NCBI GenBank assembly: GCA_014383885.1
Contig: JACNGX010000031.1
Coordinates: 1-32,683, forward strand
From: Parcubacteria group bacterium
GTDB taxonomy: Bacteria > Patescibacteriota > Minisyncoccia > Phycocordibacterales > JACNGX01
Length of the DNA stretch: 32,683 nt
Reading direction: 5' to 3'
Part shown: positions 1 through 32,683 of the stretch, in pieces
How positions within the stretch are numbered: position 1 is the stretch's first letter
How the letters are laid out: every line of letters begins with the position of its first letter
Program-made: the position numbers and the translations under genes
Notes under the pieces: generated by a model
Databases searched by the model: none
What the model saw: only the letters and a program-made list of their open reading frames with translations
What the model was told of the DNA's origin: nothing

Positions 1-17
1 GCCGACAAGTTCTATTC

Positions 18-94
18 TGGTGGGTGCACCAGGACTTGAACCTGGAACCGCCAAGGTATAAGCTTGGTGCTCTAACCACTTGAGCTATGCACCC
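18..94 (-). tRNA. tRNA-Ile (anticodon UAU), CCA encoded
   Basis: Reverse complement folds as GGGTGCA-TA-GCTC AAGTGGTTA GAGC-A-CCAAG CT TAT AC CTTGG-CGGTT-CCAGG TTCAAGT CCTGG-TGCACCC-A-CCA. Confidence 0.93.
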
Positions 95-120
95 ACATAT
101 GTTTTCATCCTCTCTTGAAA

Positions 121-159
121 TTAAAAGCTCTGTGCTCTAACCGATTGAGCTATATGCCC
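121..159 (-). pseudogene. 5' half (positions 1-38) of a tRNA-Lys(UUU); 3' half not in window
   Basis: GGGCATA-TA-GCTC AATCGGTTA GAGC-A-CAGAG-CT TTT AA, then unrelated sequence instead of the expected CTCTG and T-arm. Confidence 0.75.
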
Positions 160-201
160 ATAAGGGGTATTCAGTATCGTACTATAAAACATCCTTTTTT
201 T

Positions 202-2376
202 CTACTCCAAATGCGGGGCGTCCATGGTGTCTACCGCTTTCTTGATTTCAGGGTGATTGGTGAGATGAGGGTCTTTCTCAAGAAGCAGAGTGGCTTCTTT
301 GCGCGCTGCTTCCACAAGCGGGAGGTTTTTTATGGCTTCCATGCCGATATCGGAAATGCCCCATTGTTTGTCACCGGAGAGCTCGCCCGCGCCGCGGAGA
401 GAAAGGTCCATTTCCGCGAGTGCAAATCCGTCGCGCGCTGAAACGAGTGCGTTGAGTCGATCAAGAGATTGAGATGCATTGGTGTCGGTAAAAAGATAAC
501 AATACGCTTGGTGAGAGCTTCTTTGCACGCGACCGCGAAGCTGGTGAAGCTGGGCTAAGCCAAAGCGCTCCGCGCCCTCAATCACGATGAGCGTGGCATT
601 TGGGACATTCACACCCACTTCCACCACCGATGTCGCCACCAAGATATCTATTTCACCTGATGAGAAGCGTGCCATCACGGAGTCTTTTTCTTTCGGTTTC
701 ATTTTACCATGGAGGATATCAATGGTGTGGTCAGGGAAGATGTTGTGGGAAAGACGCGCGGCCTCGGCTTTCACTGATTTTGTATTAAGTGCCAAGCGTT
801 TGTCTGGATCAGGTTCATCAATCCGCGGACAAATCACATATGCTTGTCTGCCGGCGGCGAGCTCTGTTTTTATATGATCATATACCTTCTCGCGCATGTC
901 GGGTGTAATGATTGAGGTGTGTACACTCTTGCGTCCGGCGGGAAGCTCATCTAAAAGAGTGAGGTCTAAATCACCGTAGATAGTGAGGGCGAGTGTACGA
1001 GGAATGGGAGTTGCCGTCATGGAAAGAAGATGTGGTGCACGATTGTCGCCGTCGCGATGGACAAGTTTCTCACGTTGAGCGGTGCCAAAGCGATGTTGTT
1101 CATCAATAATAGCGTATCCGAAATGCTTGAATGACACACTTTTTTGAATCAGCGCGTGGGTGCCGAAGAGAATGGCGATTTCGCCATTTGCCACCCATTT
1201 CAAAAGCTGCGCACGAGAAATATTAGTTGCTTCCTCTGGATTGCTCTTGGAAGGAAAAACCTTGCAACCACTGCCGGTAATGAGGCCGATACGAATGGGA
1301 AGGTGTTTGAAATATGTTTGAAATGAGGTGAAGTGTTGCGACGCTAAAATCTCAGTCGGTGCCATGTAGGCGACCTGGAACGTTCCGAAATCTTGCCCCT
1401 CGGGGCTGGTGATGACAACGGCGTAGGCTGTGGCTGCCGCGACAACTGTTTTCCCTGAACCGACATCACCTTCAAGGAGCCGGGTCATTGGCTCGTCTTT
1501 TCCCATGTCTTCTATGATTGCCACGATGGCGTGTTCTTGCGCGGTGGTGAGAGGGAAGGGGAATGTGTCGGTAAATGCCACGATAGTGTTTTCATCTGGC
1601 GCGATGCTATATGCACCGAGCGAGTGATACATGGCGCGCGCTTGCGCGCGCGCCACCTGAATCATAAAAATTTCCTCAAACGCAAAACGCTTGCGCGCCG
1701 CGCGCGCATCGGCTTCTTTCTCCGGTGTGTGAATCCACACCAAGGCGGTTGCAAGAGAGGGAAGATTGTAGCGTTTAAGTACGTCGGTAGGAATGGGATC
1801 GGCAAGAAGCTCGTGAGCGCCAAGTGAAAAAAGTTTTTTTACCGCATGCATAATGAAGCGCGACGTAATGCCTTTGGTCTCTGGATACACTGGTGCAGCA
1901 AATGCCTGTATGTCCTCACCTTCGGAAAAAAGCGAATCACCCACATCAATTGGCAGCGCTTTCGTTTTCTCAAATTCGGGATTTCCGAGATAGAGTACGC
2001 CACTCTTCTTTTCCTGCACTTTGCCGGCAAGCTTCACCGACGTGCCGACGGTAAGCACGCTTGCTGCAAACGCTTGATGAAACCATGTGGCGGTGATTTT
2101 TCCACTGCCGTCGTCCACGACGATTTCCCCGACAGGGACATTTGTCTTGAATGTCTTTTTTGTTTTTGCCGAAACGACAGTGCCGTAAATAATTACTTCA
2201 TCACCCTTCTGTAAGTCCACGATACGCTTCATATTTGCGATATGATGATAGCGGGCAGGGAAGTGGTATAAGAGATCAGCGACCGTATCAATACCAAGTC
2301 GCACGAGTGCTGTTTTGTGCGACCCTTGCAGACGAACATGCGCGCCGAGAGAGTTCGAAGGAGAAATATCTGACAT
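202..2376 (-). CDS. recG: ATP-dependent DNA helicase RecG
   Basis: Motifs LLEGDVGSGKT, MAPTEILA, IIDEQHRFG, MTATPIPRTL, AERFGLAQLHQLRGRV; N-terminal wedge/OB region; start placed at ATG 2376 (ORF open to 2403). Confidence 0.97.
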   Translation of the reverse strand: MSDISPSNSLGAHVRLQGSHKTALVRLGIDTVADLLYHFPARYHHIANMKRIVDLQKGDEVIIYGTVVSAKTKKTFKTNVPVGEIVVDDGSGKITATWFHQAFAASVLTVGTSVKLAGKVQEKKSGVLYLGNPEFEKTKALPIDVGDSLFSEGEDIQAFAAPVYPETKGITSRFIMHAVKKLFSLGAHELLADPIPTDVLKRYNLPSLATALVWIHTPEKEADARAARKRFAFEEIFMIQVARAQARAMYHSLGAYSIAPDENTIVAFTDTFPFPLTTAQEHAIVAIIEDMGKDEPMTRLLEGDVGSGKTVVAAATAYAVVITSPEGQDFGTFQVAYMAPTEILASQHFTSFQTYFKHLPIRIGLITGSGCKVFPSKSNPEEATNISRAQLLKWVANGEIAILFGTHALIQKSVSFKHFGYAIIDEQHRFGTAQREKLVHRDGDNRAPHLLSMTATPIPRTLALTIYGDLDLTLLDELPAGRKSVHTSIITPDMREKVYDHIKTELAAGRQAYVICPRIDEPDPDKRLALNTKSVKAEAARLSHNIFPDHTIDILHGKMKPKEKDSVMARFSSGEIDILVATSVVEVGVNVPNATLIVIEGAERFGLAQLHQLRGRVQRSSHQAYCYLFTDTNASQSLDRLNALVSARDGFALAEMDLSLRGAGELSGDKQWGISDIGMEAIKNLPLVEAARKEATLLLEKDPHLTNHPEIKKAVDTMDAPHLE

Positions 2377-2491
2377 GAGCATATTGTAGCACGAAATCCG
2401 CACCTTCTTTTCTTGCGCGACACTTCAATATATGATACTTTTTTCTGGTTGTTGTACTTTATATATTTTTGAACCTCTGATTTTTTATGAA

Positions 2492-2803
2492 ATGGAAGAA
2501 ACACTTATTACTCAGACAAAACGTCTGAGAGCAAGTTTTTTAACTTGCATGAGGATTGCCCCTACCCCCATCAAAGGGGAAGACTATCTTGTCGATTTCA
2601 GGCGGCTATGCGACGTTCCTCTTGTCGTATGTGTCGATAAAAAATCTGTCTCCATTTCCAACGACAGTGGTATTGAAATAGGATACTACTTGCCGACTAA
2701 TGAAGACAGGGAGTTTTTTACGGGATTAAAAAATCCGGTAATCCATGAACATACGGGAAGTGATGGAAAGTCGATTTTCATCCTCGAAGAAGGGAAGAGG
2801 TAG
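2492..2803 (+). CDS. hypothetical protein (~103 aa)
   Basis: Only sizeable ORF in the gap, followed by a terminator; no recognisable motif; start uncertain (2432 or 2492). Confidence 0.55.
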   Translation: MEETLITQTKRLRASFLTCMRIAPTPIKGEDYLVDFRRLCDVPLVVCVDKKSVSISNDSGIEIGYYLPTNEDREFFTGLKNPVIHEHTGSDGKSIFILEEGKR

Positions 2804-2819
2804 GTCAGAGAGTGTGTAA

Positions 2820-2843
2820 GGGTCCCTCGGGACCCGTTTTTTT
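2820..2843 (+). terminator. rho-independent terminator
   Basis: GGGTCC CTCG GGACCC followed by T7. Confidence 0.7.
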
Positions 2844-2946
2844 ATTGAGAAAATATGCTATACTCTGAAAACACATGTGTGTATATAAAGTTAATTAATT
2901 AATAAAATATATAATTCTTTTGTGGAACACGATGTTTTACGGCTAA

Positions 2947-2998
2947 ACCGAGCACCACTTTTATTTTGAATGTATTCAAAATAAAAGTGGTGCTCGGT
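2947..2998. repeat. perfect 25-bp-arm palindrome upstream of tRNA-Ser
   Basis: accgagcaccacttttattttgaat-gt-attcaaaataaaagtggtgctcggt. Confidence 0.9.
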
Positions 2999-3031
2999 CG
3001 CCCGAACATTTTGAAGGGCAAAATGTTTTAG

Positions 3032-3118
3032 GGAGAGTTGCCAGAGCGGTCGAATGGGGCACCCTGCTAAGGTGTTAGGCGAGCAATCGCCTCGAGGGTT
3101 CGAATCCCTCACTCTCCG
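3032..3118 (+). tRNA. tRNA-Ser (GCU)
   Basis: GGAGAGT acceptor, GCACC CT GCT AA GGTGT anticodon arm, long variable arm, GAGGG TTCGAAT CCCTC T-arm, G discriminator. Confidence 0.96.
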
Positions 3119-3341
3119 CCCGTACAAAAATCAGCATCCTTTGGGATGCGATTTTTTGTTGGGCGGAGAGGAGGAAGCCGACTGCTCGGCTTCCGTGAGG
3201 GATTCGAAAAGGTTCTCCCATATTTTTGAGGAGCTTTGCTCCGAAAAAATGGGAAACCTGCACTGCTCCCGTAGGGAGAGAATCCCTCCGCACAAATAAT
3301 GAGCCGGACGGGAAACCGTCCGGCGATTATATTTGTGCAGG
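3116..3341 (+). repeat. structured direct repeat, copy 1 (226 bp)
   Basis: Near-identical to 10195-10418; built of nested hairpins. Confidence 0.93.
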
Positions 3342-3604
3342 TGTTTTCTGGACGAAGTTCGAACATTGTATGAACAAAATCCACAGGATTTTGATTAACT
3401 TCGCACGCGCGGAGCGCGTGGTGGCTTTGAACCAAATCGTACGCTCGGATTTTGTGGCAATGCTGACAATCCGCGCCTCGCGCTCCTTCCAGTCGCGAAC
3501 CAAAACCAAAAATTTCCTTACCTTTCCTTTTAAAACGGCGGGGGGGTGCAGGGGGGAGCCGCAAAAAATTGAAAGGAAATTTTATGGTTTTGTTTTCGTC
3601 GCTT
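3340..3604 (+). repeat. left 265-bp inverted repeat
   Basis: Reverse complement of 9932-10196; identical peptide strings appear in ORF-track entries 3226..3708+ and 9897..10391-. Confidence 0.95.
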
Positions 3605-3692
3605 ACAATTTGTTTGTGAAAATTCAAGATAACTGTTATCATTATATTGAAAGTGTAACACATCAGTATAATACTATCAAATTATTGAAACC

Positions 3693-3899
3693 ATGGCAAA
3701 AGAAATAGAAATCGGCAAAAATATAAAAAAGTACCGCAACAAACTGGGTTTGTCGCAAGAAGACTTTGCAAAAAAGTCTGATGTGAAATATACGACACTG
3801 ACGAAAATTGAAAGCGGAGTGATAAAAAAACCATCCGTTATGGTTATGGCACAAATTGCCAAAACACTTGGCGTTTCGATTGAGGATTTAATAAAATAA
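3693..3899 (+). CDS. XRE-family HTH regulator (probable RM controller-like protein)
   Basis: IGKNIKKYRNKLGLSQEDFAKKS...IESG...PS...IAKTLGVSIEDL; first gene of the RM operon. Confidence 0.9.
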   Translation: MAKEIEIGKNIKKYRNKLGLSQEDFAKKSDVKYTTLTKIESGVIKKPSVMVMAQIAKTLGVSIEDLIK

Positions 3900-3901
3900 T
3901 T

Positions 3902-4858
3902 ATGACTACACAACAAACAATTACAAAACTAGCAGACGATTTGAACATCAACCGAATTTACGCTCGACATGTTTTTCATATTGCGGACAAAGAACAATTG
4001 TTTGAAGATGCTTCTCGCATTGTGAGCGAAAAACCAAAGCCATTTGTAAAATGGGTTGGTGGAAAAAGACAACTCCTCAAGCAATTTCGCGAAATGGGAT
4101 TGTACCCACCCGACGATTTTAATCCTCTTACTAACACATACTTCGAGCCATTTGTCGGTGGAGGTGCTGTCTTTTTTGACCTACTCCCCAAGAAAGCTGA
4201 GCTTTCTGATCTCAATAACGAACTCACCACGACATACAATGTTATAAAAACTGATGTTGACTCACTGATTAAATCACTCAAAAAGCACAAGTACGAAAAA
4301 GAGTATTATCTTAAAATACGAGCAAAAAATCCAAAAAAATTATCAGATGTTGAAGTTGCTTCACGTTTTATTTTCCTAAACCGCACAGGATTCAACGGCA
4401 TGTATCGTGTTAATAGCAAAGGAGGTTTCAATGTACCGTTCGGGAAATATACAAATCCGATAATCTGCGATGAGGAAAACTTACGCAAAGTATCTAAAGT
4501 ATTACAAAAAGTCACAGTAAAAGAACAAGACTACAAAGCAGTCCTAAAAAAAGCAAAAAAGGGCGATTTTGTATATTTTGATCCACCATACTATCCAGTA
4601 AGCAGGACTGCTTCTTTTACTTCATACACAGCAGACTCGTTTCTAGAAAAAGAACAAACAGAGCTAAGGGACACATTTGTGGAACTTCACAAGCGAGGTT
4701 GTTTTGTAATGCTCTCAAATTCAGACACTCCTTTTATCAATGAACTCTATTCAGGTATTAAAGGTGTGAAAGTATCGAAAGTATCTGCTGGACGCTCGAT
4801 AAACTCAAACGCTGCAAAACGTGGAAAGATTAACGAAGTATTAGTAACTAATTATTGA
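3902..4858 (+). CDS. Dam/DpnM-type N6-adenine DNA methyltransferase (likely GATC)
   Basis: KWVGGK, EPFVGGGAV, NRTGFNGMYRVN..G.FNVPFG, DPPY, LSNS motifs of the D12 class. Confidence 0.95.
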   Translation: MTTQQTITKLADDLNINRIYARHVFHIADKEQLFEDASRIVSEKPKPFVKWVGGKRQLLKQFREMGLYPPDDFNPLTNTYFEPFVGGGAVFFDLLPKKAELSDLNNELTTTYNVIKTDVDSLIKSLKKHKYEKEYYLKIRAKNPKKLSDVEVASRFIFLNRTGFNGMYRVNSKGGFNVPFGKYTNPIICDEENLRKVSKVLQKVTVKEQDYKAVLKKAKKGDFVYFDPPYYPVSRTASFTSYTADSFLEKEQTELRDTFVELHKRGCFVMLSNSDTPFINELYSGIKGVKVSKVSAGRSINSNAAKRGKINEVLVTNY

Positions 4859-5724
4859 ATGATATGAATAAAACATTTACCGAATTGGCGGACAGTTTCA
4901 AAAGTTCCATAAAAACATGGGATTACTTTGTGAACTGGGATAAGGTATCAACAAATGCTGCCAATCTTGAAATTTCCCTCAACAAACTCAACTACCTGCT
5001 CGGAAAAGAGAACTTGAAAGACGAGTTTGCAAAACTTTATGAATCAAATCCCGACATTGTAAAAGCGTTGCCTGTTTTACTTGCGGTGCGCGAAAATAAA
5101 TTGGAGGTTTTTGATAAAGTGACAAAAGATTCGGAGTTTTTTGATTTCGCCAATAGTGAAGATGGTGCAGAAAAGTATTTTGAGTTTCTTGAAAAATCTG
5201 GGCTTGCTCGTTTGTTCCAAAAAGACGGTATCAAAAACCTTGTTGATTATGCAATGGGTGTTGAAGTTGGCTTGGACAGTAACGGTCGCAAAAATCGTGG
5301 TGGCACGCTTATGGAAGAAATTGTTGAATCGTGCATCAAAGACTTTTCGGAGAGGCTTGGTTTTGAGTATCTTGCACAGGCACGAGCAACTGAGATAAAA
5401 GCAAAATGGGGTTACGAAATAAAGGTTGATAAATCAGAACGAAGTTTTGATTTCGCCGTTTACAATCCTCAAACTAAAAATCTCAAATTGTTTGAAACAA
5501 ACTTCTACAATGGTGGTGGCTCAAAACTGAAAGCGGTTTGTGGCGAATTCCGCAGTTTGTATGACGAACTAACAGAGCAAGATATTGATTTTGTTTGGAT
5601 CACTGACGGACTCGGCTGGGAGACAACAAAACGACCACTTGAAGAAACTTTTAATCACAATAACGGGCAAGTATTTAACCTCAACATGCTCGAGGACGGT
5701 GTTTTGGAGGAATTAACATGGTAA
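4855..5724 (+). CDS. DpnII-family type II restriction endonuclease
   Basis: DYFVNW.K, LVDY..GVEVGLDSNGRKNRGG..ME, FDF, ETNFY.GGGSKL, FVWITDG.GW; start may be ATG 4864. Confidence 0.93.
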   Translation: MNDMNKTFTELADSFKSSIKTWDYFVNWDKVSTNAANLEISLNKLNYLLGKENLKDEFAKLYESNPDIVKALPVLLAVRENKLEVFDKVTKDSEFFDFANSEDGAEKYFEFLEKSGLARLFQKDGIKNLVDYAMGVEVGLDSNGRKNRGGTLMEEIVESCIKDFSERLGFEYLAQARATEIKAKWGYEIKVDKSERSFDFAVYNPQTKNLKLFETNFYNGGGSKLKAVCGEFRSLYDELTEQDIDFVWITDGLGWETTKRPLEETFNHNNGQVFNLNMLEDGVLEELTW

Positions 5725-5730
5725 AAAATA

Positions 5731-6480
5731 ATGACAAAGGAATTAAAACTACATCCCGATGAATTTGATCTAGAATGCACGACAGTGTGGGCTTTTCCTC
5801 GACGCGGAAATTGGGCAACGCATAAATCAGATTGGCGTGGCAACTGGTCGCCAGAAGTTGCACGCAATCTTATGCTTCGCTACTCAAAAGAGGGCGATGT
5901 TTTACTTGATCCAATGATTGGTGGCGGCACAACGGCAATCGAAGCAAAAATACTCAATCGCAATATCATTTGTTCGGATATAAACGATGTGGCACTCAAA
6001 CGCACGCGAGAGAGTCTGAAATTTGATACAGATAACAAAGCATGGCAAAAAGTTGTGAAACGCGATGCGCGTAACCTCGGCAAAGCTGAGAATGAAAGTA
6101 TTGACTTCATTCTCACGCACCCGCCCTACGCCGATATTATCAAATATAGCGAGGGAGAAATTGACGAAGATCTTTCAAATATTCACGAGCTAGACGAGTT
6201 TGCAGATGAAATGGAGAAAGTAGCAAAAGAATTGTATCGAGTCCTGAAACCTGGAAAATTTTGTGCAATTTTGATTGGCGACACGCGCCGCAAGAAAATG
6301 TATCAACCACTTGCGTATAAAGTGATGGATCGTTTTTTGAATGCGGGTTTTGAACTTAAAGAAGACATAATCAAACGACAATACAATTGCAAAGCTACAG
6401 GATTTTGGGTCAACAAATCAAAAGAGAGCAATTTCTTGCTCATTATGCACGAGCATTTGTTTGTGTTTCAAAAAATATGA
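5731..6480 (+). CDS. second SAM-dependent amino-methyltransferase (N6/N4-type), probable second RM methylase
   Basis: Motif I DPMIGGGTT precedes motif IV THPPY; RVLKPG; C-terminal HEHLFVF. Confidence 0.85.
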   Translation: MTKELKLHPDEFDLECTTVWAFPRRGNWATHKSDWRGNWSPEVARNLMLRYSKEGDVLLDPMIGGGTTAIEAKILNRNIICSDINDVALKRTRESLKFDTDNKAWQKVVKRDARNLGKAENESIDFILTHPPYADIIKYSEGEIDEDLSNIHELDEFADEMEKVAKELYRVLKPGKFCAILIGDTRRKKMYQPLAYKVMDRFLNAGFELKEDIIKRQYNCKATGFWVNKSKESNFLLIMHEHLFVFQKI

Positions 6481-8477
6481 TTACAAAAACTTCACAATTC
6501 AAAGAACTGTCAAAAAATAGGTTTATAATATTTTTTGGTTTTGTTGCGGTTTTTGTTTTATCCAATTACATTTTTACGGGAAGTTTGTTGCCGAGTACAG
6601 AAACAAAAGATCTGTGGTTCTATTCAGGGCTGTTTATGGCAATTTTTTCTATCTTGTTTATTGAGCCATACTATACATCTCCCAAAAATGTAATCACAAA
6701 CGCAATACCTCTTTTACTTGTTTTTCTGGCAATAAAAAACCTTTTTGAAAATCCTGTTTTTTGGTGGTTCGCAGCTTCTGTATTAATTACTTTGATTGTT
6801 GCTTCTGTGATATCTATGTCGACAGAAGACAAAAACAAAAGCCCTGAGCATTGGAAAAATAAACTTTCGGAGCTTCTCAAAAAGTGGGTTGTAATTATTG
6901 GACAGGGCAAGGTTTTATATTCGTCTGTTTTTGTGTACTTCTTACTTACATACTATTCGATACAAAGTTTTTATACTTTGTCACTTTTCATTTTATGGTT
7001 CTTTATAGTATCCATAAATCCCAAGAGTATTAGAAGCACCTTTGCGATTTCAAGAAAAGAACATGATAAAAATGCACTTGGGGAAATATTCGGAGTCCAA
7101 TCAAGAAAAATCTTCCTAGTCAAATTATTTGAAGACCGCAAGGATATTAAGAAGTTTGATATTGTGGAATTTCAATACTCCATGCAAGAATCAGATGATT
7201 TTCTTATGTCTGGGATTGTTTTCGATACTTATCTGCTCAATCAAGAGAAGTGGGCAAAAGTTTTGCAATTGGGCAGAATAGGAGAATCAAAAGTTAAATC
7301 GGACAAAAACATTGTATACAAAGTGTCAAATAAAGAACGAGTAACCGAACTTGAGAAAGAACTAAACACCGATAATTTTGTTGGTGTTGTTATAGAGAGG
7401 TCAAATATCGGAAAAATAAAGTTTGAATACTCAAAGAAACAGGATGATTTACAAGAGGGTGATTTAATCGAACTCAAGACAAACGGCAAGCGATTGTTTT
7501 ACCAGGTTGTGAATGGAGTTACTGAAAAAGAAAGTCTCGAACAACGAAATGAAACGGGTTTCATTAAAGGCGAAGCAATTCAGCTTGGGGAATGGAAAAA
7601 TAATGAGTTATCATTTCAAAAATACGGCTGGGTTCCCTCAATTAACACACCTATTTTCAAAGCGAACACTACCGATATTGAGGTGGCAAATTTTGAATAT
7701 CCTGAATACAAACTAGGCGTAATTCCAAACACTACTTTACCGTCTGTAATAAATCTTTCAGAAGCGGTTAGTTACCATATGGCAGTCTTAGGGGTTACAG
7801 GCTCTGGAAAATCTTTCATTACTCGTGAAGTAATTAGACAATTACAAAACGATACGAAAATTATTTGTGTTGATTTTACAGGTGAATGGAAAAAAGAATT
7901 CGATTCAGAAAGTATTGAGAATTTTGACACTATCGACAATGCAATAGCAAATGACAAAATATCTGTAATTGAGTTGAATGATGTAAGCAACACCACTCAA
8001 TCATTAGAAGAAACGAACAAAAAACTTCAAGAAATATTTGCATACGCAAAGGAAAATGAAGATTGCAAGAAAATATGTTTGGTTTTGGAAGAAGCTCACA
8101 CCATTGTTCCTGAAACAACATTTTTAGGCGACTATGGCGATTATAGTGCGAACAAGGCACTTGTTAATAAAATGAGCCAGATTGCATTGCAGGGCAGAAA
8201 ATATAATGTCGGTCTTTTGGTGCTTGCGCAAAGAACAGCAAATGTATCAAAAACTGTTTTAACACAATGCAATACAATTGTTTGCTTTCAAGCATTTGAT
8301 GAAACAGGATTCAATTTTTTAAGTAACTACATCGGAAAAGATTTAGTCCAAGCAATGCCAAATCTATCGCAATATCATGCAATTATTGTTGGCAAAGCCT
8401 CAAAATCAAATATTCCAATGATTGTCGATCTGACACGAGAACAAAAAGTTGAAAAAGACACAGAGGAAACAGATTAA
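6477..8477 (+). CDS. multi-pass membrane protein fused to a HerA/DUF87-type P-loop ATPase
   Basis: Several hydrophobic segments in the first ~180 aa; Walker A GVTGSGKS, Walker B LVLEEAH, GRKYNVG, QR motif; ATGA overlap with the methylase stop. Confidence 0.85.
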   Translation: MITKTSQFKELSKNRFIIFFGFVAVFVLSNYIFTGSLLPSTETKDLWFYSGLFMAIFSILFIEPYYTSPKNVITNAIPLLLVFLAIKNLFENPVFWWFAASVLITLIVASVISMSTEDKNKSPEHWKNKLSELLKKWVVIIGQGKVLYSSVFVYFLLTYYSIQSFYTLSLFILWFFIVSINPKSIRSTFAISRKEHDKNALGEIFGVQSRKIFLVKLFEDRKDIKKFDIVEFQYSMQESDDFLMSGIVFDTYLLNQEKWAKVLQLGRIGESKVKSDKNIVYKVSNKERVTELEKELNTDNFVGVVIERSNIGKIKFEYSKKQDDLQEGDLIELKTNGKRLFYQVVNGVTEKESLEQRNETGFIKGEAIQLGEWKNNELSFQKYGWVPSINTPIFKANTTDIEVANFEYPEYKLGVIPNTTLPSVINLSEAVSYHMAVLGVTGSGKSFITREVIRQLQNDTKIICVDFTGEWKKEFDSESIENFDTIDNAIANDKISVIELNDVSNTTQSLEETNKKLQEIFAYAKENEDCKKICLVLEEAHTIVPETTFLGDYGDYSANKALVNKMSQIALQGRKYNVGLLVLAQRTANVSKTVLTQCNTIVCFQAFDETGFNFLSNYIGKDLVQAMPNLSQYHAIIVGKASKSNIPMIVDLTREQKVEKDTEETD

Positions 8478-8595
8478 TTTTTTAAGGGAGTTCCGCTTGC
8501 GCGCGCATGGGTGGGTTGGGGCAAGCGCAACATGATTTGTTTGTGCTATCCGTTGTGTGATAGCACAACCATTTTCCTTTTCGGTACAATTACGG

Positions 8596-9705
8596 GGCTT
8601 TGTTGAATAATTCCCGCTGACAAACGGAATCCCCCGTTTGTATCCGGGATTTATGCAACAACGTAGCTTTCCGGCATACCAAGCATCGTTATCCGATTGA
8701 GTGCCTTCAATCGGAGGAGAAGCGAAGAACGCTGATTTTCGAATGTTCGTGCCGATACCGTATCCCCGAAGACGGTCTTGTATCGAAACATCGCGGTTTC
8801 CGACAGACTCCGACGATGATACCCGCTCTCCTCTTTCCATCCCGATCGTCCATGCTTCCTGATCTGCCTCAGATTCTCATCTCATATATGACGATCTCCT
8901 TTTGTATTCCCGTGTTTCCAGATCTTCGCGTTCTTCTGCGGAGGGATGGTGAAAGTCGATACGTCCCGTTCTTTGAGTGCTAAATAGCACTGCCTCGTAT
9001 CATAGGCCCCGTCTCCGGAGCACTGGTCGATGTTCGTCTCTTCGGGAATGTGATCCAAAAGTACCGGGAGTATGGTTCCGTCATGGACATCGTTTCTGGT
9101 CACGTCTCCGACGATGATGTCTCCCGTCTTCTCGTCGGCGTCGATATGTAGCTTCAGCCAACTCCGGCGTTTACTCCATCCGTGCTTGCGCACTTTCCAC
9201 TCTCCTTCTCCACACACCTTGATACCCGTCGAATCGACCACGAGATGCAGGTCTTCTCGAATCGGACGGATACGGATATCGACGTTCAGTGTCTTGCCTC
9301 GGAGGGAGAGCGTGGAGTAGTCAGGAGACTGGCATGAGGAATCGAGTCTTGCAAGGATATCCGACATCAACCCCTCGGTCGACCGGAGTGGGAGACGGAG
9401 GATTTGTCCTAAAGTAAGCGTCGTCTCAATGGCGATATCGCTGAACTTCTTCGGTCTTCCTCTCTTCTTGTCCCGTTCCTGCTCTTCCCACTGTTGTAGT
9501 GCCTCATCGGTAATATGGAAGATAAGTCTTCCTCGGTTTACCAATGCTTCATTATATTCCTTCCAGTTCCTGACCTTGTACGTTTTCTTCTTCCCATTCT
9601 TCTTTTTCCCTTCTTTTGCTTTTTTTGGCATAGCGTTTATATTGCTTTTGCCTTCATTATAGCGGAAGAAGAGAGAATTGGGAGGGGGAATTATTCAACA
9701 ATGCC
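8596..9705 (-). mobile_element. IS5-family (IS903 group) insertion sequence
   Basis: 20-bp TIRs ggctttgttgaataattccc / gggaattattcaacaatgcc (1 mismatch; resemble IS903 GGCTTTGTTGAATAA); 9-bp duplication tacaattac at 8585-8593 and 9706-9714. Confidence 0.92.
8651..9631 (-). pseudogene. IS903-type DDE transposase with an in-frame premature TGA at 8882-8884
   Basis: YKVRNWKEYNEALVNRG, PDYSTL, VDSTG, DGAYD; the frame continues after TGA as DENLRQIRKHGRSGWKEESGYHRRSLSETAMFRYK...LGMPESYVVA*. Confidence 0.88.
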
Positions 9706-9931
9706 TACAATTACCACAAAACTCTTATCGAAGCCGACGAGCGAGCCACGCGAACACCGAGCAGGCATTGGCGAAGTATGAGCCAGCCAGTGTGAGGTAT
9801 TTCTCGTGAGCAAGCGGACTGACGATTTACCACAGGCGTAGCGCCTCGGGTCGGCGCAAGCGACGGAGAAAAAGGCGACTTACTGCCACCGTCATGCTAT
9901 ATTTTATTTACAAGCCTTTTTTGGAGTAGTG

Positions 9932-10196
9932 AAGCGACGAAAACAAAACCATAAAATTTCCTTTCAATTTTTTGCGGCTCCCCCCTGCACCCCCCCGCCG
10001 TTTTAAAAGGAAAGGTAAGGAAATTTTTGGTTTTGGTTCGCGACTGGAAGGAGCGCGAGGCGCGGATTGTCAGCATTGCCACAAAATCCGAGCGTACGAT
10101 TTGGTTCAAAGCCACCACGCGCTCCGCGCGTGCGAAGTTAATCAAAATCCTGTGGATTTTGTTCATACAATGTTCGAACTTCGTCCAGAAAACACC
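9932..10196 (-). repeat. right 265-bp inverted repeat
   Basis: Reverse complement of 3340-3604. Confidence 0.95.
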
Positions 10197-10418
10197 GCCC
10201 GTACAAAAATCAGCATCTTTTGAGATGCGATTTTTGTTGAGCGGAGAGGAGGAAGCCGACTGCTCGGCTTCCGTGAGGGATTCGAAAAGGTTCTCCCATA
10301 TTTTTGAGGAGCTTTGCTCCGAAAAAATGGGAAACCTGCACTGCTCCCGTAGGGAGAGAATCCCTCCGCACAAATAATGAGCCGGGCGCATGTCGCCCGG
10401 CGATTATATTTGTGCAGG
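10195..10418 (+). repeat. structured direct repeat, copy 2 (224 bp)
   Basis: Matches 3116-3341 with a few mostly hairpin-preserving changes. Confidence 0.93.
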
Positions 10419-10436
10419 AGAGTGAGGGATTCGAAC
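10417..10436 (-). repeat. inverted copy of the tRNA-Ser 3' end (20 bp)
   Basis: ggagagtgagggattcgaac is the reverse complement of 3098-3117. Confidence 0.9.
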
Positions 10437-10631
10437 GGCGGAGCAGCGGGTCCCCGCTTGCGGGGCTGCGAGCCGCGTCCAGGAGTACTTAGCGGATTGC
10501 GAGCTTTAGCGAAGCAATACGCTTAGTAACTCCGGGACGAATCCCTCCGCAAAACAATGAGCCGGGCGCATGTCGCTTTTTGACTCTTGTTGCGCTATGG
10601 AAATTTTTTCAGTAATCTGTATCATATTCGT

Positions 10632-11375
10632 ATGAACACTCCTCCCTTATACGATCTCAATACAATAAAGTATGCCGTGGATGATGGTATGTGGAAACGT
10701 GCCATCGCTCTCTACGAAGGTGGGAAGGTTGTGGATTTCAAAGAAACGGTAAACGAGTACACAGCGCGTGTGCTCGGTGGCTCACCGTATCGGGTGAGTG
10801 TTTCGAATAAATCTGTAGATCGTGGAGACTGCGATTGTTATATGGGTCAGCAAGACGAATTATGTAAGCATATGATTGCCGTCGCTGTGTATGCAGTGTG
10901 TGATGGGCGTCCTCTCGCTTTGGAAGAAAAACAACACATTTCCGAGCCGGTGTATTCAGGCATTGTGGGTGATATAACGGAGGAGGAGATGAAAGAACTG
11001 AAATGGAACATCAACGCCGGTATGCGGTGTATAAAATCATACGAAGGTCCGTCACGGACATGGTTTGCGTATCAGAACAAACTTGATGAGGGGTGCGCAC
11101 GAATAGCAACTGCAGTTGCGACAGTACCGGCGAATGCAAAGACGGCAAAGCTTTTGGTCAACACGCTTTTGAAGCTTGATACGAAACTGGCAACAGGTGG
11201 GGTGGATGACTCCAATGGTACGGTTGGGCATTGTATGAGTGGGATTGTTGAGGTGCTTTTGTCATTTGCTGATGCCGACCCTATGTGTATAAAAGTATTT
11301 AAGGTACTTGAAGGGAAGAAGACATGTTTTGAATGGCAGGAGCCGCTTGTACGATATATGAAAAATCGCGCGTAA
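10632..11375 (+). CDS. SWIM zinc-finger domain protein
   Basis: CDC-x8-CKH motif after 'A.V.GGSPYRV'; C-terminal GGVDDSNG. Confidence 0.8.
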   Translation: MNTPPLYDLNTIKYAVDDGMWKRAIALYEGGKVVDFKETVNEYTARVLGGSPYRVSVSNKSVDRGDCDCYMGQQDELCKHMIAVAVYAVCDGRPLALEEKQHISEPVYSGIVGDITEEEMKELKWNINAGMRCIKSYEGPSRTWFAYQNKLDEGCARIATAVATVPANAKTAKLLVNTLLKLDTKLATGGVDDSNGTVGHCMSGIVEVLLSFADADPMCIKVFKVLEGKKTCFEWQEPLVRYMKNRA

Positions 11376-11417
11376 CATGCTATACTGTTTTTATTATACG
11401 TTAATGTTATATATATC

Positions 11418-11816
11418 ATGAAAGGATACGTAGTAAACATTGAAGAAGCCACCAAAGAAAATGAGAATTTTCGTAAAGTATTGTACACGGCGCCGAATAG
11501 TCAGCTTGTGGTGATGGCGATTGCCTCGGGTGATGATATCGGTGAAGAGGTACATGAGCTTGATCAGTTTATTCGTCTTGAAGAGGGAAAAGGACAGGCG
11601 ATTTTGAACGATGAAGTGCATGAAATTGAAGACGACTGGGCAGTAGTGATTCCTGCCGGCGTGAAGCATAATATCGTAAACACCGGCGAGGGCGTGATGA
11701 AGCTCTATAGCGTGTATTCGCCAGCGGAACATAAAGATGGTACGATTCACGAGACGAAAGCCGATGCCATGGCACACGAAGAGCATTTTGATGGCGTGAT
11801 CACGGAGCAAGAATAA
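11418..11816 (+). CDS. cupin domain protein
   Basis: NENFRKVLYT, IGEEVH..DQF..EEG.G, IPAGVKHN, LYSVYSP.EH. Confidence 0.9.
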   Translation: MKGYVVNIEEATKENENFRKVLYTAPNSQLVVMAIASGDDIGEEVHELDQFIRLEEGKGQAILNDEVHEIEDDWAVVIPAGVKHNIVNTGEGVMKLYSVYSPAEHKDGTIHETKADAMAHEEHFDGVITEQE

Positions 11817-11836
11817 TAGTGTGAGAAGGAAGGATA

Positions 11837-11870
11837 AAAGCGGCGCGGTCCTAAAAGACCGCGCCGCTTT
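11837..11870. terminator. hairpin terminator
   Basis: aaagcggcgcggtc-ctaaaa-gaccgcgccgcttt. Confidence 0.65.
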
Positions 11871-11968
11871 GCTTTGTGGCTTTGTGTCCACGACTCGTGT
11901 TTCGTGGCATAGCAACAGCCGCCGGAATGCGCTTTGCGCATTCCGGCGGCTGTTGCTATACTTACCGT

Positions 11969-12832
11969 ATGAACATTAATGAGCTTGATAAAAATCAGAT
12001 TGTCCTCCTCGTTCTTTTGGTGAGTTTTGTCACGTCGATTGCAACCGGTATTGTGACGGTTACGCTCATGGATCAGGCGCCGCCGGGGATTACACAAACG
12101 ATTAACCGCGTGGTAGAGCGCACGGTGGAGACGGTTGAGAAGGTGGTGGTGGATGACTCGGGGACGACGAAGATCGAGGAAGTAATTGTGTCGGAAGAAA
12201 ATGCTATCGCCGACGCTGTTGCTGGCGCGACACCTTCACTGGTGCGTCTGTATACTAAAGTGGGAGAGACGGAGACATTTTCCGCACTTGCGTTTCCCGT
12301 ACCGGAATACGGAGTATTGGTGACGGATGCGGGTCTTGTTCTTGCCGACGGGCAGTATGACGCGCGTGATGGCGCGGGGCGCACCTATACGGCAGGTGTT
12401 ATTGCCGAAGATGGAGAGAATGGTATTGCAATCCTCCGTACATTCTCGGAAGGGGAGATGACGGTTGCCGTCCCTTTTGGGAATGAAACAAATTTCAAGC
12501 TCGGTCAGCGGGTGATTGCACTCGGAGGGAAAGAAACAAATGAAATCGCATCCGGTATGATTGTGAGCGATCCTACGCTTTCGCCGTTTTCAACAGATAT
12601 TATTCGCGGAAGCAGGTTTGTGGGCGGTATGGCACTCACTCTCGGGGGAAATGTTGCGGGTATGATACGGTCTCTTGAGGGGAGTGTTGTTATTGTCTCG
12701 CCATCGTCAATTCTTTCCGTAGTCCGCGCCACGCTTGGTATTGAAGAAGGGGGTAGTGAGCTTAGCGAAGAAACGCACGGTACGTCTCCCGAAGACGCTC
12801 TTTCTGCCGCGGTTGTTGAGGCGGTTGAGTAG
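11969..12832 (+). CDS. membrane-anchored trypsin-like (HtrA/S1C-like) protein, catalytic residues degenerate
   Basis: N-terminal TM; PSLVR, LVTD, IAIL, LGQRVIALG, ASGMI motifs; no GNSGG. Confidence 0.7.
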   Translation: MNINELDKNQIVLLVLLVSFVTSIATGIVTVTLMDQAPPGITQTINRVVERTVETVEKVVVDDSGTTKIEEVIVSEENAIADAVAGATPSLVRLYTKVGETETFSALAFPVPEYGVLVTDAGLVLADGQYDARDGAGRTYTAGVIAEDGENGIAILRTFSEGEMTVAVPFGNETNFKLGQRVIALGGKETNEIASGMIVSDPTLSPFSTDIIRGSRFVGGMALTLGGNVAGMIRSLEGSVVIVSPSSILSVVRATLGIEEGGSELSEETHGTSPEDALSAAVVEAVE

Positions 12833-12835
12833 ATA

Positions 12836-12864
12836 TTGACTCTCATAATAAAATATTGTAGACT
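12836..12864 (+). promoter_or_regulatory. sigma70-type promoter of clpB
   Basis: TTGACT-N17-TAGACT. Confidence 0.5.
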
Positions 12865-12935
12865 AAAAGCATATACAACGGTGCTTTTTGGATGTATATA
12901 TTTTTTAATTCTCTAATAGGTAGTCTCCTGAACAT

Positions 12936-15641
12936 ATGATGCCACCAATGAACAATTTCACTACGAAGGCGAAGGAAGCAATTCGTCGTGCTCATGAGCT
13001 TGCTATTGAGCGCGGGCAAAATCATGTCTCACCACTTCACCTTATGACCGCTCTTCTTCTAGAAGAAGAGGGTGTGATTATTGCCGCCCTCGAGCGCATG
13101 GAAGTGGATATCATTTTACTTTCTGATACGTTACTTGATGTAATTGAATCGGAAGGGAATGCGAGTGTGTTGTCGCCATCGTATCAGATTTACCTCACGC
13201 CGGAACTCGCGCAGGTTTTGGAAGCGTCGGTGCGTTTCGCTCAGCATATGAAGGATGAGTTTGTGTCCACGGAACATCTCTTTCTGGCGATGCTTGACGT
13301 GGCAAGTCCCGCGCGTGAAGTGATTGCCCGATTTCGTATTGATAAAGATGAGGTGATGCGGGTGGTTGAAGAGTTGCGAGATCAGCATATTACTGATGCA
13401 ACACCACCGAAGAAAGCACGTGCGCTTATGAAATACGCACGCAATCTCACGGCGCTCGCAGCTGAGGATAAGCTTGATCCGGTTATTGGTCGCGACAATG
13501 AGATTCGGCGTATCATGGAAATTCTCTCACGTCGCACGAAGAATAATCCGATTTTGATTGGTGAGCCGGGAGTGGGAAAAACGGCGATTGCCGAAGGACT
13601 CGCGGTGCGTATTGCCAAGGGTGATGCACCGGATAGCTTGAAAGATAAAGAAATTGTCGGACTTGATCTTGGTCTTCTCATTGCCGGAACAAAATTCCGC
13701 GGTGAGTTTGAGGAGCGTTTTAAGACGGTGATGAAAGAGGTGGAGCGTTCCGAGGGGAAAATCATTCTCTTTATCGATGAGCTTCACACGATTGTGGGCG
13801 CCGGTGCGGCTGAAGGGTCGATTGACGCTTCAAACATGTTGAAGCCCGCGCTCGCGCGCGGGGAACTCCGTGTGATCGGTGCTACCACGCTCAAAGAATA
13901 TCAAAAATATGTGGAGAAAGACGCGGCGCTCGCGCGCCGCTTCCAGCCGGTGTATATTGATGAGCCCTCGCTTATTGATACCACGGCGATTTTGCGTGGC
14001 CTTAAAGAAAAATATGAGCTGTATCATGGTGTGCGTATTACCGATGATGCAATTATCTCAGCTGTGGAGCTTTCCTCTCGCTACATTACCGGACGCTTTT
14101 TGCCGGACAAGGCGGTTGATCTCATTGATGAGGCGGCATCGTCACTGCGTATTTCACTCGAAAGTATGCCTCCTGAGCTTGAAGAAACACACCGCGCGGT
14201 GATGCGTTTGGAAGTGGAAAAAGAGGCGCTCAAGAAAGACACCGGCTCGGGTATTGATGCGACTGTGGTGAAGAAAGCGAAAATGCGCTTGCGTGCGATT
14301 GAAAAAGACATTGCCGATTTGAAAGAAAAAACGCGCGAGGTGGAGCTTAAATGGAAAAATGAAAAAGAACTTTTGAATGATATTCGCACGCTTAAAAAAA
14401 ATCTCGAGAGCTTGCGCTTGGAAGCCGAGAAGGCGGAACTTCATTCCGATTTGGGAACTGCCGCTGAAATCCTCTACGGTAAGATTCCGGTACTTGAAGG
14501 TGAACTTGCGACTAAGACAAAACGCTTGAAGGGTTTGCAGAAGCGCCGTCGTATTCTCAAAGAAGAAATCACCGAAGAAGAGATTGCTTCCGTGGTGGCG
14601 CGTTGGACTGGTGTGCCTGTCTCGCGCATGCTTGAAGAAGAGACGAAAAAACTCTCTCGCATGGAAGAGGAATTGCAGAAGCGCGTGATTGGTCAGGAGA
14701 TCGCGGTCAAAAAAGTGGCTGATGCGGTGAAGCGTTCGCGTGTGGGGGTAGGAGATCCGAATCGTCCGATTGGTTCATTCATGTTTCTCGGGCCGACAGG
14801 TGTTGGGAAAACCGAGCTCACCAAAGCACTTGCATCGTTTATGTTTGATGATGAGAAAGCGCTGGTGCGGGTTGATATGTCGGAATACATGGAGCGACAT
14901 TCCACCGCAAAGCTTCTTGGCGCGCCTCCTGGATATGTGGGGCATGAGGAGGCAGGGCAACTCACAGAAGCGATTCGACATCGTCCGTATTCGGTTGTGC
15001 TTTTTGATGAAATCGAGAAGGCACATCCGGAAGTGTTTAATGTGTTGTTACAAGTGTTGGATGAAGGGCAACTCACTGATTCCAAGGGAAGAAAAATCAA
15101 TTTCAAGAATACGATTGTGATCCTCACATCCAATATTGGCTCCGAGCATATCGATCGCATGCAGACGATTGGCTTTTCCAACGGTGATGAGAAGGAGGAA
15201 TACGACGACGCGAAAGACAAGGTGATGAACAGCTTGCGTGATCATTTTCGTCCGGAATTTTTGAATCGTCTCGATGATATTGTGCTTTTCAACATTCTTT
15301 CCAAGGAAACGGTGCGTGGTATTGTGGACGTGCAGATTGCTATTGCCGAGAAGCGACTCGCGGAAAAAGATATTGTGCTTTCGGTAACACCTCTTGCGCG
15401 GGAGCTTTTGGCGAAGAAGGGATATAATCCGCAATACGGAGCACGACCACTGAAACGTTTGATTCAGACCGACATCCTGACGCCGATTGCAAATGCTATG
15501 ATTGATGAGGGAATTATGAATGGCGGAAAAGTGACGGTGGATGTGAAAGGCGATGAATTGGTGGTGGCTGCTGAGGCGAAGAAGAAGACACGGAAAGCGG
15601 TGAAAAAACCGGAGGTAAAGAAAACAGCGAAGGTGGGATAA
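12936..15641 (+). CDS. clpB: ATP-dependent chaperone ClpB
   Basis: Clp N-domain, NBD1 GEPGVGKT / FIDELH, long coiled-coil M-domain, NBD2 [22 protein letters not shown]. Confidence 0.93.
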
Positions 15642-15734
15642 ACACATAAAAAAAGAGAAGGTATGAAACGCGAGCCCTTCGGGCTCGCGTTTCTCTTGCG
15701 ACATATGAAAAACATGTTACAATATTCTCTACTT

Positions 15735-15818
15735 GCGTCGGTGGCGGAGTGGTCAATCGCAGCAGACTGTAAATCTGCCGGCTTTATGCCTACGTTGGTT
15801 CAAATCCAACCCGGCGCA
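15735..15818 (+). tRNA. tRNA-Tyr (GUA)
   Basis: GCGTCGG acceptor, GCAGA CT GTA AA TCTGC, variable arm, GTTGG TTCAAAT CCAAC. Confidence 0.95.
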
Positions 15819-15942
15819 CAGTAAAAAATCCCTGAAAGGGGATTTTCTGCTATACTATATCTGGTAATCTGGTACTCACAAGAGTGGAGGAGCCACTTGT
15901 GTACTCGTTTTCTCACTTACTAGCATTCTCACTTTCTAACAT

Positions 15943-16386
15943 ATGTCTATTATCACAGAGTTCAAAGAGTTTGCCGTGAAAGGTAATGCTATTGATATGG
16001 CTGTTGGTATCGTTATTGGGTCCGCATTTGGCACCATTGTCAATTCACTCGTCAACGATATCATCATGCCGCCAATTGGGCTTCTTCTCGGTGGTGTTGA
16101 CTTTACGAATCTGTTTGTGAATCTCTCTGGCGAGAAATATGCCACACTTACTCTTGCACAAGAGGCGGGTGTAGCAACCATCAATTACGGTCTTTTTGTG
16201 AATGCCCTCATTTCATTCCTCATTATTGCATGGGCACTTTTTATGATTGTGAAGATGATGAATAAGCTCAAGAAAGAAGAGCCGATGGCAGAAGAGACGC
16301 CGACAACGAAAGAATGTCCGTTCTGTAAGTCATCTATTCATATTGAGGCAACACGTTGCTCAGCGTGTACGGCGGAGTTGAATTAA
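15943..16386 (+). CDS. mscL: large-conductance mechanosensitive channel MscL with C-terminal zinc ribbon
   Basis: [33 protein letters not shown]; INYG.F.NALI.F; CPFC...CSAC. Confidence 0.96.
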
Positions 16387-16400
16387 AACGAGAGAAGAAA

Positions 16401-16449
16401 GAAAAGAAAAAGTCGTGGCTCCCGAAGGGAGCCACGACTTTTTCTTTTC
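16401..16449. terminator. bidirectional terminator-like hairpin
   Basis: gaaaagaaaaagtcgtggctccc-gaa-gggagccacgactttttcttttc. Confidence 0.75.
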
Positions 16450-16480
16450 GGAAAGACCTTGATGTTGTATGATAAAGGAA

Positions 16481-17260
16481 ATGAAAAAAGCGAATACAGT
16501 TACTCTTCTTGCCTATCTCCGCAAAACAGCAGCGTTTGTTTTTTTAATTGCGCTTCTTGCTATTACTGCCGATGTGTTGCGATTTGTGACGATTATCGTT
16601 GCGTCTCCCTCAATCGGTGTGGCAGGTACTGCGGGTGATCGTCCATACGAACGAGAAGTACCTGAAGCGGACATGCGAATTCTCATTGCCGGTGACAGCA
16701 CCGCTGTGGGTGTGGGAGCTTACACACCGAAAGAGACAATTGCCGGTATGTTTGCGAGTGATTTTCCCGATATTGCGATTAAAAATATTGCTGTTTCAGG
16801 TGCCAGGGTATCGGATGTAGTGGATCAGCTTGAAAGTGTGGAAGGGTGGTACGATATGGCGCTTGTGCAAGTTGGCGCCAATGATATTGTTCTTTTTTCC
16901 AACGGACGAGAAGTGAGAGAAAACACTGCACGCATGATGGATAGTGCACTACTTCGGAGCGATACGGTGATCGTTGTTGCACCATTTGACGTCGGCATTG
17001 TGCCGCTTATTCCGCGCTTTACCGTTCCTCTTTTTTCAATGCGCTCCGCCGATATTCTCTCTACGATGCGTGATATTGTAGAAGAGAAAGGAGGTATATT
17101 TATTGATTTGTATAAGAGTGATGAAGAAAAACAATTCGCATCCGATACTGATACCTTTTTCTCCGCCGATTCGTTTCATCCGAGCAGTGACGGCTATGCA
17201 CTTGCCTATGAACGCATCAAAAGAGAACTGTGCGAGCGTGAGATTGTATGTGTGGAATAA
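16481..17260 (+). CDS. SGNH/GDSL-family hydrolase, membrane-anchored
   Basis: GDST, SGA, GAND and DSFHP blocks; N-terminal TM. Confidence 0.9.
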   Translation: MKKANTVTLLAYLRKTAAFVFLIALLAITADVLRFVTIIVASPSIGVAGTAGDRPYEREVPEADMRILIAGDSTAVGVGAYTPKETIAGMFASDFPDIAIKNIAVSGARVSDVVDQLESVEGWYDMALVQVGANDIVLFSNGREVRENTARMMDSALLRSDTVIVVAPFDVGIVPLIPRFTVPLFSMRSADILSTMRDIVEEKGGIFIDLYKSDEEKQFASDTDTFFSADSFHPSSDGYALAYERIKRELCEREIVCVE

Positions 17261-17303
17261 TCGTGTTTGGTGTGGTATTGTATGATGATTGTAAGGGATA
17301 TAC

Positions 17304-17374
17304 GGGAGATTAGTTAAGTGGTATAACGGCGGTCTCCAAAACCGCGGTCGGGGGTTCGATTCCCTCATCTCCCG
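17304..17374 (+). tRNA. tRNA-Trp (CCA)
   Basis: GGGAGAT acceptor, GCGGT CT CCA AA ACCGC, GGGGG TTCGATT CCCTC. Confidence 0.95.
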
Positions 17375-17380
17375 CTTGAG

Positions 17381-17436
17381 AAAACACACACGCCGCGTTT
17401 CGCCCTTTAACGGGCGAAACGCGGCGTGTGTGTTTT
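17381..17436. terminator. 25-bp-arm hairpin after tRNA-Trp
   Basis: aaaacacacacgccgcgtttcgccc-tttaac-gggcgaaacgcggcgtgtgtgtttt. Confidence 0.7.
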
Positions 17437-17511
17437 TTATTTGCGTCAATCAAACGTATGGTGTATAACAGAAGAAGAATAATCAAAAACTGAATAAATA
17501 AGGGGAACGAG

Positions 17512-18102
17512 ATGAGGAAAAAGAAAAAATCGATTCCCATTCATATTCGGGATACGTTCGGACGATGGGAAGTTGTTCGAGAAATTCCCGGAAGCAGAAG
17601 GGGAAAGAAATATCTCTGCAAGTGCGAGTGTGGCACTGAACGCCCTGTGCTTGCTTCAAGCCTGCGCTCAAAAAGGTCCCGGAGTTGTGGGTGCGCAAAA
17701 GTAAAACACGGTATGAGTTATTCCAAAGTATATCGTGCATGGGTTGATATGATTCAGCGATGTGTCAACAAGTATCATACTGCATATCCCGATTACGGAG
17801 AGCGCGACGTACAAGTGTGTGACGAATGGAGAAAAAATTTTAAGTTATTTTATATCTATATTGGCGCCCCTCCTGATGAAGAAGATCATTGGAGTATTGA
17901 CCGAATAGATGTTAACGGGAATTACGAACCCGGGAATGTTCGCTGGGCAACGGCGAAAGAACAGGCGAATAATCGTCGACCGCCGAAAAAGCACTCCGCT
18001 AGACGACGGAATCAGTACGTTCCTACGCAAGAACAGCATGACGATGCAGCGAGAGTCACGGACATTCTTGATGGCATCCCAAGAGAATATGCTCCTTTTT
18101 GA
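17512..18102 (+). CDS. phage-type HNH-like (homing) endonuclease
   Basis: CKCECG...SCGC, HGMS, W..MIQRC, YPDYG.R...VCDEW, SIDRIDVNGNYEPGNVRWAT..EQANN. Confidence 0.8.
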   Translation: MRKKKKSIPIHIRDTFGRWEVVREIPGSRRGKKYLCKCECGTERPVLASSLRSKRSRSCGCAKVKHGMSYSKVYRAWVDMIQRCVNKYHTAYPDYGERDVQVCDEWRKNFKLFYIYIGAPPDEEDHWSIDRIDVNGNYEPGNVRWATAKEQANNRRPPKKHSARRRNQYVPTQEQHDDAARVTDILDGIPREYAPF

Positions 18103-18198
18103 GATCCCGCTCTAGTGGCGGGGTTTTTTTGTTTGAAGAGATCAGCCACGCGAAAAGACCCTCCAAGGGTCTTTTCGCGTGGCTGATATGTGTTGGTA

Positions 18199-19191
18199 TT
18201 ATACAATTTTCTTTGGTTCGTAATCTGCCGGGCGGTTTGCCAGATATTCTTCCAGTTTTTCGCGACTGAGGAGTCCTTCTTGGGCACCGATACTTTGAAC
18301 AACCGACATGGAATTGATTGGTCCCCATGCGAGTGCTTCGTCCACGGTTTTTCCGAGAGCGAGCGCCGAAGTGAAGGTGCTTGAGAATGAGTCACCGGCA
18401 CCGGTACGTTCATACGGCGGAGCAGGATCCGGATACGGCGGCATAAACCATACCGCTCCTTCTTCTGCCGCATAGGCGCCGCGCGGACCATCGGTAATCA
18501 CCGCAATATTGGGGCCAAGTGCGCGCATGTTTTGAGCGAGTTCTTCGGGCTTACTTTTTTCATCGCTGAGAATGAGTCGCGCTTCTTCCACATTACAAAA
18601 GAATACTTCTGTTTGCGCGTATAAGTCTTTTAGCTTTTCATGACCGAGCTTGATTTGAAACGTGCCCGGCTGAAATGCCATTTTTACGCTCGGATGCTCT
18701 TTGCAATATGTTGCAATCGCATGGTGATAGTCCATTGAATTTTCACCAACGGAAGAAAAGTACAACCACTTCGGCTCGCCAAAATCAGGAAGTGTATACT
18801 CATATTCCTCGTGTTTAATGAGAATGGTGCGCTCTGCTTTGTGCCAGAGCACATAGTGGTAGTTGCTTACTTTCCCGGGATGGACGGTGATAAAATCGGT
18901 TGCAACACCATTGCCACGAATTGTTTCTTCATCTTCTTTTCCATACATATCGTCGCCGAGATCGGTAACGAGTGCCGAACGCAAACCAAGGCGTGCGGCA
19001 GACACAGCGGCGTTTGCGCTGTTGCCCACGGCAGGGACAACGGTTGCCGATTCATACGGTATCTTTGAGCCATTGGTAAGACAAATCTTTTCTTCTTTAT
19101 CGTCTTCGTCGTAATAGACACTTGCGTGATTGATACGAATAAAGACATCAGTAACAGTGTCGCCGATTGCGACGAAATCGAATTGTTCCAT
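18199..19191 (-). CDS. PfkB-family carbohydrate kinase
   Basis: GNSANAAVSAARLG; NVEEA; ITDGPRGA; ERTGAGDSF. Confidence 0.92.
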   Translation of the reverse strand: MEQFDFVAIGDTVTDVFIRINHASVYYDEDDKEEKICLTNGSKIPYESATVVPAVGNSANAAVSAARLGLRSALVTDLGDDMYGKEDEETIRGNGVATDFITVHPGKVSNYHYVLWHKAERTILIKHEEYEYTLPDFGEPKWLYFSSVGENSMDYHHAIATYCKEHPSVKMAFQPGTFQIKLGHEKLKDLYAQTEVFFCNVEEARLILSDEKSKPEELAQNMRALGPNIAVITDGPRGAYAAEEGAVWFMPPYPDPAPPYERTGAGDSFSSTFTSALALGKTVDEALAWGPINSMSVVQSIGAQEGLLSREKLEEYLANRPADYEPKKIV

Positions 19192-19289
19192 AGTATATAA
19201 GGAAGGGATTAGTTTGTATAACCTCTCTATGGTATCATAAAGTAGCCTATATTGCAGAGTTTTATTTTTTAACCATTCATCGTTTGTCT

Positions 19290-20150
19290 ATGCTTTCACT
19301 CCGCGAAGCAATTCAGAAAGCCGAGAAAGAAGGTCGCGCCATCGGACACTTTAATATCACCACGATTGATATGGTGCACGCTATTGTGCGAGCAGCGCAA
19401 AAGGTGGGTGATCCGGTGATTATTGGCGTCTCCGAAGGGGAGCGGGATTTTTTTGGCGTGAGGCAAATTGCTGCCGTAGTGGAAAGCGTGCGAGAGGAGA
19501 CAAAACATCCGGTGTATCTCAATGCCGATCATACCTATTCTGTGGAACGGGTGAAAGAGGTGATTGATGCCGGGTTTGATGCGGTGATTTACGATGGCGC
19601 AAAACTCTCGCTTGATGAGAATATTGCCAATGGAAAAGCGTGTGTGGATTATGCTCGTGCATCAGGACGTGATGTGCTTATTGAGGGAGAACTTGGCTAT
19701 ATTGGCTCGTCGTCGAAGATGCTTGATGAGATTCCTGAGGGAGTGTCGCTTGAGCATTTGACGACACCTGAACAAGCGGCTCGCTATGCGAAAGAGACGG
19801 GCGCTGATTTGCTTTCCGCGGCGGTTGGGAATATTCATGGTATGTTGAAGCACGCCAAAAATCCGAACCTCAACATTGAGCGGATTAAAGAGGTGCGCGA
19901 AGCGGCGGGGATCCCGCTTGTGCTTCATGGTGGTTCGGGTGTGTCGGACGAAGACTTTATTGCAGCAATAAAGGCAGGGATTAGCACGGTACATGTGAGC
20001 ACGGAGCTTCGTCGTGCATATCGGAAAGAAATTCAGGAGACGCTCGTAGAAAATCCGGAAGAAGTCGCGCCATATCGCTATTTGCGCCCGGCAGGGGAAG
20101 CGGTGGAGAGAATTGTGGAAGAGAGGATGCGGTTGTTTGGAGGGAAGTAA
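19290..20150 (+). CDS. fba: class II fructose-bisphosphate aldolase
   Basis: AIGHFN, NADH, EGELG, AVGNIHG, LVLHGGSG. Confidence 0.9.
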   Translation: MLSLREAIQKAEKEGRAIGHFNITTIDMVHAIVRAAQKVGDPVIIGVSEGERDFFGVRQIAAVVESVREETKHPVYLNADHTYSVERVKEVIDAGFDAVIYDGAKLSLDENIANGKACVDYARASGRDVLIEGELGYIGSSSKMLDEIPEGVSLEHLTTPEQAARYAKETGADLLSAAVGNIHGMLKHAKNPNLNIERIKEVREAAGIPLVLHGGSGVSDEDFIAAIKAGISTVHVSTELRRAYRKEIQETLVENPEEVAPYRYLRPAGEAVERIVEERMRLFGGK

Positions 20151-20169
20151 AGAGTAAGAAGTTAAGAGT

Positions 20170-20262
20170 TGAGAGATGTGGTTGTTGGGGTGTGGTGAAA
20201 GAACAGCGAAGTTTTTAGTTGGTAGTTTTTAGTTTTTAGAAACGGCGCGCTAACGCGCGCCT
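20170..20262 (+). repeat. G/T-rich intergenic repeat, copy 1 (others 23074-23144 and 32034-32095)
   Basis: Shared gagagatgtggttgttggggtgtggtga and gaacag...gtttttagttggtagtttttagttttt. Confidence 0.8.
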
Positions 20263-20324
20263 TAAAGAAAAAAGCCGGCACTGGCGTGCCGGCTTCTGTG
20301 CCCCCAATGGTGTTTACTACCCCA

Positions 20325-20606
20325 CTACTCCTCAAGTAGGGAGAAGTCATTGTCCCCGTATGTAACTCCTGGGCTCCCATCCAGGAGAACCCAGACGACA
20401 GCCTCTCTGCAGTCGCCCAGGTAGGTGGCGTGCCTAACGCCTTTGACAGTACCTTTTTTCCGTATGCAGTTCACTCGAACTCGCATCCCGTATCGCAGGG
20501 ACACGCCTTCAGTGGTTTTGTATTTCCTGAGTGCCTCATCTGAGGCATCAAGAATTACTTTTTCCCCACTTCTTGTTCTTGCTTCGTACTCTTTTTTCAT
20601 TTCCAT
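20325..20606 (-). CDS. hypothetical protein (93 aa)
   Basis: AGGAG Shine-Dalgarno before ATG; hairpin downstream; no recognised family. Confidence 0.6.
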   Translation of the reverse strand: MEMKKEYEARTRSGEKVILDASDEALRKYKTTEGVSLRYGMRVRVNCIRKKGTVKGVRHATYLGDCREAVVWVLLDGSPGVTYGDNDFSLLEE

Positions 20607-20842
20607 TCTCCTTTTTTTGTTTTAGGTATTAGGTAAGTGCGTACTTGTGTGAAAACTGAAATCAACCTATCGCATACGGTTCATTTTGTCAACAATTGAC
20701 CCGCGTCTCAAAATGTGTACAATACTGGGCACTGATACATTGATATATCCTACCGTTTACATTTGTTGTTTTCGGTTCAGTATTTATTTTTATTGCTTTT
20801 TGTTTTAACGTTTAATTTTTTAATCTCCTAATCTCCTAACCT

Positions 20843-21490
20843 ATGACACTCACTCTTGAAGCAACTGCACGTCCGATGACACGTAAAGCTGAGGCACTCC
20901 GAAAGGAAGGGCGTGTACCGGCTGTTGTGTATGGTCCGAAGACGGAAAATATTCCTCTTTCCGTGGACGCACGCGCGTTTCAGAAGGTATGGAAGGAGGC
21001 CGGTGAAACGACCGTGATTGGCGTATCTGTTGATGATAAAACCATTGACGTGCTTGTGCAGGAAGTGGCGGTGCATCCGGTATCCGGTGATCCGATGCAC
21101 GCTGATTTTTATGCGGTGGATAAAACGAAGAAAGTGGAAGTGAATATTCCGCTTTCATTTGAAGGTGTGGCACCTGCGGTGAAAGACTTGGGTGGAACGC
21201 TTGTGAAGGTGCTTCATGAAATTACCGTGAGTGGTCTTCCCGGCAACCTTCCGAATGAGGTTGTTGTGGATACCGTGCTCTTGAAAGAACTCGATAGCGT
21301 GATTACTGTGAAAGATGTGGTATTGCCGGAAGGAGTCGTTGCGGCGATGCCTGAGGATGACGTGGTTGTATCCGTATCCGTGCAAGAAGAAGAGCCGGAA
21401 GAAACGACCGAGGAAGTGGATCTTGAATCCATTGAGGTAGAGCAGAAGGGTAAGAAAGAAGAGGGTGAGGGAGAAGAAAAGGGAGAATAG
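20843..21490 (+). CDS. rplY: 50S ribosomal protein L25 (Ctc-type, long form)
   Basis: LRKEGRVPAVVYG, HPVSG..HADFY, LP..I.VD, acidic tail. Confidence 0.96.
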   Translation: MTLTLEATARPMTRKAEALRKEGRVPAVVYGPKTENIPLSVDARAFQKVWKEAGETTVIGVSVDDKTIDVLVQEVAVHPVSGDPMHADFYAVDKTKKVEVNIPLSFEGVAPAVKDLGGTLVKVLHEITVSGLPGNLPNEVVVDTVLLKELDSVITVKDVVLPEGVVAAMPEDDVVVSVSVQEEEPEETTEEVDLESIEVEQKGKKEEGEGEEKGE

Positions 21491-21512
21491 GGAGTTGCGA
21501 GTTATGAATGCA

Positions 21513-21549
21513 AAAAAGCGGCGGCACCGAAGGTGCCGCCGCTTTGTAT
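21513..21549. repeat. 37-bp palindromic repeat, identical to 23183-23219
   Basis: aaaaagcggcggcaccgaaggtgccgccgctttgtat. Confidence 0.9.
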
Positions 21550-21617
21550 ATCCGCATGTTTTATGCACTCGTCAACTCTCCTTGTCGGTGTGCTTTTCTG
21601 GTACAATAAGGTGGTCT

Positions 21618-23054
21618 ATGAATATGAAGACACTCTGTTCTCTGCACGCCTCTCGGCTCTTTCTTGTGCTGGTGATTGCCGTGTTTGTTGGCGGCGTGTT
21701 TCTTGTGGGGTCTTCATTTGTGTTGGCTAATGATACAGACGCGCGACGTGCCGAGCTTGAAGCAGAGCTTGCCGAGGTACAGGCGGAGTACGATGCGCTG
21801 GAACGGCAGAAAAACGCACTGGAGCGCGAGAGTGTTTCCTATGAGCGTGATTTGGAGATTCTTAACTACCAAATCAATCAGGCGGCTGCAGTCATTCGTT
21901 CGCTGAATCTTGGTATTGAAGAGCTCAGTATTGATATCGATAAAAAAGAAGAAATCATCGGCTTACTCTCAAATAAGCTTTCGCGGCAAAAACGTTCGCT
22001 CGGTCAGCTTATCAAAAAGACAGATGAGCTTGATGCGTTTTCACTTGTGGAGGTGATGCTCTCCAATAAAAATATCTCTGAGTTCTTCATTGATCTGGAT
22101 TCGTTTGACGCGATTGAAAAGTCGCTCAATGAATCGTTTCGAGAAATTGAAACAACGAAAGATTTTACTCATGAGCAAAAGACCGCTCTTGAAAGTACGC
22201 TTGAAGAGCAGATTGAACTTCGCAATATGGAGCTGTTTGAGAAAGCACAGATTGATGAGAAACAAAAAGAAAAATCGGAACTTCTGAATCTGAAAGAAGA
22301 GGAGATTGATTCCTACGAATCAACACTGAAAGAAAAGGAGCGGACAATTGCCGAAATTAAAGCGGCGCTCTTCTCCCTTCGCGACTCTACCGATATTTCA
22401 TTCGGTGAGGCGGTTGAATTTGCCAAGACGGCTTCTGCAAAGACAGGTGTCCGTCCGGCGCTTATTCTTGCAATCTTCAAACGCGAATCGGATATGGGAA
22501 AGAATATCGGTACGTGTAATCGCCCGGGCGATTCACGTGATTGGAATGAAATCATGCCGGGTCCGGTGCATTACCGCAATTATGTTGCCAATGGCAAGTC
22601 CTGTATCGGTGCTGCTTCACCTTGTTCATGGCGCGACGACCAGACTACATTTCTTGATATAACAGACCGCCTTGGTATTGATCACAATTCTGTGCCGCTT
22701 TCGTGTCCGGCGGGAGCGAGTTTGTGGGGTGGCGCGATGGGTCCGGCGCAATTCATCCCAACGACTTGGAGCTTGCTTGAAGATCGTATAGGACAACTTA
22801 CAGGGCATACTCCGCCATCACCATGGGACCCGTATGATGCGTTTGTTGCCTCTGCCATGCTCCTGAAAGACAACGGTGCGACGAAATCATATTCAGGATG
22901 CAATCAGACGACCAGTGCGGAGAAATGCGCGGCATTGCGCTACTTTGCTGGTTGGGGTCAGCCGTATTCACTCGGCGAACTTTCATACGGAAATTATGTC
23001 ATGGAGTGGGCAGCCGAATACCAGAGCCAGATCGATATACTTGACGGTGAGTAG
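21618..23054 (+). CDS. secreted coiled-coil protein with C-terminal lytic transglycosylase (SLT/MltB-like) domain
   Basis: Signal/TM segment, long coiled coil, AIFKRES catalytic Glu, GAMGPAQFIPTTW, DA..ASA..L. Confidence 0.85.
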   Translation: MNMKTLCSLHASRLFLVLVIAVFVGGVFLVGSSFVLANDTDARRAELEAELAEVQAEYDALERQKNALERESVSYERDLEILNYQINQAAAVIRSLNLGIEELSIDIDKKEEIIGLLSNKLSRQKRSLGQLIKKTDELDAFSLVEVMLSNKNISEFFIDLDSFDAIEKSLNESFREIETTKDFTHEQKTALESTLEEQIELRNMELFEKAQIDEKQKEKSELLNLKEEEIDSYESTLKEKERTIAEIKAALFSLRDSTDISFGEAVEFAKTASAKTGVRPALILAIFKRESDMGKNIGTCNRPGDSRDWNEIMPGPVHYRNYVANGKSCIGAASPCSWRDDQTTFLDITDRLGIDHNSVPLSCPAGASLWGGAMGPAQFIPTTWSLLEDRIGQLTGHTPPSPWDPYDAFVASAMLLKDNGATKSYSGCNQTTSAEKCAALRYFAGWGQPYSLGELSYGNYVMEWAAEYQSQIDILDGE

Positions 23055-23347
23055 AGAGTTGAGAGTGAATGGCTGAGAGATGTGGTTGTTGGGGTGTGGT
23101 GAGAGAACAGGGGAAGTTTTTAGTCGGCAGTGTTTAGTTTTTGGTTAAGTGCGACTACGCCACGCTCTAAAGGAGAAGAAAGAAAAAGCGGCGGCACCGA
23201 AGGTGCCGCCGCTTTGTATCTATTTCTAAATCTTAATATGCCTGCCATCCCGCACTGTCGTTCAGATTTTGATTTTGTTTTGATCTTTGAAAAGATCCCG
23301 CATCAAGTGCAGGATGACAATGAAAAGGTGTTGTGCGCGCGGAGCGG

Positions 23348-23376
23348 TTGACTTTCTCTTCTTTTTCCTCTATACT
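23348..23376 (+). promoter_or_regulatory. sigma70 promoter of rpmE
   Basis: TTGACT-N17-TATACT, 11 nt before ATG. Confidence 0.7.
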
Positions 23377-23387
23377 CCTTTACACAT

Positions 23388-23612
23388 ATGAAGACAGACA
23401 TCCATCCTGATTTCCATACTGATACAAAGGCGAAGTGCTCATGTGGCGCGGAGTTTGTTGTTGGATCTACGAAAGATGCGATTTCCGTGGAGATTTGCAG
23501 TCAATGCCATCCGTTTTACACCGGAAAAGAGAAGGTGCTCGATACTGCCGGTCGCGTGGATAAATTCAAGCAGCGCATGGCTAAGGCCACTGCCAAGAAA
23601 GGTGCAAAATAA
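23388..23612 (+). CDS. rpmE: 50S ribosomal protein L31 (Zn-binding type)
   Basis: MKTDIHP, CSCG, CSQCHPFYTG, AGRVDKF. Confidence 0.98.
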   Translation: MKTDIHPDFHTDTKAKCSCGAEFVVGSTKDAISVEICSQCHPFYTGKEKVLDTAGRVDKFKQRMAKATAKKGAK

Positions 23613-23768
23613 CGTTGTACGAATACGAAATCGCGCTTTTCCTATGGGAAAAGCGCGATTTCGTCTGTATATCTGTATAGTAAGTATAATAACTCTTGCT
23701 AGGTTTAACCTAGAAAAATTATCCACATTTCTGTACCAAGGTTTAACCTTAATACAGAGTAAAGAGAT

Positions 23769-24740
23769 ATGGACAATACATTGCCACCAATTGAAGAGTT
23801 GAAAGAAAGTCAAAAAACTGCATTTCTTGCGAGCGAGCTTGAGCGTGTGGTAGGGGAGATAGAAAACACTCGGGCACTTGCTGAGGAAGACCCTGCTATG
23901 GCGGAGCTTGCCGAGAGTGAACTTTCCGACTTGGAAACACAGAAAAAAGGTATTGAAGAGCAAGTGAGGAGAATTGTGAAAGCCGAGCAAGAAGAAGAGC
24001 TCTTCCCCAATGAGCTTATTTTGGAAGTGCGTGCCGGTGCCGGTGGAGAAGAGGCGGCGCTCTTTGCCCAAGAACTTGCCGAGATGTATGAGAAATACGC
24101 CGAAGCGAAGGGTTGGCAATTTCGGAAGTTGGACATATCGGAAAGTGAGCTCGGCGGATATAAAGAAGGGACGTTTGAAATAAAAGGACTCAGCTGCTAT
24201 AAAGATTTACGGTATGAAATGGGCGTGCATCGTGTCCAGCGTATTCCGGCAACGGAAAAGCAGGGTCGTATTCATACCTCCACGGCATCGGTGGCAATTA
24301 TGCCGGTACGAAAAAAGACAACAATCGCAATTGACCCTTCAGAGCTTGATACTGAATTTTCTCGATCAGGTGGCGCCGGCGGACAAAATGTGAACAAGGT
24401 TGAAACGGCTGTGCGACTTATTCATAAACCAACCGGCATTGCGGTGCGGTGTCAATCCGAGCGGACACAGCAAAAGAATCGTGAGAAGGCGCTTGGTATG
24501 CTTAAAGCCCGTATTCAAGCGGAGAAGGACGAGGTAGACGCAAAACAGCATGCCGATACCCGTCGCGATCAGATCGGCACCGGTGATCGTTCTGAAAAAA
24601 TTCGTACCTATAATGTGCCGCAAAATCGCGTGACGGACCATCGTATTAAGGAATCCTGGCACAATATTGAAGGGATATTGGCAGGTGATTTGGACGATAT
24701 TGTAGAGGCGTTTCAATCAGTAGGGGAGCAGGCGAAATAA
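23769..24740 (+). CDS. prfA: peptide chain release factor 1 (short N-terminus)
   Basis: [12 protein letters not shown] (PxT motif), [17 protein letters not shown]. Confidence 0.95.
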
Positions 24741-24858
24741 CTATAAAAAGATGAGACACATAGGTAACACCCCTCATTCCAGGATGTAGAGTATGGTCGT
24801 GGTCATCTCGTACATTTGCTTGCACTTCTTACCAATATCTGCTATCATTTCACACCAT

Positions 24859-25599
24859 ATGAACGATACTGTAAGCATTTCCGATATGTTTAATGCAGGT
24901 GCCCATTTTGGGTACTCCAAGGCGCGTCGTCATCCTTCGATGAAAAAATTTATTTTCGGTGTGAAGAATAAGACGGAGGTTTTTGATCTTGAGAAAACTG
25001 TCGGTTGCCTTTCTGATGTTGAGACGTATATCGCCGAGCTTGCTGAAGGGGGGAAGAAGATTCTTTTTGTGGGAGGGAAGCCAGAGGCACGAAAAGCCAT
25101 TGAATTAGCCGGAACAACGCTTTCCATGCCGTATGTGGCATCGCGGTGGATCGGTGGCACCCTTACAAATTTTTCCGAAGTGAAAAAGCGTGTGGCGCGT
25201 TTGGAAGATCTCACCGAAAAGCGTGAAAAAGGTGAACTTTCCGTATATACCAAAAAAGAGCGTCTGCTCTTTGATCGTGAGATTGAAGATTTGGAAGCGC
25301 GTTTTGGCGGTCTGCGTGGTATGAGAGAGATGCCTGCCGCGATGTTTGTTGTTGATCCGAAAGCCGAAGAAATTGCCGTGCTTGAGGCAACGAAGAAGGG
25401 TATTCCGGTTGTTGCGCTCGCTTCGTCGGACTGTGATGCAAAGATGGTGAAGCGTGTGATTCCCGCAAATGATTCTTCACGAGGAAGTATTGAGCTTTTT
25501 GTGAATGAAATTGTTGAAGCATATAAAAGCGGACAAGGAAGGAAAAAAGAAGAGAAGACAGAAGAGAAGAAGAGTGAAGAAAAAACAGAGAGTAAGTAA
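24859..25599 (+). CDS. rpsB: 30S ribosomal protein S2
   Basis: AGAHFG, RWIGGTLTNF, IPAND; promoter TTGCAC-N17-TATCAT at 24820-24848. Confidence 0.97.
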   Translation: MNDTVSISDMFNAGAHFGYSKARRHPSMKKFIFGVKNKTEVFDLEKTVGCLSDVETYIAELAEGGKKILFVGGKPEARKAIELAGTTLSMPYVASRWIGGTLTNFSEVKKRVARLEDLTEKREKGELSVYTKKERLLFDREIEDLEARFGGLRGMREMPAAMFVVDPKAEEIAVLEATKKGIPVVALASSDCDAKMVKRVIPANDSSRGSIELFVNEIVEAYKSGQGRKKEEKTEEKKSEEKTESK

Positions 25600-25780
25600 T
25601 ACAATGGGTACGAAGTACGAATAAATACGAACATACGAACTCATTGTGTAGCGACAGACTCATTTTCTAAAGCAGTCCCCATCCTCGTATGTTCGACTGA
25701 CGCGTAGTTCGTAACCCCTTAATTCCCTCACTTACTTCCAGGATGATTTACTAAACTTCTAACATACTAACCTCCTATCT

Positions 25781-26368
25781 ATGGTAACCACAGACAGTAT
25801 TAAAGCATTGCGTGAAAAAACCGGTGTATCGGTGATGCAGTGTAAAAAAGCACTTGAAGAAGCGGGTGGCGACATGGAAAAAGCAACTATTCTTCTTCAC
25901 AAATTGAGTAGTGCAGCGGCCGAAAAGAAGGCAGGTCGTGAGCTTGGTGCCGGAACGGTAGCAAACTATACCCATACAAACGGAACAGTTGGCGCCATGG
26001 TGGAGCTTTTGTGTGAGACAGATTTTGTAGCAAAAAACGAGGAGTTTAAGGCGCTTGCATACGATATTGCCATGCATATTGCAGCGACAAACCCCGCATA
26101 TCTTTCCATGGATGACGTGACGGAAGAAGAACGCACGAAAGCACAAGAAGCGTTTAAGAAAGAGGTGGAAGAGTCTGATAAGCAGGAAGATATTAAGGAA
26201 AAAATGCTTGAAGGAAAGATTACAAATTACCTCAAAGAAAAAGTGCTTCTCGAACAGCCGTTCATCAAAGACCCGAATGTGACCATTGGCGGATTGGTTG
26301 ATGGTGCAGTACAGAAATTCGGAGAAAAGACACAAATCGGTCGTTTCGCACGATTCTCAATTGACTAA
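25781..26368 (+). CDS. tsf: elongation factor Ts (short form)
   Basis: IKALREKTGVSVMQCKKAL, ELLCETDFVA, LLEQPFIKD. Confidence 0.97.
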   Translation: MVTTDSIKALREKTGVSVMQCKKALEEAGGDMEKATILLHKLSSAAAEKKAGRELGAGTVANYTHTNGTVGAMVELLCETDFVAKNEEFKALAYDIAMHIAATNPAYLSMDDVTEEERTKAQEAFKKEVEESDKQEDIKEKMLEGKITNYLKEKVLLEQPFIKDPNVTIGGLVDGAVQKFGEKTQIGRFARFSID

Positions 26369-26398
26369 ACACGGTGTTCTCTTATTGAGAGACTCTCT

Positions 26399-26857
26399 AT
26401 GGATATCGTTCTCTTCATCGCTTTCATAACGGCATTTGCATGTGTGGGAGTCTGTGCCGCGCTTTTCTATCGCGGATGGGAATTGTCGCGTGAGGATATG
26501 CCCGAGCATATTCATACCCATCGTGTAGTGCGTACCTATGCCGAGGATAGCGTTGATCGGATGGTTACTGTCCTTAGAGTCGGTATTGCACGAATGTGGC
26601 GATCTCAGATTGTTCCCATGGGAACACGTGTGAAAAAATATGTTGTTCAGGTTGCTGCGAATTTTGCGCCAACAGCGTATCTTATACGAGTATATAGAGC
26701 AATCAGAGGCCTTCATGCGACACAAGGAGAAGAAGAGGATAAGTCATCATTTCTTCAAGAAGTGAACGCACATAAAAGTACTTCGGAAACACGTGATTTT
26801 TCTGTCGATGCTCAGGAACCAGCTCCTGACACAGAGAAAACAAAGACGCCGATGTAG
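26399..26857 (+). CDS. hypothetical membrane-anchored protein
   Basis: N-terminal TM; fills the tsf-tRNA gap; stop codon lies inside tRNA-Thr. Confidence 0.65.
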   Translation: MDIVLFIAFITAFACVGVCAALFYRGWELSREDMPEHIHTHRVVRTYAEDSVDRMVTVLRVGIARMWRSQIVPMGTRVKKYVVQVAANFAPTAYLIRVYRAIRGLHATQGEEEDKSSFLQEVNAHKSTSETRDFSVDAQEPAPDTEKTKTPM

Positions 26858-26920
26858 CTCAGTTGGTAGAGCAACGGTTTTGTAAACCGTCGGTCGTCGG
26901 TTCGAGTCCGACCATCGGCT
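26848..26920 (+). tRNA. tRNA-Thr (UGU)
   Basis: GCCGATG acceptor, ACGGT TT TGT AA ACCGT, GTCGG TTCGAGT CCGAC. Confidence 0.96.
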
Positions 26921-26930
26921 CAGTACACAA

Positions 26931-26961
26931 TTGTCATCCCGCATCAAGTGCGGGGTGACAA
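26931..26961. repeat. REP-like palindrome TGTCATCCCGCA...GACA (relatives at 23243-23320 and 31992-32016)
   Basis: ttgtcatcccgca-tcaag-tgcggggtgacaa. Confidence 0.75.
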
Positions 26962-27046
26962 AGGGTAGATAGAGTATCCGCTCCTTGTCTTCGTTGTTGT
27001 GGTACCAAAAAAGAAAAGCCCCGGAAGGGGCTTTTCTTTATGGGCT

Positions 27047-27757
27047 CTATTCTTCGCTGCTATTGTCATCAGTTGTTGTGGCAGTTTCCTCCTCAGCGGG
27101 GATTTTAAGTGATTCGGGAAGAAGACTTTCAATGACTTCTTTGCTTTGGAAGCCGGCAAAGACGGTATCGTTGAGAATGATCGCAGGCAACGTTTCGGCT
27201 GAAATATCATGCAATGCGACAAGTGTTTCCACTGCCGAGAGATCAATATGGTAATCAAACGCATACACACGTACGCCGGGATAGTGTTCGCGGAGGTAGG
27301 TCAGCACATATCCCTCCCTTTCACAATCAGCACAATCTCCTTCATTGGAATAAAAATAAAGAATGGAAACGGGCTCGTCGCCACAGGCACGACCGATTTT
27401 TTTCATGAGAAGGTAATCTTTAATCTGGAGGAGGGAGTAGTATTCTTTGAGCCGGATTACCTCTTCATCGTCCGAGCCACGACGCGCTTCCATGTAGGCG
27501 AGTCGGCTTGCGAGCGAATTGATTTCGCGGGAGAGAACGGAATTATCAATATCGTCGCAGGACACTTCTGCCAAAAGATCGAATTGTGTTTCGATAGAGA
27601 GGATATCAATGGAGATATTATCCTCAATAGACTTAATTTCACTCAAGCGGCGCTCTTGGAAGAGACCGGAAATCCACATGGCGATAATGAAAACAAGGAC
27701 TGTGATAAGAAGCGCAAGCGCGTATTTTTTCCAATCAATTATGCGAGAATGTTCCAT
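27047..27757 (-). CDS. membrane-anchored protein with C-terminal thioredoxin-like CxxC domain
   Basis: N-terminal TM, helical middle, ILYFYS...CADC...VRVYAFD...LPAIIL. Confidence 0.75.
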   Translation of the reverse strand: MEHSRIIDWKKYALALLITVLVFIIAMWISGLFQERRLSEIKSIEDNISIDILSIETQFDLLAEVSCDDIDNSVLSREINSLASRLAYMEARRGSDDEEVIRLKEYYSLLQIKDYLLMKKIGRACGDEPVSILYFYSNEGDCADCEREGYVLTYLREHYPGVRVYAFDYHIDLSAVETLVALHDISAETLPAIILNDTVFAGFQSKEVIESLLPESLKIPAEEETATTTDDNSSEE

Positions 27758-27786
27758 AGTGTTGGTATGCTAACATAAAGTGCTTT

Positions 27787-29043
27787 TCAGCGCCACGATA
27801 CTTTTCGTGAAGCAAGTGTTTTATACAGAGCAACGGTATTCCATGAGAGAGCGACAATGCCATAAATAAGAAGAAAGAGAACAATGTCGGGAGAAAATCG
27901 CATCTTTTCTCCGGCGAGTTTTTTGCCAATGAGGATGAGTACAATAGTGAGAATCATCACAAAGACTGAAAGAAAGAGAAGTGCATCGGTATTGAAGAAA
28001 AACCAGTCCGGAGAGGTGAGTGAGGCGGGAACGTCAACGCCGACAGTACGAATACGAGAAATACCTTTTGCGAGCGACGTGCTTGTTGAGGAAATGAGTG
28101 TGCTGAAAAGTACAAACGATCCGATAAGAAAAACAACTGCCGACGGCAACATAAGGAGTGAAAGATCACCATAACGTGGTGTGAAAAAGAGATGTTTGTA
28201 ATCACGGGCATTGTTCAAAAAACCATATATCCAACGAAGGCGTTGTTTGAAAAGTCCTTTGGGATCAGCTGGACCGACAGTATACACATACGCATCATGG
28301 CGATTGGCGATTGTATAGTGATGTGATTGCATGCGCATGGCGTATTCCATGTCTTCGGTCAGATAGGCGTGTTTGTATTCTCCGAGAGATTTGAATACTT
28401 CGGTGCGGATAAAAGAAAACGGTCCGGGGATGACATAGAGCGCGCCCATCGCAGCGCTGGTCTTTCGCATAAAAATGGCAAAAAAGTATTCGGTGCGTTG
28501 CAGGACACGTGCAAGAGTATTGGCATTGTGAATAGTCATTGCTGGCGTGACCGCTTTTGTTTCCGGTTCTTTGAGGAAGGTGTCGACGATACGCATAAGT
28601 GCTTCTGTATGCACAAATGAATCAGCGTCGAGAAGGCCGACAAGATCGCTTTTCACATGCTCAAGCCCGAGATTCACAGCGGTGTGTTTGCCACCGTTTT
28701 CTTTTTGGAAGAGGGTAATTTGCGGATGACTGTTATATGTCTGAATAATATTCCAGGTGCCGTCGGTACTGCCGTCGTCGATAATAAAAATGTCCAGCTT
28801 CTCTTTCGGATAATTGAGATTCAGGAGAGAATCGATGGTGCCTTTGACGGTCGTTTCCTCATTCCAACATGGGACGATAATGGTGGCAGAGGGAAGGTTT
28901 TCAGGGCGCGTATAATCAACCCCTTTCTTTTCTTTTGATTCCTTTTTTGTCCAGTCTTCGAAAAAAGAGATAAGGAAATACACCTCCAGAAAGAGAGAGA
29001 TGAAAAGTAAGATATATGTGACGACCAGAATAAAGCTAGACAT
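27787..29043 (-). CDS. processive GT2 glycosyltransferase (PgaC/IcaA/cellulose-synthase-like)
   Basis: IVPCWNE, DDGSTD, GGK, DAD, TED, QRLRW motifs plus TM helices. Confidence 0.92.
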   Translation of the reverse strand: MSSFILVVTYILLFISLFLEVYFLISFFEDWTKKESKEKKGVDYTRPENLPSATIIVPCWNEETTVKGTIDSLLNLNYPKEKLDIFIIDDGSTDGTWNIIQTYNSHPQITLFQKENGGKHTAVNLGLEHVKSDLVGLLDADSFVHTEALMRIVDTFLKEPETKAVTPAMTIHNANTLARVLQRTEYFFAIFMRKTSAAMGALYVIPGPFSFIRTEVFKSLGEYKHAYLTEDMEYAMRMQSHHYTIANRHDAYVYTVGPADPKGLFKQRLRWIYGFLNNARDYKHLFFTPRYGDLSLLMLPSAVVFLIGSFVLFSTLISSTSTSLAKGISRIRTVGVDVPASLTSPDWFFFNTDALLFLSVFVMILTIVLILIGKKLAGEKMRFSPDIVLFLLIYGIVALSWNTVALYKTLASRKVSWR

Positions 29044-29117
29044 GTATCTAACAATAGAGCAAAAGAGAGAAAAAGACAATCTCGCACCGTATACCCTTTT
29101 GTGCTATGCTTTTTTGT

Positions 29118-29849
29118 ATGGAAACAAAGGAAAACTCTCATATGCATCCGCTCACGCGCGTGATAAACGATAGCACTCGCGCATTTGTGGAGCTTAGATT
29201 TGAGGTGGCGACAGGGCCGGAATTGGAGGATGGCTATCACAATTTTGACGCGCTCAATGTGCCAAAGAATCATCCGGCGCGCGATATGCAAGATACGTTT
29301 TGGATAAAAGGCATGGAGAATATGCTTCTTCGCACGCATACATCACCGGTGCAGGCGCGATATATGGAGAACCATGAGCCGCCGTTTGCTATTGTGGTGC
29401 CGGGGAAGGTCTTCCGCAATGAAGCAACTGATATGACTCATGAGGTGCAATTTTTTCAAACGGAAGGGTTGGTTGTAGGGGAAAATATCTCTCTCGCAAA
29501 TCTCAAATGGACACTAGAGCACTTCCTAAAAAAGCTCTTTGGTGACGATATCGCCATTCAGCTTCGTCCGGGATATTTTCCGTTTGTGGAGCCAGGGGTT
29601 GAGATTGATATGCGCTGTTTTCGATGCGGGGGAAGCGGGTGTCCGTCGTGTAAGGGTTCAGGATGGATTGAGATTCTCGGTGCTGGTATGGTACATCCAA
29701 ATGTGCTCCGTGCCGGTGGCATTGATCCAGACGTATGGCAGGGGTTTGCATTTGGTATTGGCGTTGATCGTATTGCCATGCTGCGCTACGGCATTCCCGA
29801 TGTAAGGTTGCTGTATAGTGGGGATCTTCGTATCAGTGATCAATTCTGA
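29118..29849 (+). CDS. pheS: phenylalanine-tRNA ligase alpha subunit (catalytic core only)
   Basis: NFDALN...HPARDMQDTF, LLRTHTSPVQ, YFPFVEP, GAGMVHP, GFAFGIG.DR. Confidence 0.97.
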   Translation: METKENSHMHPLTRVINDSTRAFVELRFEVATGPELEDGYHNFDALNVPKNHPARDMQDTFWIKGMENMLLRTHTSPVQARYMENHEPPFAIVVPGKVFRNEATDMTHEVQFFQTEGLVVGENISLANLKWTLEHFLKKLFGDDIAIQLRPGYFPFVEPGVEIDMRCFRCGGSGCPSCKGSGWIEILGAGMVHPNVLRAGGIDPDVWQGFAFGIGVDRIAMLRYGIPDVRLLYSGDLRISDQF

Positions 29850-30019
29850 GAAATGACGAATTACGAATAACGCGAATATACGAATACACAATATCACTTT
29901 TAATTTGTATGTTACGCCATTGTGGAATATAACGCTGTGTATGAAAATCGTAAGTCCGGAGCAAATGTATAGTGCATTCGTATATTCGTATCATATTCGT
30001 AATTCGTAATGTATAGCTT

Positions 30020-31978
30020 ATGCTCGTATCCTACAACAAACTCCAAACATACTTTTCCGAACCGCTGCTAAAGCCGGTTGATTTGAAAGACGTGCTGACT
30101 CGTCGGGCGTTTGAAGTGGAAGAAATATATGAGAAAAATAGCGACACGCTCATCGATATTGATGTCTTACCTAATCGTGCTCACGATTGTCTTTCGCACC
30201 GTGGTATTGCCAAAGAGATTGCCGTATTGACCGGGCTTGCATATGCAGAACCAGAGACTATTTCTGTGTCGGAAGACATCACCGCAACGATTGACGTTGA
30301 TGTGCGGGAACCGCGTTTGTGCAGGCGGTATATGGGGCGTGTGGTGGAAGGTGTGGCTGTGGTTTCGACACCTGAGGAAGGGAAAGTGTTTCTTGAAAAT
30401 CGTGGAGACCGTTCTATTAACAATATCGTGGATGCTACCAATGTGACACTTTTTGATATCGGTCAGCCACTCCACGCGTTTGACGCCGATAAAGTGGAAG
30501 GGGGCATTGTCGTTCGCCATGCCGAAAAGGGGGAGCGTATGACTACACTCGACGGAAAAGAGCTTGAGCTTTCTGAAAAAGATGTGGTGATTGCCGATCA
30601 AGGAGGCGTGCTTGCTCTTGCTGGCGTGAAAGGAGGAAGGAAAGCCGAGGTGAATGAAGGGACGACACGCATCATTCTTGAATCAGCGAACTTTGATCCC
30701 GTTTCTGTGCGGAAGAGCGCGAATCGACACGGCATCAAAACAGACGCGTCAAAACGCTTTGAAAATGAGCTGTCTGCTGAGACGGCACGTGTTGGCATGA
30801 ATGAAGTGTCAGCGCTCATTAAGGAATGGATACCGAAAAGTGTCTTTGGTCCCATGACAGACGTGTATCCGAATCCGGAAGAAGATGTAAAAGTGGAAAT
30901 GTCGCTCGAGAAGATCAACAGTATTCTTGGCTCCACCATAGCTACTGAGACCGTGGAGGAGATTTTTGGTAAGCTTCATTTTGCATATAAAAAAGAAGGG
31001 GGTGTGTATACGGTGACACCGCCGAAAGAGCGTTTGGATATTCGTATCGCCGAGGACGTGGCGGAAGAAGTGGGGCGTGTGTATGGATATGAACATATTG
31101 TGGGTGTGCCGCTCCCGACACTTCCTGAGTCGGTGGTGGAGAAAGAGTTTTTCTTCATAAATCGCATCAGACAGGAGCTTTCGCGTGCGGGATATACCGA
31201 GATTATGACATCGTCGTTTCGCGCGAAGGGTGAGATGGAGGTGACATACCCTGCGGCGAGCGATAAGGGTTTTTTGCGTTCTACGCTTATGGATATGATG
31301 CAGGATCGGCTTGTCTTCAACGCGCGCAATACCACTCTTTTTGGAAAAGATGATGTGCGTCTCTTTGAAATTGGGCACGTCTTTGATAGAGAAAGAGGAG
31401 AGCGACTCATGTGCGTCCTTGGTGTGGTGTATCCGAATATGAAGCCGGGGAAGGCAACGGAGAAGGCGAAAAGTGATGTGAAAGATATAGTGGCCGCGAT
31501 TGCCTATAACTGTGGTGGAGATGAAGAGATGATGGATGCAAAGTATATTTCTTTAACGAGTGGGGTTGTTTCGCAAGATGGGGCAAATCTTTTTGGTGGT
31601 CATATAGTTGAGTTGGATCTCGGCGCATTTATAGACAAGCTTGAAACGCCTGCCGGATACGGCAACGTGCTCGATACGCCAAATGATATCCCGGTGTATA
31701 CAGATTTTTCAGTGTATCCTTTTATGACCCGCGACGTGGCATTTTGGACACCGGGCGATGTCTCGGAAGAGGAGGCACGAAAAGAGGTGACGGGAGAGGG
31801 GGATGAACTTCTCGTGCGCACGGATCTTTTTGATGTCTTTGAAAAAGAAGGACGTACATCGTATGCGTTTCGTATGGTGTTTCAGGCAATGGATCGCACG
31901 CTCACCGATGAAGAGGTGAATAAAATCATGAACGATGTCTACGCACATATTGAAGCGAGGGGGTGGGAAGTACGATAA
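30020..31978 (+). CDS. pheT: phenylalanine-tRNA ligase beta subunit (no B2 OB-fold)
   Basis: PNRAHDCLSHRGIAKE, GQPLHAFD, ILESANF, RLDI..AEDVAEEVGR..GY, C-terminal FDX-ACB (RDVAF...RTLTDEEV). Confidence 0.96.
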   Translation: MLVSYNKLQTYFSEPLLKPVDLKDVLTRRAFEVEEIYEKNSDTLIDIDVLPNRAHDCLSHRGIAKEIAVLTGLAYAEPETISVSEDITATIDVDVREPRLCRRYMGRVVEGVAVVSTPEEGKVFLENRGDRSINNIVDATNVTLFDIGQPLHAFDADKVEGGIVVRHAEKGERMTTLDGKELELSEKDVVIADQGGVLALAGVKGGRKAEVNEGTTRIILESANFDPVSVRKSANRHGIKTDASKRFENELSAETARVGMNEVSALIKEWIPKSVFGPMTDVYPNPEEDVKVEMSLEKINSILGSTIATETVEEIFGKLHFAYKKEGGVYTVTPPKERLDIRIAEDVAEEVGRVYGYEHIVGVPLPTLPESVVEKEFFFINRIRQELSRAGYTEIMTSSFRAKGEMEVTYPAASDKGFLRSTLMDMMQDRLVFNARNTTLFGKDDVRLFEIGHVFDRERGERLMCVLGVVYPNMKPGKATEKAKSDVKDIVAAIAYNCGGDEEMMDAKYISLTSGVVSQDGANLFGGHIVELDLGAFIDKLETPAGYGNVLDTPNDIPVYTDFSVYPFMTRDVAFWTPGDVSEEEARKEVTGEGDELLVRTDLFDVFEKEGRTSYAFRMVFQAMDRTLTDEEVNKIMNDVYAHIEARGWEVR

Positions 31979-32191
31979 AATATTTTACCACTGTCATCCC
32001 GCACTCGAAGCGGGATTTCGGTGTATGCGGCACAGAACAGGGAGGTTTTTAGTTGGTAGTTTTTAGTTTTTAGAAGGCGCGGCTTGCGCCGCGCCTGAGA
32101 AAACAATATCCAGCGGCGCCTTTGGTACCGATATGTGATACAAAAAAACCGGACGCAGGGTGCGTCCGGCGAAAGTGGTATCAGGAGGTGC

Positions 32192-32506
32192 TTACATTGA
32201 GTAAGTCCCCCACCTCCTCCTGTCTGTTGCGGAGTAATGCACACGCAGCGCTTTACGCCACACTTTGACGTGCGCGCGCATGAGTACCAGAAAAACTATA
32301 ATGGCACTAACGTGCCAGTACTCAATGGCGGTGACGATCAAGCTCGCAAGTCCCCAGAAGAAAAACAAAACCAGAAAAATGGTTAATAAAAAAGAGATTA
32401 GGGAAGCGAGAAACTTTTCTCCCGCCTTGAGCACCCCCCCAACCGCTACTGCGCAGGGGTCAACGTCCTCGACGTTGACAGGAGTGGCCAATATTTCCTC
32501 GGACAT
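32192..32506 (-). CDS. hypothetical small membrane protein
   Basis: Two hydrophobic segments; start uncertain (32506, 32524 or 32632). Confidence 0.5.
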   Translation of the reverse strand: MSEEILATPVNVEDVDPCAVAVGGVLKAGEKFLASLISFLLTIFLVLFFFWGLASLIVTAIEYWHVSAIIVFLVLMRAHVKVWRKALRVHYSATDRRRWGTYSM

Positions 32507-32578
32507 TCTCTTTTTTGCTCTCATTACATTCTCCGATGTGTATCCCGAAGGGATACGGTTTTTTGAATCGTTACTTCT

Positions 32579-32678
32579 CCACTCCCCACCTTTAAATACG
32601 AAGACATGTGGTACACTTGTCACATATGCCACTCCTCACCTTTAAATACGAAGACATGTGGTACACTTGTCACATATG
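32579..32678 (+). repeat. 50-bp tandem duplication (2 copies, 1 mismatch)
   Basis: ccactccYcacctttaaatacgaagacatgtggtacacttgtcacatatg x2. Confidence 0.9.
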
Positions 32679-32683
32679 GCGAA

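Follow-up and report, generated by a model that had tools for sequence, protein, structure and literature searches.

A multi-layer, probable "split-and-replace" nest around a tRNA-Ile(UAU) gene in a Parcubacteria group genome

A broken tRNA-Ile(UAU) gene beside a complete one

The DNA analysed here (the window) comprises the first 32,683 bases of contig C11 in the genome of a Parcubacteria group bacterium (648 kb in 61 contigs, 96.5% complete). Base 1 of the window is at the same time the end of the contig, with C11 stopping 17 nt past a tRNA-Ile(UAU) gene. Read along the minus strand, recG is followed by a 42-nt leader, a 39-nt tRNA 5' half, a 26-nt spacer, and the complete tRNA-Ile(UAU), which ARAGORN placed at 94..18 and which matched the Rfam tRNA model RF00005 with 69.9 bits at 21-94. 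This succession of a 5' half, a 26-nt gap, and a complete tRNA-Ile was already part of the original prediction; it can be read directly, and both programs agree with it. The 5' half (159..121) consists of the acceptor 5' strand, the D-arm, the anticodon stem strand CAGAG, and the loop CTTTTAA. The features of the locus, which continues on contig C53, are the following (basis of each assignment in brackets):

202..2403, minus strand: recG (733 aa), the upstream neighbour whose conservation fixes the synteny (ORF)
160..201, minus strand: leader from the recG stop to the 5' relic, common to the window and the same-genus genome G002 (shared sequence)
121..159, minus strand: 5' relic of the resident tRNA-Ile(UAU), tRNA positions 1-38, with the anticodon now UUU (sequence, identity comparison)
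95..120, minus strand: left arm XL(a) of the proposed hairpin cassette, which begins ATTTCAAGAGAGG and reaches base -1 of the live tRNA (complementarity)
20..94, minus strand: live, complete tRNA-Ile(UAU), the proposed cassette cargo at the hairpin tip (ARAGORN, Rfam RF00005)
1..19, minus strand: left end of a further polymorphic insert, placed past the tRNA's ...CAC (public contig paths)
C53:56-85, tRNA orientation: right arm, complementary to the 26-nt spacer (complementarity)
about C53:93-132, tRNA orientation: relic 1, a 3' relic with the anticodon-stem strand CTCTG and a foreign-type acceptor (sequence)
C53:133-167, tRNA orientation: second hairpin arm (sequence)
about C53:180-213, tRNA orientation: relic 2, the second 3' relic (sequence)

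The 5' half had been labelled tRNA-Lys(UUU), and the comparisons led us to drop this label. It is identical at 36/39 positions to the syntenic, uninterrupted tRNA-Ile(UAU) of G002, at 33/39 to the tRNA-Ile(UAU) of G001, and at 30/39 to the adjoining live tRNA-Ile, versus 27/39 for the genome's own intact tRNA-Lys(UUU) at C49:5440-5513. G002 has the same leader behind recG, and an un-nested tRNA-Ile(UAU) comes next. Because of this 36/39 identity and the shared upstream leader, the half is a real tRNA remnant and not a chance resemblance; since the identities favour tRNA-Ile(UAU) over tRNA-Lys, its UUU anticodon is UAU with position 35 changed. Relics elsewhere carry other anticodons (UCU in G281, UCC in G360), and the junction CTTTTA/ATTTCAA is identical in the window genome (G000) and in G051.

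It had also been suggested that an intact tRNA-Lys(UUU) elsewhere, together with the lack of a matching 3' half nearby, would reduce the half to a simple decayed fragment. The intact gene is present on C49 and the half is indeed decayed, but it belongs to a recurrent, structured nesting. On one of the two original readings, the 3' half of a tRNA-Lys would lie just outside the window, and a regular-expression search of the genome for such a half with a TATGCCC acceptor gave no credible match. Halves of the 3' kind do lie beyond the window, on C53; they are decayed, mismatched relics of tRNA-Ile genes.

The recG gene of the window shares 79% DNA identity with that of G002 and 66% with those of G051, G281, and G198, in all three of which the tRNA-Ile(UAU) gene likewise adjoins recG. 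More widely, tRNA-Ile(UAU) was found in 13/13 relatives' loci scanned, and RecG Pfam domains adjoin 7 nested loci. The leader at 160..201 would presumably be the promoter region of the resident gene, now driving transcription of the entire nest; a simple sigma-70 consensus scan of window positions 1-400, the leader included, returned no promoter.

No other contig end of the genome overlaps the start of C11, and the connection to C53 was found in contigs from public sequencing runs. An 825-nt contig (contig 14 of run X9, a run labelled metatranscriptomic and flagged as probably DNA) holds window positions 20-428 together with a 30-mer of relic 2, 158 nt apart. This distance is exactly what a direct junction of the tRNA's ...CCCAC with C53:56 would give, and the contig bridges the tRNA to C53 without any extra sequence. 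In a unitig of run X3 (record 3), the tRNA end likewise runs into C53:56-82, at a depth of 40.4. The path continuing as window 19..1 has a depth of 13.1 in X3 and 11.8 in X5 and is rarer than the direct junction in X3. In the commoner form, therefore, the tRNA ends ...CCCAC straight into C53:56, with no CCA. A further insert, whose ends are window positions 1-19 and C53:1-55, is thus present in part of the population and bounded by CAC on both sides; its right end (C53:1-55) contains a near-consensus promoter-like site, TTGAAA-16-TATAAT, with TG upstream. Downstream of relic 2, the flank is orthologous to that of the outer 3' relic in the same-genus genome G001.

Contigs from runs of three studies cover window positions 20-600 with zero differences. 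The polymorphism seen in the public contigs concerns the further insert and not the cassette itself. Scans of metagenome contigs gave 0 matches to the tRNA/insert junction, and with C53:56-88 as query its own contig alone matched.

These paths also bear on the CCA that follows the tRNA-Ile. It is the sole CCA-followed tRNA in the window, as had been pointed out, and this holds for the contig as assembled. The CCA had been taken as a hint of foreign origin. Its "CA", however, comes from the first letters of the extra insert, and with this the argument fails; the un-nested tRNA-Ile of G002 has a CCA as well.

Paired arms and recurrent nests

With the two contigs joined, the nest reads, in the direction of transcription of the tRNA, as 5' relic, left arm, whole tRNA-Ile(UAU), right arm, a short AT-rich hairpin ending in ATATAY, and 3' relic. 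The left arm at 120..95, which makes up the 26-nt spacer, pairs with C53:56-85 on the other contig, and the two are the arms of one imperfect hairpin whose helix reaches the acceptor stem. In an alignment of 7 cassettes, the consensus fold comprises an outer 7-bp stem, a conserved internal motif, an inner stem, and the tRNA cloverleaf. The internal motif sets an invariant GA opposite an invariant GA, continues with two covarying Watson-Crick pairs, and ends in a second purine-A/G-M pair block. Over the 15 arm pairs of the 7 cassettes, 90.5% of the cells pair, and 12/15 pairs have changes on both sides. None of 500 shuffles reached any of five measures (0/500), and sliding the partner by 1-3 columns brought pairing down to 29-49%.

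The junctions are regular as well. The 5' break lies after position 37 in every cassette examined, ...TTATA or a mutated version forms the left flank throughout, and the right side ends in ATATAY. The tRNA-Ile nests have TATA or ATA on either side, and the tRNA-Ala nest on C26 has no duplication. The nests span 130-190 nt and contain no ORF. Hairpin copies of about 60 nt without a tRNA also occur, one in G001 and two identical ones in tandem in G047.

In the first similarity search, two-sided relics were present at 5/19 relatives' loci (G023, G001, G051, G032, and G047), and two further loci had 3'-only relics. Two-sided nests were also found in G281, G360, and G198. Overall, 8/33 distinct relatives' tRNA-Ile(UAU) loci are two-sided and 2 more are one-sided, a frequency that is biased by the loci having been fetched in part with a query containing relic and arm sequence. 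In G001, G023, G032, and G051, the outer halves show clear decay, and 2 of these decayed relics have a palindromic insertion at the same D-loop position.

The same genome has nests at other tRNA genes. On C25, a tRNA-Ile(GAU) gene lies whole between complementary arms, with two 5' relics and one 3' relic, and on C26, tRNA-Ala(UGC) is fully nested, the outer inverted repeats of this nest matching perfectly over 9 bp. Arm sequences are specific to the tRNA type, those on C25 and C26 differing from the tRNA-Ile(UAU) arms. Copies of tRNA fragments occur near 11/38 tRNA genes of the genome. In another genome (G110), tRNA-Gln(CUG) is accompanied by two 5' relics in tandem, and behind each of them is a hairpin with a right end like that of the arms described here. 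This nest surfaced by luck in a right-arm pattern search of 201 genomes of the order, which we discarded: the matches were about as frequent as in a reversed-pattern control, and the pattern missed its own copy by one base.

Strong pairing between leader and trailer was seen also at loci with no detectable relics (e.g. L080, L081, and L070), and the native leaders and trailers of the un-nested genes in G036 and G219 look similar to the arms. The arms may in part be native tRNA-gene flanks, in which case the cassette would be a "tRNA gene with its own flanks".

Proposed origin of the nest and movement between lineages

We read the locus as a "split-and-replace" nest of several layers around tRNA-Ile(UAU), of a recurrent, small-cassette kind that is apparently unpublished; a search of the openly accessible literature returned no description of bacterial tRNA genes nested in their own relics. 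We consider it probable that a resident tRNA-Ile(UAU) gene was split, at the level of DNA, by a protein-less hairpin cassette that brought a replacement tRNA with it. The insertion would have split the resident gene past position 37 of the anticodon loop. The cassette would be a long imperfect hairpin, with 120..95 and C53:56-85 as its arms and the replacement tRNA-Ile(UAU) at 94..20 at its tip. Translation would be unharmed because the cassette supplies the tRNA that it destroys, and the outer halves would decay afterwards, the anticodon in the present case having drifted from UAU to UUU.

As C53 carries two different 3' relics, the process would have happened more than once at this locus. 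Relic 1 would be what is left of the 3' portion of an earlier cassette tRNA of foreign type, still next to the right arm of that cassette. The history that we envisage begins with a (b)-type cassette, carrying a foreign tRNA, that split the resident gene. The present (a)-type cassette would then have split that foreign tRNA, and recombination of the similar 5' halves would have removed one half together with the (b) left arm. Finally, part of the population would have gained the further insert past the tRNA.

Comparisons of arms, relics, and cargo across genomes bear on how the cassettes spread. The arm at C53:133-167 is identical at 31/32 positions to the right arm of G051 and at 27/32 to that of G281, two genomes of other families, with 66% identity between their recG and that of the window. 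When one genome per species was scanned for the exact pattern over bacteria and archaea, the own genome left out, the (b)-type right arm turned up in G051 and G281 alone. Relic 1, still abutting this arm, has the CCGCCCT-type acceptor and the T-arm of other families' tRNA-Ile genes (49/57 identical to G036, 64/76 to G051); the tRNA-Ile(UAU) genes in all three genomes of this genus are of the GGGYRYA type. The window's own arm pair matches that of G198 at 17/19 positions in the left arm and 18/22 in the right. Arm family and cargo type are incongruent across cassettes, with (b)-type arms enclosing CCGCCCT-type and GGGCGTG-type tRNAs and (a)-type arms enclosing GGGTGCA-type and GTGCGCG-type tRNAs. 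Cargo and relic are identical in G001 (38/38) and G047 (37/37 and 41/41), and their acceptor types differ in G023 and G198. Judging from these sequences, cassettes seem both to re-nest within a lineage and to pass from one lineage to another.

We infer that the cassettes can move and pass from lineage to lineage, and that their site-specific insertion is the work of a trans-acting enzyme, which probably works on the folded hairpin. The junctions, the conserved hairpin with its mismatches, and the absence of a fixed duplication of the target would favour recognition of a folded strand, or repair triggered by a nuclease, over cut-and-paste by a DDE enzyme. Set against a DDE-type MITE, with its terminal inverted repeats and target-site duplication of fixed length, the nests have inverted arms, with TATA or ATA on either side at tRNA-Ile and no duplication at the tRNA-Ala gene on C26. 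Set against IS200/IS605-like elements, the cassettes have ...TTATA or a mutated version as left flank, ATATAY at the end of the right side, and the invariant GA/GA mismatch, with no linked cognate Y1 transposase. Among the closest known systems are the REP/REPIN elements mobilised by RAYT transposases (PMC3116915, PMC3479197), along with palindromic elements derived from IS200/IS605. Like the cassettes, these are short, non-coding, imperfect palindromes that keep structure over sequence, and folded single strands are proposed to be mobilised in trans; unlike the cassettes, REPINs are not known to have a cargo or to target anticodon loops of tRNA genes.

The genome does encode a RAYT-like gene, at C49:670-1389 (PF01797, 29.9 bits; NF047646, 46.5 bits, below the cut-off of 80). 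It is flanked by its own 23-nt perfect palindrome, which has 9 perfect copies in the genome, none of them in the nest described here. The family is present in 228/401 genomes of the order, often in multiple copies, and is absent from the nested genomes G023 and G051. A link between this gene and the nests was rejected, the palindrome differing from the arms and two nested genomes being without the family.

More tentatively, and with rather more doubt than confidence, we suggest that the cassettes could form a class of non-autonomous mobile DNA, not described until now, in ultra-small bacteria (Paceibacterota / candidate phyla radiation). Its members would consist of a structured hairpin with a conserved tandem G-A motif and a whole tRNA at the tip, would insert site-specifically into the anticodon loop of the same tRNA gene of further genomes, would replace the gene they destroy, and would pile into Russian-doll nests, being mobilised in trans as folded single-stranded DNA by an enzyme of the host or of a phage. 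If this is true, essential single-copy tRNA genes of tiny genomes are overwritten repeatedly by selfish cassettes without genes, by a new route for mobile DNA into an essential RNA gene that is neither a self-splicing intron nor a restored att site. The tRNA "halves" and odd anticodons, such as the false tRNA-Lys of this locus, would be relics that mislead annotation and estimates of tRNA-set completeness. Nests also break assemblies, C11 itself ending in one, and the conserved GA/GA hairpin offers a concrete substrate with which the responsible enzyme might be found.

Competing explanations

A homing-nuclease cassette is, in our estimation, unlikely, though it deserves to be weighed as a sub-mechanism of the split-and-replace explanation. 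In this scenario, a small gene for a site-specific nuclease (GIY-YIG or HNH type), since lost, once accompanied the cassette, its product cut cassette-free tRNA-Ile genes in the anticodon loop, and repair copied the cassette together with neighbouring exon-like sequence. The junction shared by the window genome and G051 looks like co-conversion of flanks, and the unequal numbers of 5' and 3' relics are what repair tracts would give. The genome also encodes three small GIY-YIG ORFs, but two of them are within 23S rRNA, and the third has housekeeping genes on both sides and no tRNA in its vicinity. While a nuclease gene could be concealed in the polymorphic insert next to the tRNA, which is unassembled, none of the 92 ORFs of at least 55 aa within 800 nt of 10 nested relatives' loci was a homing nuclease, integrase, or transposase, so that 0/10 of these loci had a nuclease ORF in that range. 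The neighbours of the nests are RecG, FtsH, and other housekeeping genes, and the single match near them was a weak DUF559-like ORF outside the G047 nest. Moreover, the replacement tRNA has the same anticodon loop and so would itself be a target. A known parallel is SegB of phage T4, a free-standing homing endonuclease in a tRNA gene cluster that cuts a T-loop motif (PMC2330249). On that account, the SegB cassette is likewise selfish DNA tied to tRNA genes, with flanking tRNA co-inherited and no intron involved. SegB is a protein-coding gene with a T-loop cut, whereas the break here is in the anticodon loop and the 10 nests examined have no nuclease gene, be it GIY-YIG, HNH, or LAGLIDADG.

Improbable, in our view, is that the tRNA pieces are classical integrase scars, left by deletions after a tyrosine-integrase phage or island had recombined at the anticodon loop. 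Integrases reportedly use this loop, with the stem on either side of it, as a crossover zone (Williams 2002). The 3'-only relics about 17 nt past the tRNA in G015 and G047 would fit an attR-like scar, and the stretch before the 3' relic resembles a decayed 5' strand of the anticodon stem, e.g. in G032 and G281. Integrative elements that target tRNA genes (phages, islands, and ICEs) share with the nests a break in the anticodon loop, incoming DNA that keeps the tRNA working by bringing the missing sequence, and fragments left behind; such partial tRNA genes are documented (PMC9897764). Integrating elements restore the gene with a 3' piece and leave a 3' fragment, however, while here a 5' half was left; the nests also differ from them in spanning 130-190 nt, in coding for no protein, and in holding a whole tRNA between complementary arms. 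The genome's single tyrosine recombinase (PF00589) is on another contig, C60, and no integrase lies in or beside any nest, so that a classical island is not in evidence. The idea, already voiced in the original prediction, of an element integrated at the anticodon loop that brought the tRNA-Ile and left the broken gene unrestored agrees with the split-and-replace explanation in both of these respects; it erred in taking the broken gene for tRNA-Lys.

We give as little credence to a purely local rearrangement, by which hairpin-prone tRNA flanks would, through errors of replication or repair, duplicate the gene into itself with neither a mobile element nor transfer between lineages. Such a process would explain why the outer halves equal the inner tRNA in G001 and G047, why the arms resemble the native leaders and trailers in G036 and G219, and why each tRNA type has its own arm sequences. 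It is harder to reconcile with the 31/32-identical arms in genomes whose recG genes are just 66% identical, with the foreign-type relic inside the nest of this genus, with the differing acceptor types of relic and cargo in G023 and G198, and with the same breakpoint in independent cassettes.

A split or intron-containing tRNA-Lys(UUU), with its outer halves spliced as RNA and the tRNA-Ile inside the intron, had been the other original suggestion and now appears very improbable. In its favour, the two outer halves of the anticodon stem are complementary to each other in the alignment of the cassettes, the invariant GA/GA motif could equally serve for recognition of RNA by a protein, and ARAGORN recognises a tRNA(UUU) in some of the programmatic joins between the 5' relic and relic 2. 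When the same two relics are joined by hand, however, two plain mismatches and two wobbles remain in the acceptor stem and 3/5 pairs form in the anticodon stem, and no join of the 5' relic with relic 1 gave a tRNA in ARAGORN. Run with introns allowed, ARAGORN found no intron-containing tRNA at the locus; its "tRNA-Arg with 193-nt intron" on C30 is a false positive inside a groES-like ORF. Rfam models returned no group I, group II, or other intron or ribozyme, matching tRNAs alone, both in a gathering-threshold scan of the window and in an E-value scan of C11:1-1700, C53:1-1680, and 5 nested relatives' loci. The group I covariance model (RF00028), with no match in the nest, did detect an intron in the 23S rRNA of the same genome. 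Neither the tRNA splicing endonuclease EndA (PF01974) nor RtcB (PF01139) had a match in the 96.5%-complete genome (0 for each), while the controls matched in archaea. An intact, unrelated tRNA-Lys(UUU) exists, and the half is orthologous to tRNA-Ile; that the outer halves are decayed in G001, G023, G032, and G051 likewise counts against splicing.

Archaea have split, permuted, and multi-intron disrupted tRNAs (PMC4390854, PMC4033280). They resemble the nests in having halves broken at or near the anticodon loop and complementary sequences by the break. There, a splicing endonuclease and a ligase join the RNA halves, neither of which was found in the present genome; unlike the archaeal genes, the halves here are decayed and have a complete gene between them.

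An assembly or binning artefact is hardly credible: although the window starts at a contig end and its first 19 bases are a minority variant, contigs of three studies reproduce window positions 20-600 without differences, one of them bridges to C53, and the same nested architecture is contiguous in relatives' few-contig assemblies, such as the 3-contig assembly of G001.

Nests at other tRNA genes and the setting of tRNA-Ile(UAU)

Two further nests, each an intact tRNA between complementary hairpin arms flanked by decayed halves (relics) of a resident tRNA, were found at other tRNA genes of the same Parcubacteria genome (G000), where C numbers denote its contigs.

Nests at other tRNA genes of G000
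C25:2415-2770, nest at tRNA-Ile(GAU), adjoining 16S rRNA, carrying a pair of 5' relics and a single 3' relic
C26:3925-4225, full nest at tRNA-Ala(UGC), with perfect outer inverted repeats of 9 bp

No target duplication was found at the tRNA-Ala(UGC) nest (C26:3925-4225). In sequence, the arms of both nests are unlike the arms found in the tRNA-Ile(UAU) cassettes.

At tRNA-Ile(UAU) itself, recG is the neighboring gene across families (G000 and its relatives G002, G198, G001, G051, and G281). The two genes lie in tandem in G000, G002, and G198, diverge in G001, and converge in G051 and G281. This change of orientation at a conserved adjacency suggests inversions around the palindromic nest.

The decayed 5' relics at the tRNA-Ile(UAU) loci of two relatives from different families, L006 (G051) and L003 (G001), both carry an insertion at one shared point of the D-loop, immediately following GGTTA. 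It begins with CCTGCC in both, and in the G051 relic it forms a short palindrome. This insertion may be another small element marking dead tRNA copies.

A REP/RAYT system and promoter-like sites

Outside the window, G000 encodes a RAYT-like Y1 transposase of 239 aa, whose gene is flanked by three copies of the perfect 23-nt palindrome AGATTAAGGTC-N-GACCTTAATCT; gene and palindromes lie in C49:638-1477. Perfect copies number nine in the 648-kb genome (three each on C46 and C49, two on C61, and one on C53), and the gene and its palindromes together make up a small REP/RAYT system. Of the 401 genomes of the order, 228 encode this protein family, many in multiple copies.

At its right end, the polymorphic insert that follows the live tRNA-Ile(UAU) holds a near-consensus promoter-like site (C53:20-47; TTGAAA-16-TATAAT with TG, 11/12) directed toward the relics on C53. 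A site resembling it (87.5% over 40 nt) lies at the start of C15 (C15:16-55), with a 40-nt perfect palindrome downstream of it.

Units associated with tRNA-Pro and tRNA-Ser, and the 23S rRNA gene

At C51:2950-3430, tandem units of ~176 nt follow tRNA-Pro(CGG). Every unit contains a hairpin, a T-arm copy in antisense, the conserved block GGCGGAG...GAGCCGCGTCC, and a promoter-like TATAAT; its end is formed by the last 18 nt of the tRNA. The units seem to be a second type of element associated with tRNA genes, with the break in the T-loop. Pieces resembling them occur at C15:100-300 and C18:400-600.

In the window, an inverted perfect 20-nt copy of the tRNA-Ser(GCT) 3' end was found 7 kb from the gene (10417-10480, plus strand), followed by the GGCGGAG block that C51 and C15 also carry. 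Another copy, of the T-arm in antisense, comes immediately after tRNA-Ser(GCT) itself (~3160-3200).

The 23S rRNA gene of G000 (C39:4100-8400) has many interruptions. Two small GIY-YIG ORFs, of 124 and 94 aa, lie within it, as does a LAGLIDADG ORF situated in a group I intron match that is weak (RF00028, 28.8 bits). Inside the rRNA match there is also a stretch called as tRNA-Ala(GGC) by both ARAGORN and Rfam.

Follow-up and report, generated by a model that had tools for sequence, protein, structure and literature searches.

What kind of element placed a restriction-modification operon behind a tRNA gene, inside nested repeats and with no recombinase of its own? The locus lies in contig JACNGX010000031.1 of a Parcubacteria group bacterium; the window is the whole 32,683-nucleotide stretch that was analysed. 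A first-pass annotation of the window proposed the order T-D-rc(E)-cargo-E-D'-rc(T), where T is the 3' part of the tRNA gene, D a structured repeat, E a long end repeat and rc an inverted copy. A repeat search shows that this order is exact, with every repeat where it had been placed. The features are as follows.

3032-3120, plus strand: tRNA-Ser(GCT) (ARAGORN; Rfam tRNA, 53 bits)
3098-3117, plus: T, the T-loop-to-3'-end part of tRNA-Ser(GCT)
3116-3120, plus: core CCGCC, comprising the final two acceptor-stem nucleotides, then the discriminator base and CC
3116-3341, plus: D, tRNA trailer, direct repeat of 10195-10418
3340-3604, minus: tRNA-proximal E arm (265 nt, with 100% complementarity to 9932-10196)
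3693-3899, plus: controller (C) protein, XRE-type HTH (Pfam HTH_3 1.2e-17; PADLOC Control_protein 7.6e-11)
3902-4858, plus: Dam-class (D12) N6-adenine DNA methyltransferase (Pfam MethyltransfD12 6.6e-62; PADLOC MTase_II 1.9e-99)
4855-5724, plus: DpnII-family type II restriction endonuclease (Pfam DpnII 4.6e-92; PADLOC REase_II 1.4e-94)
5731-6480, plus: second DNA methyltransferase, N6_N4 class (Pfam N6_N4_Mtase 2.5e-25; PADLOC MTase_II 1.4e-91)
6387-8477, start codon uncertain, plus: HerA/DUF87-family ATPase (Pfam DUF87 2.7e-14; PADLOC HerA 6.4e-31)
8494-8595, minus: conserved noncoding block "ext", cargo-side part (model positions 201-273)
8596-9705, minus: insertion sequence (IS) with DDE transposase, terminal repeats and target duplication
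8882-9631, minus: DDE transposase of the IS
9706-9931, minus: ext, E-side part (model positions 19-201)
9932-10196, plus: E arm distal to the tRNA, with core and D' an attR-type junction
10195-10418, plus: D', second trailer copy (hp1', unit B', hp2')
10417-10576, plus: unit A, the next structured unit, whose first 20 nt are rcT and which ends in GAATCCCTCCGC plus half a hairpin

An inverted copy of the tRNA 20-mer (3098-3117) lies at 10417-10436 with 0 mismatches, and a match was obtained in 0 of 100 shuffles. D and D' differ at 11 of 226 aligned columns, all within two hairpins (3139-3162 and 3308-3319), with no difference in the 145 nt between them. The core CCGCC is read again at 10195-10199, giving the tRNA end and the outer end of the distal E arm a common short core, and an inverted, imperfect version (GCAGG) occurs at 3337-3341 and 10414-10418. 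Within E, an inner hairpin with a 22-bp stem (3498-3519 and 3573-3594) shows compensatory changes in other genomes. The GC content of the cargo, 32-43% against 45-54% outside, marks it as foreign.

The locus resembles neither a standard tRNA island nor a transposon with terminal inverted repeats, as had been recognized from the start. It does not fit a tyrosine-integrase tRNA island, since the tRNA end at the far side is inverted; the sole tyrosine recombinase of the genome lies on another contig (C60). Nor does it fit a DNA transposon: E has no associated transposase, and in place of a short direct duplication its outer flanks carry inverted bases, which read GCAGG ... CCGCC for the window and GGCGG ... 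CCGCC for genome G017.

Pfam and PADLOC annotation detects no recombinase in the cargo other than the IS transposase, in agreement with the first-pass annotation. No gene combining Resolvase, Recombinase and zinc-ribbon domains is found within 3032-10600, so the locus itself does not qualify as an element of a large serine recombinase (LSR). The second methyltransferase is 82% identical to its homologue in G048. The IS has imperfect inverted repeats of 28 nt at its ends (8596-8623 and 9678-9705) and is flanked by a 9-bp target duplication (8587-8595 and 9706-9714); it is single-copy in the assembly and occupies the same position in contigs of sequencing runs X6 and X9. It was rightly taken for a later insertion, as it splits the conserved ext block in two. 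Detected by nhmmer with a 3-sequence seed, for which an alignment and fold were made, ext has homologues in 48 of 301 genomes of the order and no Rfam match, and it adjoins the tRNA-distal E arm in all 15 loci where both ext and the tRNA could be placed.

Two parts of the proposed cassette belong to the host. D consists of the terminator-like hairpin hp1 (stem 3134-3149), a structured unit B (∼3163-3291) and a second hairpin, hp2, with its stem at 3303-3324. The antisense of the tRNA 3' end, broken by a small hairpin, opens unit B, which ends in GAATCCCTCCGC. The half hairpin that follows unit A (10552-10576) matches hp2' at its apex. Trailers like D also follow other tRNAs of the window genome and of G002. 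Copies of the unit A family are present behind tRNA-Gly, Arg, Pro, Phe and Ser in the window genome, where an exact antisense 8-mer lies downstream of 11 of the 38 tRNAs (we estimate that ∼0.3 would be expected). In G002, which has no cassette at the same tRNA, the exact rcT 20-mer follows the tRNA and one hairpin. Judged from sequence, rcT is no cassette end but the usual 5' terminus of a kind of structured unit that follows many tRNAs, and D is the tRNA's own trailer, outside the element proper; the first-pass annotation had assigned both to the cassette. As far as our searches of Rfam and the literature went, structured units that repeat a tRNA 3' end in both orientations are undescribed.

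The empty site T-D-rcT that had been predicted does exist. In run X12, a 426-nt contig (depth 5.65, 0 other letters) links 3037-3162 with 10241-10540, skipping 7,078 bp to read tRNA-D-unit A, and it carries a left-type hp1 and a right-type hp2. Contigs of the cargo occur in the same run. Because this contig joins the tRNA, D and unit A, the cassette has been gained or lost by crossover inside D: its presence or absence in natural populations comes about through one reciprocal crossover in the 145-nt identical part of D. The restriction-modification genes thus lie between 226-nt repeats, D and D', that are single in the empty site. The junction of the excised circle that had also been predicted (E-D-rcE) was not seen in four runs, in which k-mer contigs give low sensitivity.

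Homology searches reveal E as the end of an element family across this Patescibacteria order. At 20 resolved loci, the order is tRNA, core, [Y, LSR, rcY], inverted core, [rcE, cargo, E], core, native trailer, with Y denoting the arms of the recombinase module. Of 20 E pairs examined, 14 have an LSR with Resolvase, Recombinase and Zn_ribbon_recom domains between the tRNA gene and the nearer E arm, with contig ends interrupting 3 of these; 2 pairs cannot be judged, and the 4 without an LSR are the window, a second contig of the same genome (C27), G003 and G021. Searching for recombinases linked to E, as had been suggested, therefore yields a dedicated family, contrary to the idea of a system without one. 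Among 14 further loci chosen by LSR homology alone, Y-type arms abut the tRNA in 13, and a second abutting inverted pair of 92-429 nt is present at 10. By recombinase homology, members occur in 166 of 301 sampled genomes of the order. The inverted arms of the modules measure 83-429 nt and are usually 96-100% identical; arm identity is 96-100% within most genomes and 70-85% between genomes.

E pairs in other genomes enclose different cargo beside different tRNAs, which bears out the proposal of a cassette. Family cargo includes a metal pump as well as defence genes, among them restriction-modification systems. Cargo is thus not confined to defence, as first envisaged, since that of G017 includes a copper-type P-type ATPase. 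The window genome encodes one family LSR, which follows tRNA-Ser(TGA) on contig C49 with a Y-type start; the gene is cut by the contig end, leaving the N-terminal 193 residues assembled. Another contig, C21, terminates in an E-type end with core CCGCC. At tRNA-Glu in G003, D, rcE, cargo, E and D' are arranged as in the window, again with no LSR at the locus, and the D copies are 100% identical over 134+62 nt. A contig of run X10 joins a window-like E end to a different flank, which by eye resembles the Y arm of G073.

The junctions of the family share a short core and differ in the spacing of a tRNA-like motif. At all 20 resolved loci, a core of 3-10 nt matching the last bases of the local tRNA is present at the tRNA/Y, inverted E/Y and E/trailer junctions. 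In the tRNAs of 20 relatives, a scripted search places TTCGA 16-18 nt before the core, and in the window tRNA-Ser(GCT) it lies 17 nt before (counted by eye). The T-loop motif of E lies 22-23 nt before the core (12 loci scripted, 9 including the window by eye); in the window, TTCG is 22 nt from the core, within the outer ∼35 nt of E. For left half-sites, with some values counted by eye, the E motif is therefore 4-6 bp farther from the core than the tRNA motif at 21 of 21 loci, as expected for attP and attB half-sites. According to Rutherford et al. 2013 (PMC3783163), the zinc-ribbon motif of attB lies 5 bp closer to the centre than that of attP. By analogy with the A118-type integrase, the shift in the left half-sites would correspond to this known geometry. 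We read T (3098-3117) as an attB-type left half-site, and the outer ∼35 nt of the proximal E arm would be, by the same analogy, an attP-type half-site. No right-half-site motif could be defined, and a mirror attB, in which rcT follows a hairpin, can be recognized clearly in some distal flanks only.

Taken together, these findings suggest that the region is probably a derivative of an LSR-driven, tRNA-integrating element family that has kept its cargo module and is missing the Y/LSR module. A canonical element would comprise T, core, an LSR module in Y arms, an inverted core, a cargo module in E arms with ext beside the distal arm, core, and a trailer F. T.core.F would then serve as attB and E.core.Y as attP, giving T.core.Y as attL and E.core.F as attR, with an inverted copy of attP retained between the two modules. 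Crossover at or just beyond the last bases of the tRNA would leave the tRNA whole. In the window, the cargo module would consist of the C protein, the DpnII-type restriction-modification genes and the HerA-family ATPase, with the IS arriving later, and the native trailer D would flank it on both sides in place of Y/LSR. Of its four junctions, T.D with its mirror would be attB-like, and E.D' with its mirror attR-like.

Such a cassette may have been built and spread first by an LSR, and may then have reached the window as a circle, E-D-rcE plus cargo, that recombined with an empty T-D-rcT site through D homology in a Campbell-type event of host homologous recombination. Homologous recombination alone accounts for all direct observations at the window locus. 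Since the locus has neither an LSR nor a Y half-site, nothing there ties the window copy to LSR action. The LSR on C49 could presumably act on an intact attB at the window tRNA only, and not on the present ends of the cassette. We considered a route in which an LSR-less circle arises from mirror attP and mirror attB. It predicts loci with the LSR module only, and none was found; all four candidates keep an E-type half-site after rcY.

It is possible, though doubtful, that the mirrored sites of the family make up a platform of two parts, in which the recombinase module would remain docked at the tRNA and cargo modules bounded by E would be released and captured as recombinase-less circles. Here, ext and the internal inverted attP before the recombinase gene would set direction or expression, and the copies in the window and in G003 would represent cassettes captured following such an exchange.

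An unlikely account is that the restriction-modification unit entered by recombination or repair that duplicated a 226-bp target, as for restriction-modification genes of Helicobacter and other organisms, with the E arms as relics and no site-specific recombinase ever involved. The absence of a recombinase in cis and the long direct repeat around the genes, single in the empty site, are as this account would have them, and Furuta et al. 2010 (PMC2853133) describe both long target duplications and restriction-modification units in long inverted repeats without a transposase. However, E is conserved across the order rather than private to this insertion, usually adjoins an LSR, and carries a tRNA-like half-site with the terminal bases of the local tRNA at 21 of 21 loci. 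The duplicated-trailer layout recurs at a different tRNA in G003, pointing to a repeatable pathway, and the locus has further mobile-element features: E arms with att-like ends and ext, both of which LSR elements also have, and the IS.

The model of the first-pass annotation, a new exchange system with no recombinase or an unknown one, acting on the inverted tRNA ends T and rcT, now appears very unlikely. As that model holds, T and rcT match exactly and not by chance, the empty site reads T-D-rcT, and cargo differs among E pairs. Yet it is largely refuted by rcT after the same tRNA without a cassette in G002, and the analogous antisense copies after 11 of 38 tRNAs, the deletion joint inside D rather than at T or rcT, and the recombinase family linked to E in relatives argue against it as well.

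Inversion of the cargo between the E arms, also proposed at first, would make the locus a phase-variable switch that flips the restriction-modification operon relative to outside promoters. Perfect 265-bp inverted repeats are expected to recombine, arms are more alike within genomes than between them, and the LSR module is found either way round, convergent with the tRNA at 24 of 26 loci and co-directional at 2 of 26. Nonetheless, such a switch is scarcely plausible: ext keeps to the distal arm in 15 of 15 loci, no inversion joint appeared among the k-mer contigs listed for four runs (low sensitivity), and phase variation of a metal pump has no obvious use. This metagenome-assembled genome is fragmented into 61 contigs, and most contig ends are ∼55-nt repeats, which D and E both exceed in length. 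Repeat-induced misassembly is nevertheless extremely unlikely, because the architecture recurs in other genomes (one-contig G048 and G110, and long contigs elsewhere) and, of the four junctions, three (tRNA/D, E/D' and D'/unit A) are spanned by contigs of independent runs, with one of run X6 crossing E into D'.

A derivative of an LSR-driven family thus remains our preferred reading, and the family, widespread in tiny Patescibacteria and inserting at tRNA gene ends by means of an LSR, is apparently undescribed. Patescibacteria have genomes well under 1 Mb, and to our knowledge few mobile elements have been described in them. For these bacteria the family may serve as one of the main routes of gene flow, given its occurrence in 166 of 301 genomes and its cargo of restriction-modification, other defence and metal-pump genes. 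Serine integrases are in use for DNA insertion at defined sites, and an LSR clade whose host site is the stretch of tRNA genes from T-loop to CCA, conserved universally, with natural variants for at least a dozen tRNAs, offers candidate site/enzyme pairs. The mirrored long arms, internal inverted attP and ext fall outside current models of serine integrase elements. Should the platform reading be true, Patescibacteria would have cassette exchange like that of integrons or SCC.

Among known systems, serine-integrase elements and prophages such as A118, Bxb1 and phiC31 share the three-domain build of the recombinase, junctions with only a short core in common and a motif that lies ∼5 bp farther out in the site of the element than in that of the host (PMC3783163). 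The present family differs in using a tRNA gene 3' end as host site with the T-loop as the recognised motif, in having two modules that are each closed by inverted arms of 83-429 nt, in keeping an inverted internal copy of attP, in lacking phage genes and in carrying a conserved structured noncoding block beside one arm.

In SCC and pseudo-SCC elements of staphylococci and enterococci, Ccr large serine recombinases move cargo into the 3' end of a conserved gene, and recombinase-less derivatives at the same site depend on a recombinase in trans. Cargo cassettes, an LSR, a conserved gene 3' end and recombinase-less derivatives are thus common to both systems. The target and taxon are different, however, and the present family has long mirrored inverted arms and no direct-repeat integration-site sequences; the window copy also offers no pair of sites between which recombination by a serine integrase would be expected.

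The tycheposons of Prochlorococcus are likewise site-specific elements with modular cargo at tRNA genes of streamlined marine bacteria. In the accessible part of the preprint (Hackl et al., bioRxiv 10.1101/2020.12.28.424599), 910 of 937 use tyrosine recombinases and the minority without one carry a large serine recombinase; many have replication modules, and their ends are marked by partial tRNA direct repeats. Mirrored inverted arms, present in our family, are not mentioned in that part of the text, and the lineage-specific tyrosine recombinase and replication module it describes are absent from the window and from the annotated cassettes of its relatives. Finally, restriction-modification insertions with long target duplications resemble the window locus in presenting a type II unit without transposase or integrase, a long direct target duplication and long inverted repeats. 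Here, in contrast, both are traits of a conserved element family to which a recombinase is linked in relatives, and the duplicated target is a structured tRNA trailer.

The nested repeats around the tRNA-Ser(GCT) gene are real, and each of those named in the first-pass annotation was found where it had been described. Their arrangement is listed here; rc denotes a reverse complement, and coordinates without a prefix refer to the window.

3032-3120, tRNA-Ser(GCT) gene, whose 3′ end is termed T
3116-3341 and 10195-10418, direct repeat D and its second copy D′, each consisting of a hairpin (hp1), structured unit B and a further hairpin (hp2)
3340-3604 and 9932-10196, E, a perfect inverted repeat of 265 nt
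between the E arms, cargo genes for a controller protein, a Dam-class methylase, a DpnII-family endonuclease, a second methylase and a HerA-family ATPase
8596-9705, insertion sequence (IS), which has inverted repeats of its own and is flanked by a 9-bp duplication
10417-10436, rcT, the inverted second copy of the tRNA 3′ 20-mer
10417-10576, structured unit A, the first 20 nt of which are rcT

Eleven positions distinguish D from D′, each within one of the two hairpins (3139-3162 and 3308-3319), and the intervening 145 nt are identical. The GC content of the cargo is 32-43%, compared with 45-54% outside. Just beyond the cassette, a SWIM zinc-finger protein (10587-11375) matches the PADLOC candidate defence family PDC-S62 (1.3e-13). 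The window is one contig (C11) of a 61-contig, 648-kb assembly; relatives identified through the ClpB gene carry the labels Patescibacteria, Parcubacteria or Paceibacterota. At the right end of the window (32579-32678) a 50-nt unit stands twice in tandem, and stretches of 45-63 nt at dozens of contig ends match it at 98-100% identity. Many other contig ends bear a repeat of a second family, ~55 nt long, and these high-copy repeats are the cause of the assembly breaks.

T, D and rcT prove to be native features and not cassette ends, because a tRNA of a relative in the same genus (G002) has rcT yet lacks E, and because the unit family lies behind many tRNAs. At the same tRNA in G002, a hairpin, an exact rcT 20-mer and a unit are followed by unrelated genes; E is absent from this site, and a match to the recombinase described below is absent genome-wide. 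Many tRNA genes in the genome of the window are likewise followed by a hairpin and then a unit of ~170 nt. At its 5′ end the unit is antisense to the 3′ end of the local tRNA, in most cases with a small hairpin set into this stretch; at its 3′ end it repeats that tRNA end in direct orientation, and its middle is kept across loci. By a crude count, 11 of the 38 tRNAs have an exact antisense 8-mer in the 450 nt downstream, where we estimate a chance expectation of ~0.3, and a direct 12-mer copy lies downstream of 7/38. The units, three of which stand in tandem on contig C51, multiply attB-like ends beside tRNAs. Copies are found at these positions:

window, 3163-3291 and 10417-10551
contig C47, 9911-10130 and 13141-13360
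contig C51, 2900-3354
contig C27, 181-400
contig C30, 2039-2250
contig C2, 31060-31290

The copy on C2 and its typical hairpin follow a tRNA- or tmRNA-like 3′ end (31000-31070; T-arm and acceptor strand, ending CCA), and ARAGORN calls no gene on that contig. In G002, the unit behind tRNA-Ser(GCT) ends in a direct tRNA-end copy, and immediately beyond this copy lies a 4-kb insert (locus L059, 3440-7150; ORFs of 127 and 1,106 aa). This insert has neither E nor recombinase, and it suggests that insertion also takes place at unit ends. Compared with the window and G002, another genome of the genus (locus L060, G001:C3:97000-116500) has tRNA-Ser(GCT) and a decayed cassette turned around with respect to RecG.

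E, by comparison, is shared beyond this locus. E-like sequence is present in 20 of 61 relatives, mostly as inverted pairs ~2-6.5 kb apart, whose arms are 96-100% identical inside most genomes and 70-85% identical across genomes; three decayed-looking pairs have arm identities of 91-93%. A decayed cassette on contig C27 of the window's own genome has 92%-identical arms and is missing its outer half-site. As had been proposed, the cargo varies: different pairs enclose DpnII-type and other restriction-modification (RM) systems, OLD-like and AAA_13 ATPases, GmrSD or a LexA-methylase fusion, and the pair in genome G017 holds a copper-type P-type ATPase. Between the cargo and one E arm lies a conserved noncoding block of ~180-330 nt (ext), present in 48 of the 301 sampled genomes of this order. 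It folds into two hairpins that show compensatory changes and contain an invariant U·G pair, then a third hairpin that varies in sequence and length while its pairing is kept, followed by conserved GCTCCCTTA; in the window copy, the IS interrupts ext at model position 201. D, E, the units and ext match no Rfam family, either at the gathering threshold over the whole window or at E-value thresholds for 2800-10800 and four relatives' loci.

Several other identities for these parts were rejected. E or ext does not behave as protein-coding sequence, given indels that are not multiples of three and compensatory changes in stems. Nor is E a MITE or IS pair: no genome gave more than eight matches, a number that includes self-complementary double hits, and a target duplication was not found. 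The HTH gene is not a backbone gene, since its identity from one cassette to the next is only ~30% and it agrees with an RM controller protein. A promoter scan around E gave only weak, non-conserved matches, and promoter-like motifs noticed by eye in ext are given no weight. The 22-bp stem of the E inner hairpin shows compensatory changes in three relatives' loci (L022, L024 and L026), and in genome G055 the G-rich loop of ~50 nt is in the opposite orientation relative to other E arms (L023, 2700-2800).

In well-assembled relatives, a second inverted pair, Y (83-147 nt), lies between the tRNA and the proximal E arm. The ~1.4 kb enclosed by Y codes for a large serine recombinase (LSR) with Resolvase, Recombinase and zinc-ribbon domains. 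A search for recombinases linked to E, suggested by the first-pass annotation, found the LSR gene at 14 of the 20 E pairs examined (three of these genes run into contig ends); it is missing at four (the window, C27, and genomes G003 and G021), and at the other two the contig stops at the arm. Among 14 further loci sampled by LSR homology alone, two of them cut by contig ends, Y arms abut the tRNA in 13, and 10 have a further inverted pair of 92-429 nt, likewise abutting. The recombinase gene is convergent with the tRNA in 24/26 loci, the exceptions being L169 and contig C49 of the window's own genome, where a family member follows tRNA-Ser(TGA) and runs off the end of the contig. In the same genome, contig C21 terminates in an E-type end with a core. 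At locus L168 the LSR is truncated and arms are absent. Matches to the recombinase family (E ≤ 1e-40) occur in 166 of 301 genomes; when this tally is combined with that of ext, whose genome labels coincide, matches fall in 39/48 ext-positive genomes versus 127/253 others, counts in which related genomes are non-independent.

Residues 461-500 of the recombinase are encoded within the Y arm (L142, 2602-2722 and 4123-4243; likewise L020, L141 and L041), so that the same coding stretch is also present, inverted, upstream of the gene. Past the recombinase module of genome G110 (L167, 8823-9100), an E arm is followed by its inverted partner within ~300 nt, which may represent a nearly empty cargo module.

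The junctions of these modules follow a common logic. A single core of 3-10 nt, identical to the terminal bases of the tRNA at that locus (such as CCGCC, CACCA or CAGCCAA), recurs at the tRNA-Y, inverted E-Y and E-trailer junctions in 20/20 resolved loci. The outer ~30 nt of E imitate the tRNA 3′ half. From the T-loop TTCGA to the core, the distance is 16-18 nt in the tRNA and 22-23 nt in E at 21/21 loci, window included (left half-sites only; for E, 12 values were scripted and nine read by eye, as was the window tRNA value). For serine integrases, the zinc-ribbon motif sits 5 bp closer to the centre in attB than in attP (PMC3783163). By analogy, we infer that tRNA-core-trailer would be attB and E-core-Y attP; tRNA-core-Y would then correspond to attL, E-core-trailer to attR, and the junction between the two modules to an inverted spare attP.

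The window copy is probably a stranded derivative of this recombinase-linked family. Its E ends are attP-type and carry the core CCGCC, and Y and the recombinase are both missing, the latter as the first-pass annotation had recognized. The cassette layout given there stands, whereas the mechanism envisaged there gives way to membership of a recombinase-linked family. The four junctions (T-D, E-rc(D end), E-D′ and T-rc(D′ end)) resemble attB in two cases and attR in the other two, a combination that a serine integrase would not be expected to recombine. The same derived layout occurs at tRNA-Glu in G003, where D is 100% identical over 134 and 62 nt.

Nonetheless, the window cassette is still gained and lost via the duplicated trailer. 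The predicted empty site T-D-rc(T) was recovered from metagenome run X12 as a 426-nt contig that joins 3037-3162 to 10241-10540 without mismatches, giving tRNA, single D and unit A; cargo contigs are present in the same run. The left-type hp1 and right-type hp2 of this contig link the occupied and empty forms by one crossover within the identical 145 nt, for which host homologous recombination is sufficient. Neither the excised circle junction nor the cargo inversion, both also predicted, was seen among the joints of k-mer contigs from four runs; joints of 3451 to 9953 and 3583 to 10085 (30-nt sides) were set aside, being judged to reflect cross-alignment of related E copies or k-mer artefacts. 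The window cassette may have arrived as a recombinase-less circle carrying D. A conjectured route to such a circle predicts, most simply, tRNA loci holding the recombinase module alone. No such locus was found, and the four of 14 sampled LSR loci that lack a clear second inverted pair all have an E-type half-site after rcY. One contig of run X10 leads from the outer end and core of a window-like E (at 10199) into a different flank that resembles, by eye, the Y arm of genome G073 (L161). If this flank is a Y arm, that community may hold a recombinase-linked version of a near-identical E.

In the literature searched, supplementary element lists aside, we found no account of Patescibacteria elements that combine a serine recombinase directed at tRNA genes with long mirrored arms. 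Serine-integrase elements, SCC-type cassettes, tycheposons and the RM rearrangements of Furuta et al. are the known systems most similar to this family.

Follow-up and report, generated by a model that had tools for sequence, protein, structure and literature searches.

A restriction-modification cassette behind tRNA-Ser(gct), read as the cargo half of a two-attP large serine recombinase element

The closest described systems are the large serine recombinase (LSR) integrases A118/LI, phiC31 and Bxb1. They have the same domain set as the enzyme family dealt with here, and both act on short attP and attB sites with a non-palindromic 2-bp core; a further likeness is that hybrid products are not substrates again without a directionality factor. 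The present family is unlike phiC31, Bxb1 and A118 in that its attP lies inside coding sequence and insertion removes a tail of 16-18 residues, in that the target is tRNA-Ser, to which its Trp-Arg (W-R) codons supply G-CCA, and in that a second, inverted attP is kept. Tn4451 and Tn5397 are moved by the large serine recombinases TnpX and TndX, with ends joined at a conserved dinucleotide and a circular intermediate. Enzyme type and dinucleotide joints recur in the present family, as would the circle; unlike it, Tn4451 and Tn5397 have the enzyme inside the element, a GA core, no tRNA targeting and no spare inverted site. The SSV-type tyrosine integrases of archaeal viruses have their attP within the integrase gene, which is split on insertion into a tRNA gene. 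In both these and the present family attP lies in the recombinase gene and tRNA insertion partitions that gene, but the SSV type differs by its tyrosine chemistry, its occurrence in archaea, a split in mid-gene rather than the loss of a short tail, and the lack of a spare inverted site. In the laboratory, recombinase-mediated cassette exchange uses two attPs against two attBs to swap the intervening segment, the product being locked.

The cargo of the locus described here recalls a different class of insertions. Furuta, Abe and Kobayashi (2010, PMC2853133) described restriction-modification (R-M) units of two kinds, 'flanked by long inverted repeats' and 'inserted with long target duplication'. 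As in that paper's account of such units, our cassette lacks a mobility gene, has long inverted repeats and has a long direct repeat that is single in an element-free contig. Unlike the units in that account, for whose target duplication we found no mechanism stated, its repeats can be assigned: the inverted ones to recombinase site arms and the direct ones to host flank between inverted attBs. The cassette belongs to a system that works like a serine integrase but is itself an incomplete member of that kind, the enzyme lacking; it also differs from LSR integrative elements in that both ends are of the same hybrid type.

Layout of the cassette and its four junctions

The window (the whole 32,683-nt stretch analysed) comes from a 61-contig metagenome-type assembly, and its positions 3340-10196 form a 6.9-kb cassette behind tRNA-Ser(gct). 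A repeat search showed the cassette to be bounded by inverted repeats of 265 nt (3340-3604 and 9932-10196, 100% complementary, 6327 nt between), the terminal GG/CC being itself part of the repeat. Outside it lie direct repeats D1 (3116-3341) and D2 (10195-10418), 95% identical over 226 nt, and a 20-nt tRNA arm, A, that is 20/20 complementary to a second copy, A'. The order of elements is tRNA(A)-CC-D1-GG-T'-cargo-T-CC-D2-GG-A'. The features are as follows, labelled in terms of the attachment sites discussed below.

3032..3120, plus strand: tRNA-Ser(gct) (ARAGORN; Rfam tRNA, 53.3 bits)
3098-3117, plus: arm A, conserved B-type half-site, the 20 nt of the tRNA that precede the discriminator (20/20 inverted match to 10417-10436)
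3116-3117, plus: J1, crossover core CC of an intact attB
3116..3341, plus: D1, left copy of the 225-bp direct repeat, host flank 3' of the tRNA (95% to D2)
3340..3604, plus: left inverted repeat T' (265 nt, 100%); GG at 3340-3341 is J2
3693..3899, plus: XRE-type HTH regulator (Pfam HTH_3, 1.2e-17)
3902..4858, plus: Dam-like N6-adenine DNA methyltransferase (Pfam MethyltransfD12, 6.6e-62)
4855..5724, plus: DpnII-family restriction endonuclease (Pfam DpnII, 4.6e-92)
5731..6480, plus: second DNA methyltransferase, N6_N4_Mtase (Pfam, 2.5e-25)
6387..8477 (putative start), plus: 696-aa ORF, hydrophobic in its N-terminal part, with a HerA/DUF87-type ATPase domain (Pfam DUF87, 2.7e-14)
8594..9705, minus: nested 1112-bp IS5-like insertion sequence with imperfect terminal repeats (DDE_Tnp_1_5, 5.8e-32)
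9932..10196, minus: right inverted repeat T; tail codons on the minus strand at 10194-10138; CC at 10195-10196 is J3
10195..10418, plus: D2, right copy of the host flank
10417..10436, minus: A', 20-bp inverted decoy of the tRNA-Ser 3' end (GG, 11 nt, TTCGAAC); J4, unoccupied inverted attB
10437..10576, plus: further hairpin unit with a tRNA-end-like arm, gaatccctCC (10539-10548); the hairpin at the right end of D recurs here as a third, partial copy

D1 contains a terminator hairpin, a degenerate inverted tRNA-end copy with a hairpin insert, and a second palindromic hairpin (fold z = -12.6); it differs from D2 in two hairpin stems, where the changes are paired, in one hairpin loop and by one indel. 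An Rfam search of 2800-10900 and of the orthologous locus in a genome of the same genus (G002) returned the tRNA plus sub-threshold noise only, and the hairpin units correspond to no known RNA family. The same array grammar goes on to the right of 10436.

The cargo has the features of an R-M unit with long target duplication, that is, a DpnII enzyme with two methylases, no mobility gene of its own, the 225-bp repeats D1 and D2, and a contig with a single D. The nested IS has its own 9-bp target duplication, TACAATTAC, at 8585-8593 and 9706-9714, and its transposase ORF (8882-9631) looks truncated. No recombinase was found among the cassette ORFs (3340-10196) by Pfam profile search: the Resolvase, Recombinase and Zn-ribbon protein required of an LSR integrative element is not encoded in the cassette. 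Moreover, the window contains no invertase and no LSR gene-body fragment, and no such fragment was found in the spacer of contig C49. Joints of the kind that an invertible segment (a Hin/Gin-type switch) would give, with a change of strand of the cargo, were absent among those listed for the contigs of four sequencing runs, in which rare forms cannot appear.

At the left junction ...tttgtgcaGG is followed by tgttttctggacgaagttcgaac (3333-3364), and in the unoccupied copy tttgtgcaGG is followed by agagtgagggattcgaac (10409-10436). At the right junction, read on the minus strand, gtacgggcGG continues as tgttttctgg, and at the tRNA-Ser(gct) site as agagtgaggg. An earlier note on this DNA had quoted these strings, all of which are present where it had placed them. 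Written in the orientation of the tRNA, J1 reads ...cactct CC gcccgtac and J3 ...gaaaaca CC gcccgtac; the reverse complements of J4 and J2 read ...cactct CC tgcacaaa and ...gaaaaca CC tgcacaaa. That is, the window holds all four pairings of the two arms, A and T, with the two flanks (A/T-CC-gcccgt and A/T-CC-tgcaca). The partners diverge at the first base on either side of GG, which bears out the note's remark that GG alone is common at the crossover. If the joints come from reciprocal exchange, it can be deduced from these four combinations, with partners that differ at the flanking base, that the strands would have been exchanged within a 2-bp CC/GG core.

The same four-way comparison agrees with the note's description of both ends as hybrid att sites, both being of the tail-arm type. 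Each cassette end is the same kind of hybrid, a tail arm plus host flank joined at the fixed core, which sets the two apart from a simple attL/attR pair. In the two host sites, the halves on the flank side differ in register. The note had named short target duplications as an outcome that would speak for a transposon; the cassette ends, flanked by ...tgcaGG and CCgccc..., have no direct target duplication, and the 9-bp one belongs to the nested IS.

The recombinase tail and its family

The frame at 3342-3398 in T' reads CFLDEVRTLYEQNPQDFD and a stop, which are the last 18 codons of an LSR gene. P0044, a 519-aa protein of the Resolvase/Recombinase/Zn-ribbon family, ends in ...NWRCFLDEVRTLYEQNPQDFD, and its residues 501-519 match window 3339-3395 with 19/19 identity by tblastn (the tail peptide plus the preceding Arg), as the note had supposed when it likened the repeat start to a recombinase C-terminus. 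P0043 matches both 3339-3395 and 10197-10141, and from C-termini read by eye P0043, P0044 and P0051 carry the window's own tail. The LSR remnant in the cassette consists of these 18 codons only, present twice; beyond them T' corresponds to the conserved sequence that follows the LSR gene on its 3' side, and it contains a hairpin (3498-3519/3573-3594).

Locus L147 is the closest relative that bears an LSR; this LSR is 97% identical to P0044, and the T copy beside it is 95% identical to the window repeat. Beyond the repeats, L147 and the window share a further 225 bp on the inner side of the right repeat but not of the left one. In complete elements it is this side that borders on the gene and its spare attP, so the right cassette end will once have been recombinase-proximal. 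A further copy of the tail, on contig C21 of the window's own genome, has 7 nt differences, 5 of them synonymous in the LSR frame.

We scanned a species-representative genome collection with the 26 nt of the repeat end (one Y allowed). This sequence occurs in at least 124 stretches, mostly Patescibacteria by record titles; many of the copies form facing pairs with 2-5 kb between them, and many stand at contig ends. The matches listed comprised 121 distinct junctions, of which the 118 with at least 45 nt of flank were analysed. Among these, GG directly precedes TGTTTT in 114/118 and AG in 4/118, the commonest hexamer before the break is TGGCGG (75/118), and the break falls at the same base in all 118. 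A variable joint position, the other outcome that the note had set against its own reading, is therefore not what was seen, and the recurrence of the joint elsewhere is far beyond chance. About 16 of the junction flanks among the matches listed are coding sequence that continues into the repeat (the pattern was called in 18, but L064 and L076 look false by eye). They run as ...AEA(x)12 W R, then C F L D E V R T F F E Q N P Q and a stop, and the source of such coding ends is exemplified by a 517-aa protein (L023) with Resolvase, Recombinase and Zn_ribbon_recom domains. The attP site is placed around ...TGGCGG followed by TGTTTTCTGG...

The C-termini of the best 120 of 7984 homologues (E <= 1e-20) were sorted by script. 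In 55/120 W-R is followed by ..DSNP.., the antisense T-loop; a DSN motif without a W-R match was found in 18/120, an intact tail in 16/120, and other or truncated ends in 31/120; P0043, P0044 and P0051 fall into the DSN class without W-R match and the other-or-truncated class. A metagenome scan with P0044 yielded 79 loci, 76 of them with a main LSR match. That match stops exactly at residue 501 (W-R) in 44/76 loci, with TGGCGG in 42 of the 44 and GG-N11-TTCGAA after the LSR end in 41; six metagenome loci keep the tail. Where at least 95 nt lie beyond residue 501, antisense tRNA-Ser follows in 36 of 40 loci (cga 12, gct 12, gga 8, tga 4); one of the other four ends adjoins tRNA-Trp and three have no called tRNA. 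These counts are what would be expected from the earlier suggestions that such genes run across their own att site and that the target is the tRNA acceptor/T-arm end or decoy copies of it; in the window it is the 20-bp inverted decoy that partners the left junction.

Both ends of an intact element are seen at a tRNA-Ser(gct) gene (L014), where the LSR reads to W-R and then into antisense tRNA-Ser(gct). From the tRNA side the near joint is ...cccctCC then GCCAattttc, so that the discriminator G and the CCA come from the codons TGG CGG. At the far end the sequence is ...aaaaaaca CC then gcctttcgc, followed by a terminator. Four more genome loci have a similar arrangement (tRNA-Ser was called at L039, L045 and L074; a contig end truncates L024). 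Furthermore, an inverted copy of the last 45-85 codons plus the tail lies within 400 nt upstream of the LSR gene in 47 of the 65 loci with room for it, and because of this inverted copy the cargo always lies between two inverted tail arms. The family thus has its attP inside the 3' end of its own gene and a spare inverted attP. Among 54 distinct tRNA-LSR junctions 51 are standard and three use the spare attP (L159, L194 and L213), L159 and L194 being integrations through it. L213 has the order tRNA-Ser(gga)-CC-Rfrag'-promoter-LSR(1-501)-GG-antisense tRNA-Ser(gga), that is, a recombinase arc without cargo. This serine recombinase family is very widespread and, as far as full-text literature searches show, undescribed.

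The window is exceptional among its relatives. It is the only one of 11 facing pairs among the matches listed to have two host flanks and no enzyme. Five of the ten others combine one gene-body and one host flank, two have two gene-body flanks, and in the remaining three, where one flank is too short for the classing test, that flank was read as gene body in the flank readings. The two-hybrid-end state of the window is rare, or could be an assembly join.

The geometry of the half-sites fits one enzyme. TTCGAAC lies further in on both partners, as the note had observed; we add that it starts 16 nt after GG in the tail arm and 11 nt after GG in the tRNA arm and decoy, an offset of 5 bp. In the LI integrase sites described by Rutherford et al. 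(PMC3783163), the zinc-ribbon motif occupies positions 16-24 of the attP half-site and lies 5 bp nearer the centre in attB, and the offset seen here would, by analogy, fit P-type and B-type arms of a single recombinase, with the displaced shared motif holding for one arm of each site only. The match between decoy and tRNA is exactly 20 bp, about one attB half-site. A pseudo-palindromic attP was considered and dropped: in 15 gene-flanked junctions dyad symmetry has no peak at the GG centre (7.5/25 matches versus 1.7-9.6 at other centres).

Origin of the cassette

On the sequence evidence, this LSR family probably made both cassette ends by joining recombinase tail arms to attB-type host sites at GG (we put the probability at roughly 0.78). 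Our best reading of 3340-10196 as a whole is that it represents the cargo half of a two-attP element inserted by an LSR at tRNA-Ser 3' ends. The circular element would consist of two arcs between two inverted attPs, a recombinase arc with gene-body arms (R) and a cargo arc with tail arms (T). In each exchange the enzyme would pair the left arm of one site with the other site's right arm, that is, A with R and T with the host flank. T-CC-D on the right would be the product of exchange of a T arm with the flank of the true tRNA-Ser(gct) site, and D-GG-T' on the left that of exchange with the 20-bp inverted decoy of the tRNA end. Since such an enzyme would always combine R with the tRNA arm and T with the host flank, the two exchanges would split the cargo arc from the recombinase arc.

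The host locus A-CC-D-GG-A' would present two attBs that are inverted relative to each other, as are the two attPs of the element. After integration of either attP, the second attP and the remaining attB would stand in direct order, so that the second exchange would need no directionality factor. It would release a circle, T'-cargo-T-CC-D-GG, and leave A-CC-Rfrag'-LSR-GG-A' in the chromosome. L213 suggests, from its arrangement, that it is a counterpart of this predicted chromosomal recombinase arc, i.e. of the reciprocal product. The window cassette plus one D would equal the released circle opened within D. A circle carrying D could enter a naive locus by one homologous crossover, which would duplicate D, make each copy a mosaic and be reversible. 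For this particular route, a circle plus homologous recombination within D, we would give slightly less than even odds. The cargo would then be stranded without recombinase between two like hybrid sites, which would not be expected to recombine with each other by LSR.

Other samples bear on this scheme. Words of the cassette occur in marine metagenome runs of several studies, and kilobase contigs of the cargo without differences were obtained from runs X6, X7 and X8. J3 is bridged without differences by 219-nt contigs (10167-10385) in X6 and X7, which reach only 28-30 nt into the T side; J2 is bridged by none among the pieces listed from the runs. Contigs of X6, X7 and X8 diverge right after the CC at 10548. 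A 426-nt contig of run X10 (depth 5.65) joins 3162 to 10241, which gives a single D and a candidate empty allele. This D has D1 variants in its left part and D2 variants in its right part, the joint lying anywhere in the 145 nt common to both, and the contig fits a crossover-type entry within D or, equally, a later D1-D2 deletion or a path through the repeat. Two other joints, 3451>9953 and 3583>10085, have 30 nt on a side, lie inside the inverted repeat and were taken as repeat or word-size artefacts.

Among the alternatives, a direct cassette exchange into a tandem array tRNA-D1-GG-A'-X-A-CC-D2-GG-A' would have the cargo replace A'-X-A, through exchange of both attPs with the inverted tRNA-like arms of that unit, without duplicating D. 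It would account for the 5% divergence of D1 and D2 alongside perfect inverted repeats, and A'-X-A units bounded by inverted tRNA-end arms do stand behind tRNA-Ser genes in the same genome (contigs C30 and C27) and in G002, in keeping with the array right of 10436. The orthologous locus of G002 is element-free, its tRNA-Ser(gct) being followed by CC-terminator-GG-A'-X-A-CC, and related arrays, together with a T copy in decay, occur in G001. (A search of 30 other genomes did not find the SWIM protein that flanks our locus on the right, and the orthologous tRNA locus was located by DNA instead.) However, the tandem D is absent at the orthologous loci of both G001 and G002, and the only element-free contig, that of X10, has a single chimeric D rather than A'-X-A between two Ds; we consider the exchange unlikely. 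On contig C27 tRNA-Ser(cga) has a second restriction-modification cassette next to it, and the repeats that flank this one are homologous to the inner half of T.

The assembly might also have joined two real alleles through identical cargo, one with the element at the decoy (tRNA-D1-GG-T'-cargo-T-CC-Rfrag-LSR-GG-A') and one with it at the tRNA (tRNA-CC-LSR...T'-cargo-T-CC-D2-GG-A'), in which case the recombinase-less cassette would not exist as such. The 61-contig metagenome-type genome, a perfect 265-nt repeat that exceeds ordinary read length, and D copies 5% apart, as alleles might be, all speak for such a chimera, as does the gene-body flank kept in 10/10 other facing pairs among the matches listed. 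Contig ends in this genome carry the fragments that one would look for: a T end on C21 and, on C49, the N-terminal 201 residues of an LSR. The latter, which provides the genome's only Resolvase hit (Recombinase-domain hits were none), stands beside tRNA-Ser(tga), though, and is 60% identical to P0044; an R-type half-site for tRNA-Ser(gct) was not found in the genome, and the difference-free cargo contigs come from runs of several studies. A chimera is distinctly unlikely on this evidence, and even then both junctions would still be recombinase hybrid sites at the same GG.

Direct repeats that start from a tRNA 3' end are typical of tyrosine-integrase islands, and a single-D contig exists, which could suggest such an island, or homologous recombination alone, with the 225-bp D as attachment core and GG merely the place where homology ends. 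Here, however, the direct repeat begins with the final two acceptor bases and consists of host flank rather than of the tRNA body; the cassette has no integrase, and the genome's sole Phage_integrase hit is on contig C60, with none in the window. That explanation would leave unaccounted for the recombinase tail at both repeat ends, the replacement of decoy and tRNA at the same dinucleotide and the break recurring in 114/118 junctions among the matches listed, and we rejected it as very improbable. We find it hardly credible that the cassette is a DDE transposon mobilised by the internal IS5-like transposase, in spite of its TGT...ACA ends, its long terminal inverted repeats and the DDE_Tnp_1 ORF inside. 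This reading is contradicted by the missing end duplication, by the membership of the transposase in the nested 1112-bp IS with its own short repeats and 9-bp duplication, and by ends that consist of serine recombinase coding sequence and elsewhere adjoin an LSR gene and a tRNA.

A possible role for the spare inverted site

Returning to the reading of the cassette as the cargo half of a two-attP element, the window and L213 together suggest a purpose for the inverted spare attP, namely separating cargo from enzyme. This spare site may be the working part of a natural two-site cassette-delivery device, in which the recombinase arc stays between the two tRNA arms, as in L213, and a cargo circle leaves with captured flank; the proposal is tentative, and rather more likely to fail than to hold. 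Both attPs of the device would act against a tRNA-Ser site plus an inverted second site, either a decoy or a second tRNA. By analogy with laboratory cassette exchange, it would be a natural version of that method built into a mobile element. If true, the device would provide a mechanism for an unexplained class of restriction-modification insertions, linking site-specific recombination to R-M insertions with long target duplication.

The junctions appear to pin the exchange point of an LSR family to two bases and define both arm types, GG-N16-TTCGAAC and GG-N11-TTCGAAC. An enzyme-site pair aimed at a universally conserved tRNA end could be of use for recombinase engineering and for the genetics of Patescibacteria, for which tools are lacking. 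For these organisms, the locus indicates how defence genes can become a permanent deposit behind the tRNA genes of very small genomes.

Loci related to the cassette and its reciprocal state

Besides the cassette of the window (3340-10196), the same genome carries related sequences on three contigs, and a locus from outside it (L213) has a recombinase gene:
C27, 7581-11742: second restriction-modification cassette (HNH, LexA-like, methylase and endonuclease genes)
C49, 12421-13264: stretch with the N-terminal 201 residues of a large serine recombinase
C21, 5547-5637: junction of the tail arm (the repeat end encoding the last recombinase codons), ..cttggcGG followed by TGTTTTTTGG
L213, 8669-10587: recombinase gene and upstream inverted fragment, flanked by two complete tRNA-Ser(gga) genes that face each other

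The C27 cassette, which adjoins tRNA-Ser(cga) (complement of 11992-12079), is bounded by inverted repeats of ~130 nt that share homology with positions 132-265, the inner half, of the window's repeat and are devoid of the recombinase tail. The recombinase fragment on C49 begins 151 nt past tRNA-Ser(tga) and runs off the contig, and the C21 junction lies 90 nt from the contig end, upstream of an ORF that presumably resembles a DNA alkylation repair (AlkD-type) gene. Further copies have probably been left out of the assembly. The L213 recombinase locus, which is without cargo, is the reciprocal of the window's cassette state.

Hairpin units behind tRNA genes

Many tRNA genes are followed on their 3' side by hairpin units of about 90-180 nt:
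Window: 3116-3341 and 10437-10576
Same genome: C47, C51, C2, C15, C27 and C30
Another locus: L137

The outer arms of these units repeat the local tRNA 3' end in inverted orientation and co-vary with that tRNA (tRNA-Ser gga versus gct). The 225-bp host flank D (left copy, 3116-3341) folds with z = -12.6, and the units matched no Rfam family; they could be scars left by recombination, landing pads or structures that serve transcript processing. Contigs from sequencing runs X6, X7 and X8 depart from the window just past the CC of another tRNA-end-like arm, gaatccctCC (10548), beyond which they read TTTTTCTCAGCTCAAAGCG..., possibly a further rearrangement at a decoy core.

A nested insertion sequence as internal contrast

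Window, 8594-9705: nested IS5-like element, 1112 bp (8585-9714 with its 9-bp target duplication, TACAATTAC)

The transposase reading frame stops early, at 8882. This element has a target duplication whereas the cassette ends have none, which provides an internal contrast.

Targets and apparent host range of the recombinase family

Recombinase relatives at five loci (L156, L171, L182, L208 and L221) adjoin or neighbour tRNA-Asp(gtc), tRNA-Trp(cca) or tRNA-Gln(ttg), not tRNA-Ser, and some branches of the family seem to have changed their target tRNA. Among the matches listed, an identical 26-nt repeat end is shared by genomes whose record titles (L008-L131) assign them to many different phyla, including Elusimicrobia, Verrucomicrobiota, Dehalococcoidia and one Pacearchaeota archaeon. 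This spread reflects either very wide transfer or binning or labelling errors.
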